The notes under the pieces: model-generated | What the model was told of the DNA's origin: nothing | Database searches by the model: none | What the model saw: the letters and a program-made list of their open reading frames with translations, nothing else | In this document: positions 1-64,000 of the stretch, piece by piece | Layout of the letters: each line of letters begins with the position of its first letter | Numbering within the stretch: the stretch's first letter is position 1 | Translations under genes and position numbers: made by a program | Source: an uncultured Gammaproteobacteria bacterium | GTDB lineage: Bacteria > Patescibacteriota > Patescibacteriia > Magasanikbacterales > GWA2-37-8 | Assembly (NCBI GenBank): GCA_964596525.1 | Contig: CAZQUL010000001.1 | Location: 396,830-460,829, forward strand | DNA length: 64,000 bases | Direction: 5' to 3'

Positions 1-287
1 AACCATACTACGCGCAGCGCTCCGGTCTCGTCGCTCACAAGCGCTTCGGTAACAAGAAGTCGCGAACGGAAACCTCGTTTGTTGGCAATAAGATCGATGC
101 GCGCTTTGACAGTGAGTGGAACGTTTGGCGTAATATTTTTGATGGGCGTCACCTGGCGGAAGTCTTCGTAGCGGCTAGGGACATGCCAAAGCAGGTCTTT
201 AACCGTGGTAAGACCCAGGGTGCGCAGGGCTTGGGCGGCTTTAGTGCCGAGTCGAGGCACTGCGGTGAGGGGAGTGGCAAGGTTCAT
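1..287 (-). CDS. recG: ATP-dependent DNA helicase RecG, N-terminal part (gene runs off the window start)
   Basis: Minus-strand ATG at 285-287. Translation MNLATPLTAVPRLGTKAAQALRTLGLTTVKDLLWHVPSRYEDFRQVTPIKNI... matches the conserved RecG N-terminal wedge region (GxG..LA.LGI.TV.DLL...P.RYED). Not in the ORF track because it is truncated. Confidence 0.55.
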   Translation of the reverse strand, partial: MNLATPLTAVPRLGTKAAQALRTLGLTTVKDLLWHVPSRYEDFRQVTPIKNITPNVPLTVKARIDLIANKRGFRSRLLVTEALVSDETGALRVVW

Positions 288-484
288 AGAGGGGTATTGT
301 ACCGAAGTCGGTGCAGTTTAGAAATCCCAACCGTTGATGTTCCCCTTGTTCATTCGGGCGATATGCTGTCCGCACAGGTGCACTTGACAAGCAGTGCTTT
401 CCTTGGTAGTATACGGAGTCTTGAATGATGCTTGAAAAGGGCTTAAAAAAGGTCTTTTTAAGCGATAATTCAAGGAGAAGTGTC

Positions 485-979
485 ATGGAAACCGCAGCCA
501 GAAGAAGTCGAGGCCAGGATTTCTGCGAAGGTGTGGCGGGTAGAAATGTCTCCCGCACCGTCATTCGACGGAATAGTCAGCCCGCAGCTAGCCCCGCACC
601 CCACGTGCCATCACCTTCGACGGCGCGAACCGGTGGTCGCAGCGAACGTAGCGACAATGAGGCGCCGCCGTATCGCGAAGGTCAGGATAGTCATACACCG
701 CAGACTCTGTGGCGCAAGAAGATTGCTGATCCGCAGATGGATTGGCAGTACAATCCGCCGAGTCTGTTTGGCAGGCTTTTGATGATGAGTGTTGTCGAGC
801 TTGAGCGCCGCTGGTTTGAAGACGCTTCATTCGACGATATTGAAACGGCCTGGACAGATAGGACAGAAGAGGTGGTACGTGATTTTGATCGCCGCAGCCA
901 TCTCACGAACTACCCGATTTATGAGCTGGAGAGTTCTGCTCCCGCTCCACCGCCCGCTCTTTTCGGTAAAGGACGTTGA
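485..979 (+). CDS. hypothetical protein with a low-complexity R/S/P/A-rich N-terminus
   Basis: ORF 425..979. The internal Met METAARR at 485 is preceded by AAGGAG. No recognisable motif. Confidence 0.3.
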   Translation: METAARRSRGQDFCEGVAGRNVSRTVIRRNSQPAASPAPHVPSPSTARTGGRSERSDNEAPPYREGQDSHTPQTLWRKKIADPQMDWQYNPPSLFGRLLMMSVVELERRWFEDASFDDIETAWTDRTEEVVRDFDRRSHLTNYPIYELESSAPAPPPALFGKGR

Positions 980-1059
980 TGATGAAGACAATGAAGTCCG
1001 TCGCCCTCCAGAGGCGTCGATGTACACGGTACCCGACGCCTTTTATAATTTTAAAAACC

Positions 1060-1087
1060 TTGGCAAGACGGGTGGGCATGTTATAAT
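1060..1087 (+). promoter_or_regulatory. sigma70-like promoter for the rpiB-rpe operon
   Basis: TTGGCA, a 16-nt spacer, then TATAAT (1082-1087), about 20 nt upstream of the rpiB ATG. Confidence 0.45.
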
Positions 1088-1108
1088 CCCAGCATCTATC
1101 AACCCTGT

Positions 1109-1561
1109 ATGCTCTACCTTGCCGCCGACCACGCCGGACACGCTCTCAAAAAATATCTTGCCCGCTACCTTGAAAAACAGCTCAAACTCGAGTTCGTCGA
1201 TCTGGGCGCTAAAGAGTACGACAAAGAAGACGATTTTCCGGACTTTGCTTTTGCGTTGGCAAAAAAAGTCGCTGGCGAACCAGGCAGTCTCGGTATTCTT
1301 ATCTGTGGCTCGGGCCAGGGAATGTGCATTGCGGCCAACAAAGTCGCGGGCATACGTGCCATGCTCGGTTACAGTATCGAGTCGGCCGAATGGGGACGCA
1401 AACACGATCATGCCAATGTGCTCTGTTTGGCTGGGCGCGTTTTGAGCGAAGAGCATGCGGTCGCGATCGCCAAAAAATTTATTGAAACCGGCAAAGATGC
1501 TGCCGAAAAGTATGTCCGTCGCGTTCAAAAGATCAGTGATTATGAGAAAAGCGGACTGTAA
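1109..1561 (+). CDS. rpiB: ribose-5-phosphate isomerase B (RpiB/LacAB family)
   Basis: 150 aa. MLYLAADHAGHALK...ICGSGQGMCIAANK...VLCLAGRV is the typical RpiB signature. Confidence 0.85.
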   Translation: MLYLAADHAGHALKKYLARYLEKQLKLEFVDLGAKEYDKEDDFPDFAFALAKKVAGEPGSLGILICGSGQGMCIAANKVAGIRAMLGYSIESAEWGRKHDHANVLCLAGRVLSEEHAVAIAKKFIETGKDAAEKYVRRVQKISDYEKSGL

Positions 1562-1587
1562 TCCGCTGATTTAATCTGTACGCCCAC

Positions 1588-2238
1588 ATGCCGCTTATCA
1601 CACCTGCCATTCTCACCGAATCATTCGATGAATTCGTCGCTCAAGTCCGCCGTTACGAACCGTTTTTTTCATACGCGCAGATCGACGTGATGGATGGAAA
1701 ATTCGTACCATCAGTATCATTTCCGGAACGGATTGAGATTAATGATATAGGCACCGGACTGCGTTTCGAACTTCACCTTATGGTGAACGATCCCTATAAC
1801 GAACTTCTGCGCTGGGGCAACGTGCGCAATGTTTCGCGCGTTTTATTCCATGCTGAAGCGCCCGATGAGCCAGCGAAAGTCATCGAAGAAGTACGGGCGC
1901 GTGGCCTCGAAGTCGGTGTGGTACTTAACCCTGAAACGCCGATATCCGTCATCGAATCTTACGTGGGAGAACTTGACGTGGTGCAGTTTATGACTGTTCA
2001 TCCGGGTCGTCAGGGTGCGCCGTTTGTGCCCGAGGTAGGAGAAAAGATCCGAGCGTTTGCTTCGCGTCCCCGACGGCCACGCGTGAGCGTTGATGGGGGA
2101 GTCAGCCCAACAACGATTGGTGAGCTTACCCGATGGGGTGCGGAGATCGTGAATGTTGGGGGGTTTTTTACTAAAGCAGCAGATATCCCCTTGGCGTTGC
2201 TTGAACTAAGAAAGATCCTTAAAAATCCTAATTCATAG
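1588..2238 (+). CDS. rpe: ribulose-phosphate 3-epimerase
   Basis: 216 aa. IDVMDGKFVP, HLMV and TVHPG motifs are characteristic of Rpe. Located immediately after rpiB. Confidence 0.85.
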   Translation: MPLITPAILTESFDEFVAQVRRYEPFFSYAQIDVMDGKFVPSVSFPERIEINDIGTGLRFELHLMVNDPYNELLRWGNVRNVSRVLFHAEAPDEPAKVIEEVRARGLEVGVVLNPETPISVIESYVGELDVVQFMTVHPGRQGAPFVPEVGEKIRAFASRPRRPRVSVDGGVSPTTIGELTRWGAEIVNVGGFFTKAADIPLALLELRKILKNPNS

Positions 2239-2239
2239 T

Positions 2240-3010
2240 ATGAGAACCCCTGATTCATTTCAGCCGCGTCCTGTTGAATCAGAACCGCAAGAGCTGCCTG
2301 CATCGCCTGCGGAAACTTCCTCGAGCGAGGCGGAATGGCAGATGGTCGAGAAATATAAACAGATGGTGAAAGAGCATCACGATTTAACTTACAAAATTAA
2401 AAACTTAACGACCCGATCATACGATCAGCGTGCTCAAAATAAAATTGCTGCCATCGATTCAGAACGCCATACCCTACACCTCCGTATTGTTGGTTTGGCA
2501 AAGAAAATGGGTAAAAACGAAAGCGATATTATCGTTGATCTGGTACGAGAACAAAGAACGCTCGAGGAATACGGCCTGCCGGAATTTTCGATTCTGAGCG
2601 ATGCTGACGTTATCGGAGATGAGGACGTTCTACCGCGCGGGCATTTTTTGATGGTTTTTGACGTCCAGCAGGTATACGCCTATAGTGATTGGGAGCCGCA
2701 TGTGGATTACGCGATCCGAAGCCGGCGGGCTCAGGCTTTGGCAGACGAGCTCAAGGCCTCTTTCTTTCGTAATCAGCCAATGAAATTCCACACCGGAGAA
2801 ACCGTTATGATCGGCGTCATTATTCCTGATGAGGATTTTCAGAAAGCGTGCAGTACCATTCGAGATAATCCGAAAAAGTTCAGACTCAAAGAAGAATTTT
2901 ATGGTGCGGATGAGCTAAAAATTATTCAACGCGCTAAGGAAGAGCGAGAGAAGCGTAGTAAAGAAGAAGAAAAGGAGTATAAAGACAGCTACGATGGCTG
3001 GAACGAGTAA
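2240..3010 (+). CDS. hypothetical protein (charged, coiled-coil-like)
   Basis: 256-aa ORF packed tightly after rpe. No recognised motif. KE-rich C-terminus. Confidence 0.5.
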   Translation: MRTPDSFQPRPVESEPQELPASPAETSSSEAEWQMVEKYKQMVKEHHDLTYKIKNLTTRSYDQRAQNKIAAIDSERHTLHLRIVGLAKKMGKNESDIIVDLVREQRTLEEYGLPEFSILSDADVIGDEDVLPRGHFLMVFDVQQVYAYSDWEPHVDYAIRSRRAQALADELKASFFRNQPMKFHTGETVMIGVIIPDEDFQKACSTIRDNPKKFRLKEEFYGADELKIIQRAKEEREKRSKEEEKEYKDSYDGWNE

Positions 3011-3054
3011 TAAGCCCCGCTGTCCATCACACTAATTTCCAATTCCGAAAATTT

Positions 3055-4005
3055 ATGTTCGACCTCATTATCATCGGCGGCGCGGCCGTCGGTTCATCGG
3101 CAGCGATTTACGCAGCGCGGCGTAAACTTAATTTCAAAATGGTTACGAAAGATTTAGGCGGCGAAGTAGCGCTTTCCGGCGTCGTGGAAAACTGGCCGGG
3201 TATTATTTCCACGCAGGGGTTTGAGCTTGCGGCCCAATTCACCAAGCACGTGCAATCCTACGGCGTCGATATCGACAATGGCTGGGGTGTAGAAAGCATC
3301 CGCCAAGAAAAAAATTACCATATCGTCGTGGCTAAAAACGCAAAGGGTGAAACGCGCGAATACGTTACTAAAAGCGTCATTATCGGGAGCGGTATCCACC
3401 CGCGCCACCTCAACATTCCGGGCGAAGCGGAATTCATGCACAAAGGCGTTACCTACTGCACGGTGTGCGACGGTCCGCTCTACAAAAATAAAATTACGGC
3501 CACGGTGGGTGCCGGCAACAGCGCGCTCGAATCCGCGCTCATGATGGCTGGTATTGCGCAAAAAGTGTACGTGCTCACCAAATATCCCAATACCAAAGAA
3601 GCTGGGTTCGGCTTTCCCAAAGGAGAAAACGTGCTCGTCGACAAGCTTAAGACTATGGGCAACGTAGAAATCATCTATGAAGCACAGACCGAAGCGATCC
3701 TTGGCGACAAAAAAGTGAGCGGTTTGCGCTACAAAATCCAGGGCGAAACCAACGAACTCATTCTCGACGGCGTGATGGTGCATGTGGGTATGATTCCTAA
3801 CTCGCAGTTCGCGGTCGGACTCGATAAAAACGCGGCCGGAGAAATAATCACCGACAAGCGCTGCCGCACCACTATCCCGGGAATTTTCGCTGCTGGCGAC
3901 GTGAGTGATATTCCCTATAAACAAATCGGCATCGCGGCCGGCGAAGGCATTGTTGCCGCGCTCTCGGCCATCGAATATCTTAATCGGTGGCAAGAAGCCT
4001 CCTAA
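3055..4005 (+). CDS. trxB: thioredoxin-disulfide reductase
   Basis: 316 aa. N-terminal FAD motif IIGGAAVGSSAAIYAARR, redox-active CTVCDG, second NAD(P)H Rossmann motif VGAGNSALE. Confidence 0.85.
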   Translation: MFDLIIIGGAAVGSSAAIYAARRKLNFKMVTKDLGGEVALSGVVENWPGIISTQGFELAAQFTKHVQSYGVDIDNGWGVESIRQEKNYHIVVAKNAKGETREYVTKSVIIGSGIHPRHLNIPGEAEFMHKGVTYCTVCDGPLYKNKITATVGAGNSALESALMMAGIAQKVYVLTKYPNTKEAGFGFPKGENVLVDKLKTMGNVEIIYEAQTEAILGDKKVSGLRYKIQGETNELILDGVMVHVGMIPNSQFAVGLDKNAAGEIITDKRCRTTIPGIFAAGDVSDIPYKQIGIAAGEGIVAALSAIEYLNRWQEAS

Positions 4006-4262
4006 GCATTAACTATCCGCCTATGCTCGAGATCGTGGCTAAACTCCTGGGCATCATTGGACTCTTGGTGGTCACGCGCGGCATCTTCGTGCGCGCACGG
4101 CGCACGCAGTGTCTTATTTTCGCGCTGGGCGGGTGCTTTCTCATCTTGTACAGTGCGTATCTGCGCGATACGGTGTTCATCCTCCTGCAACTCGTCTTTA
4201 TTGTTTCAAGCGTGTACGAATGGCGCGTTCTCGCCCGTCGTCCGCCGTCATCGCCTTCATAA
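3987..4262 (+). CDS. small membrane protein, paralog 1 (start may be Met at 4023)
   Basis: Two predicted TM helices. Similar to the following ORF (LGGCFLILYSAY...LQLVFIVSSVYEW versus LGGSCLLVFALL...LFTLASLIEFVSIL). Confidence 0.4.
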   Translation: MARSLLSINYPPMLEIVAKLLGIIGLLVVTRGIFVRARRTQCLIFALGGCFLILYSAYLRDTVFILLQLVFIVSSVYEWRVLARRPPSSPS

Positions 4263-4264
4263 GT

Positions 4265-4549
4265 ATGTTTGACTATTTCTTTGTTACGGTACCTTCCCTT
4301 ACGCTACCGGAAATCATTATCCATGTGGTCGGAATGCTGGGAGCGATTCTTTCTGCCTACGGTGTTTTTTTGGAAGAGGAAAAACGCCAGGATGCGGTTT
4401 TTTTGCTCGGCGGATCATGCCTCTTGGTATTCGCTCTGCTCGTCAAAAGTTACATTTTCATCATTGCTAGCGGACTTTTTACGCTCGCGAGTCTCATCGA
4501 ATTCGTTTCTATTCTGCGCGGCCGCCATCATCACCATCCGATGGCGTAA
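4265..4549 (+). CDS. small membrane protein, paralog 2 (His-rich C-terminus RGRHHHHPMA)
   Basis: Internal Met of ORF 4109..4549. Hydrophobic helices. Tandem duplicate of the previous gene. Confidence 0.4.
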   Translation: MFDYFFVTVPSLTLPEIIIHVVGMLGAILSAYGVFLEEEKRQDAVFLLGGSCLLVFALLVKSYIFIIASGLFTLASLIEFVSILRGRHHHHPMA

Positions 4550-4567
4550 GCCTTCTTTGTTTTTTGT

Positions 4568-5560
4568 ATGCTCGATCTTTTGGCTATCGGCGATCCCGTC
4601 ATTGATACGCACGTACAACTCGATGAATCAAGTGTGGATTGCTATGTCGACGAAATTAATCCAACTAAGCTGTGTTTAAGTTACGGTGAAAAAATTCCCA
4701 TCGTCGATAGTTTTCAGAGTTTGGGTGGTAATGCGCCTAACGTAGCGGTGGCGGCCGCAACACTCGGACTCTCGAGCGCGCTGATTGCTACCATTGGACG
4801 CGATGTGCACGGCGAAATGGCTATAGCCGAACTGCGGCGACATGGCGTTAACGTGGATATGGTGAGTCACGACGACAAGCATCCGACGCGCTATTCTATC
4901 ATTCTCAACTACCGTGCCGAACGGACTGTACTGTCATATTCGACTGAAAAAAATTATCAGTGGCCCGACCATGTACCGAGTGCTGCGTACGTGTATTACA
5001 CAGGACTCAGTAAAGGCTTCGAGGTGCTCCAAGATCATCTTGTAGAATATTTGGCTACCCATCAGACGACAGAACTCGTCATTAATCCGGGTTCGTATAT
5101 CATGAAATACGCTAAGGAAAAATTACTGGAACTTTTACCTCGCACCGATATCCTTATCGTCAACAAAGAAGAAGCCGAAGCGCTTTCCGGCACCACCTGG
5201 CAGCGAGAAAAAAGTTACACTGCGCTCATGCATAAGCTTCTGGCTTATGGTGTGCGTGAAGTGGTTTTGACGGACGGAAAAAAAGGCTCGTGGGTTGCGA
5301 CTATGGACGAAGTGTGGCATCAAAGTGCGTTTCCCATCGATGTGGTGGCTAAGACCGGCGCTGGAGATGCATTTTCGGCAGCGTATCTCGCAGCCCGCCG
5401 ATCGGGACACGCCCCTTCCGAAGCGATTCGTTGGGGTACGGCCAACAGTACGGCTGTTATCGCCGAGCATGGGCCGCACCGCGGATTGCTTAGTCGTTCC
5501 ACTCTAGAGCAGAGTCTTACGCGCTTTAAAGATATTAAACCGGAAGCAGTGGTTGAATAA
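4568..5560 (+). CDS. PfkB-family carbohydrate/nucleoside kinase (ribokinase-like)
   Basis: 330 aa. N-terminal GDPVIDT, C-terminal TGAGDAFSAAYL anion-hole motif of the ribokinase family. Clustered with rpiB and rpe. Confidence 0.75.
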   Translation: MLDLLAIGDPVIDTHVQLDESSVDCYVDEINPTKLCLSYGEKIPIVDSFQSLGGNAPNVAVAAATLGLSSALIATIGRDVHGEMAIAELRRHGVNVDMVSHDDKHPTRYSIILNYRAERTVLSYSTEKNYQWPDHVPSAAYVYYTGLSKGFEVLQDHLVEYLATHQTTELVINPGSYIMKYAKEKLLELLPRTDILIVNKEEAEALSGTTWQREKSYTALMHKLLAYGVREVVLTDGKKGSWVATMDEVWHQSAFPIDVVAKTGAGDAFSAAYLAARRSGHAPSEAIRWGTANSTAVIAEHGPHRGLLSRSTLEQSLTRFKDIKPEAVVE

Positions 5561-5592
5561 TGCAAAAACCCCCGAATAAGGGGGTTGGTGTT

Positions 5593-6192
5593 TTAGGGAA
5601 GCTTGCGGTGCGGAAGGGCGCAGGCGGCGAGGCGCCAGTGGTGCGCGCGGTCGACGAACGAATTTGCATCGAGCGTGTCAATGAATCCAGCTGCTGCCAT
5701 GGCAGATCGGTAGCAACGGAGCGCGCGCAGATCTTTTTCCTGGACTTCTTCCGTATTACCGGTCAGGCTGTGAGCCGTATCAACGATATCGATACTGCAC
5801 CCATCAAGGTGCGGATGCTTATCAGGGTGGGTGTTGGTATGGAGGGAAAATGCTCCGGTATCTTCAGTACAGTATGCCTGCCGGGCTTCGGCCCATGTGA
5901 CGATACCGCGCACCACCTTGAGCGTAGTGGTGTTGCAGGTCGTATCCATGATCTGCCGCGCGGTACGCAGGGCCAGAAAAACGCCGGTGTTGACCTGAGC
6001 CCCCTTGTACATGCCCAGGGTGCCTTCTTCCGGGTATTCGTACGGTTCGATCGGCGGTAGCCAGAGCTCCTGCACCTTGGTGCCTTGCTGACACAAGAGC
6101 TCGCGGTTGCTTCGGTCGTGAAAGGGGTTGCTGGTGACGCAGCCTGCCAAAAGGCTGCAAAAAAGAGCGAATGTCGGTATTCTCAGGTGCAT
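5593..6192 (-). CDS. lipoprotein, peptidase M15 (D-Ala-D-Ala carboxypeptidase / hedgehog-like) family candidate
   Basis: Start MHLRIPTFALFCSLLAGC (lipobox) preceded by GGAGGAG. HLDGCSIDIV resembles the HxxGxAxD zinc motif. C-terminal AHHWRL resembles the second His motif of VanY-like enzymes. Confidence 0.4.
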   Translation of the reverse strand: MHLRIPTFALFCSLLAGCVTSNPFHDRSNRELLCQQGTKVQELWLPPIEPYEYPEEGTLGMYKGAQVNTGVFLALRTARQIMDTTCNTTTLKVVRGIVTWAEARQAYCTEDTGAFSLHTNTHPDKHPHLDGCSIDIVDTAHSLTGNTEEVQEKDLRALRCYRSAMAAAGFIDTLDANSFVDRAHHWRLAACALPHRKLP

Positions 6193-6336
6193 GGGCATCT
6201 CCTCCGGGAACTTGAGATGGGATTGGTGTACCATATGTTTATGGTGCAGTCAACGGTATCTCGTGATGGTCTTTGTGGGATGTAGAAAGTGGTGTTACAG
6301 TATGCGCAGCAATTGTTTATGTCGTGTTTATAGCAT

Positions 6337-7713
6337 ATGGTATTTCCTGATCATATTTTTAAAGCGTACGATATCCGCGGATTGGTAGAAGGGGAATTGT
6401 CCGTCGATCTTGCATATCGTATCGGACGCGCGTTCGTGATTTTTTTGCGTGGAAGCAATCAGTTGCGTGCTGAACATAAGATTATTGTCGGCCGTGACAT
6501 GCGGCCAAGCAGCGTGCCGTTTGAAGAGGCTGTCGTGCGTGGCATCGTTGATGAAGGGGTGAATGTGGTGCGTGTCGGGCTCGTCACAACACCACTTTTT
6601 AATTTTGCGGTCACATCCTCGTCTGCACATGCCGGGGGTATCATGATTACCGCTAGCCATAATCCGGCAGCGTATAATGGGTTCAAGCTTACGCTTGCAA
6701 ACGGTTTACCGATCGGCCGCCTGAGCGGCATGGCTGAGCTGAAAGAACTGGTGCAAGGGCCTATGGCCGACCCAACCGGTGTGGCAGGGACCGTGGAAAC
6801 GAGCGATCCGCTTAAAGCATACTTTGCTAAGATTTTTTCGTTCGTGAATCCTCGTGGTCTGCGGCCATTAAAGGTCGTCATCGACGCTGGTAATGGCATG
6901 GCTGCCGCCACATTTCCAGCGCTCGTACGTGAACTGCCGGGTACCTACGAATTTTTATTTATCGAACCAGATGGCACATTTCCCAACCACGAAGCTAATC
7001 CGCTTAAAACCGAAACGCTCGCCGCATTACGTCGGCGAGTAGTGGAAACCAAAGCTGATTTCGGCTTTGCGCTTGATGGCGATGCTGATCGCATCGGTTT
7101 GGTTGACGAACGGGGCGAGGTGGTGGATCCGTCATTCGTTGCTGGGCTCATTGGTCTTGAAGTGCTGCGCGATCATCCGGGCGCTAAGATGTGGTACGAC
7201 GTGCGTATAAGCCATGCGGTTAAAGAGGTGTGGGAAGAGCACGGTGCGCAAACAGAGGTCTGTCCGGTTGGCCATGCGCTCGTCAAAAAACTGCTTAAAG
7301 AACAGGGTGGAGCGTACGCTGCAGAGCTTTCACTGCATCAGTATTTTCATGATATGAACGATGTGGAATCAACGGATCTATCATTTTTATATACGCTGCG
7401 CGCTCTGACGCGTGAAAACCGTCCGCTCAGTGAGGTGGTAACGCTCTTTAAACGTTACCATCATTCCGGCGAAGTAAATTTCGAAGTGCACGCCAAGGAA
7501 GCAGCGCTTAAGCGCTTGCGCGAACGTTTTGGTGCTGAGGCCTCTGCCACAGCCGAGCTTGACGGGCTATCGTTTTATTTTCCGTGGGGCTGGTTTAATG
7601 TGCGCTCAAGTAATACGGAACCGCTGCTTCGCCTCAATCTTGAAACGTATGTTGCTGATGATCTTGAATCGCGCCGTGCCGAAATTATCGCACTTATTAA
7701 TAGCGCCGAATAA
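6337..7713 (+). CDS. phosphomannomutase/phosphoglucomutase
   Basis: 458 aa. Active-site TASHNPAAYNGFK, Mg loop DGDADR. All four alpha-D-phosphohexomutase domains recognisable. Confidence 0.85.
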   Translation: MVFPDHIFKAYDIRGLVEGELSVDLAYRIGRAFVIFLRGSNQLRAEHKIIVGRDMRPSSVPFEEAVVRGIVDEGVNVVRVGLVTTPLFNFAVTSSSAHAGGIMITASHNPAAYNGFKLTLANGLPIGRLSGMAELKELVQGPMADPTGVAGTVETSDPLKAYFAKIFSFVNPRGLRPLKVVIDAGNGMAAATFPALVRELPGTYEFLFIEPDGTFPNHEANPLKTETLAALRRRVVETKADFGFALDGDADRIGLVDERGEVVDPSFVAGLIGLEVLRDHPGAKMWYDVRISHAVKEVWEEHGAQTEVCPVGHALVKKLLKEQGGAYAAELSLHQYFHDMNDVESTDLSFLYTLRALTRENRPLSEVVTLFKRYHHSGEVNFEVHAKEAALKRLRERFGAEASATAELDGLSFYFPWGWFNVRSSNTEPLLRLNLETYVADDLESRRAEIIALINSAE

Positions 7714-7730
7714 ACTACCGAAATGAGAAG

Positions 7731-7762
7731 ATTGCAGTTCTTTCTGCGCACGTGTGGTATAC
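7731..7762 (+). promoter_or_regulatory. possible promoter (TTGCAG ... TGgTATACT extended -10)
   Basis: The spacer is long (20 nt), so weak. Confidence 0.25.
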
Positions 7763-7772
7763 TATAGGACAT

Positions 7773-8516
7773 ATGCAAGCTACGCTTGATGTGTTTCGTT
7801 ACTTTTTTAATCATTTGCCGCCCCTGGTGCCGGATATGATTAAAAAAAACATGTACGAAGCACTAGAACATTTTACCGAGCGGCCAGACACCACGCGCGA
7901 AGAAGTGGAGCGCGTGATGATTTCATTTGGGTACGAGATCTGGCCCTATAACCAGGCATTCCGCGAAGTTCTCACCCGTGTCGAGCGCGATATGGGTGAG
8001 AAATTTTTGGTTCCCAAATTATCCATCCCGCTGCAGCAGAAGTATGCGGATTTTAAAGCAGCTGGTGGCAAGCTCGAGGATTTACACCGCGGATCGTCGG
8101 CACAATTTTTTTCTTCCGAAGAGCGGGTAGAGCTCTGCCAAGCTCTTGTTGAGATGCAGCAGGGGCTTTCTGCTTTTGCTCGGCAGGAAGTTATGGGCGC
8201 AGGAGAAAAGCATTTTAAAGAGCGCGTCGCCTACTATAAAGCTATCATCGCGACGATCAAAGGCCATCTTGACGAACTGCGCGACGTGGCTGATCTCGAA
8301 GAAGAGCATCCGGCGCTCTCTACCGATATTCGGTCTCATATCCGCTCCTTTGAAGAAGGCCTGTGCCTTTTAGGTGGTGAATTGAGCTATACGGCCGTGT
8401 GCGAGACGGTAGAGTACTATAAAGGCCGCAAAGACCATTACCGGCATTTCAAGCATCTGTACACGCCACAGACAGTGGCATATTTCCCGGCAAATATTCC
8501 GATGCCTGATGTGTAA
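7773..8516 (+). CDS. hypothetical protein
   Basis: ORF 7752..8516, likely start MQATLDVF. No recognisable motif. Confidence 0.45.
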   Translation: MQATLDVFRYFFNHLPPLVPDMIKKNMYEALEHFTERPDTTREEVERVMISFGYEIWPYNQAFREVLTRVERDMGEKFLVPKLSIPLQQKYADFKAAGGKLEDLHRGSSAQFFSSEERVELCQALVEMQQGLSAFARQEVMGAGEKHFKERVAYYKAIIATIKGHLDELRDVADLEEEHPALSTDIRSHIRSFEEGLCLLGGELSYTAVCETVEYYKGRKDHYRHFKHLYTPQTVAYFPANIPMPDV

Positions 8517-8535
8517 TTTGGCTCTGTAGAGCCAC

Positions 8536-8564
8536 TTGACAACATTTTTTTACTCGATTATATA
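8536..8564 (+). promoter_or_regulatory. near-consensus sigma70 promoter: TTGACA, 17 nt, TATATA
   Basis: Read directly from sequence. 37 nt upstream of the ATG at 8601. Confidence 0.55.
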
Positions 8565-8600
8565 GTATATATATTTGTTAAATTTTAAGTAGCGTGTGCT

Positions 8601-8756
8601 ATGATCACTACGTTTACCGATGACGTCATGGAAAATGACGAAGAGATGGCCGACGGAGAAGAAAAACTCGACGGCGAAGAAGGTGAAGATGGAGAAGAAG
8701 TGGATGGTCCGGGTTGGGGAACCGGCACCGAAGAGAGCGATGACGAAACCATGTAG
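8601..8756 (+). CDS. 51-aa highly acidic small protein (MITTFTDDVMENDEEMADGEEKLDGEEGEDGEEVDGPGWGTGTEESDDETM)
   Basis: Below the ORF-track length cut-off. Framed by a consensus promoter and a strong intrinsic terminator. Confidence 0.45.
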   Translation: MITTFTDDVMENDEEMADGEEKLDGEEGEDGEEVDGPGWGTGTEESDDETM

Positions 8757-8770
8757 TTCGTATCATACCA

Positions 8771-8812
8771 AAAAACAACACCTCGATATGATCGGGGTGT
8801 TGTTTTATTTTG
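8771..8812. terminator. bidirectional intrinsic terminator (AAAAACAACACC / GGTGTTGTTTTATTTT hairpin)
   Basis: Perfect 9-12 bp stem followed by a T-run on the + strand, with an A-run preceding it. Lies between convergent genes. Confidence 0.6.
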
Positions 8813-8816
8813 TAAG

Positions 8817-9194
8817 TTATTTATAGCGGCGGCGCGGACGATCAGAAGAAAAATCACTGTCATCGCCTTCTACCGTAGGCGACATTTTGGTGCTACTGCG
8901 CGATGAGCGGTTTTTGAGCCAGTCAAAGAAGCTGTTCTTGATGAATTCGTGAAACCATTCCGAAGCTTTACCGCTCCAGACCTGAAACGTCTGGTATGCG
9001 TCGAAGATTTTTTCTCCAGCTTCACCGGCGAGCGCCGAGAGCTCGAGTGTGCGTTTTTTTACCTCAGTTGTTATTTCGTTTACGTCTTTGAGAACGCGGA
9101 CTAAGTGGTAGATGAGTACCGAAAGCCCGACGGTAAGAATGAAAACCGCAAAAGAAAGTACGAGGTAAAGAAGATCAAGAGGAGTAAAGAACAT
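8817..9194 (-). CDS. DUF948-like membrane-anchored protein
   Basis: 125 aa. Single N-terminal TM helix then a charged helical region. Pattern typical of the DUF948 general-stress family. Confidence 0.4.
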   Translation of the reverse strand: MFFTPLDLLYLVLSFAVFILTVGLSVLIYHLVRVLKDVNEITTEVKKRTLELSALAGEAGEKIFDAYQTFQVWSGKASEWFHEFIKNSFFDWLKNRSSRSSTKMSPTVEGDDSDFSSDRPRRRYK

Positions 9195-9256
9195 ACGCTA
9201 GCTGTTTAAGAATTACCTAGCTATAGTATCTCACACCGCAGAATGCCGGGCAATAT

Positions 9257-19588: not shown

Positions 19589-20170
19589 TTACCACGTATC
19601 GGCGTTGCTTTTGAACAACGGGTCGTTTTCGATGATGATCTTGAGCTTGTCCAAGCCGCGCGAGATAAGGGATTTGACCGTGCCTTCTTTTTTACCCAGA
19701 ATCTCGGCGATTTCATTGATTTTTTTCTTTTCGAAATATTTAAGCACAATCGCAGCTTGATAGCGCTCTGGTAAATCAGCAATACACCGCTGGGCTAGCC
19801 GGGCCGTAAACCACGTAGGCGGATAATCGATATTTTCGGTGTCGCGCGTAGCGGTAACATCGAAGCCGGTCCGTTCGCGGAGCTCGTCGAGCGAGAGGCA
19901 TTTTTTGCTGCGATACCAATCCACGATCGCGTTGTGTGCGATGCGGTAAAGCCATACTTTAAACGAGATTTTCCGCCACTGGAAAAAGCGGATGTGTTTG
20001 AGCGCTTTGTAAAAAACATCGGACGTGATGTCTTGCGCTGAGGCAAGATGGGCGACACGTTTGAGTACGTAGCCCAAAATCGGTTCATAGTATGCGTCAA
20101 ACAAAACCCCAAACGCTTCGGGATCTTTTTTGAGACGGCTAAGAAGGAGTTGTTCTTCGGCTGGTTCCAT
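19589..20170 (-). CDS. ECF-type RNA polymerase sigma-70 factor
   Basis: 193 aa. Region 2 (YRIAHNAIVDWYR) and region 4 HTH (INEIAEILGKKEGTVKSLISRG). Confidence 0.8.
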   Translation of the reverse strand: MEPAEEQLLLSRLKKDPEAFGVLFDAYYEPILGYVLKRVAHLASAQDITSDVFYKALKHIRFFQWRKISFKVWLYRIAHNAIVDWYRSKKCLSLDELRERTGFDVTATRDTENIDYPPTWFTARLAQRCIADLPERYQAAIVLKYFEKKKINEIAEILGKKEGTVKSLISRGLDKLKIIIENDPLFKSNADTW

Positions 20171-20234
20171 AGGTGATCGCTACTGTCAATAACGGGAAGA
20201 AGGAAAAAGGTTGCAGAAGCGATCATTTGTTTTT

Positions 20235-20723
20235 TTATTGCGTGCCAAGCTCGTTCCCGATCCAGTAGAGCGCGATGCCGCCGGCGACCGAAACGTTGAG
20301 ACTATTTTTGTGCCCGCGCATGGGGATGTCGATAAGCGTGTCGCAGAGTTTGCGCAATGCGAGCGGAATGCCAGTGACTTCGTTGCCGACGACTAAGCAA
20401 ACCGGAAATCGGGGGTGATATGAGGTGTAAGGAATGCTGTTTGCGGCTTGTTCAAGGCCGACGATTTCGATGCCTTGGGCGGAGAGTTTTTTGAGAAGGC
20501 GTCCGGTTTGGCGGACGTATTCCCAAGGTACGCTTGTTTCGGCGCCGAGTGCGACTTTGACGAGTCCGGGGTGTGGAGGTGTTGGTGAGTAGCCGCAAAT
20601 GAAAATACGGTCAACGCCAGCACCGTCGGCTGTGCGAAAAAATGCGCCGACATTATGGGCGCTCCGAATATTGGGGAGAACGAGAGAAAAACGAGGGGTA
20701 TGTTCCATAGCAATAAACAACAT
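20235..20723 (-). CDS. SpoU/TrmH-family RNA 2'-O-methyltransferase
   Basis: SPOUT motifs: NVGAFFRTADGAG, LVVGNEVTGI, NSLNVSVAGGIALY. Confidence 0.75.
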   Translation of the reverse strand: MLFIAMEHTPRFSLVLPNIRSAHNVGAFFRTADGAGVDRIFICGYSPTPPHPGLVKVALGAETSVPWEYVRQTGRLLKKLSAQGIEIVGLEQAANSIPYTSYHPRFPVCLVVGNEVTGIPLALRKLCDTLIDIPMRGHKNSLNVSVAGGIALYWIGNELGTQ

Positions 20724-20856
20724 ATGCTGATTCTAGCATATGAAGTAGGGTGGCCGCGATTGGTAAGGACTGTATAGCCTAGTCCCACAAAACCTTGACA
20801 CGGCATGTTAATCGTGCCACCATTTTTTTATGTTGTCTCTAACTACAGGAGGTCGC

Positions 20857-21081
20857 ATGCGTTCATTGCTTAGCTACGTTCTATGTCTTTTTACCGTGGC
20901 GCCGATCGCGCAGTGCGGCGGCTATCAGATTTCCGTCAGCTCCGCAGCAGGAGAAGCTGTGCGCAGGGACGACGGGGATAAAACGCCGATCGCGACCGGC
21001 AAAGTACTGCCGCCCGGTACCTGCCCCGAAGCAGGTGGCTGCCAGAACGGCGGCCAGGTTCCGGTGGCGACAACGGAATAG
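20857..21081 (+). CDS. small secreted Cys/Gly-rich protein
   Basis: GGAGG SD then ATG. Signal peptide MRSLLSYVLCLFTVAPIAQC. 5 Cys in 74 aa. Confidence 0.4.
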   Translation: MRSLLSYVLCLFTVAPIAQCGGYQISVSSAAGEAVRRDDGDKTPIATGKVLPPGTCPEAGGCQNGGQVPVATTE

Positions 21082-21107
21082 CGCTCCTAACCTTTTGAGG
21101 TACAAAC

Positions 21108-21494
21108 ATGGTTGCCCTCGTAACCATCCTCTTATCCGTAGCGCCACCGTTTTATCCTGACTTGCCACGCGCACCGTTTGTTGCATCCGCGCCAGGCAAA
21201 GATGCAGCTCTGCTTCTGGATAAAGAAAACCGCGTCTATGTCGGAGGAGATTCGACCAGCCGCTGGTATTTTCTGGATTGTCAGCAGAGTGAGCAGGTGC
21301 GGGTCATACAGGGAGCTCCCGCACCGTCCAACGGTTTTCAGATCGAATGCAACCGCCGCGTAGTGGTAATCGTAGATTGTCCGGTCGATTCTCTCCCGGA
21401 AAATTTAACGGGCCCGTCGGGCCTCTACGATCAGCATGATAGTACCGTCTGGTTTTGGTGCACGCCTAAGCATTTGCAGCTTGCACCCAGGTAG
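21108..21494 (+). CDS. small secreted protein (4 Cys)
   Basis: Hydrophobic N-terminus. Followed by an intrinsic terminator. Confidence 0.4.
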   Translation: MVALVTILLSVAPPFYPDLPRAPFVASAPGKDAALLLDKENRVYVGGDSTSRWYFLDCQQSEQVRVIQGAPAPSNGFQIECNRRVVVIVDCPVDSLPENLTGPSGLYDQHDSTVWFWCTPKHLQLAPR

Positions 21495-21517
21495 GCCATT
21501 CGATCCTTGCATAGATT

Positions 21518-21545
21518 AAGACGCCTCGATCAGGCGTCTTTTTTG
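21518..21545 (+). terminator. intrinsic terminator (AGACGCC...GGCGTCTTTTTT)
   Basis: 7-bp GC-rich stem, 7-nt loop, T6. Confidence 0.55.
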
Positions 21546-21668
21546 TAGAATCAAAAACCCCAGAATTTAGAAGTTGAAGTTGTTGCATAATTTTAAATGA
21601 AAACCTCTCGCTTTCACACAAGGAAAGCGAGAGGTGTGCGTGCTTGCTCGAGCCAGGCAAGAAGTTAG

Positions 21669-22040
21669 TTAGGTGGCCGAGACGAATTTTGCGGTCGATC
21701 TTTTACGCTGGCGCCGGGCCAGCATGAGGTGCAAACCGATCAGGCAGCCGAGCGCGGCTGTGGAAGTGCCGCCGGTCTGAGAGCGAGTCCGTCCCATCGT
21801 GCAGCTCGGCGATTCCGGAGCTGAAGGGGGCGGCTCCTCCGATCCGGGAGGGATCCTCATGGTCACATTGGTTTTGGTGTCGTGGAGAAGTATGCCGCCG
21901 CTCGGAAGCGGATAGCCCACGATTTCTCCTCCCTGGACGATGATAGGATCGCTGGTTTTCGGCGCGGCTTCATTGGCGCATGCCGGTGGAGAAACATGCA
22001 GGAAAAAAGAACAAAGTCCCCATAGAAGCGTGTGTCTCAT
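21669..22040 (-). CDS. secreted protein with a C-terminal hydrophobic segment plus basic tail
   Basis: Signal peptide, Pro/Ser-rich middle. C-terminus ...PESPSC...AALGCLIGLHLMLARRQRKRS resembles a sortase/exosortase-type anchor, but without LPXTG. Confidence 0.4.
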   Translation of the reverse strand: MRHTLLWGLCSFFLHVSPPACANEAAPKTSDPIIVQGGEIVGYPLPSGGILLHDTKTNVTMRIPPGSEEPPPSAPESPSCTMGRTRSQTGGTSTAALGCLIGLHLMLARRQRKRSTAKFVSAT

Positions 22041-22347
22041 TGCTGGCTATTCCTCCTTCAACGCGGTGCAATCTATCAAGTCTTTGCACCCATGTCAATG
22101 TTTTAATTGGTAGCTTCGTATCAAAGGGCAGTGTCCTGTTCAACGCTGTGCGTGCTTGCGAACACGGCAGGTGGCATTATAGAGATCAAATCTAGAACCG
22201 ATGATGAATCTTGGAAGCGGTATGATGGATGCGACAAGAACTGACGTGGCTTGCATGCACGACTAAAGCGCAGGTATAACCCAGGCAAAATTGGCGGTAA
22301 TTGTTCGAGCGAAATGATCGATGGGTAGCTTGTATGAGCACGGAGTT

Positions 22348-22848
22348 TTAGTCAAACTTTTTCATCCAGAGCGTCTGCGCGGCAGTGAGTGCGATAGCGA
22401 GTGCGTCGGCTGCGTCATCAGGGCGGATTTTTTTGGGAATGCCCAAAATCATGCGGACCATCTTTTCCACTTGATCCTTTTCGGCCCGGCCGTAGCCGGT
22501 AATGGCTTGCTTTACCTCAAGCGGTGTGAATTCATCGATAGCGAGGCCGTGGCTATGCCCGGTCAAAAGAATGACACCGCGGGCTTGGCCGACGTCCATG
22601 GCGGTCGTGGCATTGTTGAAAAAAAAGAGTTCTTCTACCGCGAGACGGGTTGGTTGATAGGCGCTGATGAGTGCGGTCAGCTCTGCGTGGATGGTAGTAA
22701 GGCGATCGAGGAAGCGGCTTTTGGGTTTTGTTTCGATGCAACCATAGGTGAGTGGGTGCCAGGTGCGGTCACCGATTTGTTCGATAACACCGAAACCGAC
22801 CCGGCCAAAACCTGGATCAATACCAAGGATCCGCTGCGCGTTGGCCAT
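22348..22848 (-). CDS. ruvC: crossover junction endodeoxyribonuclease RuvC
   Basis: Start MANAQRILGIDPGFGRVGFGVI. Catalytic D/E residues in conserved positions. Follows yebC. Confidence 0.85.
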   Translation of the reverse strand: MANAQRILGIDPGFGRVGFGVIEQIGDRTWHPLTYGCIETKPKSRFLDRLTTIHAELTALISAYQPTRLAVEELFFFNNATTAMDVGQARGVILLTGHSHGLAIDEFTPLEVKQAITGYGRAEKDQVEKMVRMILGIPKKIRPDDAADALAIALTAAQTLWMKKFD

Positions 22849-22849
22849 A

Positions 22850-23371
22850 TTAATGCGGATAAAAATCGATAAGATACTTGATGACAAGATTGGCAACATG
22901 CCGGATGGCCGCGGCATACACAACGCTCACGACCGTAAAAAGAAGCATGACGATAAGAAGTAGTGAGGGCTCTGTGCCGCTCCGAAACGCAGAGGTCATA
23001 AGAAGCGGCATATAGCCAAGCGCAACGATGCTCAAAAAAATTCCGCTCAAGCGGCGAACACTCGGCCGTTTTTCGGGTGGGGTGTAGTGATAGATGAGGC
23101 GCACGACTATAAATAAAATCACCGCCGCGTTCAGTACGATCCATAAAAATAACCGCTCCTCAAGCAAGCGCGCTATGAGCGCCAGAAAAGAACTTTCGGG
23201 TGTGGCCGATGTCCAATACGTGGCGAGGAGATATGCCAAACAGGCCATAAGCCAAAAGGCTGGCTGAGCACTTATGAAGGCGACAATTTCCAGAAATTCG
23301 CGCAGGATAATGATGGATACGCGGCGGGCCACAAGGTTATGCGGCGTTAGTATATATATCGTCAACGTCAT
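22850..23371 (-). CDS. hypothetical polytopic membrane protein
   Basis: 173 aa, 4-5 TM helices. Between yebC and ruvC. Confidence 0.45.
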   Translation of the reverse strand: MTLTIYILTPHNLVARRVSIIILREFLEIVAFISAQPAFWLMACLAYLLATYWTSATPESSFLALIARLLEERLFLWIVLNAAVILFIVVRLIYHYTPPEKRPSVRRLSGIFLSIVALGYMPLLMTSAFRSGTEPSLLLIVMLLFTVVSVVYAAAIRHVANLVIKYLIDFYPH

Positions 23372-24059
23372 CGTTCTCTTCGAGCGCCTCGAGGAGTGCT
23401 TGGAGCTTAGGTTCGTTTTCCGGAGTTACGGCAATCGGATCTTTGGCAAGCCAGGTGAGTTCGGCACGAGTGGTTTCGAGGTTGTGCGCGCGGATGGCGG
23501 TGAGCACGGCCTGAAAGTGCTCCATACCGGTCATGATGGCCGTACCTTCGTCAAGCGATACTGAAATATCAAGCGCGCCTGCGTCGATAAGCGCGAGCTC
23601 TTGTTCCTCGGTGAGTTTAACGGAAGTGGGAAGATTGATAATGCCTTTATGTTCGAACATCCATTTGACGCTGCCTTCGCCCGCGATCGCGCCTTCGTGG
23701 CCTGTTAGGATGTGCTTGATTTCAGGAAGTGTGCGGTTGCGGTTATCGGTGACAGTCTTTATGAGTAGGGCAACTTTCCCCGGGCCAAAACCTTCGTAGA
23801 CGATTTCTTCCATGCGTACCGCGTCGTCACCTTGTCCTGCGCCGCGTTTGATGGCGCGTTCGATATTATCTTTGGGCATGCTGACGGCTTTGGCTTTATC
23901 GATAGCGAGACGCAGTGAGAAATTGGTGTTTGGATCAGCACCGCCTTTTTGCGCTGCGAGCGTAATGGCTTTGGCGCATTTGGTGAAAGTATTGGCCCGT
24001 ACGGCGTCTTGCTTGCCTTTATGGGCTTGAATATTATGCCATTTAGAGTGACCGGACAT
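23337..24059 (-). CDS. YebC/PmpR family DNA-binding regulator
   Basis: MSGHSKWHNIQAHKGKQDA... canonical N-terminus, 240 aa. Confidence 0.85.
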   Translation of the reverse strand: MSGHSKWHNIQAHKGKQDAVRANTFTKCAKAITLAAQKGGADPNTNFSLRLAIDKAKAVSMPKDNIERAIKRGAGQGDDAVRMEEIVYEGFGPGKVALLIKTVTDNRNRTLPEIKHILTGHEGAIAGEGSVKWMFEHKGIINLPTSVKLTEEQELALIDAGALDISVSLDEGTAIMTGMEHFQAVLTAIRAHNLETTRAELTWLAKDPIAVTPENEPKLQALLEALEENDDVDDIYTNAA

Positions 24060-24122
24060 AGGTGAGGGAGTAGCTGGTAGCTATATAGAAAGTAGAAAAA
24101 AAATCTTATGCTTTCATTTCTC

Positions 24123-25280
24123 TTACTTGAGGAGTAATTTTCCTCCTTCGAACTTTTTGTCGCCGAGACGGCTGTTTTTGTTGAGCCAGGCATAAAAGTC
24201 ATCACGCCGTTTGCCGTCCATGAGGAAGAGCTGCGATTTGATGCCGTAGAACGGAATGGCATAGATAGCTTCGAGTTCTCCGTGGGCGAAGGTAAGGCCA
24301 AGGCTCAGGCCTTCTTGCGTTTCGGTGGAAAAATACTGATCGAATACGAAGTTACCGAGCGAATAGAAGATTGGTTTGCCGGCGTAGAGTTCGGCTTCTT
24401 GGATGACGTGCGGGTGCGCGCCGATTACGGCTTCGGCGCCGTTGTCGATGAGGAAGCGGGCGAAGGTGCGTTGGTTGGTATTAGAGATGCGTTTATACTC
24501 GTCGCCCCAATGCATCATGACGATGGTGGTGGAAGCGCGCGTTTCGGCATCTTCCAAGACCGCGGCGATTTTTTTGAGATCCATCACATGGTCGGTATTA
24601 TTGAACCCGACGAAGGCGATGGTGCCGCCTGGCGTGCTCGTTACGTACGTGAATTCTTTTCCTTCGCGCAGCTGGTCGCCGAAATAAGGGAGGCCGGCTG
24701 CATCAAGCGTGGCGTGGGTAAAATCCACGTTAGCCCACCCCATGTCGAGCGTGTGGTTGTTGGCGAGGCTTACCGCATCAAAACCGGCGTTTTTGAGTTC
24801 TGTGGCGTATTTTGGGTCAAAACGGAAAGCGATGGATTTGGTGGTCTTGACGCGTGCGGGCGCAAACGGCCCTTCGAGATTCGCAACGGTGAGATCGACG
24901 CGCGGATCAAGTCCGCGGTTTTCGCCTTTGATGTTCTCGAAGAGATAGTCCGTACCGCGTTCGCCCATAGCTTTCGCGACATTTCGGTCGAGCATGATGT
25001 CGCCGAAGAACTGAATACCGATGGCCGAAGGAGTTTCGATTTTGCGCACCGCGAGATCTTCGTAGAAGCGGATATGAGCAGGTGCGTCTAGCGTAAACGC
25101 AGGCGGCGGGCGCAGTGGTTGCGATGTGGTTGAAAGAGTGGTTGAAGGAAGTGCTGGAGATGAAGTAGACGTCGGCGCTGCCGTAGTAGCCGGGGAAGAA
25201 TGCGGAGTCGGGGACCAGGTGCAGCCGCCTAACATGCCGATACACGCTGCAATAAGCGTGAAAAAATGCATACGTTTCAT
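24123..25280 (-). CDS. CapA/PgsA-family metallophosphoesterase lipoprotein
   Basis: Lipobox LIAACIGMLGGC. Metallophosphatase motifs (GNHT, MMHWGDEY, GAHPHV, SLGNFVFDQ). Confidence 0.7.
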   Translation of the reverse strand: MKRMHFFTLIAACIGMLGGCTWSPTPHSSPATTAAPTSTSSPALPSTTLSTTSQPLRPPPAFTLDAPAHIRFYEDLAVRKIETPSAIGIQFFGDIMLDRNVAKAMGERGTDYLFENIKGENRGLDPRVDLTVANLEGPFAPARVKTTKSIAFRFDPKYATELKNAGFDAVSLANNHTLDMGWANVDFTHATLDAAGLPYFGDQLREGKEFTYVTSTPGGTIAFVGFNNTDHVMDLKKIAAVLEDAETRASTTIVMMHWGDEYKRISNTNQRTFARFLIDNGAEAVIGAHPHVIQEAELYAGKPIFYSLGNFVFDQYFSTETQEGLSLGLTFAHGELEAIYAIPFYGIKSQLFLMDGKRRDDFYAWLNKNSRLGDKKFEGGKLLLK

Positions 25281-25389
25281 ATCCATAAGCGAGATATATA
25301 GTAGCCTTATTCTTCCACGATACGCTTGGAGCGTCAATAAATTCTGGTTTTAAAACGATAATCCCGCCGGTGGGGCGGGAAGTGTTGCT

Positions 25390-25740
25390 TCAGGAGCGCT
25401 GTTTGGTGTCTTTGGGCGCGGGAAGGGAAATGATTGCCGCGTCGCCTTCGTTGATTTCACGGTGCGCGGCGTGGAGCTCGTGGGCGCGTTCTACCTGGGC
25501 GCGCTGGGCGAAAATACGTTTGAGTTTTGGTCCGCAGCTTCGGAGTGCCAGCCGAACATCGTTTGTGCTGGACTGGGAGATTCTCCCCAGGCACACCCCG
25601 CAGCTAAGAATGTGCAGCTCGATGTTGCGGGATTCCGCGGCTTTCCCCTTGTGAGAAACGGTAGCCTCTCCGGTGATGACCACATCCGCCTTGGCAGATT
25701 CCGTACCCGATGGGGCAATAGCTCCACCGTTCTGAATCAC
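25390..25740 (-). CDS. hypothetical protein
   Basis: 116-aa ORF. No assignable motif. Could be spurious. Confidence 0.25.
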   Translation of the reverse strand: MIQNGGAIAPSGTESAKADVVITGEATVSHKGKAAESRNIELHILSCGVCLGRISQSSTNDVRLALRSCGPKLKRIFAQRAQVERAHELHAAHREINEGDAAIISLPAPKDTKQRS

Positions 25741-25752
25741 GAAGTTAGTGAG

Positions 25753-25941
25753 TCATGCCTCAACCGGAGCGCCGACGAAATCATCGAACACTTCGATTCG
25801 CACACTTGTGGCGTAGAGAAGTGGCAGGGTGGGTTTTGCGGCGAGTGCTTTGCGGACGGCGCGTTTGCCACGGGTAAAACCGAGGGAATAGCCGATGGCG
25901 CCCGCTACGGTAGCGATAAGGAATGCGGTAACAATGGGCAT
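25753..25941 (-). CDS. small membrane protein (one TM helix)
   Basis: 62 aa, MPIVTAFLIATVAGAIGYSLGF. Confidence 0.25.
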   Translation of the reverse strand: MPIVTAFLIATVAGAIGYSLGFTRGKRAVRKALAAKPTLPLLYATSVRIEVFDDFVGAPVEA

Positions 25942-26073
25942 GTTTTTGACCTCCTGATTGCTTGTGTAGTGACAGAGCGGTAACAGCGCATCATATTCCT
26001 ACTGACCTATTTTGTCAATTTTATAAAACAAAACAGCCTCCATTCTGGAGGACTGTGGGTAAAGCGAGGATGG

Positions 26074-27183
26074 TTAGAAATCTGGAAACAGATCGCTCAG
26101 TTCGCAGTGGAGAGCGCGCAGAAATAGCACGGCACTCCAGAGCTGTTCGGTGGCGCCCCACCCCTTGGATGTGTGCGGGTCGTAGTACTCGTGGAAGCCG
26201 GCCTGATTGACCAGCTTTTCAAACTGCGATACGCAGGCCAGGTGCTCGCCCATTTTTTTGAGCGCCATTACCGTGAAGCCAACCACGAAGGGCCACACGA
26301 CCACACCTTTGGTTGCGGCGATCACTTCGGCTTCGCCGGGCTGGTACGGGTTGTGCTGGCACTGGATGGTGACGCCAATACCCGTATCGACGCTTCGGAA
26401 CGAAGCGGCAAGCGCCTCACGGCGGGTGCCTCTTGCGATGCCGTAAAGCACTGCCAATGAGCCGCCAAGCGGATCGAATCGTTCGTTCCCGGGATAATCG
26501 ATGTACGTACCGCATCGTATGAATACCTCGTTGATGCGACGGCGCAGGTTGTCGGCTTTGGCATTCTCGCCGAGCAGGTCGTATGCGTGTACGAGCAGGC
26601 TGTTGTTGGAAAGGAGCGGCTTTTCGCCAAGCTCTTGTTCCATCGTGTCGCGCCAATCGCAGCCGATCATGAGGCCGTCTCGGATGAGATTGTTCTCCAG
26701 GTACTTGAGCGCCGCGTCGACGTGCGGTTTATGCCGGGTGAGAAAAGCTTCATCCCGGGTGACAGCATAGTGTTCGCACACCGCAATGATGTAGTGGAGC
26801 TCGCTATCCCGCGTCCCCGGGGTGAGATTCCACAACTCGCCGGCTTCGTAACGCTCGAGCGTGAACGGTTTTTTGCCTTGGCGGCGCGCCTTTTCCCGCT
26901 TGTCTTTCAGGAATTCTTCTTCATTGTCGAGGAAGAGGATGGGAATCTGGCCGTTCGGGCGTTGCAGAGCGGCCAGATTGTCGAGGTGGCGCTTAGCGAT
27001 TGCAATTTCGCCGAGCGTAAGAAGGAGCGGTTGGATGGCCAGGGAAAAGTCCCGGGTCCAGCACTGGTTGCGATAGCGGACCGAGTCGGCCCACACTCCG
27101 TTCTCGCCGATGCAGGAATGGAGCAAGCGGCCGGCCTGCAGTGCTTTGCGCAGCGTCTGCGCTTCCAATGATTGATTGATCAT
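26074..27183 (-). CDS. (alpha/alpha)6-barrel glycoside hydrolase (GH100 / glycogen-debranching-like)
   Basis: CWTRDFS, GCDWRD and EYYD motifs resemble the GDE_C / neutral-invertase catalytic core. Confidence 0.5.
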   Translation of the reverse strand: MINQSLEAQTLRKALQAGRLLHSCIGENGVWADSVRYRNQCWTRDFSLAIQPLLLTLGEIAIAKRHLDNLAALQRPNGQIPILFLDNEEEFLKDKREKARRQGKKPFTLERYEAGELWNLTPGTRDSELHYIIAVCEHYAVTRDEAFLTRHKPHVDAALKYLENNLIRDGLMIGCDWRDTMEQELGEKPLLSNNSLLVHAYDLLGENAKADNLRRRINEVFIRCGTYIDYPGNERFDPLGGSLAVLYGIARGTRREALAASFRSVDTGIGVTIQCQHNPYQPGEAEVIAATKGVVVWPFVVGFTVMALKKMGEHLACVSQFEKLVNQAGFHEYYDPHTSKGWGATEQLWSAVLFLRALHCELSDLFPDF

Positions 27184-27450
27184 GGTGTTCCTCCCTGTGC
27201 CCGGCATGGATGCCGGGGACCAGGAACGGTACCTTGCAAGCGCCAAAAAGTCAAGATGGTAAGAGTGAGTATGGTATGCTTCGTAAACCTGAGAGGTTGG
27301 AATTCTTCGGCTGCGGTGAGCTCTGGGCGTGCGCCCTGATTGACCTCGGCGGGAATATTCGGTATTGTCGGTGCATGCTCCTCATCCATCTTTCTGCGCT
27401 TCTAATAATCGCCACATGACTGCCCACAAGGCGGTTTTTTCATCATATCT

Positions 27451-29232
27451 ATGAACGAAGAGGCTAAAAAAACACTGCTCAAAAAGGCACAAGCGCATGT
27501 TGCACGCATCCAAGAAGTCATAACGGCTGCGATTGCTGTCAAAGAAGAAGCGCGCGACCGCCGGGCCGAGGGTGCTAAACGCCTGGCTTCTTCCGATGCA
27601 TTCGTGGAGCGTACTATCGTTGCTCACCAGACCGAACAGCTCGAGCATCTTAAACGGCTTATACCTTCGCCGTATTTTGCGCAGTGCGTGTTTGAAACAA
27701 GCGGCGAAACCAAAACGATCTTTATTGCCAAACATTCGTTTGCCGACGAACGTATTTACTCGTGGGTGACGCCGATCGCGGCGCTCCGCTTTGAACGACT
27801 GGGCACAGCGGCGTATGTGCGGCCGGACGGTACCAAACAAACAGGTATTTTGAAGAGCAAAGACCAGTATCATATCGTCGATAGCAGCATACTTTTTTAC
27901 GCTACTGAAAGTATCGGCGCGCCCCGCGAACTTATTCATCAGGAGCATTTTTCGCGCCACAAAAGCGGCTTCGTTTTGCCCGAAGTGGTGGAGCAGATGG
28001 AGCGGGCTCAAGACCAGGTAATCCGCGCACCGCATGCCGGGCCGTTCGTCATTTCCGGTCCGGCCGGTTCGGGCAAAACCACGCTCGCCTTGCATCGTGT
28101 GGCATATCTGTTGCAGTCGCCCGAAACCGCGGATTTTTTTCCGCTCGCCTCGCTCATCGTCTTTGTACAAGACGAAGGAACGAAAGCGTATTTTTCGAGT
28201 CTTCTGCCGTCGCTTGGCATTAATGGGGTAACGATCACGACGTTTGCTGCGTGGGCGCTCAGCATTTTGGGTAGCGACCTGGTGCGCTACGGAGCGCTAC
28301 CGGAACTCAATCTCGATACGCGCTTCGCGTATGAACAAGCAAAGCTGCGTGCAATGTCGGGTGGCATGACACTACAATATTCCCCAAAATTGTTTAACGT
28401 TTTAGAAGAAACGTATGGAGCCCATTTCACTTCGGAACAAAAAACGTATTTGCGTGAACAGAAAAAACAGAGCCTCCTCGATCGCATCGATCTGACGTTG
28501 TTATTGAATCTCAAGTACCGGTCTGACGGCGAGCTCTTAGTGCCTAAAGAGTATTTCCGCGAACTTAAAAACGGCACATATCGCAAAGAGCGCGGATCAT
28601 TTCCGGCCAAGTACAACCTGATGATCGTCGATGAGTTCCAGAATTACCTGCCCGAGCAGCTTCGACTCCTTAAATCCTGTCTTAATCATCGACTTGACGC
28701 GATCGTGTACGTGGGCGATGGCGCGCAGCGCACCGAACTCGGCGCGTTTCCTGATTGGGAAAGTATTGACGAACATATTCCATCCGAGCGGTTGGTAAAA
28801 CTCGAAAAAGTGTATCGCACGACGCGGCAAATCCTCATGTACATCCAAAGTTTGGGGTATGCGGTGACGATTCCTGCGGGCATCAAAGAAGGTCCGGACG
28901 TGAGAGAGATACGTGTTTCTAAAATAGATGAAATGAGCGCATTGATTCAAACGTTATCCGAAAAATATTCGAGTGACGGCCAGACGGTCGGCGTGTTGGC
29001 GCTCGAAAAAAATAATCTTGCGGAACTCAAGCAGTATTTTGCCGAGAAGCCGCAGGTTCATTGTCTCAGCTTCCATGAAGCGCAGGGCGTGGAGTTTGAT
29101 GCAGTAGTGGTTATCGAAACTGAAGAGATGATAGAAGTAGAAGATGACGATGTGCGGCGGGTAAAGCGCGATCTGCGCTACGTCGGGTTGACGCGCGCGA
29201 TGAATGAGCTTTGGGTGATAAAACATGGATAA
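27451..29232 (+). CDS. UvrD/REP-superfamily (HelD-like) helicase-like ATPase
   Basis: Walker A GPAGSGKTT, Walker B MIVDEFQNY. C-terminal EAQGVEFDAVVV matches the UvrD_C motif. Confidence 0.7.
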   Translation: MNEEAKKTLLKKAQAHVARIQEVITAAIAVKEEARDRRAEGAKRLASSDAFVERTIVAHQTEQLEHLKRLIPSPYFAQCVFETSGETKTIFIAKHSFADERIYSWVTPIAALRFERLGTAAYVRPDGTKQTGILKSKDQYHIVDSSILFYATESIGAPRELIHQEHFSRHKSGFVLPEVVEQMERAQDQVIRAPHAGPFVISGPAGSGKTTLALHRVAYLLQSPETADFFPLASLIVFVQDEGTKAYFSSLLPSLGINGVTITTFAAWALSILGSDLVRYGALPELNLDTRFAYEQAKLRAMSGGMTLQYSPKLFNVLEETYGAHFTSEQKTYLREQKKQSLLDRIDLTLLLNLKYRSDGELLVPKEYFRELKNGTYRKERGSFPAKYNLMIVDEFQNYLPEQLRLLKSCLNHRLDAIVYVGDGAQRTELGAFPDWESIDEHIPSERLVKLEKVYRTTRQILMYIQSLGYAVTIPAGIKEGPDVREIRVSKIDEMSALIQTLSEKYSSDGQTVGVLALEKNNLAELKQYFAEKPQVHCLSFHEAQGVEFDAVVVIETEEMIEVEDDDVRRVKRDLRYVGLTRAMNELWVIKHG

Positions 29233-29278
29233 TTTTAAAGCGCGGCCAAAAGACCGCGCAGAGAAAGATGTATTCGTT

Positions 29279-30532
29279 CTAGGGCAAAAGCTCTTTGAGA
29301 ATGTCGTACGGCCGGCTCTGTAGAAAGCGGCGAGCAGTATCTTGCACGACCGGGAAAGGAGATGACTTCGCTTCGCGCAACCGCTCGAGCGTTTCCTCTT
29401 CGTCACCATGATTCTCGACAAGATGGCAGAGCAGTTTCGCGCAGGGTTCGGCTATCCACTCCTTCGAGGAAGGTTCCGCGAGGAGAAGTTTGAGGAGTGT
29501 GTTGAGCAGACTCGGATCTTTATGGAACTCACGGATTTCCAGGACTTCTTGGAGTAAGCCGGGCCCGGCGAGTGCGGTGGTGACCAGGCTCCATACCCGG
29601 GCTTCATCCACCTTAAGAGAGAGCGCGATCCACGCTTCGGAAGCGAGAGGGTGCTCCTGGTGAATAAGGCGGGCGAGCGCTGTCGATGGCCACTTTTTGA
29701 AGTCGGGAAAACGCTTCGTCAGCTCGTCCATCACTTCGTCTGCGCAGATCTCTTCCTGGATCTCTTGGGCTGTGGTGAAGAAATCCAAGTTCGTGAAGAC
29801 GAATAGCGCGGCGCGGCGCTTTTCAGGGTCGAGGAGCCTGAGGATCTGGTGTTTTTTGGCAAGGCCGACTTGATTGCTCGGAAAGACAAATTTTTCGAGC
29901 ACTTCGGTGGCGAATTGTTCGCGGGGGCGGATGCGATGCATGAGGATCGCGTCCGCTACGAGATCGGCTGACACGGAGTGGAAGAGCAGGTACGACAGCG
30001 GATCGATGACGTTCGGCGCGTGGCGGTCGAACATGACGACAAGCAACGTGGCCCACTCTCTTTGATTATCGGACGATAGATACCTCAAGGTCCCGAGGAA
30101 GAGGTGGCTGAGCGTCTTTACGATGTACTGCCATGCTTCTTCGCGTGACAAAAGCTTGAGGGCGGCGATGTAAGCGTGGCCGTTGTAAGCGCCCTGGAGT
30201 TCGTTCAAGTTTCGGCAGGTTGTCTGGAAAGCGCACAGCTCATGAGCGACCTTTGTGCAGAGCTCGGGGGTAAATCCGGCTTGGTCGCTGAGGATGAAGT
30301 TGAGCAGGCCTGGCTTTGCGAATACGGCGCAGGGCTTGGTGCCGAACTGGGTGACGTGCGGCCGCAGTTCGCGATCGTAGGTGCGCAGAATATATTCCAT
30401 TGCCAACGAGCGCGTCTCAGGCAAGAGGTTGGTGTTGCGCACCACACCCTCCGCGATGTTTGACGGTATTTTTTGTTGATCGATCAGCTGGTTCCACAAA
30501 CTGCGTTCCGTTGCTGCACGGTTTTCGCTCAT
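29279..30532 (-). CDS. hypothetical helical-repeat protein
   Basis: Likely start MSENRAATERS. No motif. Confidence 0.4.
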   Translation of the reverse strand: MSENRAATERSLWNQLIDQQKIPSNIAEGVVRNTNLLPETRSLAMEYILRTYDRELRPHVTQFGTKPCAVFAKPGLLNFILSDQAGFTPELCTKVAHELCAFQTTCRNLNELQGAYNGHAYIAALKLLSREEAWQYIVKTLSHLFLGTLRYLSSDNQREWATLLVVMFDRHAPNVIDPLSYLLFHSVSADLVADAILMHRIRPREQFATEVLEKFVFPSNQVGLAKKHQILRLLDPEKRRAALFVFTNLDFFTTAQEIQEEICADEVMDELTKRFPDFKKWPSTALARLIHQEHPLASEAWIALSLKVDEARVWSLVTTALAGPGLLQEVLEIREFHKDPSLLNTLLKLLLAEPSSKEWIAEPCAKLLCHLVENHGDEEETLERLREAKSSPFPVVQDTARRFLQSRPYDILKELLP

Positions 30533-30684
30533 GGCAAGGGCTCCTTTTTGGTGGGTCAAAGATCGTTCAAGGCAACCGAATTGCAGACTGTACCAAAAGG
30601 TAGCTTGGTTTGTCAATCAAGCCAGAAGCATAGTTTTCAACCATCGCTTTGACGAATCTTTCGTCCCCGGACTACGATACAACT

Positions 30685-31356
30685 ATGTTAATTCTTGACC
30701 TCTCTCGTATGCCTTCAATCGCCGCCCGCAAATTAGGTTTATTTTTGCTTATTCCACTCTTCGTAGGTGCTGGATGTAGCGGGTCATCAATGTCTACGCC
30801 AACTGCCACCGGCACAACGCGGGACACCGACTCAACCGTCGTTGCGTGTATTCCGGAGGGTGTTGCGGTAGGGGAGAGCGGAGTGTGCTGTGACGGCTTG
30901 GTACCCTTTGCGGCCGATCATGCCATGACCGTCTGCACCAAAAAAGAAGAAGCCGAGAAACTCTCCGACAAAATTATGGGTGGTGCTCAAGGACCGATCG
31001 CGCTCGATTACGAATGGCGTCATTTTAACGCCGCGACGAGTACGTCGCCTGATCGGCTCATCGTACTCTTTTTCGCTACATCAACCTGCACGAGTTGCGA
31101 CCAAGAATGGCAGACTATCCAAAGCATCTTCAGCCGTCCGCCCGAAGAAGCCACGTATCTCGGCATGAACGTGGTAGCTTTCCGGGTGAACGCCGGCGAT
31201 GATGCGAGTGCCGAAGAAAAAGCTCTGGCCGCGAAATATAAAGCCGCGGCGCACACCAAAGCGATCATCTATAAAAATCAGCTTTTGTGGACGTCGTCGC
31301 GTGTCTGGACCGAGCAGGATTATCTGAATGAAATAGCGAAACGACTTAAAAAATAA
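30685..31356 (+). CDS. thioredoxin-fold lipoprotein (CxxC)
   Basis: Lipobox LFVGAGC. LIVLFFATSTCTSCDQEW has the thioredoxin-like CxxC. Confidence 0.5.
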   Translation: MLILDLSRMPSIAARKLGLFLLIPLFVGAGCSGSSMSTPTATGTTRDTDSTVVACIPEGVAVGESGVCCDGLVPFAADHAMTVCTKKEEAEKLSDKIMGGAQGPIALDYEWRHFNAATSTSPDRLIVLFFATSTCTSCDQEWQTIQSIFSRPPEEATYLGMNVVAFRVNAGDDASAEEKALAAKYKAAAHTKAIIYKNQLLWTSSRVWTEQDYLNEIAKRLKK

Positions 31357-31469
31357 TCAGACGGTAGTTTAGTAACCATAACACTCTGCCGCGCGGCAGA
31401 GTGTTATGATATAGGCGCACTGCTTTGTGCCTAATTTTTTCCCATTCAAGGGCGTGTTATACTATTCTC

Positions 31470-33935
31470 ATGCGCCTTATTCACTCCATTCGCAAGGTTG
31501 GCTGTGCGGTGACGGCACTCTGTGGTGTTGCCGCTTTTTTTATTTCCATACAACCTGCTCACGCTCTTGCGCCGTTTTCTGGTACGTTTGCTGCCCCTGC
31601 TCCAACTAGCACTGTTGGTACTATCCGTCACGTGCGGGTCGATCCATCCGATGGCACGGTGTATGTGCTTGGTAGCTCTACTTCCACGTTGGGTGCTATT
31701 ACTGCCGATGGTTCTAGTTTTTCGAGCATAACCTATAGCCCCGCTCAACTATTAAGCGTTGGCTCAGATTTTGTTGTTTCCGATGGCAAGGTTTTTATCA
31801 TTACCACTAACGGTGCAAACGGCAGAACTTATCGCTATGACGTAAGCGGCACAACAGCCAATCTTGTTGCGAGCCTCAACGGCTCCGGAACCGGAGCTAT
31901 AACTTTTGCTGATAGTAATCTTTATACCAGCAGAAGTACGGCAGTTGTTTTATATGACACACTCTTGACCAAGCTTTCGCCTACATCCACGGCGTCGTTT
32001 GCTATTACCAAGCTGGGCTATGGTGGGGGTCAACTGTACTATTTAAGCTCAGCCGGAAGAGTCGTTCGTACCAATTTGGATGGATCCGACGTTACCCTCT
32101 CTACCAGCGGACCGACCGTTAACGCTAAAGGTCTCGCTATATCAAGTGATGGGAGCGCTCTCTATGTGGCCAACGGAACCGGAGGCACGTTAACCAAAAT
32201 GCTGGGGTCGGACGGATCAGTTTTGTGGACAAAAAATATTTCCAATCTCGCCGGCATGGATATAAATACCAGTACCGGTGAAATTTTCGTAATTGATTCG
32301 AGCGGCACGGTCACCGTCTATGATCCGATCAATGCGGTGTCGAGCTTTGCGGCAAGTGCGAGTAGTAGCAACGCTATTCTTATCTGGACAGCGGGGGTGG
32401 ATGGCGATACCCGGGGTGTGACTATTCGCCGCAGTACGAGCGGCTTTCCCGCTACTCCAAGCGACGGTACCGCGGTTACGTCGTCGGCTACGGTTTCAAA
32501 CTTTACGGATAGCGGTCTGGCGGATGGCACGTATTATTACGCGATTTTTAATCAAACCATCGATGGTTATTATGGCGCCGGAGTCACCACCTCGCTCACC
32601 ATCGATGTTCCGCCAGATCCGGTTTCGTCTTTTATCGCTTCGGCATCAGGAACCACTGCTTCATTAAACTGGACCAACCCGACGTCGCCGGACTTTTCGC
32701 ATGTCAGCATTCGCCGCAGTACAACGGATTTTCCGGCGAGTCTCTCCGATGGCTTCGCGGTTTCATCTACTGTAATCGGAACGAGTTTTACGGAAACCGG
32801 TTTGTCCGACAACGTATATTATTATGGTCTTTTCGCGATCGATTCAGGAAATAACGCATCGATCGTCGCGACTTCGAGCGTCACAATCGACACAACGCCG
32901 CCCGTTGCGCCCATACTTACCGCTTACGCCAGTGGAACAACGATTAATTTAACATGGGATGTGCCGGTTGGTACCGCGTCGTTTTTACTTCGTCGCAGCA
33001 TGAGTGCGCCCCCTAGTTCTATAAGCGACGGTTCAGCCGTAACGAGTACCGGAGCGAGCACTATCAGTCTTGTGCAGGCAGGTTTGGCCGAGGGAGCGTA
33101 TTACTACGGTATTTTCGCTGCCGATGCGTACGGCAACTATTCAAATGCCGGCACTGTGGGCGTGCTGGTCGATGTTACGGGACCTGCAACTCCCACCGGT
33201 TTTATCGCTGCGTCGAGCGGTAGCACGGTCGGCCTAACATGGTCGAATCCGATCGATGCTGATTTTGCATCAGTGACGATTCGTCGCAGTACTGTGGCTT
33301 ACCCCACATCGACGACCGCTGGCACGGCAGTGACCACCACCGCTCTCACAAGTTTTTCCGACGTTGGGCTAACTGATGGCACCTATTATTACAGCATCTT
33401 TGCTGCCGATCAGGCCGGGAATATTTCGAATGCGGCCACATCGAGCGCGACAGTCGACACCTTCGTGCCGTCTGGAAATGGCAGCGCGATCGTTATAGTA
33501 CCGGCGGCACCCGTTGCATCTTTTGGATCAAGCCCAGCTCCGGCGCTCGTTTTGGGAGCGGTGCCGCGCTCGGCGGACACTTCTTCAAATATATCCATTT
33601 CCCAAAATTCGGTTAGTGTCATTGCAACAAGAAATTCATCCGTGTCGCTTCGTATCAATACGCCGTCGCTCTTTAAGCGGAATTTACAGCTTGGCAGCAG
33701 GGGCGACGATGTGAAGAGTTTGCAACAATTTTTGAATAGCCGTGGATTTATAGTAGCCCCTGTCGGCGCCGGTTCTCCCGGAAACGAAACGACCTTTTTT
33801 GGCCCAGCTACCGCCCGAGCGCTTGGTAAGTTTCAAGAGGCGAATGCGGAGCAAATTCTGCTGCCGCTCGGCTTGACCAAAGGAACCGGGATCTTGGGTA
33901 CTGCGACGATGAAAGTGCTCAATTTAATGCTGTAG
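31470..33935 (+). CDS. large surface protein: signal peptide, beta-propeller-like region, 4 FN3-like repeats, C-terminal peptidoglycan-binding domain
   Basis: Signal MRLIHSIRKVGCAVTALCGVAAFFISIQPAHA. Four approximately 94-aa repeats (S.F.A.ASG.T..L.W.NP...DF..V.IRRST..FP.S..DG.AV...). C-terminal LQLGSRGDDVKSLQQFLN...FGPATARALGKFQ matches a PG_binding_1 domain. Confidence 0.7.
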   Translation: MRLIHSIRKVGCAVTALCGVAAFFISIQPAHALAPFSGTFAAPAPTSTVGTIRHVRVDPSDGTVYVLGSSTSTLGAITADGSSFSSITYSPAQLLSVGSDFVVSDGKVFIITTNGANGRTYRYDVSGTTANLVASLNGSGTGAITFADSNLYTSRSTAVVLYDTLLTKLSPTSTASFAITKLGYGGGQLYYLSSAGRVVRTNLDGSDVTLSTSGPTVNAKGLAISSDGSALYVANGTGGTLTKMLGSDGSVLWTKNISNLAGMDINTSTGEIFVIDSSGTVTVYDPINAVSSFAASASSSNAILIWTAGVDGDTRGVTIRRSTSGFPATPSDGTAVTSSATVSNFTDSGLADGTYYYAIFNQTIDGYYGAGVTTSLTIDVPPDPVSSFIASASGTTASLNWTNPTSPDFSHVSIRRSTTDFPASLSDGFAVSSTVIGTSFTETGLSDNVYYYGLFAIDSGNNASIVATSSVTIDTTPPVAPILTAYASGTTINLTWDVPVGTASFLLRRSMSAPPSSISDGSAVTSTGASTISLVQAGLAEGAYYYGIFAADAYGNYSNAGTVGVLVDVTGPATPTGFIAASSGSTVGLTWSNPIDADFASVTIRRSTVAYPTSTTAGTAVTTTALTSFSDVGLTDGTYYYSIFAADQAGNISNAATSSATVDTFVPSGNGSAIVIVPAAPVASFGSSPAPALVLGAVPRSADTSSNISISQNSVSVIATRNSSVSLRINTPSLFKRNLQLGSRGDDVKSLQQFLNSRGFIVAPVGAGSPGNETTFFGPATARALGKFQEANAEQILLPLGLTKGTGILGTATMKVLNLML
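32338..33460 (+). repeat. four tandem approximately 280-nt coding repeats (FN3-like modules)
   Basis: Repeat units begin near 32338, 32620, 32899 and 33181. Confidence 0.6.
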
Positions 33936-33941
33936 CGACAT

Positions 33942-33975
33942 AAAAATTCCCGCCGAAGTGACGGGAATTTTTATG
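33942..33975. terminator. bidirectional terminator (AAAAATTCCCG...CGGGAATTTTT)
   Basis: Hairpin flanked by A-run and T-run. Lies between a + strand gene and a - strand tRNA. Confidence 0.55.
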
Positions 33976-33983
33976 TTTGTTTG

Positions 33984-34055
33984 AGCGGGTGACGGGAGTC
34001 GAACCCGTGTCACCAGTTTGGAAAACTGGGATAATAGCCGTTATATGACACCCGC
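33984..34055 (-). tRNA. tRNA-Gly (anticodon UCC)
   Basis: Hand-folded cloverleaf: acceptor GCGGGTG/CACCCGC, anticodon stem CCAGT/ACTGG, loop UUUCCAA, T-arm ACGGG-TTCGACT-CCCGT, discriminator U. No encoded CCA. Confidence 0.7.
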
Positions 34056-34136
34056 GATTCTTTTTTCGAGCATGGTATACTTACCATGACGCGAGGGGGA
34101 GCGTCAACAGTCATTCCATTATAATTTTCAGCTTGT

Positions 34137-34481
34137 ATGGAAGCTTTGCTCGCTGCAATTCCATTGCCATTCCTTATCCTGGTCGGATATATTCTCCTCA
34201 TTTCCATCATCACCTTCGCGGTCTTCGGCACGGACAAAGGGTTCGCCGTCGCCGGAGCAAGCCGTACGCGGGAACGCACGCTCCTTATCCTTACGTTCAT
34301 CGGCGGCACGCCGGGCGCGCTTTTGGCCATGAACGTTTTCCGCCACAAAACGCGCAAGCCGGAGTTTTTGAGCAAGTTCGTCGGGGTGGTAGTGCTGCAA
34401 GTAGCGATTGTGGCGTTTCTGGCTTATCTTCTCTTGAGAAATAATCAGCATCCGCTCTTGGTTGTCGATATTGGATCATAA
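34137..34481 (+). CDS. DUF1294 membrane protein
   Basis: FAVFGTDKGFAVAGASRTRERTLLILTFIGGTPGALLAMNVFRHKTRKPEF is the DUF1294 signature. Confidence 0.7.
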   Translation: MEALLAAIPLPFLILVGYILLISIITFAVFGTDKGFAVAGASRTRERTLLILTFIGGTPGALLAMNVFRHKTRKPEFLSKFVGVVVLQVAIVAFLAYLLLRNNQHPLLVVDIGS

Positions 34482-34522
34482 AGTCGACGGCGTAAATGAT
34501 TCGTACAAGAGGGTGTATTTTT

Positions 34523-34878
34523 TTGACATTGCGAACTTTTTTTAGTAGTCTATTCTTATCAGCGTCACACCTCGTATCATGAGGAATCTCACAAAGAACG
34601 CTCGGGAAAGAAATTCTCACGAAAAGTAGACTCCCGCGGGATGGCCCGTCAGCGCCGTAACCAAGCAAACGTTGAGATGGTACCGTCGGTCCCGCGAACG
34701 CGGGGAAGACTCTCGACACCCTAATCAGGTGTTTTTATTTTTTATCTGGTGTCATTGCGAGCGAAGCGAACCAATCTCCCGAATTTACCTCGGGCTCTAC
34801 TAACAAAGTTGGTTCTGAAAACGAAGGGATTGCTTCGTCAGTCGTCTAACTCCTTCCTCGCAATGACAGAAAAAACGT
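34523..34878 (+). promoter_or_regulatory. ileS promoter (TTGACA, 17 nt, TAGTCT) and an approximately 330-nt leader with a T-box-like GAGAUGGUACCGUCGG element, carrying MITE copy 1
   Basis: TGGTACCG at 34677-34684 resembles the T-box core (AGGGUGGNACCGCG). Small hairpin with a GUAUCAU loop at 34563-34577. Terminator-like hairpin with T-run at 34717-34741. Confidence 0.3.
34751..34867 (+). mobile_element. 117-nt palindromic MITE/RPE-like element, copy 1 (ileS 5' leader)
   Basis: Terminal inverted repeats GTCATTGCGAG / CTCGCAATGAC. Nested inverted repeat CGAAGC.AATC.CC ... GGGATTGCTTCG. About 85% identical to copy 2. Confidence 0.7.
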
Positions 34879-37800
34879 ATGCTCTACAACGCCAATTCTG
34901 AGGAGAAAAAAATCATCGAATTTTGGAAAAAGAACAACATATTTGAACGCTCAGTTACAGAACGCCCCACCGAAAAACCGTACGCGTTTTACGACGGCCC
35001 GCCCTTTGCGACCGGCACGCCGCACTACGGCCACTTGGTCGGGAGCACGATGAAAGATATCGTGCCGCGTTTTTGGACCATGAAAGGGTATCGTGTCGAG
35101 CGCGTCTGGGGTTGGGACTGCCACGGGCTTCCCATCGAAAACATCGTCGAGAAAGAGCTCGGTATTTCGACCAAAAAAGAACTTGAAGAAAAAGTCGGCG
35201 TCGCGAAATTCAATCAACTCTGCCGCGAGCGGGTTTTGGGATACGTTGATGAGTGGCGCACGGTCATCGAGCGCCTCGGCCGCTGGGTGGATATGGACCA
35301 TGCCTATCGCACCATGGACCGCTCATACATGGAATCGGTGTGGTGGGTGTTTAAACAGCTCTTCGACAAAGGCTATTTGTACGAGAGTTTCCGCTCGATG
35401 CATATCTGCCCGCGCTGCGAAACGACGCTCAGCCAATCCGAAGTGACGGAGGGGTATAAGGAGGTGAAAGATATTTCGGTCGTCGCGAAATTCAAGATCA
35501 CGAATGCGAAAGAAAAGCTCGGACTCGATGGTGATGTGTACGCGCTCGCGTGGACGACGACGCCGTGGACGTTGCCGGGGAATGTGGCATTGGCGGTTGG
35601 GGCTGATCTCGACTACGTCATTGCGAAGTCTTTTTCCAGTGTCATTGCGAGCGAAGCGAAGCAATCCCCCGAATCCACCTCGGGCTCTGTTAGCACAGTT
35701 GGTTCTGAAAACGAAGGGATTGCTTCGTCCTCCGCTACGCTCCGTCCTCGCAATGACGGTGTTTATTATGTCGTTGCCAAAGAACGAGCTGAGACTGTTT
35801 TTAAGGGTCAAGAATATGAACTCGTGAAAGAAATCAAAGGCTCTGAACTCGTCGGCCTCACCTACGAACCGCTCTTCCCGTACTACAAAAATACCCCGAA
35901 CGCCTTCCGTATCGTCACGTCCGATCATGTCACGACCGACGCCGGTACGGGCATCGTGCACATCGCCCCGGCGTTCGGTGAAGACGACTTTAAAGTCGGC
36001 GTACGTGAGAATATTCCGCTCGTGCAGCATGTCGGTATGGACGGTCGCTTCAAACCCGAACTGACGGATTTCGCGGGCGAACCGGTTAAGCCGCGCGGCG
36101 AAGATAAAGAACGTCTGGCGACGGATATCAAGATCTTGCGCTATCTCCAAGAACACGGCACGTTCTTCAGTAAAGAAAACGTCGTGCATACCTACCCGCA
36201 CTGCTGGCGCTGCGATACGCCACTCCTTAACTACGCCACGTCGTCGTGGTTCGTGAACGTGACGAAACTCAAGCCAAAACTCCTCGAGACGGCCACGAAT
36301 ATTTCCTGGTCGCCCGAGAACATGAAAGAAGGTCGTTTCGGCACGTGGCTCGAAGGCGCGCGCGACTGGAGTATTTCGCGCCAGCGGTTTTGGGCGTCGG
36401 TCATTCCGGTGTGGCGCTGCGATAAAGACGAAAAACACCAGGATGTCATCGGCGCGGTCGCGGAACTCGAAGTAAAATACGGCCACAACATCGACGACCT
36501 GCACAAAGACATCGTCGATCGGGTTACGTATCCGTGTGCCAGCTGCAACGGCACGATGAAGCGCATCCCCGACGTGCTCGATACGTGGTTCGATTCCGGC
36601 TCGATGCCGTACGCGCAAGTACATTATCCGTTTCAGAACAAAGAAAAATTCGAGCAGAGTTTCCCAGCCGAGTATATTGGCGAAGGACAGGACCAAACCC
36701 GTGCCTGGTTTTACTACCTGCATGTGTTGGCCGGCGCGATCATGGATAAGCACGCCTTCAACCACGTGATCGTCAACGGCATTGTGCTCGCCGAAGACGG
36801 CAAAAAAATGAGCAAGAAACTCAAGAACTATCCTGATCCGTCAGTCGTCATGGAAAAATATGGCGCTGACGCACTCCGGTTCTACATGGCCTCATCGCCC
36901 GTTGTCCATGCGGAAAATCTCAACTTCTCGGAAGACGGCGTGAAAGAAATTTTCGGCAAGCTCGTCAACACGCTCTGGAACGTCTACGAATTTTACGAGC
37001 TCGCGGCCGATGTCGATCATCACGGACCCGAACATAAATCGAGTCACGTGCTCGACAAATGGATTCTCGCTAAACTCCACGCGACGATGAAAGAAACGAC
37101 CGAACATCTCGAAGGCTACCGTTTGGCTGAAGCTGCGCGACCGATTCTGGCGTTCGTCACCGAACTCTCGCAGTGGTACGTGCGCCGGAGCCGCGAACGG
37201 TTGAAAGGCGATGATACAAAAGACAAGCAGGGCGCGCTCCACACGCTCCGTATCGTACTCCTCACGACCTCAAAACTTCTCGCGCCGTTTGCGCCGTTCG
37301 TCGCGGAGACGATTTATCAAAAGTTAAAGACAGCGAACGACGCGGATAGCGTGCATCTGTGCGAATGGCCCCATCACAAAGACGTTGAAAAAGAAGACGG
37401 TATCCTTGAGCGCATGGAAGAAGTCCGCAAAATCGTCGAGCTTGGTCTTGCTGTGCGCGCCGAGAAGAAATTGAAAGTCCGCCAGCCGCTCGCCGAACTC
37501 AAGATGAATCGCAAGCAACTTGCGCAGGATTATTTGGATATCGTCGCCGACGAACTGAATGTGAAAAACGTCGCGTTTGCCGAAGCAGTGACTACTGATG
37601 CGTGGGCCGAGAAAACTGAAGGCGAAACGACCGTGTGGCTCGATACGCGTGTGACGGAAGAACTGAAAGAAGAAGGCATGGTGCGTGATCTCGTGCGCGC
37701 GGTCAATCAGCTGCGCAAGGATCAGGGGCTCACGCCGAAAGATCGGATTGCGGTGGTATATGCCGGCAGTGAAACCATGGACGTATTGATTAAAAAATAT

Positions 37801-37914
37801 GGTTCGGAACTACAGACGAATGTTTTGGCCGAGCGGATTACGGCAGGCGAGGTTGCAGAAGATGCTGTTAAAATCGGCGATAGCGAAGTGCGTTTGCATA
37901 TCGAGCGTATGTAA
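34879..37914 (+). CDS. ileS: isoleucine--tRNA ligase (type 2, eukaryote/archaeal-like), with an in-frame 39-codon MITE insertion
   Basis: 1011 aa. HYGH and KMSKK class I motifs. CP1 editing domain (TTPWTLP), Zn-binding CPRC...CASC. N-terminus of type-2 IleS (FWKKNNIF). Confidence 0.9.
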   Translation: MLYNANSEEKKIIEFWKKNNIFERSVTERPTEKPYAFYDGPPFATGTPHYGHLVGSTMKDIVPRFWTMKGYRVERVWGWDCHGLPIENIVEKELGISTKKELEEKVGVAKFNQLCRERVLGYVDEWRTVIERLGRWVDMDHAYRTMDRSYMESVWWVFKQLFDKGYLYESFRSMHICPRCETTLSQSEVTEGYKEVKDISVVAKFKITNAKEKLGLDGDVYALAWTTTPWTLPGNVALAVGADLDYVIAKSFSSVIASEAKQSPESTSGSVSTVGSENEGIASSSATLRPRNDGVYYVVAKERAETVFKGQEYELVKEIKGSELVGLTYEPLFPYYKNTPNAFRIVTSDHVTTDAGTGIVHIAPAFGEDDFKVGVRENIPLVQHVGMDGRFKPELTDFAGEPVKPRGEDKERLATDIKILRYLQEHGTFFSKENVVHTYPHCWRCDTPLLNYATSSWFVNVTKLKPKLLETATNISWSPENMKEGRFGTWLEGARDWSISRQRFWASVIPVWRCDKDEKHQDVIGAVAELEVKYGHNIDDLHKDIVDRVTYPCASCNGTMKRIPDVLDTWFDSGSMPYAQVHYPFQNKEKFEQSFPAEYIGEGQDQTRAWFYYLHVLAGAIMDKHAFNHVIVNGIVLAEDGKKMSKKLKNYPDPSVVMEKYGADALRFYMASSPVVHAENLNFSEDGVKEIFGKLVNTLWNVYEFYELAADVDHHGPEHKSSHVLDKWILAKLHATMKETTEHLEGYRLAEAARPILAFVTELSQWYVRRSRERLKGDDTKDKQGALHTLRIVLLTTSKLLAPFAPFVAETIYQKLKTANDADSVHLCEWPHHKDVEKEDGILERMEEVRKIVELGLAVRAEKKLKVRQPLAELKMNRKQLAQDYLDIVADELNVKNVAFAEAVTTDAWAEKTEGETTVWLDTRVTEELKEEGMVRDLVRAVNQLRKDQGLTPKDRIAVVYAGSETMDVLIKKYGSELQTNVLAERITAGEVAEDAVKIGDSEVRLHIERM
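35641..35757 (+). mobile_element. 117-nt palindromic MITE/RPE-like element, copy 2, inserted in frame in the ileS CP1 region
   Basis: Same TIRs. Encodes VIASEAKQSPESTSGSVSTVGSENEGIASSSATLRPRNDG between conserved IleS segments (...DYVIAKSFSS | insert | VYYVVAKERAE...). Confidence 0.7.
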
Positions 37915-37924
37915 ATTCACTCAC

Positions 37925-37958
37925 AAAAAACCAAGCGACCGTTGCTGCTTGGTTTTTT
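37925..37958. terminator. bidirectional intrinsic terminator after ileS (AAAAAACCAAGC...GCTTGGTTTTTT)
   Basis: 6-bp stem, 10-nt loop, flanking A6 and T6. Confidence 0.55.
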
Positions 37959-38006
37959 GATAGTTTTTCTTCATCAAATATAAAACCGAGGTTGGTACCT
38001 CGGCGG

Positions 38007-38723
38007 CTAGCGGATAGGCTCGTGTTCGTACCCGTATCCATATCCGGCATCGATCCCTTTGCCCAGTTCGTTTACCGCGCGTTTATAGGCCTCACGTTCG
38101 GGCCTTGCTGCCGCAGGTTTCGTTCCGGTTGGGAGCGGTGCGGCGCGTTGCTTATGCTCCTCATTGAGCTTACGCTCAGCTTCAAATGCCCGTCTCAGTA
38201 TTCTGTTCACACCATCGGTATCCGGAACGCGCGCCCTAAGAAAACGCGTCATGATATCGCTCGGGTCTTCCGGCACTGGTTGTGGGGCTAGCGGTTTTAC
38301 TGCCGACTCTGGATTTGGGGTATTCGCTGGAATGACACCGGGACGAGGTTCAGTGCGAGGCACTGATGCGACCATCTTGGGCTGACGGGCATAGTTTGGC
38401 TTGGGCGTGCTTGGTAGCGGATCGGCTGGCCGGATAGGCGGCCATTTGTCAGGTGCACGAGTGATGACAAGCTTTTCCTGCGTCGACTCCGGAGCCTCTA
38501 GAGAAAAACGACAGATATCAGGCGACGCAGTCTCACGGGAGAAGAGCTGCTCTTCGCACCACGGGGCCGACGGAGGGGTTGATGTGTTGCTAGAGCAAAG
38601 AGCATTCGTGATTGGTCGAGAGAAATGCGAGGTCACGTCCAGGTTCGTTGGGTTGCTTTTCGTAAACAGGAGGGCAACCAAGCTCGCAAAGCCAAACATG
38701 AGCCAACGGCTTTTCTTCGTCAT
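38007..38723 (-). CDS. secreted proline-rich protein
   Basis: Start MTKKSRWLMFGFASLVALLF (signal peptide). P/A-rich low-complexity body. C-terminal GYGYGYEHEP. Confidence 0.45.
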   Translation of the reverse strand: MTKKSRWLMFGFASLVALLFTKSNPTNLDVTSHFSRPITNALCSSNTSTPPSAPWCEEQLFSRETASPDICRFSLEAPESTQEKLVITRAPDKWPPIRPADPLPSTPKPNYARQPKMVASVPRTEPRPGVIPANTPNPESAVKPLAPQPVPEDPSDIMTRFLRARVPDTDGVNRILRRAFEAERKLNEEHKQRAAPLPTGTKPAAARPEREAYKRAVNELGKGIDAGYGYGYEHEPIR

Positions 38724-38850
38724 GGGAACCTCTCGGTTGGAAGTATAGTCTAAAGTATTGAAGTGCGCTGTCAAGGGGATGTGATTTTTAAATTTTAAAT
38801 TAAAAATCTCCGTTCACGTCAGTGCGCGGAGATCATTTTTTCAACGATTG

Positions 38851-39319
38851 ATTTTACAAGCACTCGATGTATTTGTTTTCGACGTCGCACTTTCCACTCG
38901 CGCAGTCGGTGTCTTTATAGCACTCGGCACCCGTTCCGCAACGCGGACACGCCGTTTCCCCGCCGCAGTCCACATCAAGCTCGTCAGCCGTTCGGGATCT
39001 GTCCGTGCACAACGGCGTGCAGATGGAATTTGGGGATATTAGGCCGGTTCAACAGTCTGCCATGAGAACGCACGTACTGCCAGTTTCAGTTGGGGCAAAC
39101 CGGTTTTCGGTTTTACTGCATGTCAACCATAAGGAGCGCAGGGATGAAGAAAATATCAAGGTGAGCGAACGGTGTTTCATGAAGTGCCTCCGAATGTTGT
39201 ATGGGTGCTGTAAAGATATTTTGGCAAATAAAAATCCTGTTGAACTGGATCGATACGGATTTTGGAAAGATAACCCATGTACCAACCATAGACAACATCA
39301 TTCTTGTCAATAAAAACAA
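38851..39319 (-). pseudogene. probable decayed gene (three consecutive reading-frame fragments, last one Cys-rich)
   Basis: Minus-strand ORFs 39113..39319 and 39049..39285, plus an M-less frame 38851..39057 (..CTPLCTDRSRTADELDVDCGGETACPRCGTGAECYKDTDCASGKCDVENKYIECL), abut in three frames. Confidence 0.3.
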
Positions 39320-39375
39320 ATTCCTCGTCTGGGACGAGGAAGCGGTTGGTGAATGTCAGTGAATGGATGAATTTG

Positions 39376-39741
39376 CTATAGCCCGGACGGCGCGATCGCC
39401 TCGACCTGCACGCAGCTCAGGCTCTGGCGCTGCTCCACCGGAACGAGCTCGAGGAGCGTCTGCGTGCTCGAGAGCATCCGCGGGATGCAGCTCCAGCCGT
39501 GGGGGTCGGTCTTCGTGATGCTCTGCGGGGCAGTGCAGAATCCGCCGAATGCCTTGGCACACTCCTTCGCGCAGTCTGCGAAGGTGTGCGTGAGATAGGC
39601 GTCCCGCTCGTCGAACGTGCACGGGTCGATGTTGAAGTTGCCGGCATCGCAGGCCGTTCCGATAAAGGCTAGGAAACCGGCAGTGGCGAGCAGGGCGCGC
39701 TTGCGAATGGTCTGGCACAGGGCATCAAGTAGACGGTTCAT
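39376..39741 (-). CDS. cysteine-rich secreted protein, family member A (8 Cys)
   Basis: Signal peptide LLATAGFLAFIGTAC. Module FADCAKECAKAFGGFC...GWSCIP shared with the next two genes. Confidence 0.6.
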   Translation of the reverse strand: MNRLLDALCQTIRKRALLATAGFLAFIGTACDAGNFNIDPCTFDERDAYLTHTFADCAKECAKAFGGFCTAPQSITKTDPHGWSCIPRMLSSTQTLLELVPVEQRQSLSCVQVEAIAPSGL

Positions 39742-39910
39742 GGGTTCCCTCCTGGAGTTTCAAGATACGAGATAGCGCTCGGAGCTTCCCGAGTAAAGCA
39801 CGGATCGTTATTTTTGTAAAGGATAGACGTTAAAAAGTCACTTGCGACCCTTAAAAACAAGGCACCCCCGAACTCAGAGAGTGTCGGGGGGTTAGGGGGC
39901 CGTAGCCCGG

Positions 39911-40525
39911 TTACTTCATGGTGGTCACCGTGACCTGCGTGGCCTGGATGCAGCTTCCGTTCCAGCCGAGCTTGGCCGGGAGGAAGTTCTCCGCGGGCAG
40001 GTAGGAGGCAGCGCCGTTGAAGGGTAGGCAGATCCAGGCGTTATCCTGGTGCCGGCTCTCCTTGAGAGCGACGCAGTAGCCGCCCTGCTCCTTCTCGCAG
40101 GTCGCGACGCACGAATCGAAGTTCTGGTTCGCGTACATCGGCTGCGGAATGCAGTTCGAGATCTCGATCGCGGTCATGTAGCCTTCGCCCTTGCAGGCGA
40201 GGCGCTCCTCCGCGGTGAGCTTCTCCTGGACCGACTGCCCGGCGCGATCCTTCTGGATGCAGCGCCAGACCTTCAGGTCATCCGTCGTCATGCCGGCAGC
40301 CGCCTGCTCTTTGGTCGGCACCGCCATATAGGCAGTGGTGGCGCACCAGCCGCCAACCGTACCGACGCCGCAGGTGTCAGTGCACTCCTTCTTGGTCTGC
40401 GTGCCGGCGACCGTGCAGGTGTTGGCCGCGTAGTCGTAGTCGACGATGATGCAGCCCGAGCCGAAGATGGTGAAGAGGGCGACGATGAAGGCACGACGGG
40501 CGAACTGGGAGATGATCGTGGTCAT
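39911..40525 (-). CDS. cysteine-rich secreted lipoprotein, family member B (two modules)
   Basis: Lipobox FGSGC. Modules CTDTCGVGTVGGWC and FDSCVATCEKEQGGYC...AWICLP. Confidence 0.6.
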   Translation of the reverse strand: MTTIISQFARRAFIVALFTIFGSGCIIVDYDYAANTCTVAGTQTKKECTDTCGVGTVGGWCATTAYMAVPTKEQAAAGMTTDDLKVWRCIQKDRAGQSVQEKLTAEERLACKGEGYMTAIEISNCIPQPMYANQNFDSCVATCEKEQGGYCVALKESRHQDNAWICLPFNGAASYLPAENFLPAKLGWNGSCIQATQVTVTTMK

Positions 40526-40774
40526 GGGCGGACTCCTTGGTGTGGTACCAACCTGGGAAAGGTCGGCGGTAATGAACAGTAGTTGCTTGTCAAGCTATTC
40601 TCGGGATAACCGATCTGTTAGCTTAACAAGTAAGTATACCATATTTTTACGCCTTTGTCAAGACTATAATGGAGCTTATGTTAGCCAAAAAAACTTATGG
40701 TATCGATTTGGCTAAAACAAGCGTTCTAAACTAAAAACCGGTCCAAAAGGCCGGTTTACAGGGGGTTAGGAAGG

Positions 40775-40933
40775 TTATTCTTCGGGCATGAGCGGTAATC
40801 CGCAAAAACCATTCTGGTAGATACCACCTTGTTTTTCACAGCTTTGCTGTGCAACTTGGTCCGGATTGCCGCATGGACCGCTGAAAATCGCAAGACTCGC
40901 CAGTAAAAACCATCTTAAACGATGTTTCCACAT
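40775..40933 (-). CDS. cysteine-rich secreted mini-protein, family member C (52 aa)
   Basis: GGAGGT SD, 5 nt, ATG. MWKHRLRWFLLASLAIFSGPCGNPDQVAQQSCEKQGGIYQNGFCGLPLMPEE. Same C-E-K-x-GG-x-C module. Below the ORF-track length cut-off. Confidence 0.5.
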   Translation of the reverse strand: MWKHRLRWFLLASLAIFSGPCGNPDQVAQQSCEKQGGIYQNGFCGLPLMPEE

Positions 40934-41031
40934 AGGTTACCTCCAGGCCGCATTGTACCATATGTTTCGGCGGCCTCAACGAACTCTTGTCCTGAGGTGC
41001 CTATTCTGTTAAGGTAATCCAGTATTACTAA

Positions 41032-41709
41032 TTGTTTATCATGAAAAAAATCATCATCTTGCTCGGCTTGCCGGGTTCTGGCAAAGGTACGCAGGCTAAA
41101 CGCCTTGCAGAACGTTATGGGTATACGCATATCTCAACCGGGGACTTACTGCGGTCGTTGGTTCAAAACCCAACTCATTCACCGGCAGAACAGGAAGCGC
41201 TGGAACGTATCGCCAAAGGCGAGCTTGTCGACGATAATTTCATTTTCGATCTGGCGTTTGCCGAAATCGAACGGGTGATGGCAGTGGGCAGCGGCGTAGT
41301 TCTGGACGGCGCCGTGCGCACGCTGAAACAGGCCGAAGGGTACCAGAATTTTTTTGCCAGCAAAGGATGGGATGCAGAAACAATTGTCATTGAAATCGCG
41401 CTCACCGAAGAGGTGGCCCGCGTGCGCGTTAGTTCGCGCAAGATTTGCACGGTATGCAATATGATTTTCCCGAATCCGGCTTATCCGCGCGTCGATACGG
41501 TGTGTCCGGCGTGCGGCGGAGCGCTTGCTGCGCGAGCTGATGATCGTGAAGATGTGTTGGAGAATCGTTTTGTGACGCAAGGTGAAAAGAATCTTGCCCC
41601 GATCCGTAAATTCTATAACTCTCTTGGACTGCTTTCAGTCATCAATGGCTTGCAGAGCTTTGATGATGTTGAGCGAGATATTGTTGCGCTGCTCGAAGCC
41701 GCCTCTTAA
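41032..41709 (+). CDS. adk: adenylate kinase (zinc-lid type)
   Basis: GLPGSGKGTQA P-loop. LID with CTVCNM...CPACGG. Confidence 0.85.
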   Translation: MFIMKKIIILLGLPGSGKGTQAKRLAERYGYTHISTGDLLRSLVQNPTHSPAEQEALERIAKGELVDDNFIFDLAFAEIERVMAVGSGVVLDGAVRTLKQAEGYQNFFASKGWDAETIVIEIALTEEVARVRVSSRKICTVCNMIFPNPAYPRVDTVCPACGGALAARADDREDVLENRFVTQGEKNLAPIRKFYNSLGLLSVINGLQSFDDVERDIVALLEAAS

Positions 41710-41854
41710 GCGGAGAACTATATGTTAAAGTAAGGTGGTCGCATTCTGACAAGCGGCGCTTCAAGCCGCGCATCGTCTTTCTTGTAATAGGAAATGCGTG
41801 CGCGGCTTTGTAGTTTTGGTCGCGAATCAAAAAAGCACGAATGAATGTTCGTGC

Positions 41855-42123
41855 TTACGGTGCCTCGCTGGATGCTGGTTTTGTGGTGGACAAGGGTGGT
41901 AGGTATCGTTCTACGGCTTCGATTGCGTATGATCCAAACGCGGTCATGATCGCGAATGCGCACCAGTAGATCACGTAGTAGCGCACCGGAAACGGAGTTT
42001 TCGTCAGCTCGCACATGATTCCCGCTGCCGGCAGAAATAGAGCGGCGAGAGCGGCACTCATCGCGAAGCTCAGAATGATCGTGGTTATGCGTTCGGAGCG
42101 ACGGTTCTCTGTCTGTGGTTCCA
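41855..42123 (-). CDS. small two-TM membrane protein
   Basis: Internal Met MEPQTENRR of ORF 41855..42478. Two hydrophobic helices. Confidence 0.35.
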
Positions 42124-42311
42124 TCTTGATTGTCCTGTGTAAACGCGGTGATTGCATTTCTGCAGCATGTCCGTAGTTTCCCAGCGAAACACTATTTTTG
42201 TCAAGGAACATTCTTAAAGATAAGTTCCCTGCTATTTCCTGTAGCTGTGCGTTGCTCAGAGGGTTGAGATGCCTTATAGTACCGGTACTTTTGTTGCCAG
42301 ATCTTACCGAT

Positions 42312-43466
42312 ATGAACCTTTTTGAATACGAAGGAAAAAATCTTTTTGAAAAGTATGGTATCCGCGTTCCGCGCCGCGTGCTCGTTCGCTCTCTTAACGA
42401 GATTGAACTCGCGTATCGTTCCATTGGTGTTTCGGATGTTGTGGTTAAGGCGCAGATCCTTGCTGGCAAGCGCGGCAAAAGCGGTGGAGTGAAATTTTGC
42501 TCGACGCTACAAGAGGTGTGCGAAGCGGTTAGGATGCTCCTTGGTTCGGCAGTGCTCGGCTATAAGGTAAAGGCCGTGCTTATCGAAGAAAAACTCGCGA
42601 TTGCCGAAGAGCACTATCTCTCAATCAGTTACGATACTGCTGTGCGCGCTCCGCTTTTTGTATACAGTTCAGTCGGTGGCATGGAGATTGAAGACGCGCC
42701 AGAGACAGCACTTGTCCGCCGCCTTTGTGATGTGCGCAGCATTCACGCGCCTGGTAGCCAGCCTTTTGCAGCAGAAGCGTGGAAGTGCTTTTTGGCCGAG
42801 GATGCGCGCGTTGTCGAAATTAATCCGCTCGTTAAAACTACAAATGGTGAGTGGTATGCCGCAGATGCCAAAGTCGCGCTCGATGATGATGCTTTTTTCC
42901 GCCACCCGGAATGGAAAGACGTTGAGCCCCGCACCAGCCTGCCACGCCCTCCTACGGAACGCGAAAAGTCTGCTGCCACAATAGATGAAGGCGAGGCATA
43001 CTACCGCGGCACGGCGAGCAAATATATCGAGCTCGACGGCGATATTGCCATTCTTTTTTCCGGCGGTGGGGCTTCGATTGCGAACATGGACGCGCTTATA
43101 AAAGCGGGTGGAAAGCCAGCTAACTATACGGAATATTCCGGTAATCCGCCGCGTGAGAAAGTGGCTGCGCTTGCCCATGTTGTGCTGTCAAAGCCAGGCC
43201 TCAAAGGTCTTTGGATCGCGGGTGGCGTGGCGAATTTTACAGATGTCGCCGAGACGTTCCATGGTATCGTCGACACGCTCGACAACGTAAAGCCATCGTA
43301 CCCCATCGTCGTACGCCGCGCCGGACCGAACGAAGCGGAAGGGATGCGGATTATGAATGAATGCGCCGTGCGTAACGGATTGAGCATGAAGTTGTTTGGT
43401 AAAGAAACATCGATGAGCGCAACGGCTGAAGTGCTGATGGAGATGGTAAAAGAACAGCGTGCATAA
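42312..43466 (+). CDS. sucC: succinyl-CoA synthetase beta subunit-like (ATP-grasp) protein; candidate citryl-CoA synthetase large subunit
   Basis: Start MNLFEYEGKNLFEKYGIRVP. KAQILAGKRGKSGGVK. Full SucC architecture. Confidence 0.8.
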   Translation: MNLFEYEGKNLFEKYGIRVPRRVLVRSLNEIELAYRSIGVSDVVVKAQILAGKRGKSGGVKFCSTLQEVCEAVRMLLGSAVLGYKVKAVLIEEKLAIAEEHYLSISYDTAVRAPLFVYSSVGGMEIEDAPETALVRRLCDVRSIHAPGSQPFAAEAWKCFLAEDARVVEINPLVKTTNGEWYAADAKVALDDDAFFRHPEWKDVEPRTSLPRPPTEREKSAATIDEGEAYYRGTASKYIELDGDIAILFSGGGASIANMDALIKAGGKPANYTEYSGNPPREKVAALAHVVLSKPGLKGLWIAGGVANFTDVAETFHGIVDTLDNVKPSYPIVVRRAGPNEAEGMRIMNECAVRNGLSMKLFGKETSMSATAEVLMEMVKEQRA

Positions 43467-44283
43467 TTTTTTGCGTACTTCTAATCTTAAAATTCACATA
43501 GCTATGTTGCCCGCCCTTACTCTCGCCACTTCTTTAACTGGCACTCCGCTTCTTTGGAGTGCAGCCGATCGTCTCCGCCACCTCCACATCATCGGTAAAA
43601 GCGGTTCAGGCAAATCGACGCTCCTCGCCCACCTCGTGCGGCAAGATATCGAGTGCGGTACGGGTGTGCTTGTACTCGATCCGCACGGCGATCTTCTCGA
43701 TATGATCGAGAAAGAATTATCTCCCGATCATGCCGGAAAAGTGAGTCTTATCCGCATCATCGATGCGAATACGGCCGAAGCGCAGTGCCAGGCGATTGAT
43801 CTTGCTTCGATTCTGAATGGCGGAAAAACAACTCTTGTTAGTCTTGGCAAAGGACGTATCGGCGAAGAGCTTAGCACTCGCCTAGGGCGAGAACTTCTTG
43901 CTCGGTTTGTGGCCGCAATGCTCGCCCGGCGCGGAAAAGAAGAGGTTTCTCCCTGCGCGCTTTACCTCGACGAAGCACCCACCTGGTGGCACCAGGATCT
44001 TGAACCACTCCTCACTCAAGCGCGGAGCTCTGGCGTGAGTGTCACGCTCGCACATCAGTACCTTGAGCAGTTTGACGAGCCGACTACTGATCTTATTCTT
44101 GGTAATGTCGGTTTGATGGCTCTGTTTAGGATTGGCATGTATGATGCAGAACGTCTCGAACCCGAGGTAGCGCCTGCGTTCAACAGAGAAACACTCACGA
44201 CTCTGCCCGAACGCCATCTCATCATCAAGAACGCTTCGACGCGCGAAGTGCACGAAGGTGTTCTTGTGGCCTCCAAATTATAA
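43459..44283 (+). CDS. compact HerA/FtsK/TrwB-like P-loop ATPase
   Basis: HLHIIGKSGSGKSTLL (Walker A) followed by VLVLDPHGD. LYLDEAP (Walker B). QARSSGVSVTLAHQ matches the family motif. Confidence 0.5.
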   Translation: MHNFLRTSNLKIHIAMLPALTLATSLTGTPLLWSAADRLRHLHIIGKSGSGKSTLLAHLVRQDIECGTGVLVLDPHGDLLDMIEKELSPDHAGKVSLIRIIDANTAEAQCQAIDLASILNGGKTTLVSLGKGRIGEELSTRLGRELLARFVAAMLARRGKEEVSPCALYLDEAPTWWHQDLEPLLTQARSSGVSVTLAHQYLEQFDEPTTDLILGNVGLMALFRIGMYDAERLEPEVAPAFNRETLTTLPERHLIIKNASTREVHEGVLVASKL

Positions 44284-44292
44284 CTTATCTCT

Positions 44293-44745
44293 ATGTCCTC
44301 GTACTCCAAAAACCGCCACACCAATATTCCGGCAGCGTACGTCGTTTTCATGCATAATGATGACGTGCTTTTGCTGCGCCGTTACAACACCGGGTACCAA
44401 GATGGCAAGTATTCGCTTGTTGCCGGACATGTCGAAGCCGAAGAAAGTTTTAGCGCTGCAGCAGTGCGCGAAGCGCTCGAAGAGGCCGGAGTAGGCGTGG
44501 CCCCCGAAGATCTCGAATTTGCGCATATGACGCATCGTCGCGCCGAGGACAGCGAGCGCGTGGATGTGTTTTTCGTTGTCAGGAAATGGCACGGTGAGCT
44601 TACTAACCGCGAACCGGAAAAGTGCGATGACTTGTCGTGGTTCAATATCCGCAGCCTGCCGGACAATCTCATTCCCTATGTCCGCCAAGCTCTCGAAGCG
44701 ATCCGTGACAAAAAAGCATATAGTGAGTGGGGGTGGAAGAAGTAA
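44293..44745 (+). CDS. NUDIX hydrolase
   Basis: Nudix box GHVEAEESFSAAAVREALEEAGV. Confidence 0.8.
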   Translation: MSSYSKNRHTNIPAAYVVFMHNDDVLLLRRYNTGYQDGKYSLVAGHVEAEESFSAAAVREALEEAGVGVAPEDLEFAHMTHRRAEDSERVDVFFVVRKWHGELTNREPEKCDDLSWFNIRSLPDNLIPYVRQALEAIRDKKAYSEWGWKK

Positions 44746-44760
44746 TTTTTTTGGAGGAAT

Positions 44761-45654
44761 ATGGGCATCTTACTCTCGAAAAACATGACGGTTCTCGTGC
44801 AGGGCATGACCGGTAAAGAAGGCCAGAAAAATACGCGGGCAATGCTTGACTACCATACGAACGTTGTCGCTGGTGTTACGCCCGGTAAGGGTGGGCAAGA
44901 GGTGGAGAGCAAGCCGGTGTATAATTCCGTTCAGCAGGCGGTCGATAACCATGGATTATTTTCTGCCTCTGTCATTGTAGTACCCCCCTTTGCCGCCAAA
45001 GCGGCGATACTCGAAGCTATTAATGCCGGTATCCCGTTCATCAATATTTTGGTTGAACGTATTCCGCTTCAAGATGCAGCTTACTGCCTCGCCGCTGCGC
45101 GCGAACAACGTATCCGTCTCCTTGGCCCCAGTTCGCTCGGCGTGCTCGTTCCGGGCGTTGGGCGTCTCGGCGTTGTCGGAGGTCCGCTCGTCAACGAAAT
45201 TTTTACGCCCGGATCGGTTGGCATTATTTCGCGCTCTGGCGGTATGACAAACGAGTTGTCATGGCAGATGCGACGTGCGGGTTTTGGCCAGAGCGCGGCG
45301 GTGCATGTCGGGGGCGATCTTCTTATGGGTACAACATATGCCGAACTCCTTGAGCTCTTTGAAGCTGATCCGGCTACCAAGGTCGTTGCCATCTTCGGCG
45401 AGCATGGCGGGAGTTATGAATTTGAAATCGTCGAGCTTGTTAAGCCAAAAAAATTCACCAAACCACTCGCGGTATATATCGGCGGTAAATTCGCGAGTAT
45501 GTTTCCCGAAGGGATGACTGTTGGCCACGCGGGTGCGATCGTTGGGCGCGGGCAGGGCGCGAACGAGAAAGAACAAGCACTTAAAGAAGTAGGGGTGATG
45601 ATCGCAGAAAGGTATGAGGAGTTAGTGGAATTGGTGCGGCCTTACGCACAGTAA
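44761..45654 (+). CDS. sucD: succinyl-CoA synthetase alpha subunit-like (CoA-binding) protein; candidate citryl-CoA synthetase small subunit
   Basis: VLVQGMTGKEGQ. Phospho-His loop MTVGHAGAIV. Confidence 0.8.
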   Translation: MGILLSKNMTVLVQGMTGKEGQKNTRAMLDYHTNVVAGVTPGKGGQEVESKPVYNSVQQAVDNHGLFSASVIVVPPFAAKAAILEAINAGIPFINILVERIPLQDAAYCLAAAREQRIRLLGPSSLGVLVPGVGRLGVVGGPLVNEIFTPGSVGIISRSGGMTNELSWQMRRAGFGQSAAVHVGGDLLMGTTYAELLELFEADPATKVVAIFGEHGGSYEFEIVELVKPKKFTKPLAVYIGGKFASMFPEGMTVGHAGAIVGRGQGANEKEQALKEVGVMIAERYEELVELVRPYAQ

Positions 45655-45665
45655 TATCTAAATAT

Positions 45666-46106
45666 ATGAAAGCAGGTGTTGACCATGTTGGTGTAGCAGT
45701 AGCATTTTTTTGCCATGATGGTGCCGGTAATTTTTTGATGCACAAACGCAGTGAACGGTGCCGTGATGAACAAGGAACATGGGATATAGGCGGAGGAAAG
45801 CTCGAGTACGGAGAAACGATTGACGAGGCTGTCATGCGTGAACTTGCAGAAGAGTATGGTTGTGTGGGTAGTATCGAAGAACGCTTACCGCCGAATACCT
45901 ATCTACGTGTCGATGGCAACGAACGACGTCATTGGGTAATCATTCCGCACATCGTGCGCGTCAAGCGAGAAGATGCTAAACTGAACGATCCAGAGAGTAT
46001 GACCGAAATGGCCTGGTTTAAACTCGACTTTTTGCCCGAACCGCTCCATTCCGGAGTAAAGTCCGATATCGAGCGCTATGCGGCCTCTTTGCAAAAGTAT
46101 TGCTAA
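45666..46106 (+). CDS. NUDIX hydrolase (second copy)
   Basis: Nudix box GGGKLEYGETIDEAVMRELAEEYG. Confidence 0.8.
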   Translation: MKAGVDHVGVAVAFFCHDGAGNFLMHKRSERCRDEQGTWDIGGGKLEYGETIDEAVMRELAEEYGCVGSIEERLPPNTYLRVDGNERRHWVIIPHIVRVKREDAKLNDPESMTEMAWFKLDFLPEPLHSGVKSDIERYAASLQKYC

Positions 46107-46858
46107 GCGTTCCTCGTATGCACTTCACTACCGCTCTCTCCACTATCAAAGACGGCCGCGAAATCATCCGCGGCCTGCCGCTCGAAGAGCTTGTTAAAAC
46201 CAGAACGTTTCTCGAGAACGCGGTTTTTCTCATCCGCGGCACGTTTCCGGCTGCTGCCGAACTCAAACTCCTCAACATGGTTTTTTCGGCGGCTATTGAT
46301 CATGGCGTGGGTGCGCCCTCAACGACTGTAGCTCGCATCGCTGCTTCCACCAATTCAACCACTTCTAACCTGCACGCCATACTCGCGGCCGGTATTCTTA
46401 CTATGGGTGATCAGCATGGCGGAGCGATAGAAACCGCTGCCCGCATTTTTCTCGAACTCGCCGACCAGACCGACGACGCGCTTCGGTCGTGGCTTTCCGA
46501 CATGAAATTTATCAAGATGAAAGTTCCAGGGTTTGGCCATCGGGTTCTCGCTACTGATCACCGCGCCGAGTTGCTTCTTGCCCAAGCGGATGAGCTTGGT
46601 CTGTCTGGTAAAGCCTGTCGCGTAGCAGAGCGCATCCATAAACTCCTCAACGAATCATCGTCAAAACCGCTCCCCCTCAACATTGATGGCGCTATGGCGG
46701 CGGTGCTGGCAGATCTTGGGTTTGCACCCGAGTGTATGAAGGGCCTATTTATTTTTGCGCGCCTCCCCGGGCTTATCGCGCACTGTGTGGAGCAGGTCGG
46801 CAGCGGCGAAGGTGTAAAACGTCTTTCTTTGGACGAAGAGATATATACTGGACCGTAG
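46100..46858 (+). CDS. short citrate-synthase-family protein (citryl-CoA lyase-like, about 250 aa)
   Basis: Citrate synthase signatures: MGDQHGGAIE (HGG loop), GFGHRVL..DHRAE (G[FY]GHRV...DPR), NIDGAMAAVL, ARLPGLIAHCVEQ. Lacks the N-terminal approximately 120 aa of full citrate synthases. Confidence 0.65.
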   Translation: MLSVPRMHFTTALSTIKDGREIIRGLPLEELVKTRTFLENAVFLIRGTFPAAAELKLLNMVFSAAIDHGVGAPSTTVARIAASTNSTTSNLHAILAAGILTMGDQHGGAIETAARIFLELADQTDDALRSWLSDMKFIKMKVPGFGHRVLATDHRAELLLAQADELGLSGKACRVAERIHKLLNESSSKPLPLNIDGAMAAVLADLGFAPECMKGLFIFARLPGLIAHCVEQVGSGEGVKRLSLDEEIYTGP

Positions 46859-46863
46859 AGTAT

Positions 46864-47604
46864 ATGGAGTACATCAAAGAATATACCAAACTTACGCCGC
46901 AGGAATACCGCCAGCTGGCCTACAAACGGCGCTTCAAGCGCGATCAGCCTGCTTGGGACGATTCCATGATCAGGCTGCGCGATTGGTGTGGAACCTATAT
47001 CCCACGTGGCGCTACGCTGCTTGATTTTGGCTGTGGACGTGGTAACTTTGTCATCGATGAGCTCAAAGGCCATTTTGGTGCCACAACTGGTATCGATGTT
47101 AGTACCGAGGCAACCGAGGGCAACATCTCGGTTGACCGCGTAGCGATCGCTCCGCCGGGCGCCTTGCCGTTTCCTGATGCATCGTTTGATGCCGTAGTTT
47201 CTCTGTGGGTGCTCGAGCACCTGCCACGCCCTGTGGAAACGTTCGCCGACATCGCACGCGTGCTCAAACCCGGCGGCTACTTCGCGTTTGTTACGCCGAA
47301 TAAAAAATCGCTTCTCGTAACGCTGCGGCGCCTCATGCCGGACAAACTCTCTGATCGTCTCACCAGCTGGCTTTACGGTCGTACCGAAGACGATATTTTT
47401 GACGTGTATTATCGCGCCAATACCGCGCAAGATATCGCGGCGCTCGCCAAGCAGTCCGGTTTTCACATCGCTGTCTTAGAAGAAAACGCCGATCCGTCGT
47501 ACACATCGTTTAATACTTTTACTTACCGATTGTCGAGTTTTTTCAGCTGCCGCCCCTCGCCGTTTTTTAAACCGCATCTTATTGGAATGTTAAAAAAACG
47601 CTAG
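46864..47604 (+). CDS. class I SAM-dependent methyltransferase
   Basis: LLDFGCGRGN motif I. Methyltransf_11-like. Confidence 0.7.
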   Translation: MEYIKEYTKLTPQEYRQLAYKRRFKRDQPAWDDSMIRLRDWCGTYIPRGATLLDFGCGRGNFVIDELKGHFGATTGIDVSTEATEGNISVDRVAIAPPGALPFPDASFDAVVSLWVLEHLPRPVETFADIARVLKPGGYFAFVTPNKKSLLVTLRRLMPDKLSDRLTSWLYGRTEDDIFDVYYRANTAQDIAALAKQSGFHIAVLEENADPSYTSFNTFTYRLSSFFSCRPSPFFKPHLIGMLKKR

Positions 47605-47616
47605 ATTTTATTTTGT

Positions 47617-48504
47617 ATGTCTCACCCGTATTTTATTGAAACCGTGGAACCGTCAACCGATTACGAACTCCTTGACTCCGGCGACGGAGACAAGCTGGAA
47701 CGTTACGGTTCTATCGTAGTCGCGCGCCCGGATCCACAGGCGCTTTGGAAAAAACAGCACCCCGAAATCTGGAAGAAAGCTCAAGCGGTGTTTACGCGCG
47801 AAGGAAAAAACGGCGGTTGGAAATTTTTCGGTACCGTGCCAGAGCGCTGGGGAATCAATTTTGCGGGGCTCGGGTTCTACATCAAACCGACGTCGTTTAA
47901 ACATACCGGCCTCTTTCCCGAGCAAGCCACCAACTGGAGCTGGATGCAAAGCCTTATCCAAAAACGCGTTTCAAGCGGTCTCGAGCGCCCTATGGTGCTC
48001 AACCTGTTCGGGTACACCGGCGGGGCAACGCTTGCTTGTGCGAAAGCTGGTGCCGACGTGTGCCATGTCGACGGTTCAAAAACCGCGATCGGCTGGGGGC
48101 GTGACAATGCTGCGCTCTCCGGTCTCGTCGAAAAGCCGATCCGCTGGATACTCGACGACGCCGTGGCGTTCGTCCGACGCGAGATAAAACGCGGCCGAAA
48201 ATACGATGGCATCGTGCTCGATCCGCCCGCTTTCGGCCATGGACCCGATGGTGAAATGTGGAAGATTGAAAACGATTTCGTGCCGCTTCTTGATATGTGT
48301 TTCGAACTTCTTTCGGACCGCGCTTTGTTTTTCCTTATCAACGGTTATGCTTCGGGTTATTCCGCAGTGGCGTATGGGAATAATCTGTTCGCACTTCAAA
48401 AAAAACAAGGCGGCCGTATCGAAACCGGTGAACTGACCATCCGAGAAACGGACGGTGGTCGCTTGTTGCCGTGTGGTATTTTTGCGCGCTGGCAGAGTGT
48501 GTAA
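47617..48504 (+). CDS. RlmI/YccW-like SAM-dependent RNA (m5C) methyltransferase
   Basis: LNLFGYTGGATLACA, VLDPPAFG (DPPxF catalytic motif), upstream PUA-like region. Confidence 0.55.
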   Translation: MSHPYFIETVEPSTDYELLDSGDGDKLERYGSIVVARPDPQALWKKQHPEIWKKAQAVFTREGKNGGWKFFGTVPERWGINFAGLGFYIKPTSFKHTGLFPEQATNWSWMQSLIQKRVSSGLERPMVLNLFGYTGGATLACAKAGADVCHVDGSKTAIGWGRDNAALSGLVEKPIRWILDDAVAFVRREIKRGRKYDGIVLDPPAFGHGPDGEMWKIENDFVPLLDMCFELLSDRALFFLINGYASGYSAVAYGNNLFALQKKQGGRIETGELTIRETDGGRLLPCGIFARWQSV

Positions 48505-48607
48505 GGCGCTCCGTTCTTTGCTCTTTGCCTTGTTGTGTGGTATAGAAAAACACTACCTTTGTTTAGCGTGTTTGAGTGTCATCCGCGCGCCAGTTTTTAG
48601 CAAACGT

Positions 48608-49333
48608 ATGATCACATCCATTTTGGCTCCGGCAACAATCAGCCCAGAAACTACCATGCCGGTGGTTCTTTTTGAGGACAATCATACTCTTGCGGTCTAC
48701 AAACCGTACGGCTGGCTTACCCAAGGCGATCAAACCGGCGATATTAGTTTGCTCGATTGGGTTAAAGACTATCTTAAAACCACGTATCATAAGCCGGGCA
48801 ATGTTTTTGTCGGCCTTGTCCATCGGCTCGATCGGCCAGTGGCTGGTATCGTAGTCTTTGCCAAAACAAGCAAAGGCGCAAGCCGCTTATCCGAGCAGTT
48901 TCGCGCCCACACCGTTACCAAGCGCTACCAAGCTCTTGTTGAAGGGAGTGTCGCTGCCGAGCGTGCCACGCTCATACATTTTCTCAGTAAAAACGAACGC
49001 ACTAATACGGTTACGGCGTACAATGCTCCTACTTTAGGAGCGCTCCGTTGTGAATTGCAATATCGCGTTTTGGAGCGCTCCGCATCTGCCACGCTCGTTG
49101 AAATAGAGCTGAAAACTGGTCGTAGTCATCAGATCCGCGCCCAATTTGCGGCTATCGGGCACCCCCTTTGCGGTGATGTAAAGTATGGTGCCACACAACC
49201 TTTTATGCCACGTGCCCTAGCCTTAGTAGCCGAGCATCTTGTATTCAGCAAGGTGGCAGGGGAGGGAGGGGTGGTCATTACGCTGCCACGTTTTTTTAAA
49301 ATGCGAGGTAAAACCATCACCGTCACTCATTGA
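48608..49333 (+). CDS. RluA-family pseudouridine synthase
   Basis: Start MITSIL. GLVHRLDRPVAGIVVFAKT catalytic Asp motif. Confidence 0.75.
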   Translation: MITSILAPATISPETTMPVVLFEDNHTLAVYKPYGWLTQGDQTGDISLLDWVKDYLKTTYHKPGNVFVGLVHRLDRPVAGIVVFAKTSKGASRLSEQFRAHTVTKRYQALVEGSVAAERATLIHFLSKNERTNTVTAYNAPTLGALRCELQYRVLERSASATLVEIELKTGRSHQIRAQFAAIGHPLCGDVKYGATQPFMPRALALVAEHLVFSKVAGEGGVVITLPRFFKMRGKTITVTH

Positions 49334-49419
49334 CAGATTTTTTATTTCCCCTATGCTTAAAATATTTATTTTAGAGCCGCGGGTTTTTGGCCCGAGTCGG
49401 GGAATGATGCCCAGTTTGT

Positions 49420-49839
49420 ATGAAATCCTTACTTTTCCACTGCAGAAATTACCGTACGCGCGTCGGGGAACTCGCTGATCGTCCAGCAACGATCTGTCCT
49501 GAACCGGTAGGTGAGCGCGAACGGTTCTGCCACGACTGCGTCGTTGCTCTCATTACGGTCGAGCGGGGCGATGTTGTTGACGAAGTTGCTGAAAAAATGG
49601 CCCGCGAGATAGAAAAAATGGCCCGTGACGTGGGGCGAACAAAAATCGTTTTGCTGCCCTTTGCCCACCTATCGAGTTCGCTCGCCGATTCTACCACCGG
49701 TATCGCCGCCATCAAACGCATTGCCGAACATGTATCTAGTGCCGCGCTTGATGTAGAACGTGGGCATTTCGGATCGCACAAAGAACTCCTTATCGATCTC
49801 TACGGGCACCCCGGCAATACGCGCTTCCGTGAATTCTAA
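49420..49839 (+). CDS. free-standing archaeal-type threonyl-tRNA synthetase editing-domain homologue (tRNA-Thr_ED / DTD-like fold)
   Basis: MKSLLFHCRNYRTRV..., CVVALITVERGDVV, KIVLLPFAHLSSSLAD and GHFGSHKELLIDLYGHPG align with the archaeal ThrRS editing-domain pattern (M.LLLIHSDY.EY...vLvafvsVEkgDe...rivlYPyAHLSs.La...FGwyK...GHP). Alignment made from memory. Confidence 0.5.
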   Translation: MKSLLFHCRNYRTRVGELADRPATICPEPVGERERFCHDCVVALITVERGDVVDEVAEKMAREIEKMARDVGRTKIVLLPFAHLSSSLADSTTGIAAIKRIAEHVSSAALDVERGHFGSHKELLIDLYGHPGNTRFREF

Positions 49840-49869
49840 AACAAACCCTGCCTGCAAGGTTTGTTTTTA
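49839..49869 (+). terminator. intrinsic terminator (AAACAAACC...GGTTTGTTTTT)
   Basis: 9-bp stem and T-run immediately after the stop codon. Confidence 0.55.
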
Positions 49870-50036
49870 GATGATTCACGCATCCCTCCTTGAACACGCG
49901 AATATCATGATTTGTTATAAAAAAATAACATAATTTAACCAAAATTTCAAGCTCGTCAACAGAATGATCGTTTTTTGTTCGTAAAAAATAACAAATTTTG
50001 ACAGATAATTTTGCAGAATGTTATAGTTCATTTCCT

Positions 50037-50840
50037 ATGAAAGCAGCGCTTAAAAACCGTAAATTGGCTGAACGACTTGAAGAAATCGGCCTTTCTCCCA
50101 AAGCCACTACTATTTACGCGGCTCTTTTAGAGCTTGGGACTGCTGTCCCATCGCGGGTAGCAGAGTACACCAAAATCAATCGTACCACCGTGTATACTAT
50201 TTTGGCGGAACTGGCAGGCTACGGCCTGATTAGTGAATTCGAACATAACAAAAAGTTGTGCTATCAGGTGGAACAACCAGTGCAACTCCTTACGTTTGCC
50301 GAAAGCCAGGTAGCGCTGGCACAGAAACGACTTGGTAGCGCTCAGCGCATCTTTCCGGAGATTGAGGGTATTTTATCGCGCTTGCCCAACCGCCCGAAGA
50401 TTCGTTACTTCGAAGGGGTTGAGGGCGTGATGGAAGTGTATCGCGATCACGTGCAGCAGCGGCGTGCGTACGAAATGGCAGCTTTCGGCAATGCGGCCGA
50501 GGTGCAGAATTTTTTTTCCAAGCGGTTTTTACGCAGCTATGTAGAGCGTAAAATGCGTCTTAAGATAACGACCCGTGCCATTTTGCCCGACAGCGAGCGC
50601 GACATTAATTACAACCAGACTATTTATCAGCACGTTCCGGCGGAGTTCTGGCCGGTCGTACGGCATGTGCCCAAAGAGATCTTCACGTTCAAGAGCGAAA
50701 TTACGATGTATGGGAACGATCGCGTCTCTGTTATCAATTTCCAGGAGCAGAGCATGGTGGGCATTATCATCGAAGATGCTACAATCCATGGCATGATGCG
50801 GATGATTTTCGAATTAGCGTGGAGGGCCTTACGAACTTAA
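50037..50840 (+). CDS. TrmB-family transcriptional regulator
   Basis: N-terminal winged HTH (IYAALLELGTAVPSRVAEYTKINRTTVYTILAELAGYGLI), C-terminal TrmB-type domain. Confidence 0.65.
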   Translation: MKAALKNRKLAERLEEIGLSPKATTIYAALLELGTAVPSRVAEYTKINRTTVYTILAELAGYGLISEFEHNKKLCYQVEQPVQLLTFAESQVALAQKRLGSAQRIFPEIEGILSRLPNRPKIRYFEGVEGVMEVYRDHVQQRRAYEMAAFGNAAEVQNFFSKRFLRSYVERKMRLKITTRAILPDSERDINYNQTIYQHVPAEFWPVVRHVPKEIFTFKSEITMYGNDRVSVINFQEQSMVGIIIEDATIHGMMRMIFELAWRALRT

Positions 50841-50849
50841 TGCACAGGT

Positions 50850-52151
50850 ATGACGCACCACGAAGCGTACCAGTGGCTTTTATCGTTCAACACCATCTCT
50901 GCGGCGCCTGCTATCGGCCCGGAGCGCCTCACGCGCATCCGGCACCTTCTCGCGGCGCTCGGCAATCCGCACCAAAAAATACGTTCTTATGTACATGTGA
51001 CCGGCACGAGCGGCAAAGGGTCGGTGGCGCTTATGTTAGGAAGCGTCCTTAAAACAGCGGGTTACAAAACTGCCGTACTCACGTCACCACACATCACCGA
51101 CATTGTAGAACGCTGGCAAATCGACGGACGGGCTATGTCTCGAGCGGATTTTGTGCGCACCGTTCAAACTATACGCCAGGCCTTGCAACGTTTCATCTCC
51201 CTTCATCCGACGGATACTGTCAGTTTTTTGGAACTGCTTACCGTGATGGGGTTTGTTTATTTTGCCGAAAAGAAGGTTGATTACGCGGTTATCGAAGTAG
51301 GTATGGGCGGCCGGTTTGATGCTACGAACGTCATTCCTTATAAAGATGTGGCAATCATCACGACAATTGGCGATGATCACCGCGCGGCGCTCGGCGGATC
51401 GCTTAAGCGCATTGCGTGGCACAAAGCCGGAATCATTACCGGCCAAACGACGGTTGTTACTGGTCTGCTGCCTAAAGCGCTTGTCCCTTACGTAAAAAAA
51501 GAAGTTACTCGTACGCAAAGTACGCTGGTGGAATGTGTAACTCTTCCGTCGTCAGGCATGTCCGACACCGACTCGTTCCGTCCCCCCACGCATACGCTTA
51601 ACGCGCAGATCGTGAGAACCGCGGCGCGTTCGCTCGGCGTCGCCGACGCGCTTATCGAACGAGGGGTGCGGCGGGTTCGTTTACCGCTCCGGTTCGAGCT
51701 TGTTTCCACCGCGCCCTACGTTATTCTCGATGGTGCGCACAATGAAGAAAAAATAGGCTCAACGGTTGCGGCCGTTCAAGAGCTTATTAGGGGTATAGAG
51801 AGCCGTGGCGGACGGGTTCGGGGCGTGCATCTCATCGTCGGTTTTTCACGCAGCAAAGACTATCCGCGCCTCATCGAGCAATTAAGCGCGTTGCCCCTCT
51901 CGAGTGTTTGTGCCACGCGCTTTGGGAGCAATATGTTCCGTAAAGCGGCGTTGCCTGGTGAGATTGTCCATCTCTTTAAAAAAAATCTGCCACGTTCTGC
52001 TGTTGTTAAGCCGTTCATTGATGGCCAGCTGGCCTGGGAATGGCTCGCGATACGTCTTAAACCAGATGATCTTGTTATCGTGACCGGCTCAATTTTTATG
52101 GCTGGAGAACTACGGCCGTATATCCGTAAACGGCTACGACAAGCATTTTAA
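50850..52151 (+). CDS. folC: bifunctional folylpolyglutamate synthase / dihydrofolate synthase (Mur-ligase family)
   Basis: HVTGTSGKGSVA P-loop, LTSPHI, DGAHN motifs. Confidence 0.75.
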   Translation: MTHHEAYQWLLSFNTISAAPAIGPERLTRIRHLLAALGNPHQKIRSYVHVTGTSGKGSVALMLGSVLKTAGYKTAVLTSPHITDIVERWQIDGRAMSRADFVRTVQTIRQALQRFISLHPTDTVSFLELLTVMGFVYFAEKKVDYAVIEVGMGGRFDATNVIPYKDVAIITTIGDDHRAALGGSLKRIAWHKAGIITGQTTVVTGLLPKALVPYVKKEVTRTQSTLVECVTLPSSGMSDTDSFRPPTHTLNAQIVRTAARSLGVADALIERGVRRVRLPLRFELVSTAPYVILDGAHNEEKIGSTVAAVQELIRGIESRGGRVRGVHLIVGFSRSKDYPRLIEQLSALPLSSVCATRFGSNMFRKAALPGEIVHLFKKNLPRSAVVKPFIDGQLAWEWLAIRLKPDDLVIVTGSIFMAGELRPYIRKRLRQAF

Positions 52152-52217
52152 CGATGATGGGGTTTTCCCAAAAAAACTTCTGTTTTCTGGCCAGTTTGAT
52201 ACACTACATTCGTATTT

Positions 52218-53294
52218 TTGACTATTGAGGGTATGGATTTTCGTAAACTTCGCAATTATTTGGTGGCGATCCTCTTGATTGGCGTGACCGGTGCGTTCAT
52301 CTGGATGCTTAAGTTTTTTGTGTACCCGCTGTTTTGGGCTGCCGTCATCGCAGCGTTGTTTTACCCGGTGTATAAGCGCATCAATGGATTTTTCCGGCAT
52401 CCCAACCTCAGTTCCCTCATCAGTATTATCATCGTAACGCTCATCATCATTATTCCGCTTACTATCGTCGGACTTTTGCTTCTAAAAGAAACCACTACGT
52501 TTTACAATGAAGTCCGCGATGCGCAGGGCAGCATCTCTCAGACTATTCAGTCGCTTAATGCCTTTGTCAAAAATAATCCGCTCACTGCCCAGTTCCACAT
52601 TGACGATGCGTATATCACGCAGAAAATTTCCGAAGGTAGCGGATTCGTACTCAACGTGCTCCTCGATAATCTCAAAACCTGGACGCAGAATTCTCTCGAA
52701 TTCGTAGCCATGTTTATCTTAATGCTTTACACGCTGTTTTTCTTCCTGCGCGATGGCGAACGGATCATCAAAAAAATCATGTATCTTTCGCCGCTGCGGA
52801 CAAAGCAAGAGCTGTCGCTTTATCACAAGTTTACCGCTACGGCCAGCTCCACCATCCGCGGCACTATTTTCATCGGCGGTATCCAGGGTTTGCTCTGTGG
52901 TATTGCGCTCGCCGTCGCCGGAGTCGATAGTGCGGTTATTTGGGGTATCGTAACCGTGTTTGCCTCTGTTATTCCTGGTTTTGGCTCATCTATCGTGTGG
53001 GTACCGGCGGCTTTATTCCTCCTGCTTGCGGGTGATATTTGGCAAGCAATTTTTGTCGCCGCGTTCGGCACTTTCATTATCAGCACCATCGACAACTTGC
53101 TTAGACCGGTACTTGTCGGCAAAGATATTCAGATGCATCCGCTCATCATCTTGTTCTCTACGCTTGGCGGTATCGCCGCATTCGGTATTTCCGGATTCCT
53201 TATCGGCCCGATCATTGCTGCGCTCTTTTTGGCCTTTTGGGAAATGTATGAAGAGTATTACACCAAAGACCTTGAGAAGCTGCAGCAACCGTAA
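52218..53294 (+). CDS. AI-2E family transporter (PerM/UPF0118)
   Basis: 8 TM helices. Conserved RPVLVGKDIQMHPL and GIAAFGISGFLIGP segments. Confidence 0.75.
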   Translation: MTIEGMDFRKLRNYLVAILLIGVTGAFIWMLKFFVYPLFWAAVIAALFYPVYKRINGFFRHPNLSSLISIIIVTLIIIIPLTIVGLLLLKETTTFYNEVRDAQGSISQTIQSLNAFVKNNPLTAQFHIDDAYITQKISEGSGFVLNVLLDNLKTWTQNSLEFVAMFILMLYTLFFFLRDGERIIKKIMYLSPLRTKQELSLYHKFTATASSTIRGTIFIGGIQGLLCGIALAVAGVDSAVIWGIVTVFASVIPGFGSSIVWVPAALFLLLAGDIWQAIFVAAFGTFIISTIDNLLRPVLVGKDIQMHPLIILFSTLGGIAAFGISGFLIGPIIAALFLAFWEMYEEYYTKDLEKLQQP

Positions 53295-53302
53295 GGCTTA
53301 CG

Positions 53303-53338
53303 CACAACAACACTCCCTTTCGGGAGTGTTGTGATTTG

Positions 53339-53340
<2 letters not shown>
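53303..53340. terminator. hairpin terminator (CACAACAACACTCCC-TTTC-GGGAGTGTTGTG) shared by the convergent AI-2E gene and the tRNA operon
   Basis: 12-15 bp perfect stem directly abutting the tRNA-Met 3' end. Confidence 0.5.
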
Positions 53341-53412
<72 letters not shown>

Positions 53413-53497
53413 ATGTAGTATGTGTGGATCCGCTCGTACAGACGACAGACTTCGGATCCCCCGAAGTCTGGTCGTTTAAGTACGTGAGCTGACCGTG

Positions 53498-53570
<73 letters not shown>

Positions 53571-53774
53571 ATGTTCACGATTATACAGCACCAAAAAGGT
53601 TTGTCAAGCGCGAAAAAGGGGTTTGGATACTCTCTCTTTGCCTCTAGGATGCGCTGTCCGCTTGCGGGTGTAAGGAGGCCTGTGGCCTAGTAATTTTAAG
53701 GAGCCGTGGCGAAAGATACAGGCTATCCAAAGAAGTCGCCGCGTTTTTTAGTGCCCGCATAGGGTATATAAATC

Positions 53775-53963
53775 ATGCGTATGAGCGAAGAAACAATCCT
53801 TAGAATGCTCCAAGATATCAAAGAGCGTGTTAATCAAGCAGCAACAAAGCAAGATGTTGCCCGTTTAGAAGAAAGAATGGTGCGTGATACCGGTCTGGTT
53901 TCCGGCCTTCTTAAAGATATTGAACGCCGGCGCTTTGAAGATTTGTTTAAGCATTCCAAGTAA
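53775..53963 (+). CDS. 62-aa small helical/coiled-coil protein upstream of dnaE
   Basis: Charged heptad-like sequence. Uncertain. Confidence 0.3.
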   Translation: MRMSEETILRMLQDIKERVNQAATKQDVARLEERMVRDTGLVSGLLKDIERRRFEDLFKHSK

Positions 53964-54037
53964 TCAGCAGCTCAGTTATCCAGAAGTTCTGTGGCCGGGT
54001 AGACAATTTCCGTTCGACTGGTTAGGATGGAACCACT

Positions 54038-57000
54038 ATGCCATTCGTCCACCTTCATACCCATAGCCACTATTCGCTTCTTGATGCATTGCCGCAAGTC
54101 GACGATCTGGTGAAAACGGCTAAGGCCAAAGGGTTTGCCGCGCTCGCCCTAACGGACCATGCCAACATGTATGGCATTATTGAGTTTTACGAGAAATGCG
54201 AGAAAGAAGGGGTTAAGCCTATTTTGGGTGTAGAATTCTACGTGACGCCCGGTAGTCGGCATGATAAAACGTCTCCTAACCAGCATTATGACCACCTCGT
54301 CCTTTTAGCACTGACCGACAAGGGTTATCGTAACCTGCTCAAACTTGTCTCGCTCTCGCATACCGAAGGCTTGCATGTGAAACCGCGCGTCGATAAGGAA
54401 CTCCTGCGCGAATACCGCGAGGGACTTGTAGCGCTCTCTGGTTGTCTTGAAGGCGAGATTCCACGCATCCTGCACAAAGAACAGAATTACGAGAAGGCCA
54501 AAAAAGTAGCGTTGGAACTACGCGATCTCTATGGTCCGGAGAATTTTTACCTTGAGCTTAACGATTTACCGGCGCTCTCTGGTCAGCAAGAGGTGAATGA
54601 TCAGCTTATCAAACTTTCAACTGATACCGGCATTCCGCTCGTCGTGACGCGCGACGCTCATTACCTCGAACCCGACGATGCTGAAGCGCAAGATGTTCTC
54701 ACCTGTATCCGCGATGGCCACAACGTAGACGATACAAGTCGCCCGAGTATGGCGAGCGTAGATTATTCTCTCGCAAGTACCGAGGAGATTACCAAGCGGT
54801 TCGCCCACGTGCCTGAGGCTATTGAGAATACGCAAAAAATCGCTGATCGCGTAGAACTTAAACTCGAGCTTAACAAATGGAAATTCGCACAGGTCGATTT
54901 GCCGCCCGGAAAAACCGTCGACGAACATTTGCGCGATACGGTGTACGAAAAACTCGAACCGCTCATGGAAATCACGGATAAAGTGCGTGAACGTGTCGAC
55001 TATGAACTCGGCATTATTACCAAAAAAGGGTATTCTCCTTATTTTTTGGTCGTTGCTGATTATGTTAACTATGCTCGTACTCACGATATCGTAGAAACCA
55101 CTCGTGGATCCGGTGCTGGGTCGCTAGTGTCATACGCGCTCGGTATTACGACGGTTAACCCGCTCGATTTTAAATTGCCGTTCGAGCGTTTTTTGAATCC
55201 GTTCCGGCCGAGCCCTCCCGATATCGATACCGACTTTGCGGATAACCGGCGCGATGACATGATCGCTTATGTCACCAAGAAATACGGTGTGGACAAAGTG
55301 GCGCAGATTATCACGTTCGGTACCATGGCGGCCCGCGGTTCCATTCGCGATGTGGGCCGCGCACTCGGGTATTCGTATTCGTTCTGCGACCAGGTTTCAA
55401 AACTGGTTCCTTTTGGCGCGCAAGGTTTTCAGATCACCATTGCCAAAGCGCTTGAGCTTGAGCCTGAACTCAAAAAACTTTACGAAACCAACGCCCAGGC
55501 GCGGCGTCTTATCGATCTGGCGCAAAAGGTAGAAGGATGTGCGCGCCATACGTCGGTACATGCCGGCGGCGTGGTTATTTCACCGACGCCTCTCACGGAC
55601 TATACGCCAGTACAGTTTGAAACGGGCGGCACCAAACTCACGACGCAGTACGAAATGCACGCTGTTGAAGCGGCTGGCGTTCTTAAAATGGACTTTTTGG
55701 GTATCCGCAACTTGTCGATTCTTGGTACGGCCATCGAAATTATTGAGAAAACGACCGGGCAAAAAATTGATATCTTTAAACTCGCTCCCTGGGACGATAA
55801 AAAAACCTACGACATGCTCGCACGGGGTGAAACTATCGGCGTCTTTCAGTTGTCGAGTTCGGGTATGACGCGCTACCTTAAAGAACTCCGCCCCACCAAT
55901 ATTTTCGACATTATGGCCATGGTGGCATTGTTTCGTCCGGGTCCCATGGAATCGATCCCTGATTACATCAAACGCGCGCACAACCCCGAGCTCGTCGACT
56001 ATCTTGATCCGCGCATGAAAGATTACCTTGACCAGTCCCTCGGGCTGATCGTGTACCAGGACGACGTGCTTTTGACCGCTATCAATTTGGCGGGTTACAA
56101 CTGGGAAGAGGCCGATAAATTCCGCAAGGCCATGGGTAAGAAAGTACCCGAAGAAATGCAGAAACAAAAAGATAAATTCTATACGGGCGCCAAAGAGCAC
56201 GGCAAACTTTCTCAAGAAGTAATCGACATATTGTGGAAACGCATCGAACCGTTTGCGGCGTACGGATTTAATAAGGCGCATGCGGCCAGCTATGCGGTAG
56301 TCGCGTATCAGACCGCGTACCTCAAAGCCAATTTTCCGGTGCAATACATGACCGCCATTCTCATCGAAGAAAGCGGGGATGTTGATAAGGTACCGCCCAT
56401 TATCCACGAAGCAGAGCGCATCGGCGTAAAAGTGTTGCCGCCGGACATCAACGAAAGCTTCAAGAGTTTCGCGATGATTACGGATAAAGAGGATGCGGCA
56501 AAAAATACGGAATTGTCATCTGCCGGGCAGCCCATTAAAGGCTACATCCGTTTCGGCCTCAACGGCATTAAAAATCTCGGTGAACATATTGCCGAAGTTA
56601 TTTACCGCGAACGCAAAGAAAACGGACGCTACAAAGACTTTGAAGATTTTCTGCGCCGCGTGAAAGACAAAGATTTGAACAAGAAGTCGCTCGAGAGTTT
56701 GGCTAAATGCGGCGCGCTCGATAGTTTTGGGTATGACCGCGGACTCATCTTGGGCAATATGGATACCATCCTCGCCTTTGTGCGCGCGAACAATGAAATT
56801 GCGGCTAATAAGCAGTTCAACTTATTCTCGGGCACTGGTATTGATCTATCGCACAAGCTCAAACTTGCTCCGGCACCCCCCGCGACCGTCGAAGATAAAT
56901 TAAAGTGGGAAAAAGATCTGCTCGGCGTGTACGTATCCGCGCATCCGTTCGAGCATTTTCAGAAAGCGCTCGGCCGCTCACTCACCGCCATCAAAGATCT

Positions 57001-57604
57001 CGGACTCTACCCGCGCAACACCTGGGTGGTCGTCGGTGGTATCATCGAAAAAGCGAAGAAAAAAATCACCCGCTCCGGCAAACCCATGATGTTCGTCGCC
57101 ATCCAAGATACGAGCGGCAGTTTGGAGCTTTTGGTTTTCCCCAAAGTATACGAAACGAGCAAAGATATCTGGATCGAAGGTGCGATGGTGTGCGTCATGG
57201 GTAAAACCTCGGAAGAGGAAGAAGATGATAAATTGTTCGTAGAAAAGGGTTATCTGCTTACGCCTGAATCAGCTCCGGCGCTTGCCGTGCAGCTCTCGGC
57301 TGTTAATATGCAGGATAAAGGCCGTAAGAACCGCGATTATGACGATTATCCATCTCGCGAAGAATTCGCCCCTGCACAACCGCAGGTGGCTTCGGTAGAA
57401 ATCGACGTGCAGAGCGAAATCGTAACTATCAAAGTCGGTTCATCGCTCGCGCCGGCGCAAATTGCTACGCTCAAGCAAATTTTTACGGCGCATCCTGGTG
57501 TACAGCGCGTGAATATACAAGCTGAAGGAAAAACTATTGCCACGCCGTTTACAATTACCGCATCGCCTGAGGTGGTAGAGCTTATCCGGCAGAGCCTGCG
57601 ATAG
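54038..57604 (+). CDS. dnaE: DNA polymerase III alpha subunit
   Basis: 1188 aa. PHP domain HLHTHSHYSLLDA, catalytic GSGAGSLVSYALGIT, Pol beta-like palm FDIDTDF. OB and tau-binding C-terminus. Confidence 0.9.
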   Translation: MPFVHLHTHSHYSLLDALPQVDDLVKTAKAKGFAALALTDHANMYGIIEFYEKCEKEGVKPILGVEFYVTPGSRHDKTSPNQHYDHLVLLALTDKGYRNLLKLVSLSHTEGLHVKPRVDKELLREYREGLVALSGCLEGEIPRILHKEQNYEKAKKVALELRDLYGPENFYLELNDLPALSGQQEVNDQLIKLSTDTGIPLVVTRDAHYLEPDDAEAQDVLTCIRDGHNVDDTSRPSMASVDYSLASTEEITKRFAHVPEAIENTQKIADRVELKLELNKWKFAQVDLPPGKTVDEHLRDTVYEKLEPLMEITDKVRERVDYELGIITKKGYSPYFLVVADYVNYARTHDIVETTRGSGAGSLVSYALGITTVNPLDFKLPFERFLNPFRPSPPDIDTDFADNRRDDMIAYVTKKYGVDKVAQIITFGTMAARGSIRDVGRALGYSYSFCDQVSKLVPFGAQGFQITIAKALELEPELKKLYETNAQARRLIDLAQKVEGCARHTSVHAGGVVISPTPLTDYTPVQFETGGTKLTTQYEMHAVEAAGVLKMDFLGIRNLSILGTAIEIIEKTTGQKIDIFKLAPWDDKKTYDMLARGETIGVFQLSSSGMTRYLKELRPTNIFDIMAMVALFRPGPMESIPDYIKRAHNPELVDYLDPRMKDYLDQSLGLIVYQDDVLLTAINLAGYNWEEADKFRKAMGKKVPEEMQKQKDKFYTGAKEHGKLSQEVIDILWKRIEPFAAYGFNKAHAASYAVVAYQTAYLKANFPVQYMTAILIEESGDVDKVPPIIHEAERIGVKVLPPDINESFKSFAMITDKEDAAKNTELSSAGQPIKGYIRFGLNGIKNLGEHIAEVIYRERKENGRYKDFEDFLRRVKDKDLNKKSLESLAKCGALDSFGYDRGLILGNMDTILAFVRANNEIAANKQFNLFSGTGIDLSHKLKLAPAPPATVEDKLKWEKDLLGVYVSAHPFEHFQKALGRSLTAIKDLGLYPRNTWVVVGGIIEKAKKKITRSGKPMMFVAIQDTSGSLELLVFPKVYETSKDIWIEGAMVCVMGKTSEEEEDDKLFVEKGYLLTPESAPALAVQLSAVNMQDKGRKNRDYDDYPSREEFAPAQPQVASVEIDVQSEIVTIKVGSSLAPAQIATLKQIFTAHPGVQRVNIQAEGKTIATPFTITASPEVVELIRQSLR

Positions 57605-57611
57605 AAGATAA

Positions 57612-57640
57612 CAAAAAAACGGCAGTGTTGCGCTGCCGCA
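57612..57640 (-). terminator. intrinsic terminator of csp (CGGCAGCGCAACACTGCCG then T7 on the minus strand)
   Basis: Read from sequence. A7 on the + strand precedes the hairpin. Confidence 0.55.
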
Positions 57641-57663
57641 GTGAAAAAGGGCGAATCCCGAGA

Positions 57664-57942
57664 TTACTGCCTTACGCCACTCCCGTTGGGTGCCGCTCTC
57701 GTCACCCGTACGTTCTTGGCGAGGAGGCCTTTGGGGCCTACGTTGATTTCGAAGGCAACATCGTCACCTTCATTGAGCGACCGGCGCGCTTCGCCATTCC
57801 CGACGATGTTCGAGAAATGGACGAAGACATCCGGTCCTCCGCTTCCCTGGGCGATGAATCCATAGCCCTTGGCATCGCTGAACCACTTCACCTTGCCGGA
57901 AGTGGCCCTGCCCTCCTGTCCTTCAAACGCCAGCTCAGACAT
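57664..57942 (-). CDS. cold-shock domain protein with N- and C-terminal extensions
   Basis: GKVKWFSDAKGYGFI and DVFVHFS RNP motifs. SD AAGGAGAAGG. Confidence 0.8.
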   Translation of the reverse strand: MSELAFEGQEGRATSGKVKWFSDAKGYGFIAQGSGGPDVFVHFSNIVGNGEARRSLNEGDDVAFEINVGPKGLLAKNVRVTRAAPNGSGVRQ

Positions 57943-58012
57943 GTTCCTTCTCCTTGCCCCGTTCCTTAGGGCAACGGGTATCCTGCCTCCTGCTTATTTT
58001 TTTGTCAACTTG

Positions 58013-64000: not shown

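Follow-up and report, generated by a model that had tools for sequence, protein, structure and literature searches.

A 117-nt palindromic element is inserted in frame in the isoleucyl-tRNA synthetase gene (ileS) of a Patescibacteria/CPR genome, and a sister copy occupies the leader of the same gene. We consider it probable that the coding copy is a real in-frame insertion that was copied from the lineage of the leader element, was mobilised in trans, and survives as a translated disordered loop. Judged from its sequence, the coding copy would be a non-autonomous head-to-head dimer of CGTC/TGTC-tagged REP-like units, resembling REPINs and RPEs. The following features lie in the stretch of 64,000 nucleotides that was analysed, hereafter called the window.

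Copy 1: 34751..34867, no strand assigned, 117-nt element of the ileS 5' leader, lying 3' of the T-box-like terminator and 5' of the ATG
ileS: 34879..37914, forward strand, intact ORF of 1011 aa, type-2-like isoleucyl-tRNA synthetase, host of copy 2
Solo end-like motif CGTCATTGCGAaG: 35616..35628, forward strand, ileS codons Y246–K250, 10/11 match to the 5' end
Copy 2: 35641..35757, forward strand, 117-nt palindromic element in ileS codons 255–293, encoding VIASEAKQSPESTSGSVSTVGSENEGIASSSATLRPRND
Copy 3: 62841..62923, no strand assigned, 83-nt element with the 11-nt ends of copies 1 and 2 and a CGTC tag

The 39-codon insertion in ileS

The paired 11-nt ends GTCATTGCGAG/CTCGCAATGAC are located at 34751/34857, 35641/35747, and 62841/62913 and are perfect in all three copies, with TGTC, TGTC, and CGTC, respectively, when the base before GTC is included. 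The end motif with at most one mismatch matches seven times in the window (1.6 expected), and none of 100 shuffles reached seven. Copies 1 and 2, both 117 nt long, align without gaps and are identical at 100 of 117 positions (85.5%), and their 5' flanks match at 8 of 12 nt. The two 117-nt copies with perfect ends and about 85% identity were thus as the initial annotation had described them, but the nested inverted repeat it ascribed to both is perfect only in copy 2 (12 nt, CGAAGCAATCCC/GGGATTGCTTCG) and is degraded in copy 1. The coordinates and ends of its third copy, 83 nt at 62841, were also correct, but the interior of copy 3 is unrelated to those of copies 1 and 2 and consists of three small hairpins, so that only the ends are common. 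Copy 3 is located 12 nt 3' of the stop codon of an RmlD/epimerase-like gene (61951–62829). All three copies form long hairpins, with z-scores of -4.3 to -8.1 relative to shuffles. When up to four mismatches were allowed over the two ends, a scan of the window yielded neither additional nor decayed copies. No direct repeats indicative of a target-site duplication flank the three window copies, and the mobility of the element is therefore deduced from presence and absence only.

Copy 2 occupies exactly 39 codons (255–293) in the ileS frame and contains no stop, as had been annotated; the residue boundary required correction, since the last codons encode ...PRND and the following G belongs to the flank. 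Four of its six frames are open, which is the maximum that the ends permit. In copy 1, only one of six frames is open, and a TAA is present in the frame corresponding to the reading frame of copy 2.

The orthologues of this ileS are those of Candidatus Magasanikbacteria. The HYGH, KMSK, and WTTTPWTLP residues are invariant across an alignment of 72 IleS sequences, and the match to a PDB IleRS structure has an E-value of 2e-231; the synthetic and editing sites would remain intact. The 39-residue segment is absent from all of the 119 other IleS proteins compared, including the orthologues P0002–P0005 (78–80% identity by BLASTP). The phmmer match to PDB 8c8u_A breaks into residues 6–255 and 293–898 of the query, which are contiguous on the chain. 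The segment is thus an insertion, as previously proposed: a homologous segment in relatives, which would speak against this, occurs in none of the 119 proteins, and the segment has no counterpart in solved IleRS structures. A phmmer search with residues 251–298 against 1.84 billion representatives gave two matches, both to unrelated low-complexity repeat proteins, and a search with the 39-residue peptide in a word-indexed protein database was uninformative, giving seven candidates, none of which scored.

In the AlphaFold2 model of IleS, residues 245–251 and 295–300 form strands, and residues 255–291 are coil with pLDDT below 50. In this model, the tip of a beta-hairpin in the editing domain carries the segment as a disordered loop, in agreement with the earlier placement of the insert in the CP1/editing region. 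The same hairpin shows unrelated length variation in other IleS orthologues. A longer insertion of 47 codons, comprising the solo end, the spacer, and the element, was considered and rejected, because its removal deletes a beta-strand found in all orthologues. This strand (245–251) and the residues just 3' of the insert are modelled confidently.

Copy 2 probably survived in ileS because it landed at the length-variable beta-hairpin tip of the CP1 editing domain, is 39 codons long, and is open in the host frame; with these properties, its transcript would be translated, giving a surface loop of 39 residues that is hydrophilic and disordered, probably with a nearly neutral effect. The tryptic peptides from the insert region would include SFSSVIASEAK and QSPESTSGSVSTVGSENEGIASSSATLRPR. 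If the insert is translated and harmless, it marks a permissive loop in IleRS.

An alternative is that the insert is absent from the mature protein, owing to its removal from the mRNA or to ribosome bypass. The terminal stem of 11–12 bp pairs perfectly and would bring the junctions together. Same-ended elements also occur in frame in ychF (Daviesbacteria), uvrA, and a gene for a Wzy_C O-antigen ligase, however, and in all four intragenic cases, ileS included, the host frame is kept and the element is free of stops, which neither splicing nor bypass would need. The stop in copy 1, which lies outside the ORF, also argues against removal, as do the lack of a match to any ribozyme or intron family and the in vivo expression of R. 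conorii proteins with an N-terminal RPE-1, which is cited by Di Nocera et al. 2013 (PMC3733652). We regard removal or bypass as highly improbable. Even less credence can be given to an assembly artefact, in which a repeat-induced misjoin would have placed leader-copy sequence inside ileS. The genome is metagenome-derived, and the two copies, 890 nt apart, share 85% identity, but they differ at 17 of 117 positions and hence do not represent a collapsed or duplicated read set. Furthermore, an in-frame, stop-free insert in a permissive loop would be rare for a random misjoin, and the gene is on a 1.34-Mb contig.

The ileS leader and the probable source of copy 2

Copy 1 lies 11 nt 5' of the ileS ATG (34879), a position at which the annotation had already placed it. 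The region preceding it is a T-box-like leader.

T-box-like ileS leader: 34569..34743, forward strand, conserved in seven relatives
Short hairpin with AUC in the loop: 34569–34584, forward strand, with compensatory changes in relatives
Leader motif AAACGTTGAGATGGTACCGTCG: 34667–34688, forward strand, invariant 22-nt T-box motif
Intrinsic terminator of the ileS leader: 34717–34743, forward strand

Neither the leader nor any of the elements matched an Rfam family, at the gathering score or at E-values up to 10. The site of copy 1 is polymorphic among relatives. It is occupied by same-ended elements in relatives L192 and L194 and by an unrelated palindrome in L193, and it is empty in L195–L197, where the AUG directly follows the U-tract of the terminator. 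Copy 2, for its part, would have entered ileS only once this lineage had diverged from the relatives that have been sequenced. In all seven elements from the window and from the relatives retrieved via IleS alone, the 22 end bases are perfect. The interiors of these elements are 41–67% identical, and the four-fold degenerate sites of ileS are 40–53% identical.

The leader arrangement raises the question of whether the elements have been co-opted for cis-regulation, as RNA or DNA modules. The leader hairpin would then tune the stability or translation of the ileS mRNA, a host factor would bind or process the invariant 12-bp stem, and the coding copy would have arisen as a by-product or would offer this factor a second site. 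Perfect ends at the same leader site in three lineages, with diverged interiors and synonymous sites near saturation, are in line with this possibility, as are the absence of decayed copies from about 150 kb of the window and relatives and the position of copy 3 just after a stop codon, where most published REPs are also found. On the other hand, the lack of an element in the leader of L195–L197 indicates that the element is dispensable for ileS control, and the leader of L193 has an unrelated palindrome instead. Covariation is lacking in the triplets of the inner stem, where 89 complementary pairs were counted and 79 are expected, and these triplets thus give no support for a selected RNA helix there; the absence of an Rfam match also argues against such modules. 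A regulatory role as the explanation of the elements therefore appears improbable to us.

In their interiors, copies 1 and 2 share 85% identity with each other and 55–65% with any other element. No further member of their 117-nt subfamily was found, including in viral contigs searched with subfamily-specific DNA patterns. The same patterns gave no hits in metagenome contigs, a result that is uninformative because a control T-box motif, which is present in the JGI record L194, also gave none. Since the subfamily was found only as copies 1 and 2, the preferred reading of copy 2 is that it derives locally from the lineage of the leader copy, and the pair is no evidence of dispersal of this subfamily. 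The initial proposal of a dispersed family rather than a local triplet therefore holds for the ends, which occur in many genomes; for the 117-nt subfamily, no sign of dispersal was found.

A local source may suggest that the event was local altogether and involved no mobility specific to the element. Copy 2 would then have arisen from the leader copy by a replication template switch or by gene conversion, seeded by the chance sequence CGTCATTGCGAa in codons 246–250 and proceeding with no transposase-like factor in this genome. Copies 1 and 2 are indeed mutually closest, have the same orientation, are only 890 nt apart, and share partly similar 5' flanks. The failure to find the subfamily elsewhere, the lack of a transposase near the elements, and the near-perfect pseudo-end starting 24 nt 5' of copy 2 are also compatible with such an event. 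A template switch on the pseudo-end should, however, join the copy directly to it and not 13 nt onward. In addition, about 15% of the family show a solo end followed by a spacer and a full element, the start of the solo end mostly lying 24–28 nt away; the occurrence of this arrangement in unrelated members points to a family-wide mechanism. Elements with the same perfect ends and differing interiors, namely copy 3 and the element at 4291–4402 of L192, are likewise difficult to reconcile with a local event. We consider this explanation unlikely and prefer copying of copy 2, most likely from the lineage of the leader element 890 nt upstream, with mobilisation by a putative trans-acting factor that would read the invariant 12-bp ends.

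Distribution of the ends

Paired ends identical to those in the window were found at 71 loci in viral contigs and at least 120 loci in genomes of about 15 phyla. The genome loci include four Patescibacteria MAGs, and the same ends occur on plasmids of Novosphingobium, Methylosinus, and cyanobacteria and in Helicobacter prophages. All recovered elements are inverted pairs of units. Of 221 distinct elements, 133 have C and 80 have T immediately before GTCATTGCGAG (213/221), 193 have GCAAT near the 5' end, and 198 have ATTGC near the 3' end. The three bases after the inner GCAAT are CCA in 68, CTC in 67, and CCC in 19 of the 221 elements, copy 2 having CCC. In high-GC genomes, most of the long ORFs that read through elements had no Pfam domain and were set aside as spurious.

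Clustering of 2099 ORFs revealed no transposase or other recurrent gene within 1 kb of the elements at 191 loci; only phage structural proteins, which are common to viral contigs, recurred. A scan of 17 window ORFs around the elements also found no RAYT or transposase. We know of no dedicated transposase for CGTC-type REP dimers. A more speculative proposal, which we put forward with considerable reservation, is that the ends (C/T)GTCATTGCGAG...CTCGCAATGAC(G/A) are the site for a putative mobilising enzyme, or the mark of a phage-borne replicator, active across about 15 phyla including CPR. The insertion in ileS would then be a recent copying event from the donor lineage 890 nt upstream, with the end-like motif 24 nt upstream of copy 2 serving as a "landing pad". 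If true, the landing-pad arrangement, shared by about 15% of the family, would show by what means CGTC-type REP dimers select their targets.

Patescibacteria/CPR genomes are usually called streamlined and repeat-poor. The in-frame insertion of a "selfish palindrome" is now found in this group as well, and the tolerated targets now include an editing domain, that of an essential aminoacyl-tRNA synthetase. A filled coding site, a neighbour with 85% identity, filled and empty leader sites in relatives, and ends that stay perfect while their surroundings have diverged to near saturation together provide a natural test case for the spread and upkeep of CGTC-type REP dimers.

Comparison with known repeats

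The literature search found no report linking such insertions to Patescibacteria/CPR, and searches with sequence strings returned only primer coincidences. The initial annotation had regarded the phenomenon as undescribed for this kind of genome. The host lineage does look undescribed, but the phenomenon itself is known from Rickettsia and other bacteria, and in-frame REP insertions in tRNA synthetase genes have been catalogued.

Among the systems compared, IS-derived MITEs share terminal inverted repeats with the present elements, but neither target-site duplications nor a transposase-bearing relative was seen here. As for a self-splicing intron or intein, no Rfam match was obtained in the window at the gathering score. 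The RPEs that Ogata et al. reportedly described in 2000 and 2002 are said to be palindromic, about 100–150 bp long, and inserted in frame in conserved housekeeping genes. Like RPEs, the present element lies in frame in a conserved gene and is compatible with the protein fold; the host phylum differs. Rickettsia RPEs have a high intragenic frequency, whereas a single intragenic copy in 64 kb does not support such a frequency here. The annotation's RPE-like reading fits the ileS case, but such insertions are not confined to Rickettsia, as the 2013 catalogue of REP insertions attests. RPE-6/CGTC-1 encodes VIPAKAGI (deduced GTCATTCCCGCGAAGGCGGGAATC), and its stem differs from that of the present element. 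The RPE-4 and RPE-6 peptides in the supplement of Di Nocera et al. 2013 (PMC3733652) share the GTCATT start with the present element but not the stem.

REPINs, which are mobilised by RAYT tyrosine transposases (Y1 HUH), carry a GTAG tag, and the RAYT gene that goes with them is present in one copy with REPs on its flanks (Bertels and Rainey 2011, PMC3116915). As in REPINs, two inverted REP-like units with a spacer form a long hairpin here, and the ends are kept as the copies diverge. REPINs are tied to RAYT, but no RAYT was found near the 191 loci or in the window ORFs flanking the elements.

The closest likeness is to CGTC-tagged REPs. According to Di Nocera et al. 2013 (PMC3733652), RPE-4 is a CGTC-4 REP and RPE-6 is a CGTC-1 REP; CGTC repeats occur in five phyla, mostly as head-to-head dimers; in-frame insertions are listed, including those in uvrA and tRNA synthetase genes; and REPs lie mainly just 3' of ORFs and are thought to act at the RNA level. 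The exact end motif is absent from the supplementary tables of that paper. The present ends are more widely spread, reaching about 15 phyla, Patescibacteria among them, as well as viral contigs. The interiors here often carry extra variable hairpins. A CGTC REP has a within-unit stem of 8–9 bp and a loop of 4–5 nt, whereas only 5 bp (ATTGC/GCAAT), enclosing at least 12 nt, pair within the present unit, and the helix of 11–12 bp forms between the two units of the dimer. Because only 5 bp pair within the unit, we do not place the element in any of the four named CGTC families. The unpaired tag at the unit end of CGTC REPs (CGTC or TGTC, also CCTC) corresponds to the C or T before GTC in 213 of 221 elements, and the stem starts with AT in both (ATTGC... 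here). The short unpaired tail of CGTC REPs has the consensus CCA; here CCA is the commonest tail, in 68 elements, but CTC follows with 67, and copy 2 has CCC. CGTC-3, back-translated from the peptide VIAGLDPAI (approximately GTCATTGCCGGGCTTGACCCGGCAATCC), starts and ends like the unit GTCATTGCGAGCGAAGCGAAGCAATCC. In both kinds of repeat, the units are joined head to head and the dimer folds into a larger hairpin, and both are found in intergenic positions near the 3' ends of ORFs, where most CGTC REPs lie, and occasionally in frame within genes. On these sequence features, the architecture of the elements fits the CGTC-tagged REP superfamily.

Palindromic elements and the insertion in IleS

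The window scan located three elements at the positions given in the initial annotation, all with perfect 11-nt terminal inverted repeats.

Copy 1, 34751-34867: 117 nt, ends GTCATTGCGAG/CTCGCAATGAC; ileS leader, last base 11 nt before the ATG at 34879
Copy 2, 35641-35757: 117 nt, same ends; ileS codons 255-293 (of 1011), stop-free
Copy 3, 62841-62923: 83 nt, same ends; interior of three small hairpins unrelated to copies 1 and 2

Copies 1 and 2 are identical at 100 of 117 positions without gaps, in agreement with the initial estimate of about 85%, and inspection of the ORF confirmed the 39 stop-free codons of copy 2 and the 11-nt distance of copy 1 from the start codon. Three initial descriptions need qualifying: the nested inverted repeat assigned to both copies is a perfect 12-nt repeat in copy 2 but eroded in copy 1, the third copy shares the termini but nothing beyond them, and the peptide reported for the 39 codons had taken in one flanking glycine. 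All three elements fold into long hairpins, far above shuffled controls (z -4.3 to -8.1). The end motif occurs seven times in the window at up to one mismatch (1.6 expected), a number reached by no shuffle, and a scan for paired ends allowing up to four mismatches in total found no further or decayed copies in the window.

The nearest relatives of the IleS protein are enzymes of Candidatus Magasanikbacteria (Patescibacteria/CPR), and an identical protein is encoded on a 1.34-Mb NCBI contig. The ileS gene looks functional, judging from the invariance of the catalytic motifs HYGH and KMSK and of WTTTPWTLP (residues 225-233) across a 72-sequence alignment. As a separate observation, Pfam assigns ATP-grasp_2 and 'ATP citrate lyase citrate-binding' domains to the ORF at 42198-43463 (E = 5e-31). 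A CPR genome with reduced metabolism would not be expected to encode an ACL-like or citryl-CoA synthetase-like protein.

Sequence comparison and modeling bear out the initial proposal that copy 2 was inserted into ileS, and show its position to be permissive. The 39-residue segment is absent from all 60 aligned orthologues, including four at 78-80% identity, and among all 120 IleS proteins collected, a motif scan detected end peptides derived from the element in the window protein only. In a phmmer search against solved structures, residues 6-255 and 293-898 matched contiguous residues of IleRS 8c8u_A, leaving the insert unmatched. The insert lies after WTTTPWTLP and before the GTG.VH.AP..G.DD motif (residues 356-370), two motifs that flank the CP1 editing pocket in IleRS structures; its initial placement in the CP1/editing region is therefore right. 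In an AlphaFold2 model built from the 72-sequence alignment (mean pLDDT 80), strands were predicted at 245-251 and 295-300, with high confidence for the first strand and the residues directly past the insert, and residues 255-291 formed a coil with pLDDT below 50. The hairpin hosting the insert varies in length in other orthologues by unrelated sequence.

Codons Y246-K250 (35616-35628), which begin 24 nt ahead of copy 2, read CGTCATTGCGAa / CGTCATTGCGAaG and match the element 5' end at 10 of 11 positions, tag included. In 34 of 232 family members, a full element is preceded by a solo end and a spacer, the solo end usually beginning 24-28 nt away from the element; this arrangement may be a signature of target choice or reflect remnants of tandem units. 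We also considered that the solo end in ileS belongs to the inserted DNA. Since its removal would delete a conserved, confidently modeled beta-strand, it would more probably be a pseudo-end to which the element was drawn.

The ileS leader and the history of the locus

The locus was compared with the ileS loci of six relatives (L192-L197), fetched via their proteins. A conserved T-box-like RNA occupies 34569-34743 and is also present upstream of ileS in all six. It contains a short hairpin with AUC, the Ile codon, in a 7-nt loop, which compensatory stem changes across seven relatives support. An intrinsic terminator and the motif AAACGTTGAGATGGTACCGTCG, which is invariant, are present as well. 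The leader thus resembles a T-box riboswitch whose Stem I is very short; the Rfam T-box model gave no match to it, even at E values up to 10. The sites between terminator and ATG are as follows.

Window: same-ended element, 117 nt
L192: same-ended element, 132 nt
L194: same-ended element, 120 nt
L193 (encoding the IleS P0004), ~4745-4848: unrelated palindrome of ~100 nt, AAGCTTGGAAGGCAAGG...CCCAAGCTTCC, with no GTCATTGCGAG element
L195, L196, and L197: empty, the U-tract being followed directly by ATG

In the empty-site relatives, AUG comes immediately after the terminator without a Shine-Dalgarno sequence. Hairpin insertions seem to have a hotspot here, between terminator and ATG.

In the seven elements from the window and the ileS relatives, all 22 end bases are perfect, whereas the interiors are only 41-67% identical and the four-fold degenerate sites of ileS only 40-53%. 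This difference argues that the ends are actively maintained, via selection, turnover, or homogenization. The interior of copy 2 is 85% identical to that of copy 1, compared with 55-65% for any other element, and the 5' flanks of the two copies are alike at 8 of 12 bases, from which we infer that, after speciation, copy 2 arose by local copying from the leader lineage. Dispersal of the 117-nt subfamily (copies 1 and 2) was not borne out, as viral contigs and protein searches yielded no copies beyond the ileS pair. The metagenome scan likewise gave no copies but failed its positive control: a 22-nt pattern that JGI record 3300045345 Ga0490044_003132 (L194) contains without mismatch returned 0 matches in metagenome_contigs, and negatives from that source thus do not signify absence.

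The putative -35 region of the ileS promoter (34518-34534, TTTTTTTGACATTGCGA) holds an end-like motif, GACATTGCGAA (9/11). Over 17 nt, this region shows 88% complementarity to 34858-34874, the 3' end of copy 1 with its A-rich flank. Given the T/A runs, these matches could be due to chance.

A widespread family defined by its ends

The pattern GTCATTGCGAG-N(65-95)-CTCGCAATGAC matched 71 loci in viral contigs and at least 120 in species-representative genomes. Hosts among the matches listed include Alpha- and Gammaproteobacteria, Bacteroidota, Chloroflexota, Desulfobacterota, Planctomycetota, Bacillota, Omnitrophota, Nitrospirota, Campylobacterota, Atribacterota, a Rickettsiaceae symbiont (Tisiphia), and four Patescibacteria MAGs. 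BLAST found further copies, annotated in no record, on large Novosphingobium, Methylosinus, Methylobacterium, and cyanobacterial plasmids and in Helicobacter canis prophage records. No recurrent gene family adjoins the elements at 191 loci among the matches listed.

Features of 221 distinct elements (window and collected loci L001-L197, from the matches listed)
Base preceding GTC: C or T in 213/221, with complementary G or A after GAC, giving a 12-bp stem
GCAAT near the 5' end: 193/221
ATTGC near the 3' end: 198/221
Tail after GCAAT: CCA commonest (68 elements), followed by CTC (67) and CCC (19); copy 2 has CCC
Open frames of six: mean 2.61 versus 1.70 ± 0.05 with shuffled interiors, a depletion of stop codons to which dinucleotide bias may contribute, because the shuffle kept mononucleotide content only

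Because of the TGA in C-TCG-CAA-TGA-C, the ends block one frame on each strand, which leaves at most four open; copy 2 has four and copy 1 has one.

Elements also keep the host frame in three other genes. A Daviesbacteria MAG has one inside ychF (L172, 2182-2275), with Pfam domains on either side and a gapped, poor alignment to T. thermophilus YchF over the element-encoded stretch; a gammaproteobacterial MAG has an 87-nt copy within uvrA (L091, 2835-2921), read in the same frame as in ileS (VIAS...PRND); and in an O-antigen ligase-like ORF, an element directly precedes the Wzy_C domain (L165, 1969-2081). This preservation of frame favors translation of the ileS insert over its removal. In another Patescibacteria MAG, a 525-aa membrane protein ORF ends within an element, which contributes its final 31 codons and its stop codon (L080, 3703-3793).

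Small arrays with identical 'spacers' were seen in some viral and Bacteroidota contigs: tandem 5' half-units with a period of 41-46 nt precede full elements in L056 (733-895, 3391-3552, and 5544-5672), and solo ends of 16-18 nt are reiterated before a full element in L101 (~2729-2780).

Relation to CGTC repeats and Rickettsia elements

Di Nocera et al. 2013 (PMC3733652) recognized two superfamilies of REPs, one tagged GTAG and the other CGTC. In the latter, the tag is CGTC or TGTC, stems start with AT, the tail is CCA, most copies are arranged head-to-head as dimers, and there is no dedicated transposase (PMC3733652). The ileS element shares the tag, AT start, and dimer layout, and CCA is the commonest tail among the elements collected. 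CGTC REPs, however, require an 8-9 bp stem within the unit, whereas one unit of the ileS element has only the ATTGC/GCAAT pair, the long helix forming between units; in addition, the exact end motif is absent from the supplementary tables of that study (PMC3733652). On these sequence features, we file the element as a relative of CGTC-type REP dimers, without assigning it to a named family.

The literature searched contained no papers linking such repeats with CPR bacteria. The initial annotation knew of no such insertion in genomes of this kind, and both the lineage carrying it and its target seem to be new. Such insertions as a phenomenon are already catalogued across bacteria, in a list of numerous REPs lying in frame within genes and encoding up to 43-82 residues; uvrA, polA, dnaE2, and tRNA synthetase genes are among the hosts (PMC3733652). 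The analogy drawn to Rickettsia palindromic elements (RPEs) is literally apt, since RPE-6 (CGTC-1) and RPE-4 (CGTC-4), both from Rickettsia, belong to the superfamily that the ileS element resembles (PMC3733652).

Follow-up and report, generated by a model that had tools for sequence, protein, structure and literature searches.

A six-cysteine domain in two predicted lipoproteins of a Candidatus Magasanikbacteria genome, encoded by genes with strong GC3 bias

A six-cysteine domain that has not been described before is shared by two neighbouring proteins, p204 and p121, of a Candidatus Magasanikbacteria (CPR/Patescibacteria) genome, and outside this bacterium it has been found in a few close relatives only. 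Both are encoded in the window, the 64-kb stretch of DNA that we analysed out of a genome of 1.34 Mb. Judged by their sequence context, p204 and p121 are real genes, each transcribed on its own. Their two most unusual features, neither noted in the preliminary description of the locus, are a GC3 bias limited to the coding sequences and a conserved near-consensus promoter.

The three open reading frames of 121, 204 and 52 amino acids lie on the minus strand exactly where the preliminary description had placed them, and the gaps between them, given there as 170-250 nt, measure 169 and 249 nt. The p204 gene (39911-40525, minus strand) encodes a predicted lipoprotein precursor with two six-Cys modules, matches the family profile in two stretches (E=3.7e-51), and is also called as a gene in an independent Logan assembly. 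The p121 gene (39376-39741, minus strand; profile match E=1.9e-21) encodes a predicted lipoprotein precursor with one such module, and p52 (40775-40933, minus strand) a small signal-peptide protein. A Shine-Dalgarno sequence, previously claimed for the smallest gene, stands upstream of all three ORFs (AGGAGG, AAGGAG and GGAGGT), and a hairpin followed by a T-run lies 3' of each. Among these are the predicted intrinsic terminators of p204 (39863-39883, minus strand, stem-loop and T-run) and p121 (39321-39341, minus strand, 9-bp stem and T-run). Pfam matches to TrmB, tRNA-Thr_ED and a citrate-lyase-like protein among the gene calls led us to consider an archaeal host, an idea that was dropped when IleRS assigned the window to Magasanikbacteria.

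The paralogy of p121 and p204 is direct: p121 aligns with the C-terminal module of p204 over 69 aa (BLASTP E=3e-6) and with its N-terminal module at E=0.012, and the 52-aa gene falls outside the family. The motif first described, C-x-K-x-x-GG-[FY]-C…W-x-C-[IL]-P, is real and forms part of a larger module of about 85-100 aa with the consensus C1…C2xxxC3…GG[FYW]C4…WxC5…C6. Its six Cys are invariant and regularly spaced in all eight modules of the family, which comprises seven proteins (p121, p204, P0005-P0008 and P0011), and a conserved G and W stand two residues ahead of C4 and C5, respectively. The spacing, C-x(10-15)-C-x3-C-x(7-9)-C-x(14-28)-C-x(21-25)-C, fits p121 and both halves of p204, and every module is net acidic (net charge −2 to −6).

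Two subtypes of the module can be told apart, and they are related to each other with 97% probability (hhalign profile-profile, E=9e-11). p204 is an A-B fusion, in agreement with the earlier claim of an extra N-terminal copy, and p121 is a single B. Module 1 of p204 (subtype A, aa 25-123, 40157-40453, minus strand; delimited from alignments and an AF2 model) has the layout C..C-x10-CxxxC-x8-C (GGWC)..WRC..C, then a strand TAIEIS, and is nearest to P0005-P0008 (25-30% identity). Module 2 (subtype B, aa 124-204, 39914-40156, minus strand; delimited from the alignment and the BLASTP match to p121) reads NC..DSCVATCEKEQGGYC..AWICLP..GSC. The mature part of p121 (39379-39651, minus strand) is likewise of subtype B, and its orthologue is P0011 (35% identity).

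For p52 the picture is different: its similarity to the module is slight (BLASTP E=0.05-0.06, hhalign probability 0.2%), its GC3 is an ordinary 0.41, and it has syntenic orthologues of its own at 3933-4085 of locus L002 and 302-475 of locus L053 (E=5e-6 and 2e-4) that share the pattern C-E-x-x-G-x-x-[YF]-x-N-x-x-C-x-x-P-L. From these comparisons p52 is best described as a conserved neighbour from a separate small family rather than a paralogue of the module, so that of the three paralogues originally claimed the pair p121 and p204 stands. The notion that the Cys/Gly motif is a chance pattern in non-genic or unrelated ORFs holds for p52 only, whose resemblance to the others (CEKQGGIYQNGFC) is not significant. 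For p121 and p204 it is refuted by BLASTP, the profile search and the hhalign comparison of subtypes A and B; moreover, both show strong third-position periodicity, have conserved orthologues, and are called as genes in independent assemblies. As a general explanation it is extremely improbable.

The preliminary description had also seen an expanding and decaying family here, a view that finds no support. The decayed Cys-rich gene is a real pseudogene (38854-39180, minus strand, recognised by frame translation) with one in-frame TGA at 39049-39051, a signal-peptide-like N-terminus without a match to the lipobox pattern, and a sub-threshold match to the Cys-repeat family TIGR04201; it encodes an unrelated Cys-rich secreted protein and bears no relation to the six-Cys module. 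The ORFs at 20857-21494 are unrelated to the module as well.

When 1.84 billion representatives were searched exhaustively with the profile, only the seven small proteins with their eight modules came back. Recovery was significant, with E=3e-16, 8e-12 and 1e-5 for the three independent members, and word-indexed searches contributed P0005 and P0006 as the sole additions. The claim that the module matches no known domain was upheld across Pfam, NCBIfam, PHROGs, PADLOC, the PDB and Foldseek: scans of the proteins against the first four gave nothing above threshold, and a sequence-profile search of the PDB found no relative of the module. Phage and plasmid collections searched by tblastn held no match to the family, scans of metagenome contigs with the family alignments yielded no confirmed locus, and a literature search found nothing on this six-Cys family. 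Two candidate relationships were rejected. The best Pfam match of the second p204 module (residues 133-177) is to DUF6723 (PF20484), with a score of 13.3 bits (E=0.07) where the gathering threshold is 27, and only one of the eight modules matches. The DUF11-type giant surface proteins (P0009, P0010, P0012 and P0013) carry a repeated 'AGWSC…C' that matches the W-x-C part at E=1e-6 to 1e-4 when summed over 5-10 repeats; these repeats lack CxxxC and GGxC, unlike the module, and we judge the partial profile match spurious.

In the related loci L002 and L053, orthologues lie directly downstream of ileS, and the tandem order of an A gene followed by a B gene recurs in L055/L054. The number of modules per locus is one in L002 and L053, two in L055/L054 and three in the window, so that copy number, which the preliminary description had proposed to examine, does vary among relatives. 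IleRS is 77% identical, against 17-57% for the family proteins; by this measure of divergence the family proteins evolve fast.

The Cys-rich proteins had been credited with a signal peptide or lipobox, and p121 and p204 fit a PS00013-type lipobox pattern ({DERK}6-[LIVMFWSTAG]2-[LIVMFYSTAGCQ]-[AGS]-C near residues 15-37). In p204 the predicted signal peptide covers aa 1-24 (40454-40525, minus strand), has a hydrophobic h-region and ends in the lipobox FGSG|C25; in p121 it covers aa 1-30 (39652-39741, minus strand) and ends in IGTA|C31. Six of the seven family proteins match the pattern (p121, p204, P0005, P0006, P0007 and P0011), and it fails in P0008 (Pro at −2) and in p52 (Pro at −1). All seven have a Cys directly after a hydrophobic segment, and all seven, as well as p52, have a K/R followed by a 10-residue stretch with a mean Kyte-Doolittle value of 2.1-3.2. 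Seven of the eight modules start right after the lipobox Cys, the eighth being the internal second module of p204. The precursors would be exported by Sec; their +1 Cys would be lipidated, and signal peptidase II would remove the signal peptide. Three disulfides would form among the six Cys, leaving small and rigid acidic domains anchored on the outside of the membrane. None of the 30 window ORFs scanned against Pfam matches Lgt or LspA.

AF2 models were built on eight sequences, with the p204 modules modelled separately. The models of p204 module 1 (pLDDT 81.8, pTM 0.69) and of p121 (pLDDT 75.7, pTM 0.65), independently seeded, agree on the topology α-β-β-α-α-β. Foldseek found no match to either in the PDB (best E=2.3 and 3.8) and nothing with E<0.5 for the p121 model in BFVD. 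As modelled, the module is an α+β domain of a kind not described before.

The arrangement of the Cys nonetheless invites comparison with defensins, and we considered whether the module could be a CSαβ (cis-defensin-like) domain that has diverged and grown in size, with the proteins serving as antimicrobial or toxin-like effectors against other cells. Bacterial defensins, known from myxobacteria and actinomycetes, follow the pattern C-X(2,18)-C-X3-C-X(2,12)-C-X(4,17)-C-X-C (PMC11561630). The first four Cys of all eight modules fit its beginning, C-x(2,18)-C-x3-C-x(2,12)-C, and the predicted helix carries CxxxC and the next strand GG[FYW]C, as in insect and fungal defensins. An hhalign comparison with a small, hand-assembled defensin alignment reached a probability of 36% (E=3.7e-4) across 28 columns, which cover C1-C4 only, and there are sub-threshold Pfam matches to Defensin_2 (E=0.14), Defensin-like (E=1.5) and Defensin_like (E=0.76). 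However, the complete pattern matches none of the eight modules: the defining CxC is missing from every one, and C5 and C6 lie 21-25 residues apart in different predicted strands. The CSαβ fold, in which two disulfides tie a helix to a β-hairpin, is not what the models display, and neither the Foldseek search of PDB chains nor the PDB profile search returned a defensin. The modules are also net acidic, 86-108 aa long and, in seven of eight cases, placed directly after a lipobox Cys, and genes for immunity or export are absent next door. We consider a defensin-like effector highly improbable, and the earlier suggestion of toxin- or defensin-like peptides is weak for acidic modules that lack CxC and carry a lipobox.

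Upstream of p204, a predicted promoter (40633-40661, minus strand) consists of TTGACA, a 17-nt spacer and a TG-extended TATACT; as TTGACA-17-TGgTATACT it agrees with consensus at 11 of 12 positions, and it is the sole case of a perfect TTGACA-N14-TGNTATANT in the 64-kb window. The 42-nt promoter block has a mean identity of 76% over five orthologous loci, against 48% for the 5' UTRs, and the extended −10 promoter is better conserved than the protein. The p204 5' UTR of about 100 nt contains a putative 5'-proximal stem-loop (40586-40630, minus strand; CTTGTTAAGCTA…TAGCTTGACAAG, read off the sequence), and a hairpin occupies the equivalent position in the orthologous leaders; the consensus fold of the 5' UTRs is weak (−6.6 kcal/mol). 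No Rfam family matches between 38700 and 41100, and thus neither a riboswitch nor a SECIS for the in-frame TGA is indicated there. A search for repeats turned up none of a cassette-like, phase-variation or DGR-like kind; all it yielded was a 39-nt relic of p121/p204 homology in the W-x-C region.

Codon usage also sets the two genes apart. Their GC3 (0.90 for p204, 0.84 for p121) stands 3-4 SD above that of the window genes (0.57±0.08, maximum 0.72), and nowhere else in the 64 kb does a 300-nt stretch attain 0.80. The bias is confined to the coding sequences, whose intergenic flanks have 35-48% GC. A makes up just 3-5% of third positions, and GAG, AAG and CAG account for 93-100% in the biased genes. 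Since GAG, AAG and CAG are favoured, yet the only tRNA-Glu seen has the anticodon UUC, this is not a classical signature of translational selection. Pfam scans of 30 window ORFs brought up no ribosomal gene and no other marker of high expression. The bias extends to the relatives: orthologues have GC3 values of 0.93, 0.81, 0.69, 0.68 and 0.67, of which 0.69 and 0.68 belong to those next to ileS (itself about 0.50) and 0.67 to P0008, where the adjacent gene is higher at 0.79. The RSCU of the window pair and the L055/L054 pair correlates at r=0.91.

Such a composition could mean that p204 and p121 were recently acquired from a donor with high GC, in which case their GC3 would be an un-ameliorated donor signature and not the product of expression-linked selection. 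Besides the height of GC3 itself, the preference for GAG, AAG, CAG, GCC, GGC and CCG resembles the codon table of high-GC bacteria, GC2 is raised (0.49-0.50), and the gene content of the locus differs among relatives. However, GC1 shows no increase (0.52-0.58), composition shifts abruptly right at the start and stop codons, the flanks are AT-rich, and a host-type promoter is conserved in five loci. Orthologues hold the same post-ileS position in relatives whose IleRS is just 77% identical, and raised GC3 persists in them despite protein identities of 17-57%, a divergence at which synonymous sites should be at equilibrium. Nor was a homologue found outside the clade, whether in high-GC organisms, phages or plasmids, among 1.84 billion representatives, 5.8 billion clusters and the collections searched by tblastn; high-GC phyla are sampled far better than CPR. 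We regard a recent foreign origin as unlikely.

Taken together, the conserved near-consensus TG-extended −10 promoter, the leader hairpin with strong Shine-Dalgarno sequences, the genes' own terminators and the codon bias suggest that p204 and p121 may be among the cell's most strongly expressed genes. On the strength of these four expression-related features we read the products as abundant surface lipoproteins, and we lean, with somewhat better than even confidence, towards abundant, fast-evolving, disulfide-stabilised surface-coat or interface lipoproteins of an ultra-small, probably host-dependent bacterium. By analogy with the properties of their class, their role would be non-enzymatic and would depend on the surface that they expose, for contact, adhesion or shielding.

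The two proteins could instead protect the envelope by inhibiting hydrolases such as lysozyme or proteases, as functional analogues of MliC/PliC, which are small inhibitor lipoproteins that contain disulfides. Proteins that are small and predicted to be rigid, disulfide-rich and membrane-tethered would suit such a role, as would the signs of strong constitutive expression and the life of CPR cells attached to hydrolase-secreting microbes. Sequence and fold, however, bear no likeness to any known inhibitor family, and the fast divergence and varying loop lengths are more to be expected of a variable surface than of a conserved inhibitory site; we rate an inhibitor as quite improbable. A bolder extension of the surface-lipoprotein reading, and a rather unlikely one, would treat the module as a novel fold stapled by disulfides, perhaps an enlarged CSαβ offshoot, that forms the dominant lipid-anchored surface layer of one Magasanikbacteria lineage and serves in host recognition or attachment. 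The GC3 shift would then reflect unusually strong selection on synonymous sites in a reduced genome, acting on translation or on mRNA stability.

Most CPR/Patescibacteria have not been cultured and are thought to live on other cells; to our knowledge, few of the surface molecules of CPR cell contact have been identified. A lineage-specific lipoprotein of this kind is a candidate major surface component and a possible target for metaproteomics, cryo-ET or antibody labelling. Furthermore, CPR genomes are generally thought to be weak in codon selection, and a conserved codon bias bounded by the coding sequence offers a clean natural case for the question of synonymous-site selection in ultra-small genomes. 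Seen more broadly, it is another orphan secreted family, with only seven known sequences.

Among known systems, the CSαβ defensins share with the module the Cys layout of its N-terminal half (C…CxxxC…G-x-C), and the six Cys of the module could likewise make three disulfides. Defensins, however, are about 35-50 aa long, usually cationic and freely secreted, whereas the module is larger, acidic and predicted to be lipoprotein-anchored, and has a third strand and two additional helices. A functional analogy can be drawn with the abundant small envelope lipoproteins, such as Braun's lipoprotein (Lpp) of E. coli and the variable surface lipoproteins of mycoplasmas. The shared features are small proteins with a lipobox, encoded by monocistronic genes with a very strong promoter, a stabilising 5' hairpin and a terminator of their own. 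In bacteria with reduced genomes, surface lipoproteins are also fast-evolving and differ in copy number. These lipoproteins have no sequence or structural relationship to p204 or p121, and Lpp is a coiled coil devoid of Cys; the repeat search gave no sign of phase variation here, and abundance in the present case is predicted from the genes.

The three minus-strand ORFs lie exactly where they had been described, p121 at 39376-39741, p204 at 39911-40525 and p52 at 40775-40933 (121, 204 and 52 aa, separated by gaps of 169 and 249 nt), and all three are preceded by Shine-Dalgarno sequences (AGGAGG, AAGGAG, GGAGGT); they were also called on a Logan contig from an independent assembly. A terminator scan placed hairpin/T-run terminators after p204 (39883-39863, minus strand) and p121 (39341-39321, minus strand); 3′ of p52 the sequence shows a hairpin and then a T-run. 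The preliminary description regarded all three as paralogues, which holds for two of them: BLASTP aligned p121 with the C-terminal half of p204 at E=3e-6 over 69 residues (E=0.012 for the N-terminal half), whereas p52 was rejected as a family member on its scores against the module proteins (BLASTP E=0.05-0.06) and the family profile (hhalign probability 0.2%). With orthologues at this locus in two relatives (L002 3933-4085, E=5e-6; L053 302-475, E=2e-4), p52 is nevertheless a genuine gene, which belongs to another small family. The motif reported to be shared is real in p121 and p204, but the module extends further than described, to ~85-100 residues; in the alignment, all six Cys are invariant, C4 is preceded by GG, and a W stands two residues ahead of C5. 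p204 and p121 are two paralogous genes that carry this new six-Cys module in two subtypes.

Searches with a word-indexed tool using p204 alone returned no protein but p204 itself, and adding alignments brought in P0005, encoded right after ileS at L002, and P0006, with the same synteny at L053. The profile search that had been proposed, run exhaustively over 1.84 billion representatives (HMMER), recovered the motif in three further small proteins, P0007 (E=3e-16), P0008 (E=8e-12) and P0011 (E=1e-5), and the motif shared by p204 and p121 is very unlikely to be a chance resemblance. Four giant repeat proteins from the same search were judged spurious, their match being limited to a repeated ‘AGWSC…C’ stretch. 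The family totals seven proteins and eight modules in ~15 billion sequences. Subtype A (p204-N, P0005, P0006, P0007, P0008) and subtype B (p121, P0011, p204-C) differ in C1-C2 and C4-C5 spacing, but their homology is clear (hhalign 97%, E=9e-11).

Copy number, which the preliminary description proposed to compare in related genomes, varies from one to three modules: the window carries the A-B fusion p204 followed by the B gene p121, the L055/L054 organism an A gene (P0007) followed by a B gene (P0011), and L002 and L053 one A gene each. At L055 (313-717 and 884-1009) and L054 (75-446) the tandem genes have AT-rich flanks and a terminator each. The module genes evolve fast, since family proteins are 17-57% identical while the IleRS of the window is 77% identical to that of L002 (59-61% to the next Candidatus Magasanikbacteria/Magasanikiibacteriota MAGs). 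Pfam matches of neighbouring genes had pointed to an archaeon, but these MAGs are the closest relatives of the window's IleRS and place the window in a CPR/Patescibacteria genome; the proteins are recorded on an NCBI contig of 1.34 Mb. The family combines a narrow phylogenetic range with conserved synteny, variable copy number and fast divergence.

Both p204 and p121 carry predicted lipobox signal peptides; across the family, six of seven proteins match the PS00013-type lipobox pattern, and each of the seven has its first Cys immediately after the hydrophobic segment. The mature modules carry a net negative charge. AlphaFold2 models of the p121 module (pLDDT 75.7, pTM 0.65) and the p204 N-terminal module (pLDDT 81.8, pTM 0.69) agree in element order: CxxxC helix, GG[FW]C strand, WxC strand, two short helices and a strand after C6. 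The preliminary description could not match the module to a known domain; in line with this, Foldseek matched the models to nothing in BFVD or the PDB (lowest PDB E-values, 2.3 and 3.8), and searches with the module proteins against Pfam, NCBIfam, PHROGs, PADLOC and a PDB sequence profile all stayed below threshold. A reading of p204 and p121 as hydrolase-inhibitor lipoproteins is not favoured by the tests made.

The two genes also show an extreme codon bias bounded by their coding sequences (CDS). GC3 is 0.90 in p204 and 0.84 in p121, against a mean of 0.57 (SD 0.08, maximum 0.72) for the 45 long ORFs of the window, and when the 64 kb were scanned in 300-nt stretches, none outside the pair reached 0.80 at any codon position. 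The jump coincides with start and stop codons (intergenic flanks, 35-48% GC); GAG, AAG and CAG account for 93-100% of their codon pairs versus 23-50% in bulk genes, and four-fold boxes mostly use C-ending codons. Two caveats are that GC2 is raised as well and that tRNA-Glu in the window is UUC only. Such values could mark foreign genes from a high-GC donor, a reading we do not favour: no homologue was found in high-GC organisms, phages or plasmids among the sequences searched, and GC3 is raised in several diverged lineages (P0007, 0.93; P0011, 0.81; P0005 and P0006, 0.68 and 0.69 versus 0.50-0.51 for their own ileS), which makes it a family property. A caveat here is P0008, whose adjoining gene has an even higher GC3. 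RSCU of the window pair and the L055/L054 pair correlates at r=0.91, and because identity between the window proteins and their closest L055/L054 counterparts is only 17-35%, synonymous sites should be saturated; together with the raised GC3 in several lineages, this points to a present-day force on these CDS, not a leftover donor signature. Neither the tandem arrangement nor the bias is peculiar to the window genome, since the L055/L054 organism has both.

Expression signals of p204 include a conserved, near-consensus promoter (TTGACA-17 nt-TGgTATACT) upstream of the gene, which alone in the window fits TTGACA-N14-TGNTATANT perfectly. The 42-nt block to which it belongs (…TTCCGTnATAnTCTTGACAAAGnCATTAAAATGTGGTATAGT…) lies upstream of all five A-type genes at 76% mean pairwise identity, compared with 48% for the 5′ UTRs that follow it and 25-57% for the proteins at these loci. 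At the 5′ end of the ~100-nt leader, near the putative transcription start, a 12-bp stem-loop (40586-40630, minus strand) may be an mRNA-stabilising element; a hairpin occupies the equivalent position in the orthologues at L002, L053, L055 and L056, with thin covariation support, and the leader has no Rfam match. Just one more near-consensus promoter with a TG-extended −10 was found in the window (22070-22098, minus strand, 17-nt spacer, one mismatch); it precedes an unannotated 123-aa ORF (21669-22040, minus strand) without a Pfam match.

The preliminary reading of a novel, disulfide-rich extracytoplasmic family stands, without the decayed gene and distant ORFs that it had counted as members. 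The former (38854-39180, minus strand) is indeed a single frame broken by one in-frame TGA (39049-39051), with a signal-peptide-like N-terminus (MKHRSLTLIFSSSLRSLWLTC…) lacking a lipobox pattern match and, downstream of the TGA, a Cys-rich tail (…CPRCGTGAECYKDTDCASGKC…) that resembles a myxobacterial-type Cys-rich repeat below threshold only; no SECIS-like Rfam match was found for the TGA. Comparison with the module revealed no relation, either for this gene or for the ORFs at 20857-21494. Between ileS and the lipoprotein cluster, a 255-aa proline-rich ORF (38007-38774, minus strand) combines a hydrophobic anchor at its N-terminus with a promoter-like site (38774-38747); it matches no family, and L002 and L053 have no equivalent ORF at the locus.

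Elsewhere in the window, a palindromic MITE/REP-like element of ~118 nt with terminal inverted repeats GTCATTGCGAG…CTCGCAATGAC lies within the essential IleRS gene (35641-35758, plus strand), where it is in frame and encodes …SVIASEAKQSPESTSGS…IASSSATLRPRNDG…; in the 77% identical L002 IleRS, the sequence there is unrelated. A second, near-identical copy is found immediately 5′ of the ileS start codon (34751-34868) and a variant at 62841-62922. A free-standing 139-aa ORF (49420-49839, plus strand) bears a precomputed Pfam PF08915 assignment (tRNA-Thr_ED, the archaeal-type ThrRS editing domain), unexpected in a bacterial (CPR) genome. The plus-strand gene run at 42198-46858 has ATP-grasp_2/Citrate_bind, Ligase_CoA/Succ_CoA_lig (CoA-ligase) and Citrate_synt domains, with a DUF87 ATPase and two NUDIX genes in between; it resembles a set of the ATP-citrate-lyase or citryl-CoA type, notable in a 1.3-Mb CPR genome.

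The p204 and p121 products would be lipidated, surface-exposed proteins with three disulfides, probably very highly expressed, and these traits suggest a role as abundant lipoproteins of a surface coat or interface in an ultra-small bacterium that probably depends on a host. As context, secreted proteins without known function rank among the most highly expressed genes of other Patescibacteria (PMC10936435). The main interest of the family lies in its bearing on CPR surface biology and in its unusual codon bias.

Among known systems, CSαβ defensins resemble the module in its first four Cys and GGxC, and hhalign against a small, hand-assembled set of aligned defensins gave 36% probability, confined to those 28 columns. 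This resemblance is a possible lead; reading p204 and p121 as defensin-like effectors is not favoured. We do not file the modules as defensins because they lack the defining C-x-C, none of the eight matches the published regex that defines bacterial defensins (PMC11561630), and they are twice as large, acidic and, by prediction, lipid-anchored. The module instead represents a new domain family in the well-known class of small Cys-rich lipoproteins.

Follow-up and report, generated by a model that had tools for sequence, protein, structure and literature searches.

A putative citryl-CoA synthetase and citryl-CoA lyase gene trio, probably for the cleavage of scavenged citrate, in a CPR bacterium

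Three genes of a tiny-genome CPR/Patescibacteria bacterium probably encode a two-enzyme, ATP-dependent citrate cleavage system of the citryl-CoA synthetase (CCS) and citryl-CoA lyase (CCL) type, in effect an unfused ATP-citrate lyase (ACL). We give this reading, in which acetyl-CoA would probably be made from scavenged citrate, a probability of about 0.7. The genes lie within the window, the whole 64-kb stretch of DNA that was analysed, and their homology, domains, motifs, catalytic-residue conservation, fold and gene order are direct observations. The first-pass annotation had proposed a citryl-CoA synthetase plus citryl-CoA lyase at this locus, which proved largely right on the strength of the domain content and tree position of the beta subunit and of the residues and fold of the CCL. 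Its view of the module as unexpected was overstated, as CPR and DPANN genomes very commonly carry such genes, which have already been annotated and published. The CCS/CCL identification is sound, yet it is not new: relatives of the trio are already named by NCBI and JGI, a 2022 preprint grouped sequences from CPR and DPANN with CCS/CCL, and a 2026 paper (PMC13014828) independently proposed that ACL-bearing Patescibacteria and DPANN scavenge citrate.

The six ORFs from the ccsA-like gene to ccl (Table 1) are tightly packed on the plus strand, as had been claimed, with intergenic gaps of 9-37 bp, and a Logan assembly made independently from run SRR11567520 contains the same ORFs in the same order. 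Two starts were revised according to the gene caller and the N-termini of homologues. The short citrate-synthase-like protein is encoded by a real gene, but it begins at ATG 46118 and not, as a protein of 252 aa, at TTG 46100; similarly, the ATPase gene keeps its proposed end but begins at 43504 and not at GTG 43459. Upstream of ccsA, the window holds adk and hypothetical genes. A common strand is weak evidence for co-transcription, because CPR genomes contain long runs of genes in one direction.

Table 1. Genes of the putative citrate cleavage locus and its downstream flank, with positions in the window.
Gene	Predicted product	Position	Strand	Basis
ccsA-like	Large (beta) citryl-CoA synthetase subunit, SucC-like, 384 aa	42312..43466	+	Pfam PF08442 + PF16114
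ATPase	VirD4/TraD-type P-loop ATPase, shortened, 259 aa; inserted cargo	43504..44283	+	Weak DUF87 / TrwB_AAD_bind / TraG-D_C
Nudix 1	Nudix hydrolase, MutT-like, 150 aa; inserted cargo	44293..44745	+	PF00293 E 3e-20
ccsB-like	Small (alpha) subunit, SucD-like, 297 aa	44761..45654	+	PF02629 + PF00549/PF13607
Nudix 2	Nudix hydrolase, 146 aa; inserted cargo	45666..46106	+	PF00293 E 1e-16
ccl	Citryl-CoA lyase, short citrate-synthase-fold protein, 246 aa	46118..46858	+	NCBIfam, PDB, AF2/Foldseek
Methyltransferase	Class-I SAM methyltransferase, downstream of ccl	46864-47604	+	Pfam
MT2	PF10672 SAM methyltransferase	47617-48504	+	Pfam
RluA	RluA-type pseudouridine synthase	after MT2, to 49333	+	Pfam

The window pair shares with SucC/SucD, the subunits of succinyl-CoA synthetase (SCS), their superfamily, the two-subunit organization and a mechanism based on an ATP-grasp domain and a phospho-histidine. 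However, the ccsA-like protein combines ATP-grasp_2 (E 2e-39) with the 'ATP citrate lyase citrate-binding' domain PF16114 (E 4e-31, 108 bits) and has no Pfam match to Ligase_CoA, the usual SucC domain. It carries N171 and D185 for Mg-ATP and the citrate-site motifs EYSGNP (residues 274-279), ANFT (307-310; nt 43230-43241) and RR (335-336; nt 43314-43319), and 75-79 of 79 relatives share these key motifs unchanged. EYSGNP, ANFT and VRR stand where SCS has D[IV]GGGA, FGGI[TV]R and V[MV]R[VL], so that the substrate loop reads GGVANFTD and lacks the FGGI[TV]R of SCS-beta. Furthermore, G309, N346, T348 and R379 of human ACLY, which we take to be citrate contacts from a list that reportedly goes back to Sun et al. 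2010, align with G277, N308, T310 and R336 of the window protein, whose equivalents are retained by 77-79 of 79 relatives. Judged by its sequence, the large subunit carries the ACL-type citrate-binding C-terminal domain expected of a CCS.

The closest PDB match of this subunit is CcsA of Hydrogenobacter thermophilus (6hxq_B, 219 bits; the best SCS-beta reaches 158). The C-terminal domain alone also scores higher with CcsA (108) than with AclB (90), human ACLY (75) or SCS-beta (at most 61). SCS-beta is the top-named NCBIfam match, but its cutoff is missed with 245 bits against 370. In a neighbour-joining (NJ) tree of 61 taxa and 383 columns, the window protein, Hydrogenobacter CcsA and Chlorobium AclB form a clade without the SCS-beta of Thermus and E. 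coli in 100 of 100 bootstraps, and the subunit accordingly does not branch inside ordinary succinyl-CoA synthetases. Within this clade, the window protein groups with AclB, and Aquificae CcsA stays outside (83 of 100 bootstraps). PF16114 and the motifs ANFT, EYSG[ND]P and VRRxGPN are common to the window protein, the AclB/AclA systems of Chlorobium limicola (6HXJ) and Methanothrix (6HXI) and the fused human ACLY, whereas Hydrogenobacter CcsA has ANNT and DIGGNP where the CPR subunits have ANFT and EYSGNP. The present analysis adds that CPR beta subunits appear to resemble AclB more than Aquificae CcsA does. Compared with Hydrogenobacter CcsA, the ATP-grasp linker of the window protein is shorter, and of the 202 positions in the Pfam model only 1-135 are matched.

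The ccsB-like protein was correctly described as a SucD-like CoA-binding subunit. It has CoA_binding and Ligase_CoA/Succ_CoA_lig domains (Pfam) and the phospho-histidine loop GHAGA at residues 255-259, in which His256 (nt 45526-45528) is invariant in 71 of 71 relatives; a CoA-binding domain and a presumed catalytic phospho-histidine are what a small CCS subunit should have. By score, this subunit is indistinguishable from SCS-alpha, to which it is about as similar as any CcsB. It is uninformative by itself because it matches SCS-alpha (231 bits) better than CcsB (200) or AclA (138) in the PDB. The NCBIfam cutoff for SCS-alpha is missed (279 against 336), and the 297 residues compare with 353 in the PDB chain of H. 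thermophilus CcsB.

The third protein shows the citrate-synthase signatures that had been ascribed to it: Citrate_synt is matched at E 3e-38 (Pfam), and HGGA, GFGHRV, DHR, NIDGA and FARLPGLIAHCVEQ are all found. Its active-site set (H100, H141, R149, D190 and R215 in the 246-aa numbering) retains equivalents of citrate synthase (CS) His274, His320, Asp375, Arg329 and Arg401. In an alignment of 63 family members, these catalytic and ligand residues, including the His and Asp, are invariant in 62-63. The protein is closer to lyases than to synthases. It has the CCL/ACL-type motif IDHGVGAPS, with DHG in place of the EHE.NAST of citrate synthase, and in the PDB it lies closest to the CCL of H. thermophilus (6hxp, 123 bits), well before the best citrate synthase (73). 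The best NCBIfam model is citryl-CoA lyase (NF004869, 195.3 bits, below its cutoff of 212), and NCBI names close relatives 'citryl-CoA lyase'. The AF2 model (pLDDT 95) has 6hxp as its top Foldseek match (TM 0.90/0.87), and about 40 CCL modules of ACL rank before any citrate synthase. Citrate synthase and 2-methylcitrate synthase (PF00285) share the fold core and the His/His/Asp/Arg set, but at most half of the length of citrate synthases is covered in the structural alignment, and the window CCL is about 120-180 residues shorter. The statement that it lacks the N-terminal third holds insofar as alignments to citrate synthases begin at about CS residues 130-150, but a second, weak match joins query residues 12-50 to CS residues 23-61. 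Sequence, catalytic residues and predicted fold together identify the short protein as a citryl-CoA lyase.

Among known systems, CcsA/CcsB and Ccl of H. thermophilus (Aquificae; 6HXQ, 6HXP) are built like the window trio, with a SucC-like subunit, a SucD-like subunit and a separate short lyase of the citrate-synthase fold, and their catalytic residues are conserved in the window proteins. However, the Aquificae enzymes serve the reductive TCA cycle and autotrophy, whereas no TCA enzymes besides the trio are present anywhere in the 64-kb window. In addition, the genes of CPR and DPANN are often parted by cargo genes. ACL has the same overall chemistry, and its CCL modules superpose on the window CCL model with TM 0.82-0.88. 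ACL carries its CCL module fused C-terminally to the alpha subunit, whereas in the window this module is a separate gene beyond a stop codon and a Nudix gene; AclA scores low with both window proteins (alpha 138 bits, CCL 64), below SCS-alpha and Hydrogenobacter CCL, respectively. The trio would thus work like ACL without being an ACL by architecture.

Gene order is strongly conserved. Among 80 related loci from CPR phyla and DPANN archaea, all 69 that extend to ccl have ccsA, ccsB and ccl in this order on one strand, with ccsB always between the other two, so that, unlike SucC, a window-type beta subunit always has a CCL gene after it in such loci. The intervening genes vary by lineage and ccl is sometimes kilobases distant; the ccsA/ccsB and ccsB/ccl junctions are insertion hot spots. 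The separation of sucC from sucD, correctly noted but considered unusual, is a lineage-variable trait of the operon in general and not peculiar to this genome. MT2 and RluA lie directly upstream of ccsA or downstream of ccl in about 32-33 related loci.

The ATPase (Walker A GKSGSGKST, Walker B LYLDEA) had been called HerA/FtsK-like, but a shortened VirD4/TraD-type protein, similar to type IV coupling proteins, fits its domain matches and homologues better. The homologues are usually 390-440 aa long and annotated as 'type IV secretion system DNA-binding domain' proteins, and only two other short versions (262 aa) were found. Sequence comparison marks the ATPase and the two Nudix genes as lineage-specific cargo at the two insertion-prone junctions, apparently outside the enzyme system. 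A functional partnership with the citrate cleavage enzymes, for example with Nudix proteins hydrolysing CoA derivatives, is improbable. In its favour, one of the two other short ATPase versions, 51% identical to that of the window, is likewise encoded downstream of ccsA, in locus L087, and several unrelated loci have Nudix genes within or beside the trio (5 of the 9 Nudix ORFs, with an odds ratio of about 4 and a one-sided p of 0.04), but this enrichment is marginal and its p value uncorrected. In the 80 related loci, the ATPase is missing from its position and neither Nudix gene is conserved at its own; the same junctions elsewhere carry very diverse cargo, and half of the loci lack inserts altogether. 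Moreover, neither Nudix protein shows a CoA-pyrophosphatase signature when read by eye, Nudix 1 reaches none of the curated NCBIfam cutoffs, and matches to defence systems are only weak.

For substrate, direction and physiological role, we infer the following course. CcsA, with its ATP-grasp and citrate-binding domains, and CcsB, with its CoA-binding domain and His256, would form citryl-CoA synthetase. ATP bound in the ATP-grasp domain would phosphorylate His256, and the phospho-histidine loop would swing to where the EYSG, ANFT and RR loops form the citrate site, yielding citryl phosphate, which CoA would attack to give citryl-CoA. The separate CCL would then use the His/His/Asp machinery of citrate synthase for a retro-Claisen cleavage of citryl-CoA into acetyl-CoA and oxaloacetate.

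The ACL/CCS reaction lies near equilibrium and could also proceed backwards, as is reported for ATP-citrate lyase in Desulfobacter. A fermentative CPR cell could in this way condense acetyl-CoA and oxaloacetate to citryl-CoA and release citrate and CoA, making ATP from ADP and Pi and excreting the citrate. The 2-oxoacid:ferredoxin oxidoreductase (OFOR) and Kbl, both acetyl-CoA-forming, are optional inserts in the gene block of relatives, and malic enzyme occurs in the same block in some; the substrates of the reverse reaction could therefore be made locally. We nevertheless consider this direction unlikely: only 7 of 66 loci have OFOR and only 9 have Kbl, the commonest and strongest neighbours consume acetyl-CoA or belong to amino-sugar metabolism (GNAT, GlmS, truncated GlmU, YvcK) and are not fermentation genes, the source of oxaloacetate is unclear without a TCA cycle, and CPR bacteria usually get from acetyl-CoA to ATP by simpler routes.

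Another acid (malate/malyl-CoA, citramalate or 2-methylcitrate) might instead be cleaved to acetyl-CoA or propionyl-CoA and a different 2-oxo acid. All three proteins score below the curated NCBIfam cutoffs of their best families, the CPR/DPANN clade stands apart from the sole biochemically characterised CCS/CCL, that of Hydrogenobacter, and the wider superfamily sample has many variant substrate-loop motifs. Such a substrate is quite unlikely given that the equivalents of the ACLY citrate contacts and of the oxaloacetate-binding Arg329 and Arg401 of CS are near-invariant, and that ANFT and EYSG are identical with those of bona fide ACLs. Scarcely credible is an ordinary SucCD beside a truncated, non-functional citrate-synthase remnant with a superficial CCS/CCL likeness, even though the alpha subunit and the NCBIfam name of the beta subunit point towards SCS. 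It is already refuted for the beta subunit by motifs, domain, cutoff and tree, and for the CCL by residues and fold; the conserved length of the short protein (226-268 aa among the matches listed), its invariant catalytic residues and its confident CCL fold are incompatible with a decaying remnant.

Under the preferred reading, citrate cleavage, the use of the acetyl-CoA is suggested by relatives, because the gene block concerned is missing at the window's own locus. Upstream of the trio, Magasanikbacteria-type loci have GNAT (49 of 55), YvcK (48 of 50), GlmS (42 of 44) and a GlmU homologue without its acetyltransferase half (29 of 42), and ccsA directly adjoins a bifunctional GlmU of archaeal type in the distant lineage of L070. 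GlmS, YvcK, the acetyltransferase-less GlmU and GNAT before the trio therefore suggest a supply of acetyl-CoA for amino-sugar acetylation, a proposal added by the present analysis. The optional presence of OFOR and Kbl, which also form acetyl-CoA, in this block (7 and 9 loci) is in keeping with such a role. No citrate transporter was found within the window. Citrate from the host or environment would provide a CPR bacterium that has no TCA cycle with acetyl-CoA, and with oxaloacetate as a second product; the acetyl-CoA may be wanted chiefly for the N-acetylation of cell-wall amino sugars.

The first-pass annotation had described SucC-like and SucD-like genes and a short citrate-synthase-like gene with an ATPase and two Nudix genes wedged in, and this observation is confirmed by the open reading frames and by an independent Logan assembly (run SRR11567520), in which the gene set and order are identical. 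All six genes lie on the + strand between 42.3 and 46.9 kb and are separated by gaps of 9-37 bp. Gene content, strand and packing were correctly described, but two start codons and the name of the ATPase were not: the Logan gene calls corrected the starts of the ATPase, the citryl-CoA lyase gene (ccl) and the next methyltransferase. On the 3' side of ccl, also on the + strand, two SAM methyltransferases are followed by an RluA-type pseudouridine synthase. The PF10672 SAM methyltransferase (MT2) and RluA form a two-gene module that, depending on the genome, sits directly upstream of ccsA or downstream of ccl. A promoter and terminator scan of 40.5-50 kb revealed no clear operon boundaries; the counts were near the shuffled expectation (15 promoters vs 8.3; 13 terminators vs 12.2). 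The wider window contains housekeeping genes, a PGM/PMM-family mutase, a PfkB kinase, a Mur ligase and similar genes, and no TCA-cycle enzymes were found in its 64 kb. It also encodes a stand-alone protein with PF08915, the 'archaea-specific editing domain of threonyl-tRNA synthetase', in an apparently bacterial (CPR) genome. Four tRNA genes are the only Rfam matches in the window above the gathering score.

Coordinates of the features in the window and in related ccs/ccl loci of other genomes (L numbers)
Feature	Position (window unless a locus is named)	Strand	Size	Remark
SucC-like gene (ccsA-like)	42312-43466	+	384 aa	
Small P-loop ATPase	43504-44283	+	259 aa	
Nudix 1	44293-44745	+	150 aa	
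SucD-like gene (ccsB-like)	44761-45654	+	297 aa	
Nudix 2	45666-46106	+	146 aa	
Short citrate-synthase-fold protein (ccl)	46118-46858	+	246 aa	
MT2 + RluA module	47617-49333			
PF08915 protein	49420-49839	+	139 aa	85 bits
ORF	12798-15500	-	900 aa	no Pfam match at E 1e-5 or better
ORF	29279-30616	-	445 aa	no Pfam match at E 1e-5 or better
ORF	60085-61383	+	432 aa	no Pfam match at E 1e-5 or better
Four tRNA genes	33984-34055, 53339-53412, 53498-53570, 59926-59997	all -		Rfam
TIGR00375-family protein	L016:9869-11155		428 aa	one of 36 related loci
Protein right after ccsA	L084:9173-13189		1338 aa	
Hexapep/pentapeptide pair	L084:13306-14732			upstream of ccsB
Hexapep/pentapeptide pair	L085:15087-16530			upstream of ccsB
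Hexapep/pentapeptide pair	L087:12554-13979			contig end
Aspartate ammonia-lyase	L067:13123-14538			after ccl
Amino-sugar block (examples)	L018:783-10002; L035:2250-11710			found in L001-L065 and L071
OFOR insert in block	L005, L010, L022, L030, L031, L037, L048, L054			
Kbl insert in block	L006, L008, L013, L014, L017, L021, L047, L061, L064			

The beta subunit (ccsA-like) combines an ATP-grasp_2 domain with the PF16114 'ATP citrate lyase citrate-binding' domain in its C-terminal half (108 bits), and Pfam did not find in it the Ligase_CoA domain typical of SucC. Among all PDB sequences, the Hydrogenobacter thermophilus citryl-CoA synthetase (CCS) large subunit scores highest against it (6hxq_B, 219 bits), compared with 163 bits for AclB of Chlorobium ATP-citrate lyase (ACL) and 158 bits for the best beta subunit of succinyl-CoA synthetase (SCS). 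The C-terminal domain alone ranks CcsA (108), AclB (90), human ACLY (75) and Methanothrix ACL (69) ahead of every SCS-beta (at most 61). Furthermore, residues G309, N346, T348 and R379 of human ACLY, reportedly the citrate contacts (Sun et al. 2010), are identical in the aligned beta subunit of the window (motifs EYSG, ANFT and VRR), and SCS-beta proteins carry D[IV]GGGA, FGGI[TV]R and V[MV]R[VL] at these positions. Together with the Mg-ATP residues N171 and D185, the three motif positions are conserved in 75-79 of 79 related sequences. The beta subunit also falls below the NCBIfam SCS-beta cutoff (245 vs 370 bits). Foldseek placed CCS on top for its predicted fold, but the flexible arrangement of the two domains kept all SCS, CCS and ACL chains at a TM of about 0.7, and the comparison does not discriminate between them.

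A neighbor-joining (NJ) tree was built from 61 taxa, taken from an exhaustive search of 1.84 billion representatives, plus reference sequences. In 100/100 bootstraps it united the beta subunit of the window with CcsA and AclB and left Thermus and E. coli SCS-beta outside. Within this clade, Hydrogenobacter CcsA was basal and the CPR/DPANN sequences joined AclB in 83/100, a provisional grouping that comes from NJ only and involves a long AclB branch; it agrees with their ACL-type motifs (ANFT and EYSGNP, vs ANNT and DIGGNP in CcsA). Strict monophyly of motif classes received 0/100, with a few motif variants nesting inside the ACL/CCS clade, and reference-based bootstrap tests were used in its place. 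Between SCS and the ACL/CCS clade lie further SucC-like groups whose substrate loops carry different motifs, among them NVxNNTR, NITNNTQ and SGVV.-Q (for example, P0252, P0206, P0177, P0255, P0170, P0237 and P0202 of the representative set). These are possibly acyl-CoA synthetases.

The alpha subunit (ccsB-like) has CoA-binding and ligase domains and a GHAGA phospho-histidine loop whose His is invariant in 71/71 relatives. Its PDB scores (archaeal and bacterial SCS-alpha 231-209 bits, CcsB 200, AclA 138) do not tell SCS-alpha from CcsB, so the subunit is not assignable alone and is called ccsB because it is always positioned between ccsA and ccl. The short protein is more distinctive. Its best NCBIfam model is NF004869 'citryl-CoA lyase' (195 bits, slightly below the cutoff of 212), and it matches Hydrogenobacter citryl-CoA lyase (CCL; 6hxp) at 123 bits, the best citrate synthase at 73 and the CCL module of Chlorobium ACL at 64. 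H100, H141, R149, D190 and R215, all invariant in the family, are equivalent to His274, His320, Arg329, Asp375 and Arg401 of pig citrate synthase, in its established numbering. The motif IDHGVGAPS resembles IDHGIAPPS of CCL and ADHGPAVSG of ACL, unlike EHE.NAST of citrate synthase. In addition, the AlphaFold model (pLDDT 95, pTM 0.90) superposes best on 6hxp (TM 0.90/0.87, rmsd 1.9 A), ahead of about 40 CCL modules of Chlorobium, human and Methanothrix ACLs; citrate synthases rank behind all of these (TMq at most 0.74, target coverage at most 0.50). The domain, motifs and tree of the beta subunit, with the residues, sequence and predicted fold of the short protein, support the earlier interpretation of the trio as a putative citryl-CoA synthetase plus lyase.

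Relatives of the beta subunit number in the thousands (7311 with E < 1e-10), and the closest ones with organism names are mostly Candidatus Magasanikbacteria and other Patescibacteria. Scanning one genome per species yielded 80 loci, from bacteria (Magasanik-, Kerfeld-, Jorgensen-, Nomura-, Curtiss- and Daviesbacteria, Microgenomates) and from DPANN archaea (Micrarchaeota, Iainarchaeum, Nanoarchaeia, Woesearchaeota, Nanohaloarchaea). The order ccsA>ccsB>ccl on a single strand is kept in 69/69 loci of sufficient length. Spacing is far more variable: the ccsA-ccsB gap is at most 150 bp in 39/78 loci and exceeds 500 bp in 26/78, and the corresponding counts for ccsB-ccl are 41/69 and 25/69. Both junctions are general insertion sites, with cargo as diverse as TPM-phosphatase plus LemA, AdoMet decarboxylase, HAD hydrolases, methyltransferases, a phosphoribosyltransferase, other Nudix proteins and unknowns. 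The ATPase and Nudix genes of the window were not found at these junctions in the 80 loci, and the closest long-contig relatives (73% identical) have 5.7 and 7.4 kb of other cargo between ccsA and ccsB.

The ATPase of the window belongs to a family of soluble VirD4/TraD-like ATPases of 390-440 aa but is shortened. Only two further short copies turned up, one of which (51% identical) likewise lies downstream of ccsA within a larger island, which argues that this position is old in the sublineage; the window therefore carries a reduced version of a larger ATPase-containing island. Nudix genes in or next to the trio (5/9; odds ratio about 4, one-sided p = 0.04) are mildly over-represented, too weakly to serve as the basis for any reading. 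A defence system made of the ATPase and Nudix proteins was rejected because PADLOC matches were weak (mad8 45 bits; PDC-S07 34-42 bits), and so was a CoA-pyrophosphatase-type Nudix, since neither sequence, by reading, has the FPGG-type CoA-Nudix signature. In the sublineage closest to the window (L084, L085 and L087), a Hexapep (LbetaH) acetyltransferase and pentapeptide-repeat pair stands directly upstream of ccsB or at a contig end; one 73%-identical relative also has a large protein with no Pfam hit on record right after ccsA. The Hexapep acetyltransferase was not accepted as added evidence for acetyl-CoA use, being confined to one sublineage, partnered with a pentapeptide-repeat protein and similar to xenobiotic-acetyltransferase/Qnr-like pairs. 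The most frequent downstream neighbor of the trio, in 36 related loci, belongs to the TIGR00375 family and has no Pfam hit at E 1e-4 or better. One Candidatus Iainarchaeum (DPANN) locus has, after ccl, an aspartate ammonia-lyase scoring above its NCBIfam cutoff, which links the trio there to C4-dicarboxylate and aspartate metabolism.

What the trio does may be read from its neighborhood in Magasanikbacteria-type relatives, where it forms the downstream end of a conserved co-directional block. The block runs TrmB > HAD > GlmU-N-terminal-only nucleotidyltransferase > [OFOR alpha-beta-gamma or Kbl] > GlmS > [beta-PGM-family HAD] > YvcK > 112-aa GNAT acetyltransferase > [MT2 > RluA] > ccsA > ccsB > ccl. 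Where the sequence extends far enough upstream, GNAT occurs in 49/55 loci, YvcK in 48/50, GlmS in 42/44 and the nucleotidyltransferase in 29/42. The match of the last to the 447-position GlmU model covers only positions 2-234, so the acetyltransferase half is missing; YvcK and Kbl score above curated NCBIfam cutoffs. The inserts between nucleotidyltransferase and GlmS are alternatives, either a three-subunit 2-oxoacid:ferredoxin oxidoreductase (OFOR) or the glycine C-acetyltransferase Kbl. In an unrelated lineage (L070), the end of an archaeal-type bifunctional GlmU is the exact start of ccsA. The recurring theme is an acetyl-CoA producer beside amino-sugar synthesis and an acetyl-CoA-dependent acetyltransferase, with two further acetyl-CoA-forming enzymes as optional members.

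The same enzymes could run in reverse as an ATP-yielding citrate synthesis, or act on a substrate other than citrate, and both are possible. The recurring amino-sugar and acetyltransferase neighborhood leads us to favor cleavage of citrate as a supply of acetyl-CoA, particularly for UDP-GlcNAc; this reading draws on the loci of relatives, as the locus of the window has no upstream GlmS/YvcK/GNAT block. The block itself may be a non-canonical UDP-GlcNAc pathway of GlmS, GlmU without its acetyltransferase domain, YvcK and a stand-alone GNAT that replaces this domain. The beta subunit already resembles AclB, and CCL is still a separate protein. A joint reading, tentative and with a probability of roughly 0.3, would make the trio an extant unfused form between Aquificae-type CCS/CCL and true ACL and also the dedicated acetyl-CoA generator, fed by host citrate, of a non-canonical UDP-GlcNAc pathway in Magasanikbacteria-type CPR.

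Parts of this picture have been reported before. Relatives are already named 'citryl-CoA synthetase large subunit' by JGI and 'citryl-CoA lyase' by NCBI and JGI. CPR/DPANN sequences annotated as SCS or citrate synthase were reported to be monophyletic with CCS and CCL (2022 preprint, 10.1101/2022.10.25.513756), and citrate uptake and conversion into acetyl-CoA and oxaloacetate has been proposed for ACL-bearing Patescibacteria and DPANN MAGs (2026 paper, PMC13014828). Given these names and papers, the finding is a correct reading of a known, annotated module, and for this window the result is a correct annotation and no discovery. A limited literature search did not turn up the UDP-GlcNAc/GNAT synteny, the resemblance of unfused beta subunits to AclB or the insertion hot spots at the junctions.

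Metabolism is strongly reduced in CPR bacteria and DPANN archaea, and little is understood of how they acquire acetyl-CoA. A widespread, conserved module offers a concrete and testable route from host or environmental citrate to acetyl-CoA and oxaloacetate, with citrate as a candidate metabolite in host-symbiont exchange, and synteny with amino-sugar genes suggests how the acetyl-CoA is used. AclB-like unfused beta subunits also bear on the origin of ACL from CCS/CCL. Carbon-fixation surveys that take ccs, ccl or acl genes to indicate the reductive TCA cycle will include these heterotrophic symbionts as false positives. If the joint reading is true, a 'carbon-fixation' enzyme would have been turned to a new use, building the cell wall of an obligate symbiont.

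What the first reader, a model, noticed from the sequence alone, without database searches (positions are those of the whole stretch)
49420..49839. Stand-alone archaeal-type ThrRS editing-domain homologue in a bacterial genome
The 139-aa ORF aligns motif by motif with the N-terminal editing domain of archaeal threonyl-tRNA synthetases (M.LL..H..Y ... vvalvsVErgD ... KIVLyPfAHLSSsLA ... GhFG..K...GHPg). This domain has a D-aminoacyl-tRNA-deacylase-like fold. In some crenarchaea it occurs as a free-standing trans-editing protein. In bacteria it would be unusual and suggests horizontal acquisition of a Ser-tRNA(Thr) proofreading factor. It has its own intrinsic terminator and is followed by a TrmB-type regulator.
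Basis: partly seen in the sequence, partly recalled or inferred. Interest (0 to 1): 0.6.

Follow-up and report, generated by a model that had tools for sequence, protein, structure and literature searches.

The report
Stand-alone archaeal-type ThrRS editing domain
A small gene in a candidate-phyla-radiation (CPR) bacterium encodes a free-standing copy of the proofreading domain that archaea normally carry on their threonyl-tRNA synthetase; the match is real, but this protein family was already catalogued in such bacteria in 2017, although its function has never been tested.

Summary
The 139-aa ORF at 49420-49839 (+) is real and is a full-length member of Pfam PF08915 (tRNA-Thr_ED, E=6.6e-24). 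Its model (pLDDT 89.9) superposes on the Pyrococcus abyssi ThrRS N-terminal editing domain at TM 0.90 and 1.6 A. Pro80, Phe81, Ala82, His83 and Lys121 are identical to that domain. Only Tyr120 (now His) and Glu134 (now Thr) differ, and both were shown to be dispensable.

The host is a Patescibacteria (CPR) bacterium near Magasanikbacteria. The protein belongs to a small, tightly conserved subfamily ending in GHPGNxR[FY]REF, found sporadically in CPR bacteria and DPANN archaea, which interleave in a rough tree.

The family is not new. Mukai et al. 2017 defined stand-alone 'tRNA-Thr-ED' proteins, including a Magasanikbacteria member of this subfamily, and NCBI already names them.

The gene is not a recent import here: its GC matches the genome, and a 61%-identical orthologue keeps the same gene order. 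In the one relative where the editing-domain gene and ThrRS share a contig, ThrRS has an intact bacterial editing domain. The protein is therefore more likely an accessory or back-up deacylase than the only Ser-tRNA(Thr) editor. The host's own ThrRS could not be retrieved. Substrate is inferred, not shown.

The parts
49420..49839 (+). Gene for a 139-aa single-domain tRNA-Thr_ED protein (archaeal ThrRS N-terminal editing domain homologue, DTD-like fold). End coordinate includes the stop codon.
   Evidence: ORF. PF08915 E=6.6e-24, full length. PDB sequence hits to the Pab, Mj and Ap editing domains. AlphaFold2 model pLDDT 89.9. Foldseek TM 0.90 and rmsd 1.6 A to 1y2q/2hl1. Family alignment A1 has invariant P80 F81 A82 H83 L84 S85, H116 F117 G118 S119 K121, and H130 G132 N133 R135 R137 E138.
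49330..49357 (+). Sigma-70-like promoter candidate (TTGACA, 16 nt, TATGCT; 10 of 12 matches), about 60 nt upstream of the start codon.
   Evidence: This is a consensus match only; function is inferred.
49835..49871 (+). Terminator-like hairpin that begins inside the stop codon and ends in a U-run.
   Evidence: Folded at -13 kcal/mol, z=-3.85, with 0 of 200 shuffles as stable. Not called by the consensus scanner because of its loop and GC rules.
50038..50840 (+). Neighbouring TrmB-family HTH gene. It is context only, with no evidence of a functional link.
   Evidence: PF01978 E=2e-10. The same neighbour is present in the closest relative's contigs L001 and L052 but in none of the other ED loci. 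A strong promoter-like site at 49998-50027 suggests the start is the ATG near 50038.

Best explanation
The gene encodes an active, trans-acting aminoacyl-tRNA deacylase of the archaeal ThrRS-NTD type (DTD-like fold), expressed from its own small transcription unit. By analogy with the solved NTDs, it would act as a homodimer that binds the aminoacylated CCA end. Main-chain atoms around residues 119-121 would fix the beta-hydroxyl of L-serine. Lys121 would position the hydrolytic water, and the 2'-OH of tRNA A76 would assist catalysis. The most likely substrate is L-Ser mischarged onto tRNA, with Ser-tRNA(Thr) as first candidate. It lacks an anticodon-binding domain, so tRNA choice could rest only on the acceptor end. 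The gene is rare and patchy among CPR and DPANN genomes, and a related ED-carrying Saccharibacteria contig also encodes a ThrRS with an intact bacterial N2 editing site. It is therefore best read as an accessory or back-up editor, not the cell's only Ser-tRNA(Thr) proofreader. One possible value is that it has no counterpart of the oxidation- and Zn-sensitive catalytic cysteine of the N2 site. Shown: homology, fold, conservation of the active-site residues, stand-alone architecture, distribution and synteny. Inferred: enzymatic activity, amino-acid and tRNA specificity, dimerisation and the back-up role.
For: The PF08915 match is full length, E=6.6e-24. The model reaches pLDDT 89.9 and pTM 0.85. 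Foldseek gives TM 0.90 and rmsd 1.6-1.8 A to PabNTD, with the Mj and Ap NTDs next and ATD/DTD only about 0.7. Ahmad et al. 2015 list seven residues within 6 A of the scissile bond in PabNTD: Pro80, Phe81, Ala82, His83, Tyr120, Lys121 and Glu134' (PMC4491819). Five are identical here and invariant across the family: P80, F81, A82, H83 and K121. The two that differ (H120 and T134) are the ones whose alanine mutants kept activity and Ser/Thr discrimination, whereas K121M, and H83A in Pab, lost activity. Strong purifying selection is indicated by 19 invariant columns across 30 sequences that share 39-61% identity with the window protein. The gene has been kept through lineage divergence: the 61%-identical orthologue has the same gene order. 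For the accessory role: about 32 subfamily hits among 185,579 species representatives and 27 clusters at E<=1e-30. L003 carries both the ED gene and a 594-aa ThrRS with tRNA_SAD and the RHSxAH / DLCRGPHV motifs. The 119 further Saccharimonadales ThrRS listed all carry PF07973. The N2-type ThrRS editing site is inactivated by H2O2 through Cys182 and by Zn, while the DTD-fold homologue ATD is reported to be oxidation-resistant (PMC12003907).
Against: No activity has been measured for any stand-alone member. The subfamily replaces the aromatic residue 119 (Tyr or Trp in NTDs) with an invariant Ser. It also replaces the C-terminal segment that supplies Glu134 with an invariant GN-x-R-[FY]-R-E-[FY] that ends the protein. 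The pocket and the cross-subunit contact may therefore differ. Mukai et al. noted the loss of this Glu and suggested other aminoacyl- or hydroxyacyl-tRNA substrates. The isolated archaeal ED is reported to depend on discriminator U73 (PMC8762117). The discriminator of the host's tRNA-Thr is unknown, and both host tRNA-Gly genes have U73. The host's own ThrRS was not retrievable, so the back-up reading rests on a single relative. The subfamily also has a nearly invariant Cys8, so the oxidation-resistance argument is untested. No gene-neighbourhood evidence links the gene to thrS or tRNA-Thr.
Confidence: 0.5

Rival explanations
1. Sole editor. The host ThrRS lacks a functional editing domain, and this protein supplies Ser-tRNA(Thr) proofreading in trans. 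This would be the crenarchaeal ThrRS-cat / ThrRS-ed arrangement, and it is the first reader's implied model.
For: The precedent in Sulfolobus and Aeropyrum is summarised. The active site is intact. The host ThrRS is unknown, so this is not excluded for this genome.
Against: On L003, the only contig that carries both genes, ThrRS has tRNA_SAD and intact HxxxH / CxGxH editing motifs. All 120 Saccharimonadales ThrRS listed have the same domain. The ED gene is far too rare among CPR genomes to be a general solution. The protein lacks the anticodon-binding domain that the crenarchaeal trans-editor keeps.
Confidence: 0.15
2. Different substrate. The CPR/DPANN subfamily is a deacylase whose specificity differs from Ser-tRNA(Thr). 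Candidates are Ser on another tRNA (tRNA-Cys or tRNA-Ala), Gly- or D-aminoacyl-tRNA, or hydroxyacyl- or otherwise modified acyl-tRNA.
For: The subfamily has its own invariant residues: S119, H120, N133, R135, R137, E138, nearly invariant C8 and the R21-P22 / E28 loop. It has lost Glu134. Mukai et al. proposed other aminoacyl- or hydroxyacyl-tRNA substrates for this reason. Related stand-alone EDs are linked to tRNA-Cys and sulfur genes, not to ThrRS. Three subfamily loci have a tRNA-Cys within 0.2-5 kb of the ED gene. A redundant Ser-tRNA(Thr) editor alongside an intact cis editor (L003) seems unnecessary. The DTD-like fold has repeatedly changed specificity (DTD, ATD, NTD).
Against: In NTDs, Ser/Thr discrimination is carried by main-chain atoms, and both Glu134 and Tyr120 are dispensable. 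Side-chain changes therefore need not alter specificity. The window has no tRNA-Cys, SepRS or SepCysS near the gene. The DTD-defining features are absent: there is no PF02580 hit, and identity to DTD is only 8-14% at TM about 0.7.
Confidence: 0.3
3. Non-catalytic relic or RNA-binding or regulatory protein. The domain has lost its deacylase activity.
For: Nothing positive beyond the absence of experimental data and of any conserved neighbourhood.
Against: The residues needed for activity in NTDs (H83, K121, the PFAH loop) are invariant across proteins that share 39-61% identity with the window protein, from two domains of life. The fold is predicted with high confidence.
Confidence: 0.05

Closest known systems
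Stand-alone 'tRNA-Thr-ED' proteins of Mukai et al. 2017 (mBio, PMC5424206, Text S1, Fig. S4, Data Set S1). Closest listed member: KKR49220.1 from Candidatus Magasanikbacteria GW2011_GWC2_40_17.
   Same: Both are single-domain proteins of about 138 aa with no anticodon-binding domain. The aminoacyl-adenosine-binding residues are conserved and the Glu (Mj Glu135 / Pab Glu134) is replaced. KKR49220.1 shares the subfamily signature (...HFGYHKSLLLEIKGHPGSFRYREFY) and the same CPR lineage as the window's host.
   Different: The members Mukai et al. discussed functionally are the SepCysS- and tRNA-Cys-associated archaeal ones. The window gene has no such neighbours. No member has been characterised biochemically.
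[quoted passage not shown]
   Same: Same fold (TM 0.87-0.90, rmsd 1.6-2.1 A, 24-30% identity). The PFAH loop and Lys121 are identical, and the residue numbering is almost in register.
   Different: The window protein is not fused to a synthetase. Tyr/Trp119 becomes Ser, Tyr120 becomes His, and the C-terminal segment that carries Glu134 is replaced by GN-x-R-[FY]-R-E-[FY]. The host is bacterial.
Crenarchaeal trans-editing ThrRS-ed (Ser-tRNA(Thr) hydrolase, NCBIfam PRK14938; Korencic et al. 2004).
   Same: Both have the same editing domain acting in trans. The query matches the N-terminal roughly 125 residues of the profile (E=2.3e-15).
   Different: ThrRS-ed is about 390 aa and keeps an anticodon-binding domain. 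It pairs with a ThrRS-cat that has no editing domain. The window protein scores 56.5 bits against a cut-off of 362 and has no such domain.
D-aminoacyl-tRNA deacylase (DTD) and the animal ATD.
   Same: Both share the DTD-like fold and are free-standing trans-editing factors.
   Different: TM is only 0.66-0.72 at 8-16% identity. There is no Pfam DTD hit. The Gly-cisPro signature is absent by inspection of the sequence.

Membership tests
Pfam PF08915 tRNA-Thr_ED (archaeal ThrRS N-terminal editing domain, DTD-like fold) | Significant full-length match to the family profile, above the curated cut-off | tested here: met
   85 bits against a cut-off of 30.2, E=6.6e-24, profile positions 1-135 of 137.
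Pfam PF08915 tRNA-Thr_ED (archaeal ThrRS N-terminal editing domain, DTD-like fold) | NTD three-dimensional fold | tested here: met
   AlphaFold2 model with pLDDT 89.9. Foldseek TM 0.90 and rmsd 1.6 A to 1y2q; the top 23 PDB hits are all ThrRS NTDs. This is a predicted structure, not a solved one.
Pfam PF08915 tRNA-Thr_ED (archaeal ThrRS N-terminal editing domain, DTD-like fold) | Active-site residues needed for activity: the Pro80-Phe81-Ala82-His83 loop and Lys121 (Ahmad 2015) | tested here: met
   These align identically to PabNTD and are invariant in 30 family members. Their roles are taken from PMC4491819.
Pfam PF08915 tRNA-Thr_ED (archaeal ThrRS N-terminal editing domain, DTD-like fold) | Tyr120 and cross-subunit Glu134 lining the pocket | tested here: not met
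   The window protein has His120 and Thr134 (Ala in most members), flanked by invariant Asn133 and Arg135. Both residues are experimentally dispensable in NTDs.
Pfam PF08915 tRNA-Thr_ED (archaeal ThrRS N-terminal editing domain, DTD-like fold) | Hydrolysis of Ser-tRNA(Thr) but not Thr-tRNA(Thr) | not testable with these tools
   This needs a deacylation assay.
Full-length archaeal ThrRS | Editing domain fused to the class II catalytic and anticodon-binding domains | tested here: not met
   The ORF is 139 aa and ends at a stop codon. 49 of 50 related GTDB loci are likewise stand-alone. There is no ThrRS in the window.
Crenarchaeal ThrRS-ed (Ser-tRNA(Thr) hydrolase, PRK14938) | Editing domain plus C-terminal anticodon-binding domain | tested here: not met
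   56.5 bits against a cut-off of 362; only profile positions 34-125 of 387 are matched.
Crenarchaeal ThrRS-ed (Ser-tRNA(Thr) hydrolase, PRK14938) | Partner ThrRS-cat that lacks any editing domain | tested here: inconclusive
   The host ThrRS could not be retrieved. In the relative L003, ThrRS has an intact N2 editing domain.
Stand-alone tRNA-Thr-ED (Mukai et al. 2017) | Single domain without an anticodon-binding domain; adenosine- and aminoacyl-binding residues conserved; Glu135(Mj) not conserved | tested here: met
   The signature is shared with KKR49220.1. The window protein and KKR49220.1 do not pair in the NJ tree, where KKR49220.1 branches at the base of the subfamily.
Stand-alone tRNA-Thr-ED (Mukai et al. 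2017), SepCysS-associated clade | Genomic linkage to tRNA-Cys, SepCysS or sulfur-metabolism genes | tested here: not met
   The window's neighbours are RluA, an RlmI-like methyltransferase, TrmB and FolC, and it has no tRNA-Cys. The linkage is seen only in the distant subgroup L037-L049 and L122-L132.
D-aminoacyl-tRNA deacylase (DTD) | Match to the DTD family and the cross-subunit Gly-cisPro motif | tested here: not met
   There is no DTD Pfam hit. Foldseek to DTDs gives TM 0.66-0.72 at 8-14% identity. No NxGPVT-type motif is present in the sequence.

The most novel reading that the evidence does not exclude
The GHPGNxR[FY]REF subfamily, shared and exchanged between CPR bacteria and DPANN archaea, is a distinct trans-editing enzyme whose substrate is not Ser-tRNA(Thr). 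It could be another mischarged or non-canonical acyl-tRNA, selected through the remodelled residue-119/120 wall and the Arg-rich C-terminus. That would add a further free-standing deacylase family to those recognised in bacteria.
Probability: 0.3. Interest if true: 0.6.

Novelty: new member of a known kind. Interest (0 to 1): 0.3.

Why it matters
Translation quality control in ultra-small symbionts (CPR and DPANN) is poorly understood. A bare NTD-type deacylase coexisting with a ThrRS that already edits would be an example of redundant proofreading by two unrelated folds. It may also mark gene exchange between episymbiotic bacteria and archaea. The 2024 review of editing enzymes read here shows the NTD fold in trans only as ThrRS-ed, with its anticodon-binding domain, and the passages read do not mention a single-domain form. 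Biochemical characterisation of one member would fill that gap. As a genome-annotation finding it is ordinary, because the family is already recognised and named.

Tried and rejected
1. Host ThrRS. There is no ThrRS in the window. The genome is not among the GTDB representatives scanned. A search seeded with the Saccharibacteria ThrRS listed only the 120 closest of 8000 candidates, none from the 1,343,778-bp contig. The metagenome scan added no further ED and ThrRS pair; its single candidate (L070) is a ProRS.
2. A remembered ThrRS motif regex found nothing. It was replaced by an E. coli ThrRS 242-642 probe validated against the PDB.
3. Conserved gene neighbourhood for the subfamily: none.
4. 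ED genes next to tRNA genes: 6 of 60 loci against 3.0 +/- 1.5 expected, p about 0.055, so not significant.
5. tRNA-Thr discriminator base: no tRNA-Thr gene in the window or in any of the 132 loci.
6. Recent horizontal transfer: rejected on GC content and on synteny with a 61%-identical orthologue.
7. A literature search for 'tRNA-Thr_ED' found nothing. Searches combining CPR with editing domains found nothing relevant.
8. The PLP-enzyme neighbour of the distant subgroup was tested as SepCysS. It scores instead as a NifS/IscS-type cysteine desulfurase, below the equivalog cut-off.

Full report
OBSERVATION. Pfam PF08915 (tRNA-Thr_ED) matches at E=6.6e-24 and 85 bits (cut-off 30.2) over residues 1-137, covering profile positions 1-135 of 137. 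NCBIfam matches only the N-terminal parts of archaeal ThrRS (PRK03991, E=3.5e-22) and of the crenarchaeal Ser-tRNA(Thr) hydrolase (PRK14938, E=2.3e-15), both far below their whole-protein cut-offs, as expected for a bare domain. phmmer against the PDB finds the editing domains of P. abyssi, M. jannaschii and A. pernix ThrRS.

STRUCTURE. An AlphaFold2 model built on a 30-sequence family alignment has mean pLDDT 89.9 and pTM 0.85. Foldseek places it on PabNTD at TM 0.90 and rmsd 1.6-1.8 A. The Mj and Ap NTDs come next, and ATD and DTD only follow at TM about 0.7.

TRANSCRIPTION UNIT. A sigma-70-like site lies at 49330-49357. A hairpin of -13 kcal/mol (z=-3.85) starts in the stop codon and runs into a U-tract. 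The consensus terminator scanner did not call it. The downstream gene is a TrmB-family HTH protein; its start is probably the ATG near 50038.

HOST. The window encodes bacterial-type PheS/PheT, DnaE, RseP and IleRS. Its DnaE is 100% identical to a protein on an NCBI contig of 1,343,778 bp. The nearest named relatives (65-69% identity) are 'Patescibacteria group' and Candidatus Magasanikbacteria. Many large ORFs in the window have no Pfam or NCBIfam hit, which is typical of CPR genomes.

THE FAMILY. The word-indexed search returned 74 proteins of 119-161 aa, most of them 135-145 aa, all with PF08915 as their only domain, at 40-61% identity. The sources name them 'threonyl-tRNA synthetase editing domain-containing protein' in Nanoarchaeota, Pacearchaeota, Woesearchaeota and Paceibacterota. 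The alignment shows 19 invariant columns, including P80-F81-A82-H83-L84-S85, H116-F117-G118-S119, K121, and a C-terminal H130/G132-N133/R135/R137-E138 signature that ends the protein. An exhaustive profile search of 1.84 billion cluster representatives found 870 proteins at E<=1e-3, 417 at E<=1e-10 and only 27 at E<=1e-30, so this subfamily is small. A scan of 185,579 GTDB species representatives gave 50 loci. About 32 of them belong to this subfamily. Their record titles assign them to CPR bacteria (Saccharibacteria, Paceibacterota, Nomurabacteria, Falkowbacteria), to DPANN archaea (Pace-, Woese-, Nano- and Iainarchaeota), and to a few bins labelled with other phyla that may be mis-binned. 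In 49 of the 50 loci the match lies in a stand-alone ORF. An NJ tree without support values interleaves CPR and DPANN sequences. The window protein and its closest homologue fall in an all-bacterial clade with Saccharibacteria.

IS IT A RECENT IMPORT? No. The gene's GC content (53.6%) matches the window (51.7%). The closest homologue (P0002, 61% identity) sits in the same gene order: citrate-synthase-like gene, methyltransferase, RluA, ED, TrmB. The gene has therefore been inherited vertically through substantial divergence in this lineage. Outside this lineage the subfamily has no conserved neighbourhood.

WHAT IS ALREADY KNOWN. Mukai et al. 2017 (PMC5424206, Text S1) defined 'tRNA-Thr-ED' as stand-alone homologues of the archaeal ThrRS editing domain that lack the anticodon-binding domain. 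They reported 'a wide distribution ... among prokaryotes'. [quoted passage not shown] Their Data Set S1 lists bacterial members, including KKR49220.1 from Candidatus Magasanikbacteria, which ends '...HFGYHKSLLLEIKGHPGSFRYREFY'. That is the window's subfamily and the window's lineage. The 2022 follow-up (PMC8762117) adds that the isolated domain discriminates tRNAs through U73, and that bacteria have a U73 tRNA-Gly. A 2024 review of editing enzymes shows the NTD fold in trans only as ThrRS-ed, with its anticodon-binding domain. The family is thus catalogued and named, but it has not been characterised experimentally.

MECHANISM. Ahmad et al. 2015 (PMC4491819) list Pro80, Phe81, Ala82, His83, Tyr120, Lys121 and Glu134' as the residues within 6 A of the scissile bond in PabNTD. 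Y120A/E134A mutants keep both activity and Ser/Thr discrimination. K121M is severely compromised, and H83A is inactive in Pab. Specificity comes from main-chain atoms around residues 119-121, and catalysis is assisted by the 2'-OH of A76. In the window protein the five residues P80, F81, A82, H83 and K121 are identical, in the same numbering, and invariant across the family. The two dispensable residues differ: His120, and Thr134 (Ala in most members). On this basis the protein is very probably an active NTD-type deacylase. Its subfamily-specific features are an invariant Ser119 in place of Tyr/Trp, His120, nearly invariant Cys8, the R21-P22...E28 loop and the Arg-rich C-terminus. These leave room for a shifted specificity.

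DOES IT REPLACE A MISSING ThrRS EDITING DOMAIN? The host's thrS is not in the window and could not be reached. One relative is informative. Saccharibacteria contig L003 carries an ED gene 58% identical to the window's. About 6 kb away it carries a 594-aa ThrRS with tRNA_SAD, class II core and anticodon-binding domains. The N-terminus of that ThrRS aligns with the N2 editing domain of S. aureus and E. coli ThrRS, and the RHSxAH and D-x-CRGxHV motifs are intact. The other 119 Saccharimonadales ThrRS listed have the same architecture. Together with the rarity of the gene, this argues against an obligatory trans-editor and for an accessory or back-up role. A possible rationale comes from the literature. 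The N2-type site is switched off by H2O2 through Cys182 and by Zn, whereas the DTD-fold homologue ATD is reported to resist oxidative stress (PMC12003907). This rationale is an inference and has not been tested.

ALTERNATIVES. A different substrate remains a serious rival, at about 0.3. A distant stand-alone ED subgroup (Hadarchaeota, Aenigmatarchaeota, Altiarchaeota) has a U73 tRNA-Cys immediately upstream and NifS-like, IscU-like and ThiI genes nearby. This agrees with Mukai's SepCysS / tRNA-Cys association. Three loci of the window's subfamily have a tRNA-Cys within 0.2-5 kb of the ED gene, but the window does not. Membership of the DTD family is rejected.

VERDICT. The rarity in bacteria and the novelty are overstated, the crenarchaeal analogy is imperfect, and the Ser-tRNA(Thr) role is plausible but unproven. 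This is a new member of a known, named and uncharacterised family. Interest is 0.3.

Noticed in passing
window 42198-46858 (+); also L052 4549-8282: A split ATP-citrate-lyase / citryl-CoA-type gene set. The parts are ATP-grasp_2 + Citrate_bind (42198-43466), CoA_binding + Ligase_CoA (44761-45654) and a short Citrate_synt C-terminal protein (46100-46858). They are interspersed with two NUDIX genes and a DUF87/AAA gene. The three ACL-like genes recur in the related contig L052. This is unexpected for a CPR bacterium with limited metabolism.
   Followed up: partly
L037-L049 and L122-L132 (for example L040 9917-13241): A distant subgroup of stand-alone ED proteins (27-33% identity) in Hadarchaeota, Aenigmatarchaeota and Altiarchaeota. 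In most Hadarchaeota-type loci a tRNA-Cys(GCA, U73) gene lies immediately upstream of the ED gene. NifS/IscS-like cysteine desulfurase, IscU-like, ThiI and small HTH genes lie nearby. Some members (L037, L049) carry a Cys-rich C-terminal tail. This matches the tRNA-Cys and sulfur-gene association reported by Mukai et al. 2017. The PLP enzyme scores as NifS-like in NCBIfam, and no SepCysS family was among its listed matches.
   Followed up: partly
L003 16464-18248 (-): The Saccharibacteria ThrRS (594 aa) has the N2 editing domain but no N1/TGS domain. The 119 other Saccharimonadales ThrRS listed (604-654 aa) show the same Pfam architecture, without TGS.
   Followed up: partly
L070 17392-18552 (-): A 386-aa ProRS matches the bacterial ProRS profile in two stretches that skip the INS editing domain, so it is a minimal ProRS without cis-editing. 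It lies about 7 kb from an ED-subfamily gene and about 10 kb from a tRNA-Cys gene on the same metagenomic contig.
   Followed up: partly
window 12798-15500 (-), 29279-30616 (-), 60085-61383 (+): Three large ORFs (899-900, 444-445 and 432 aa) have no hit in Pfam or NCBIfam.
   Followed up: no
window 49998-50840 (+): The mechanical ORF for the TrmB-like gene starts at a TTG that coincides with the -35 hexamer of a strong promoter-like site (TTGACA-18-TATAGT with an upstream TG, 11 of 12 matches, 49998-50027). The real start is probably the ATG near 50038 (267 aa, as called on L001). That would leave a very short leader.
   Followed up: partly
L050 1355-2458 (+): This Micrarchaeota locus is the only one of the 50 GTDB loci where the ED match continues downstream, into a 368-aa open frame with 251 aa after the match. 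It may be a ThrRS-ed-like protein with an anticodon-binding domain. It was not scanned.
   Followed up: no
window 33983-34055 (-) and 53497-53570 (-): Both tRNA-Gly genes have discriminator U73, and neither encodes CCA. If the stand-alone ED relies on U73, as reported for the archaeal domain, Gly-tRNA(Gly) would be a potential off-target in this host.
   Followed up: no
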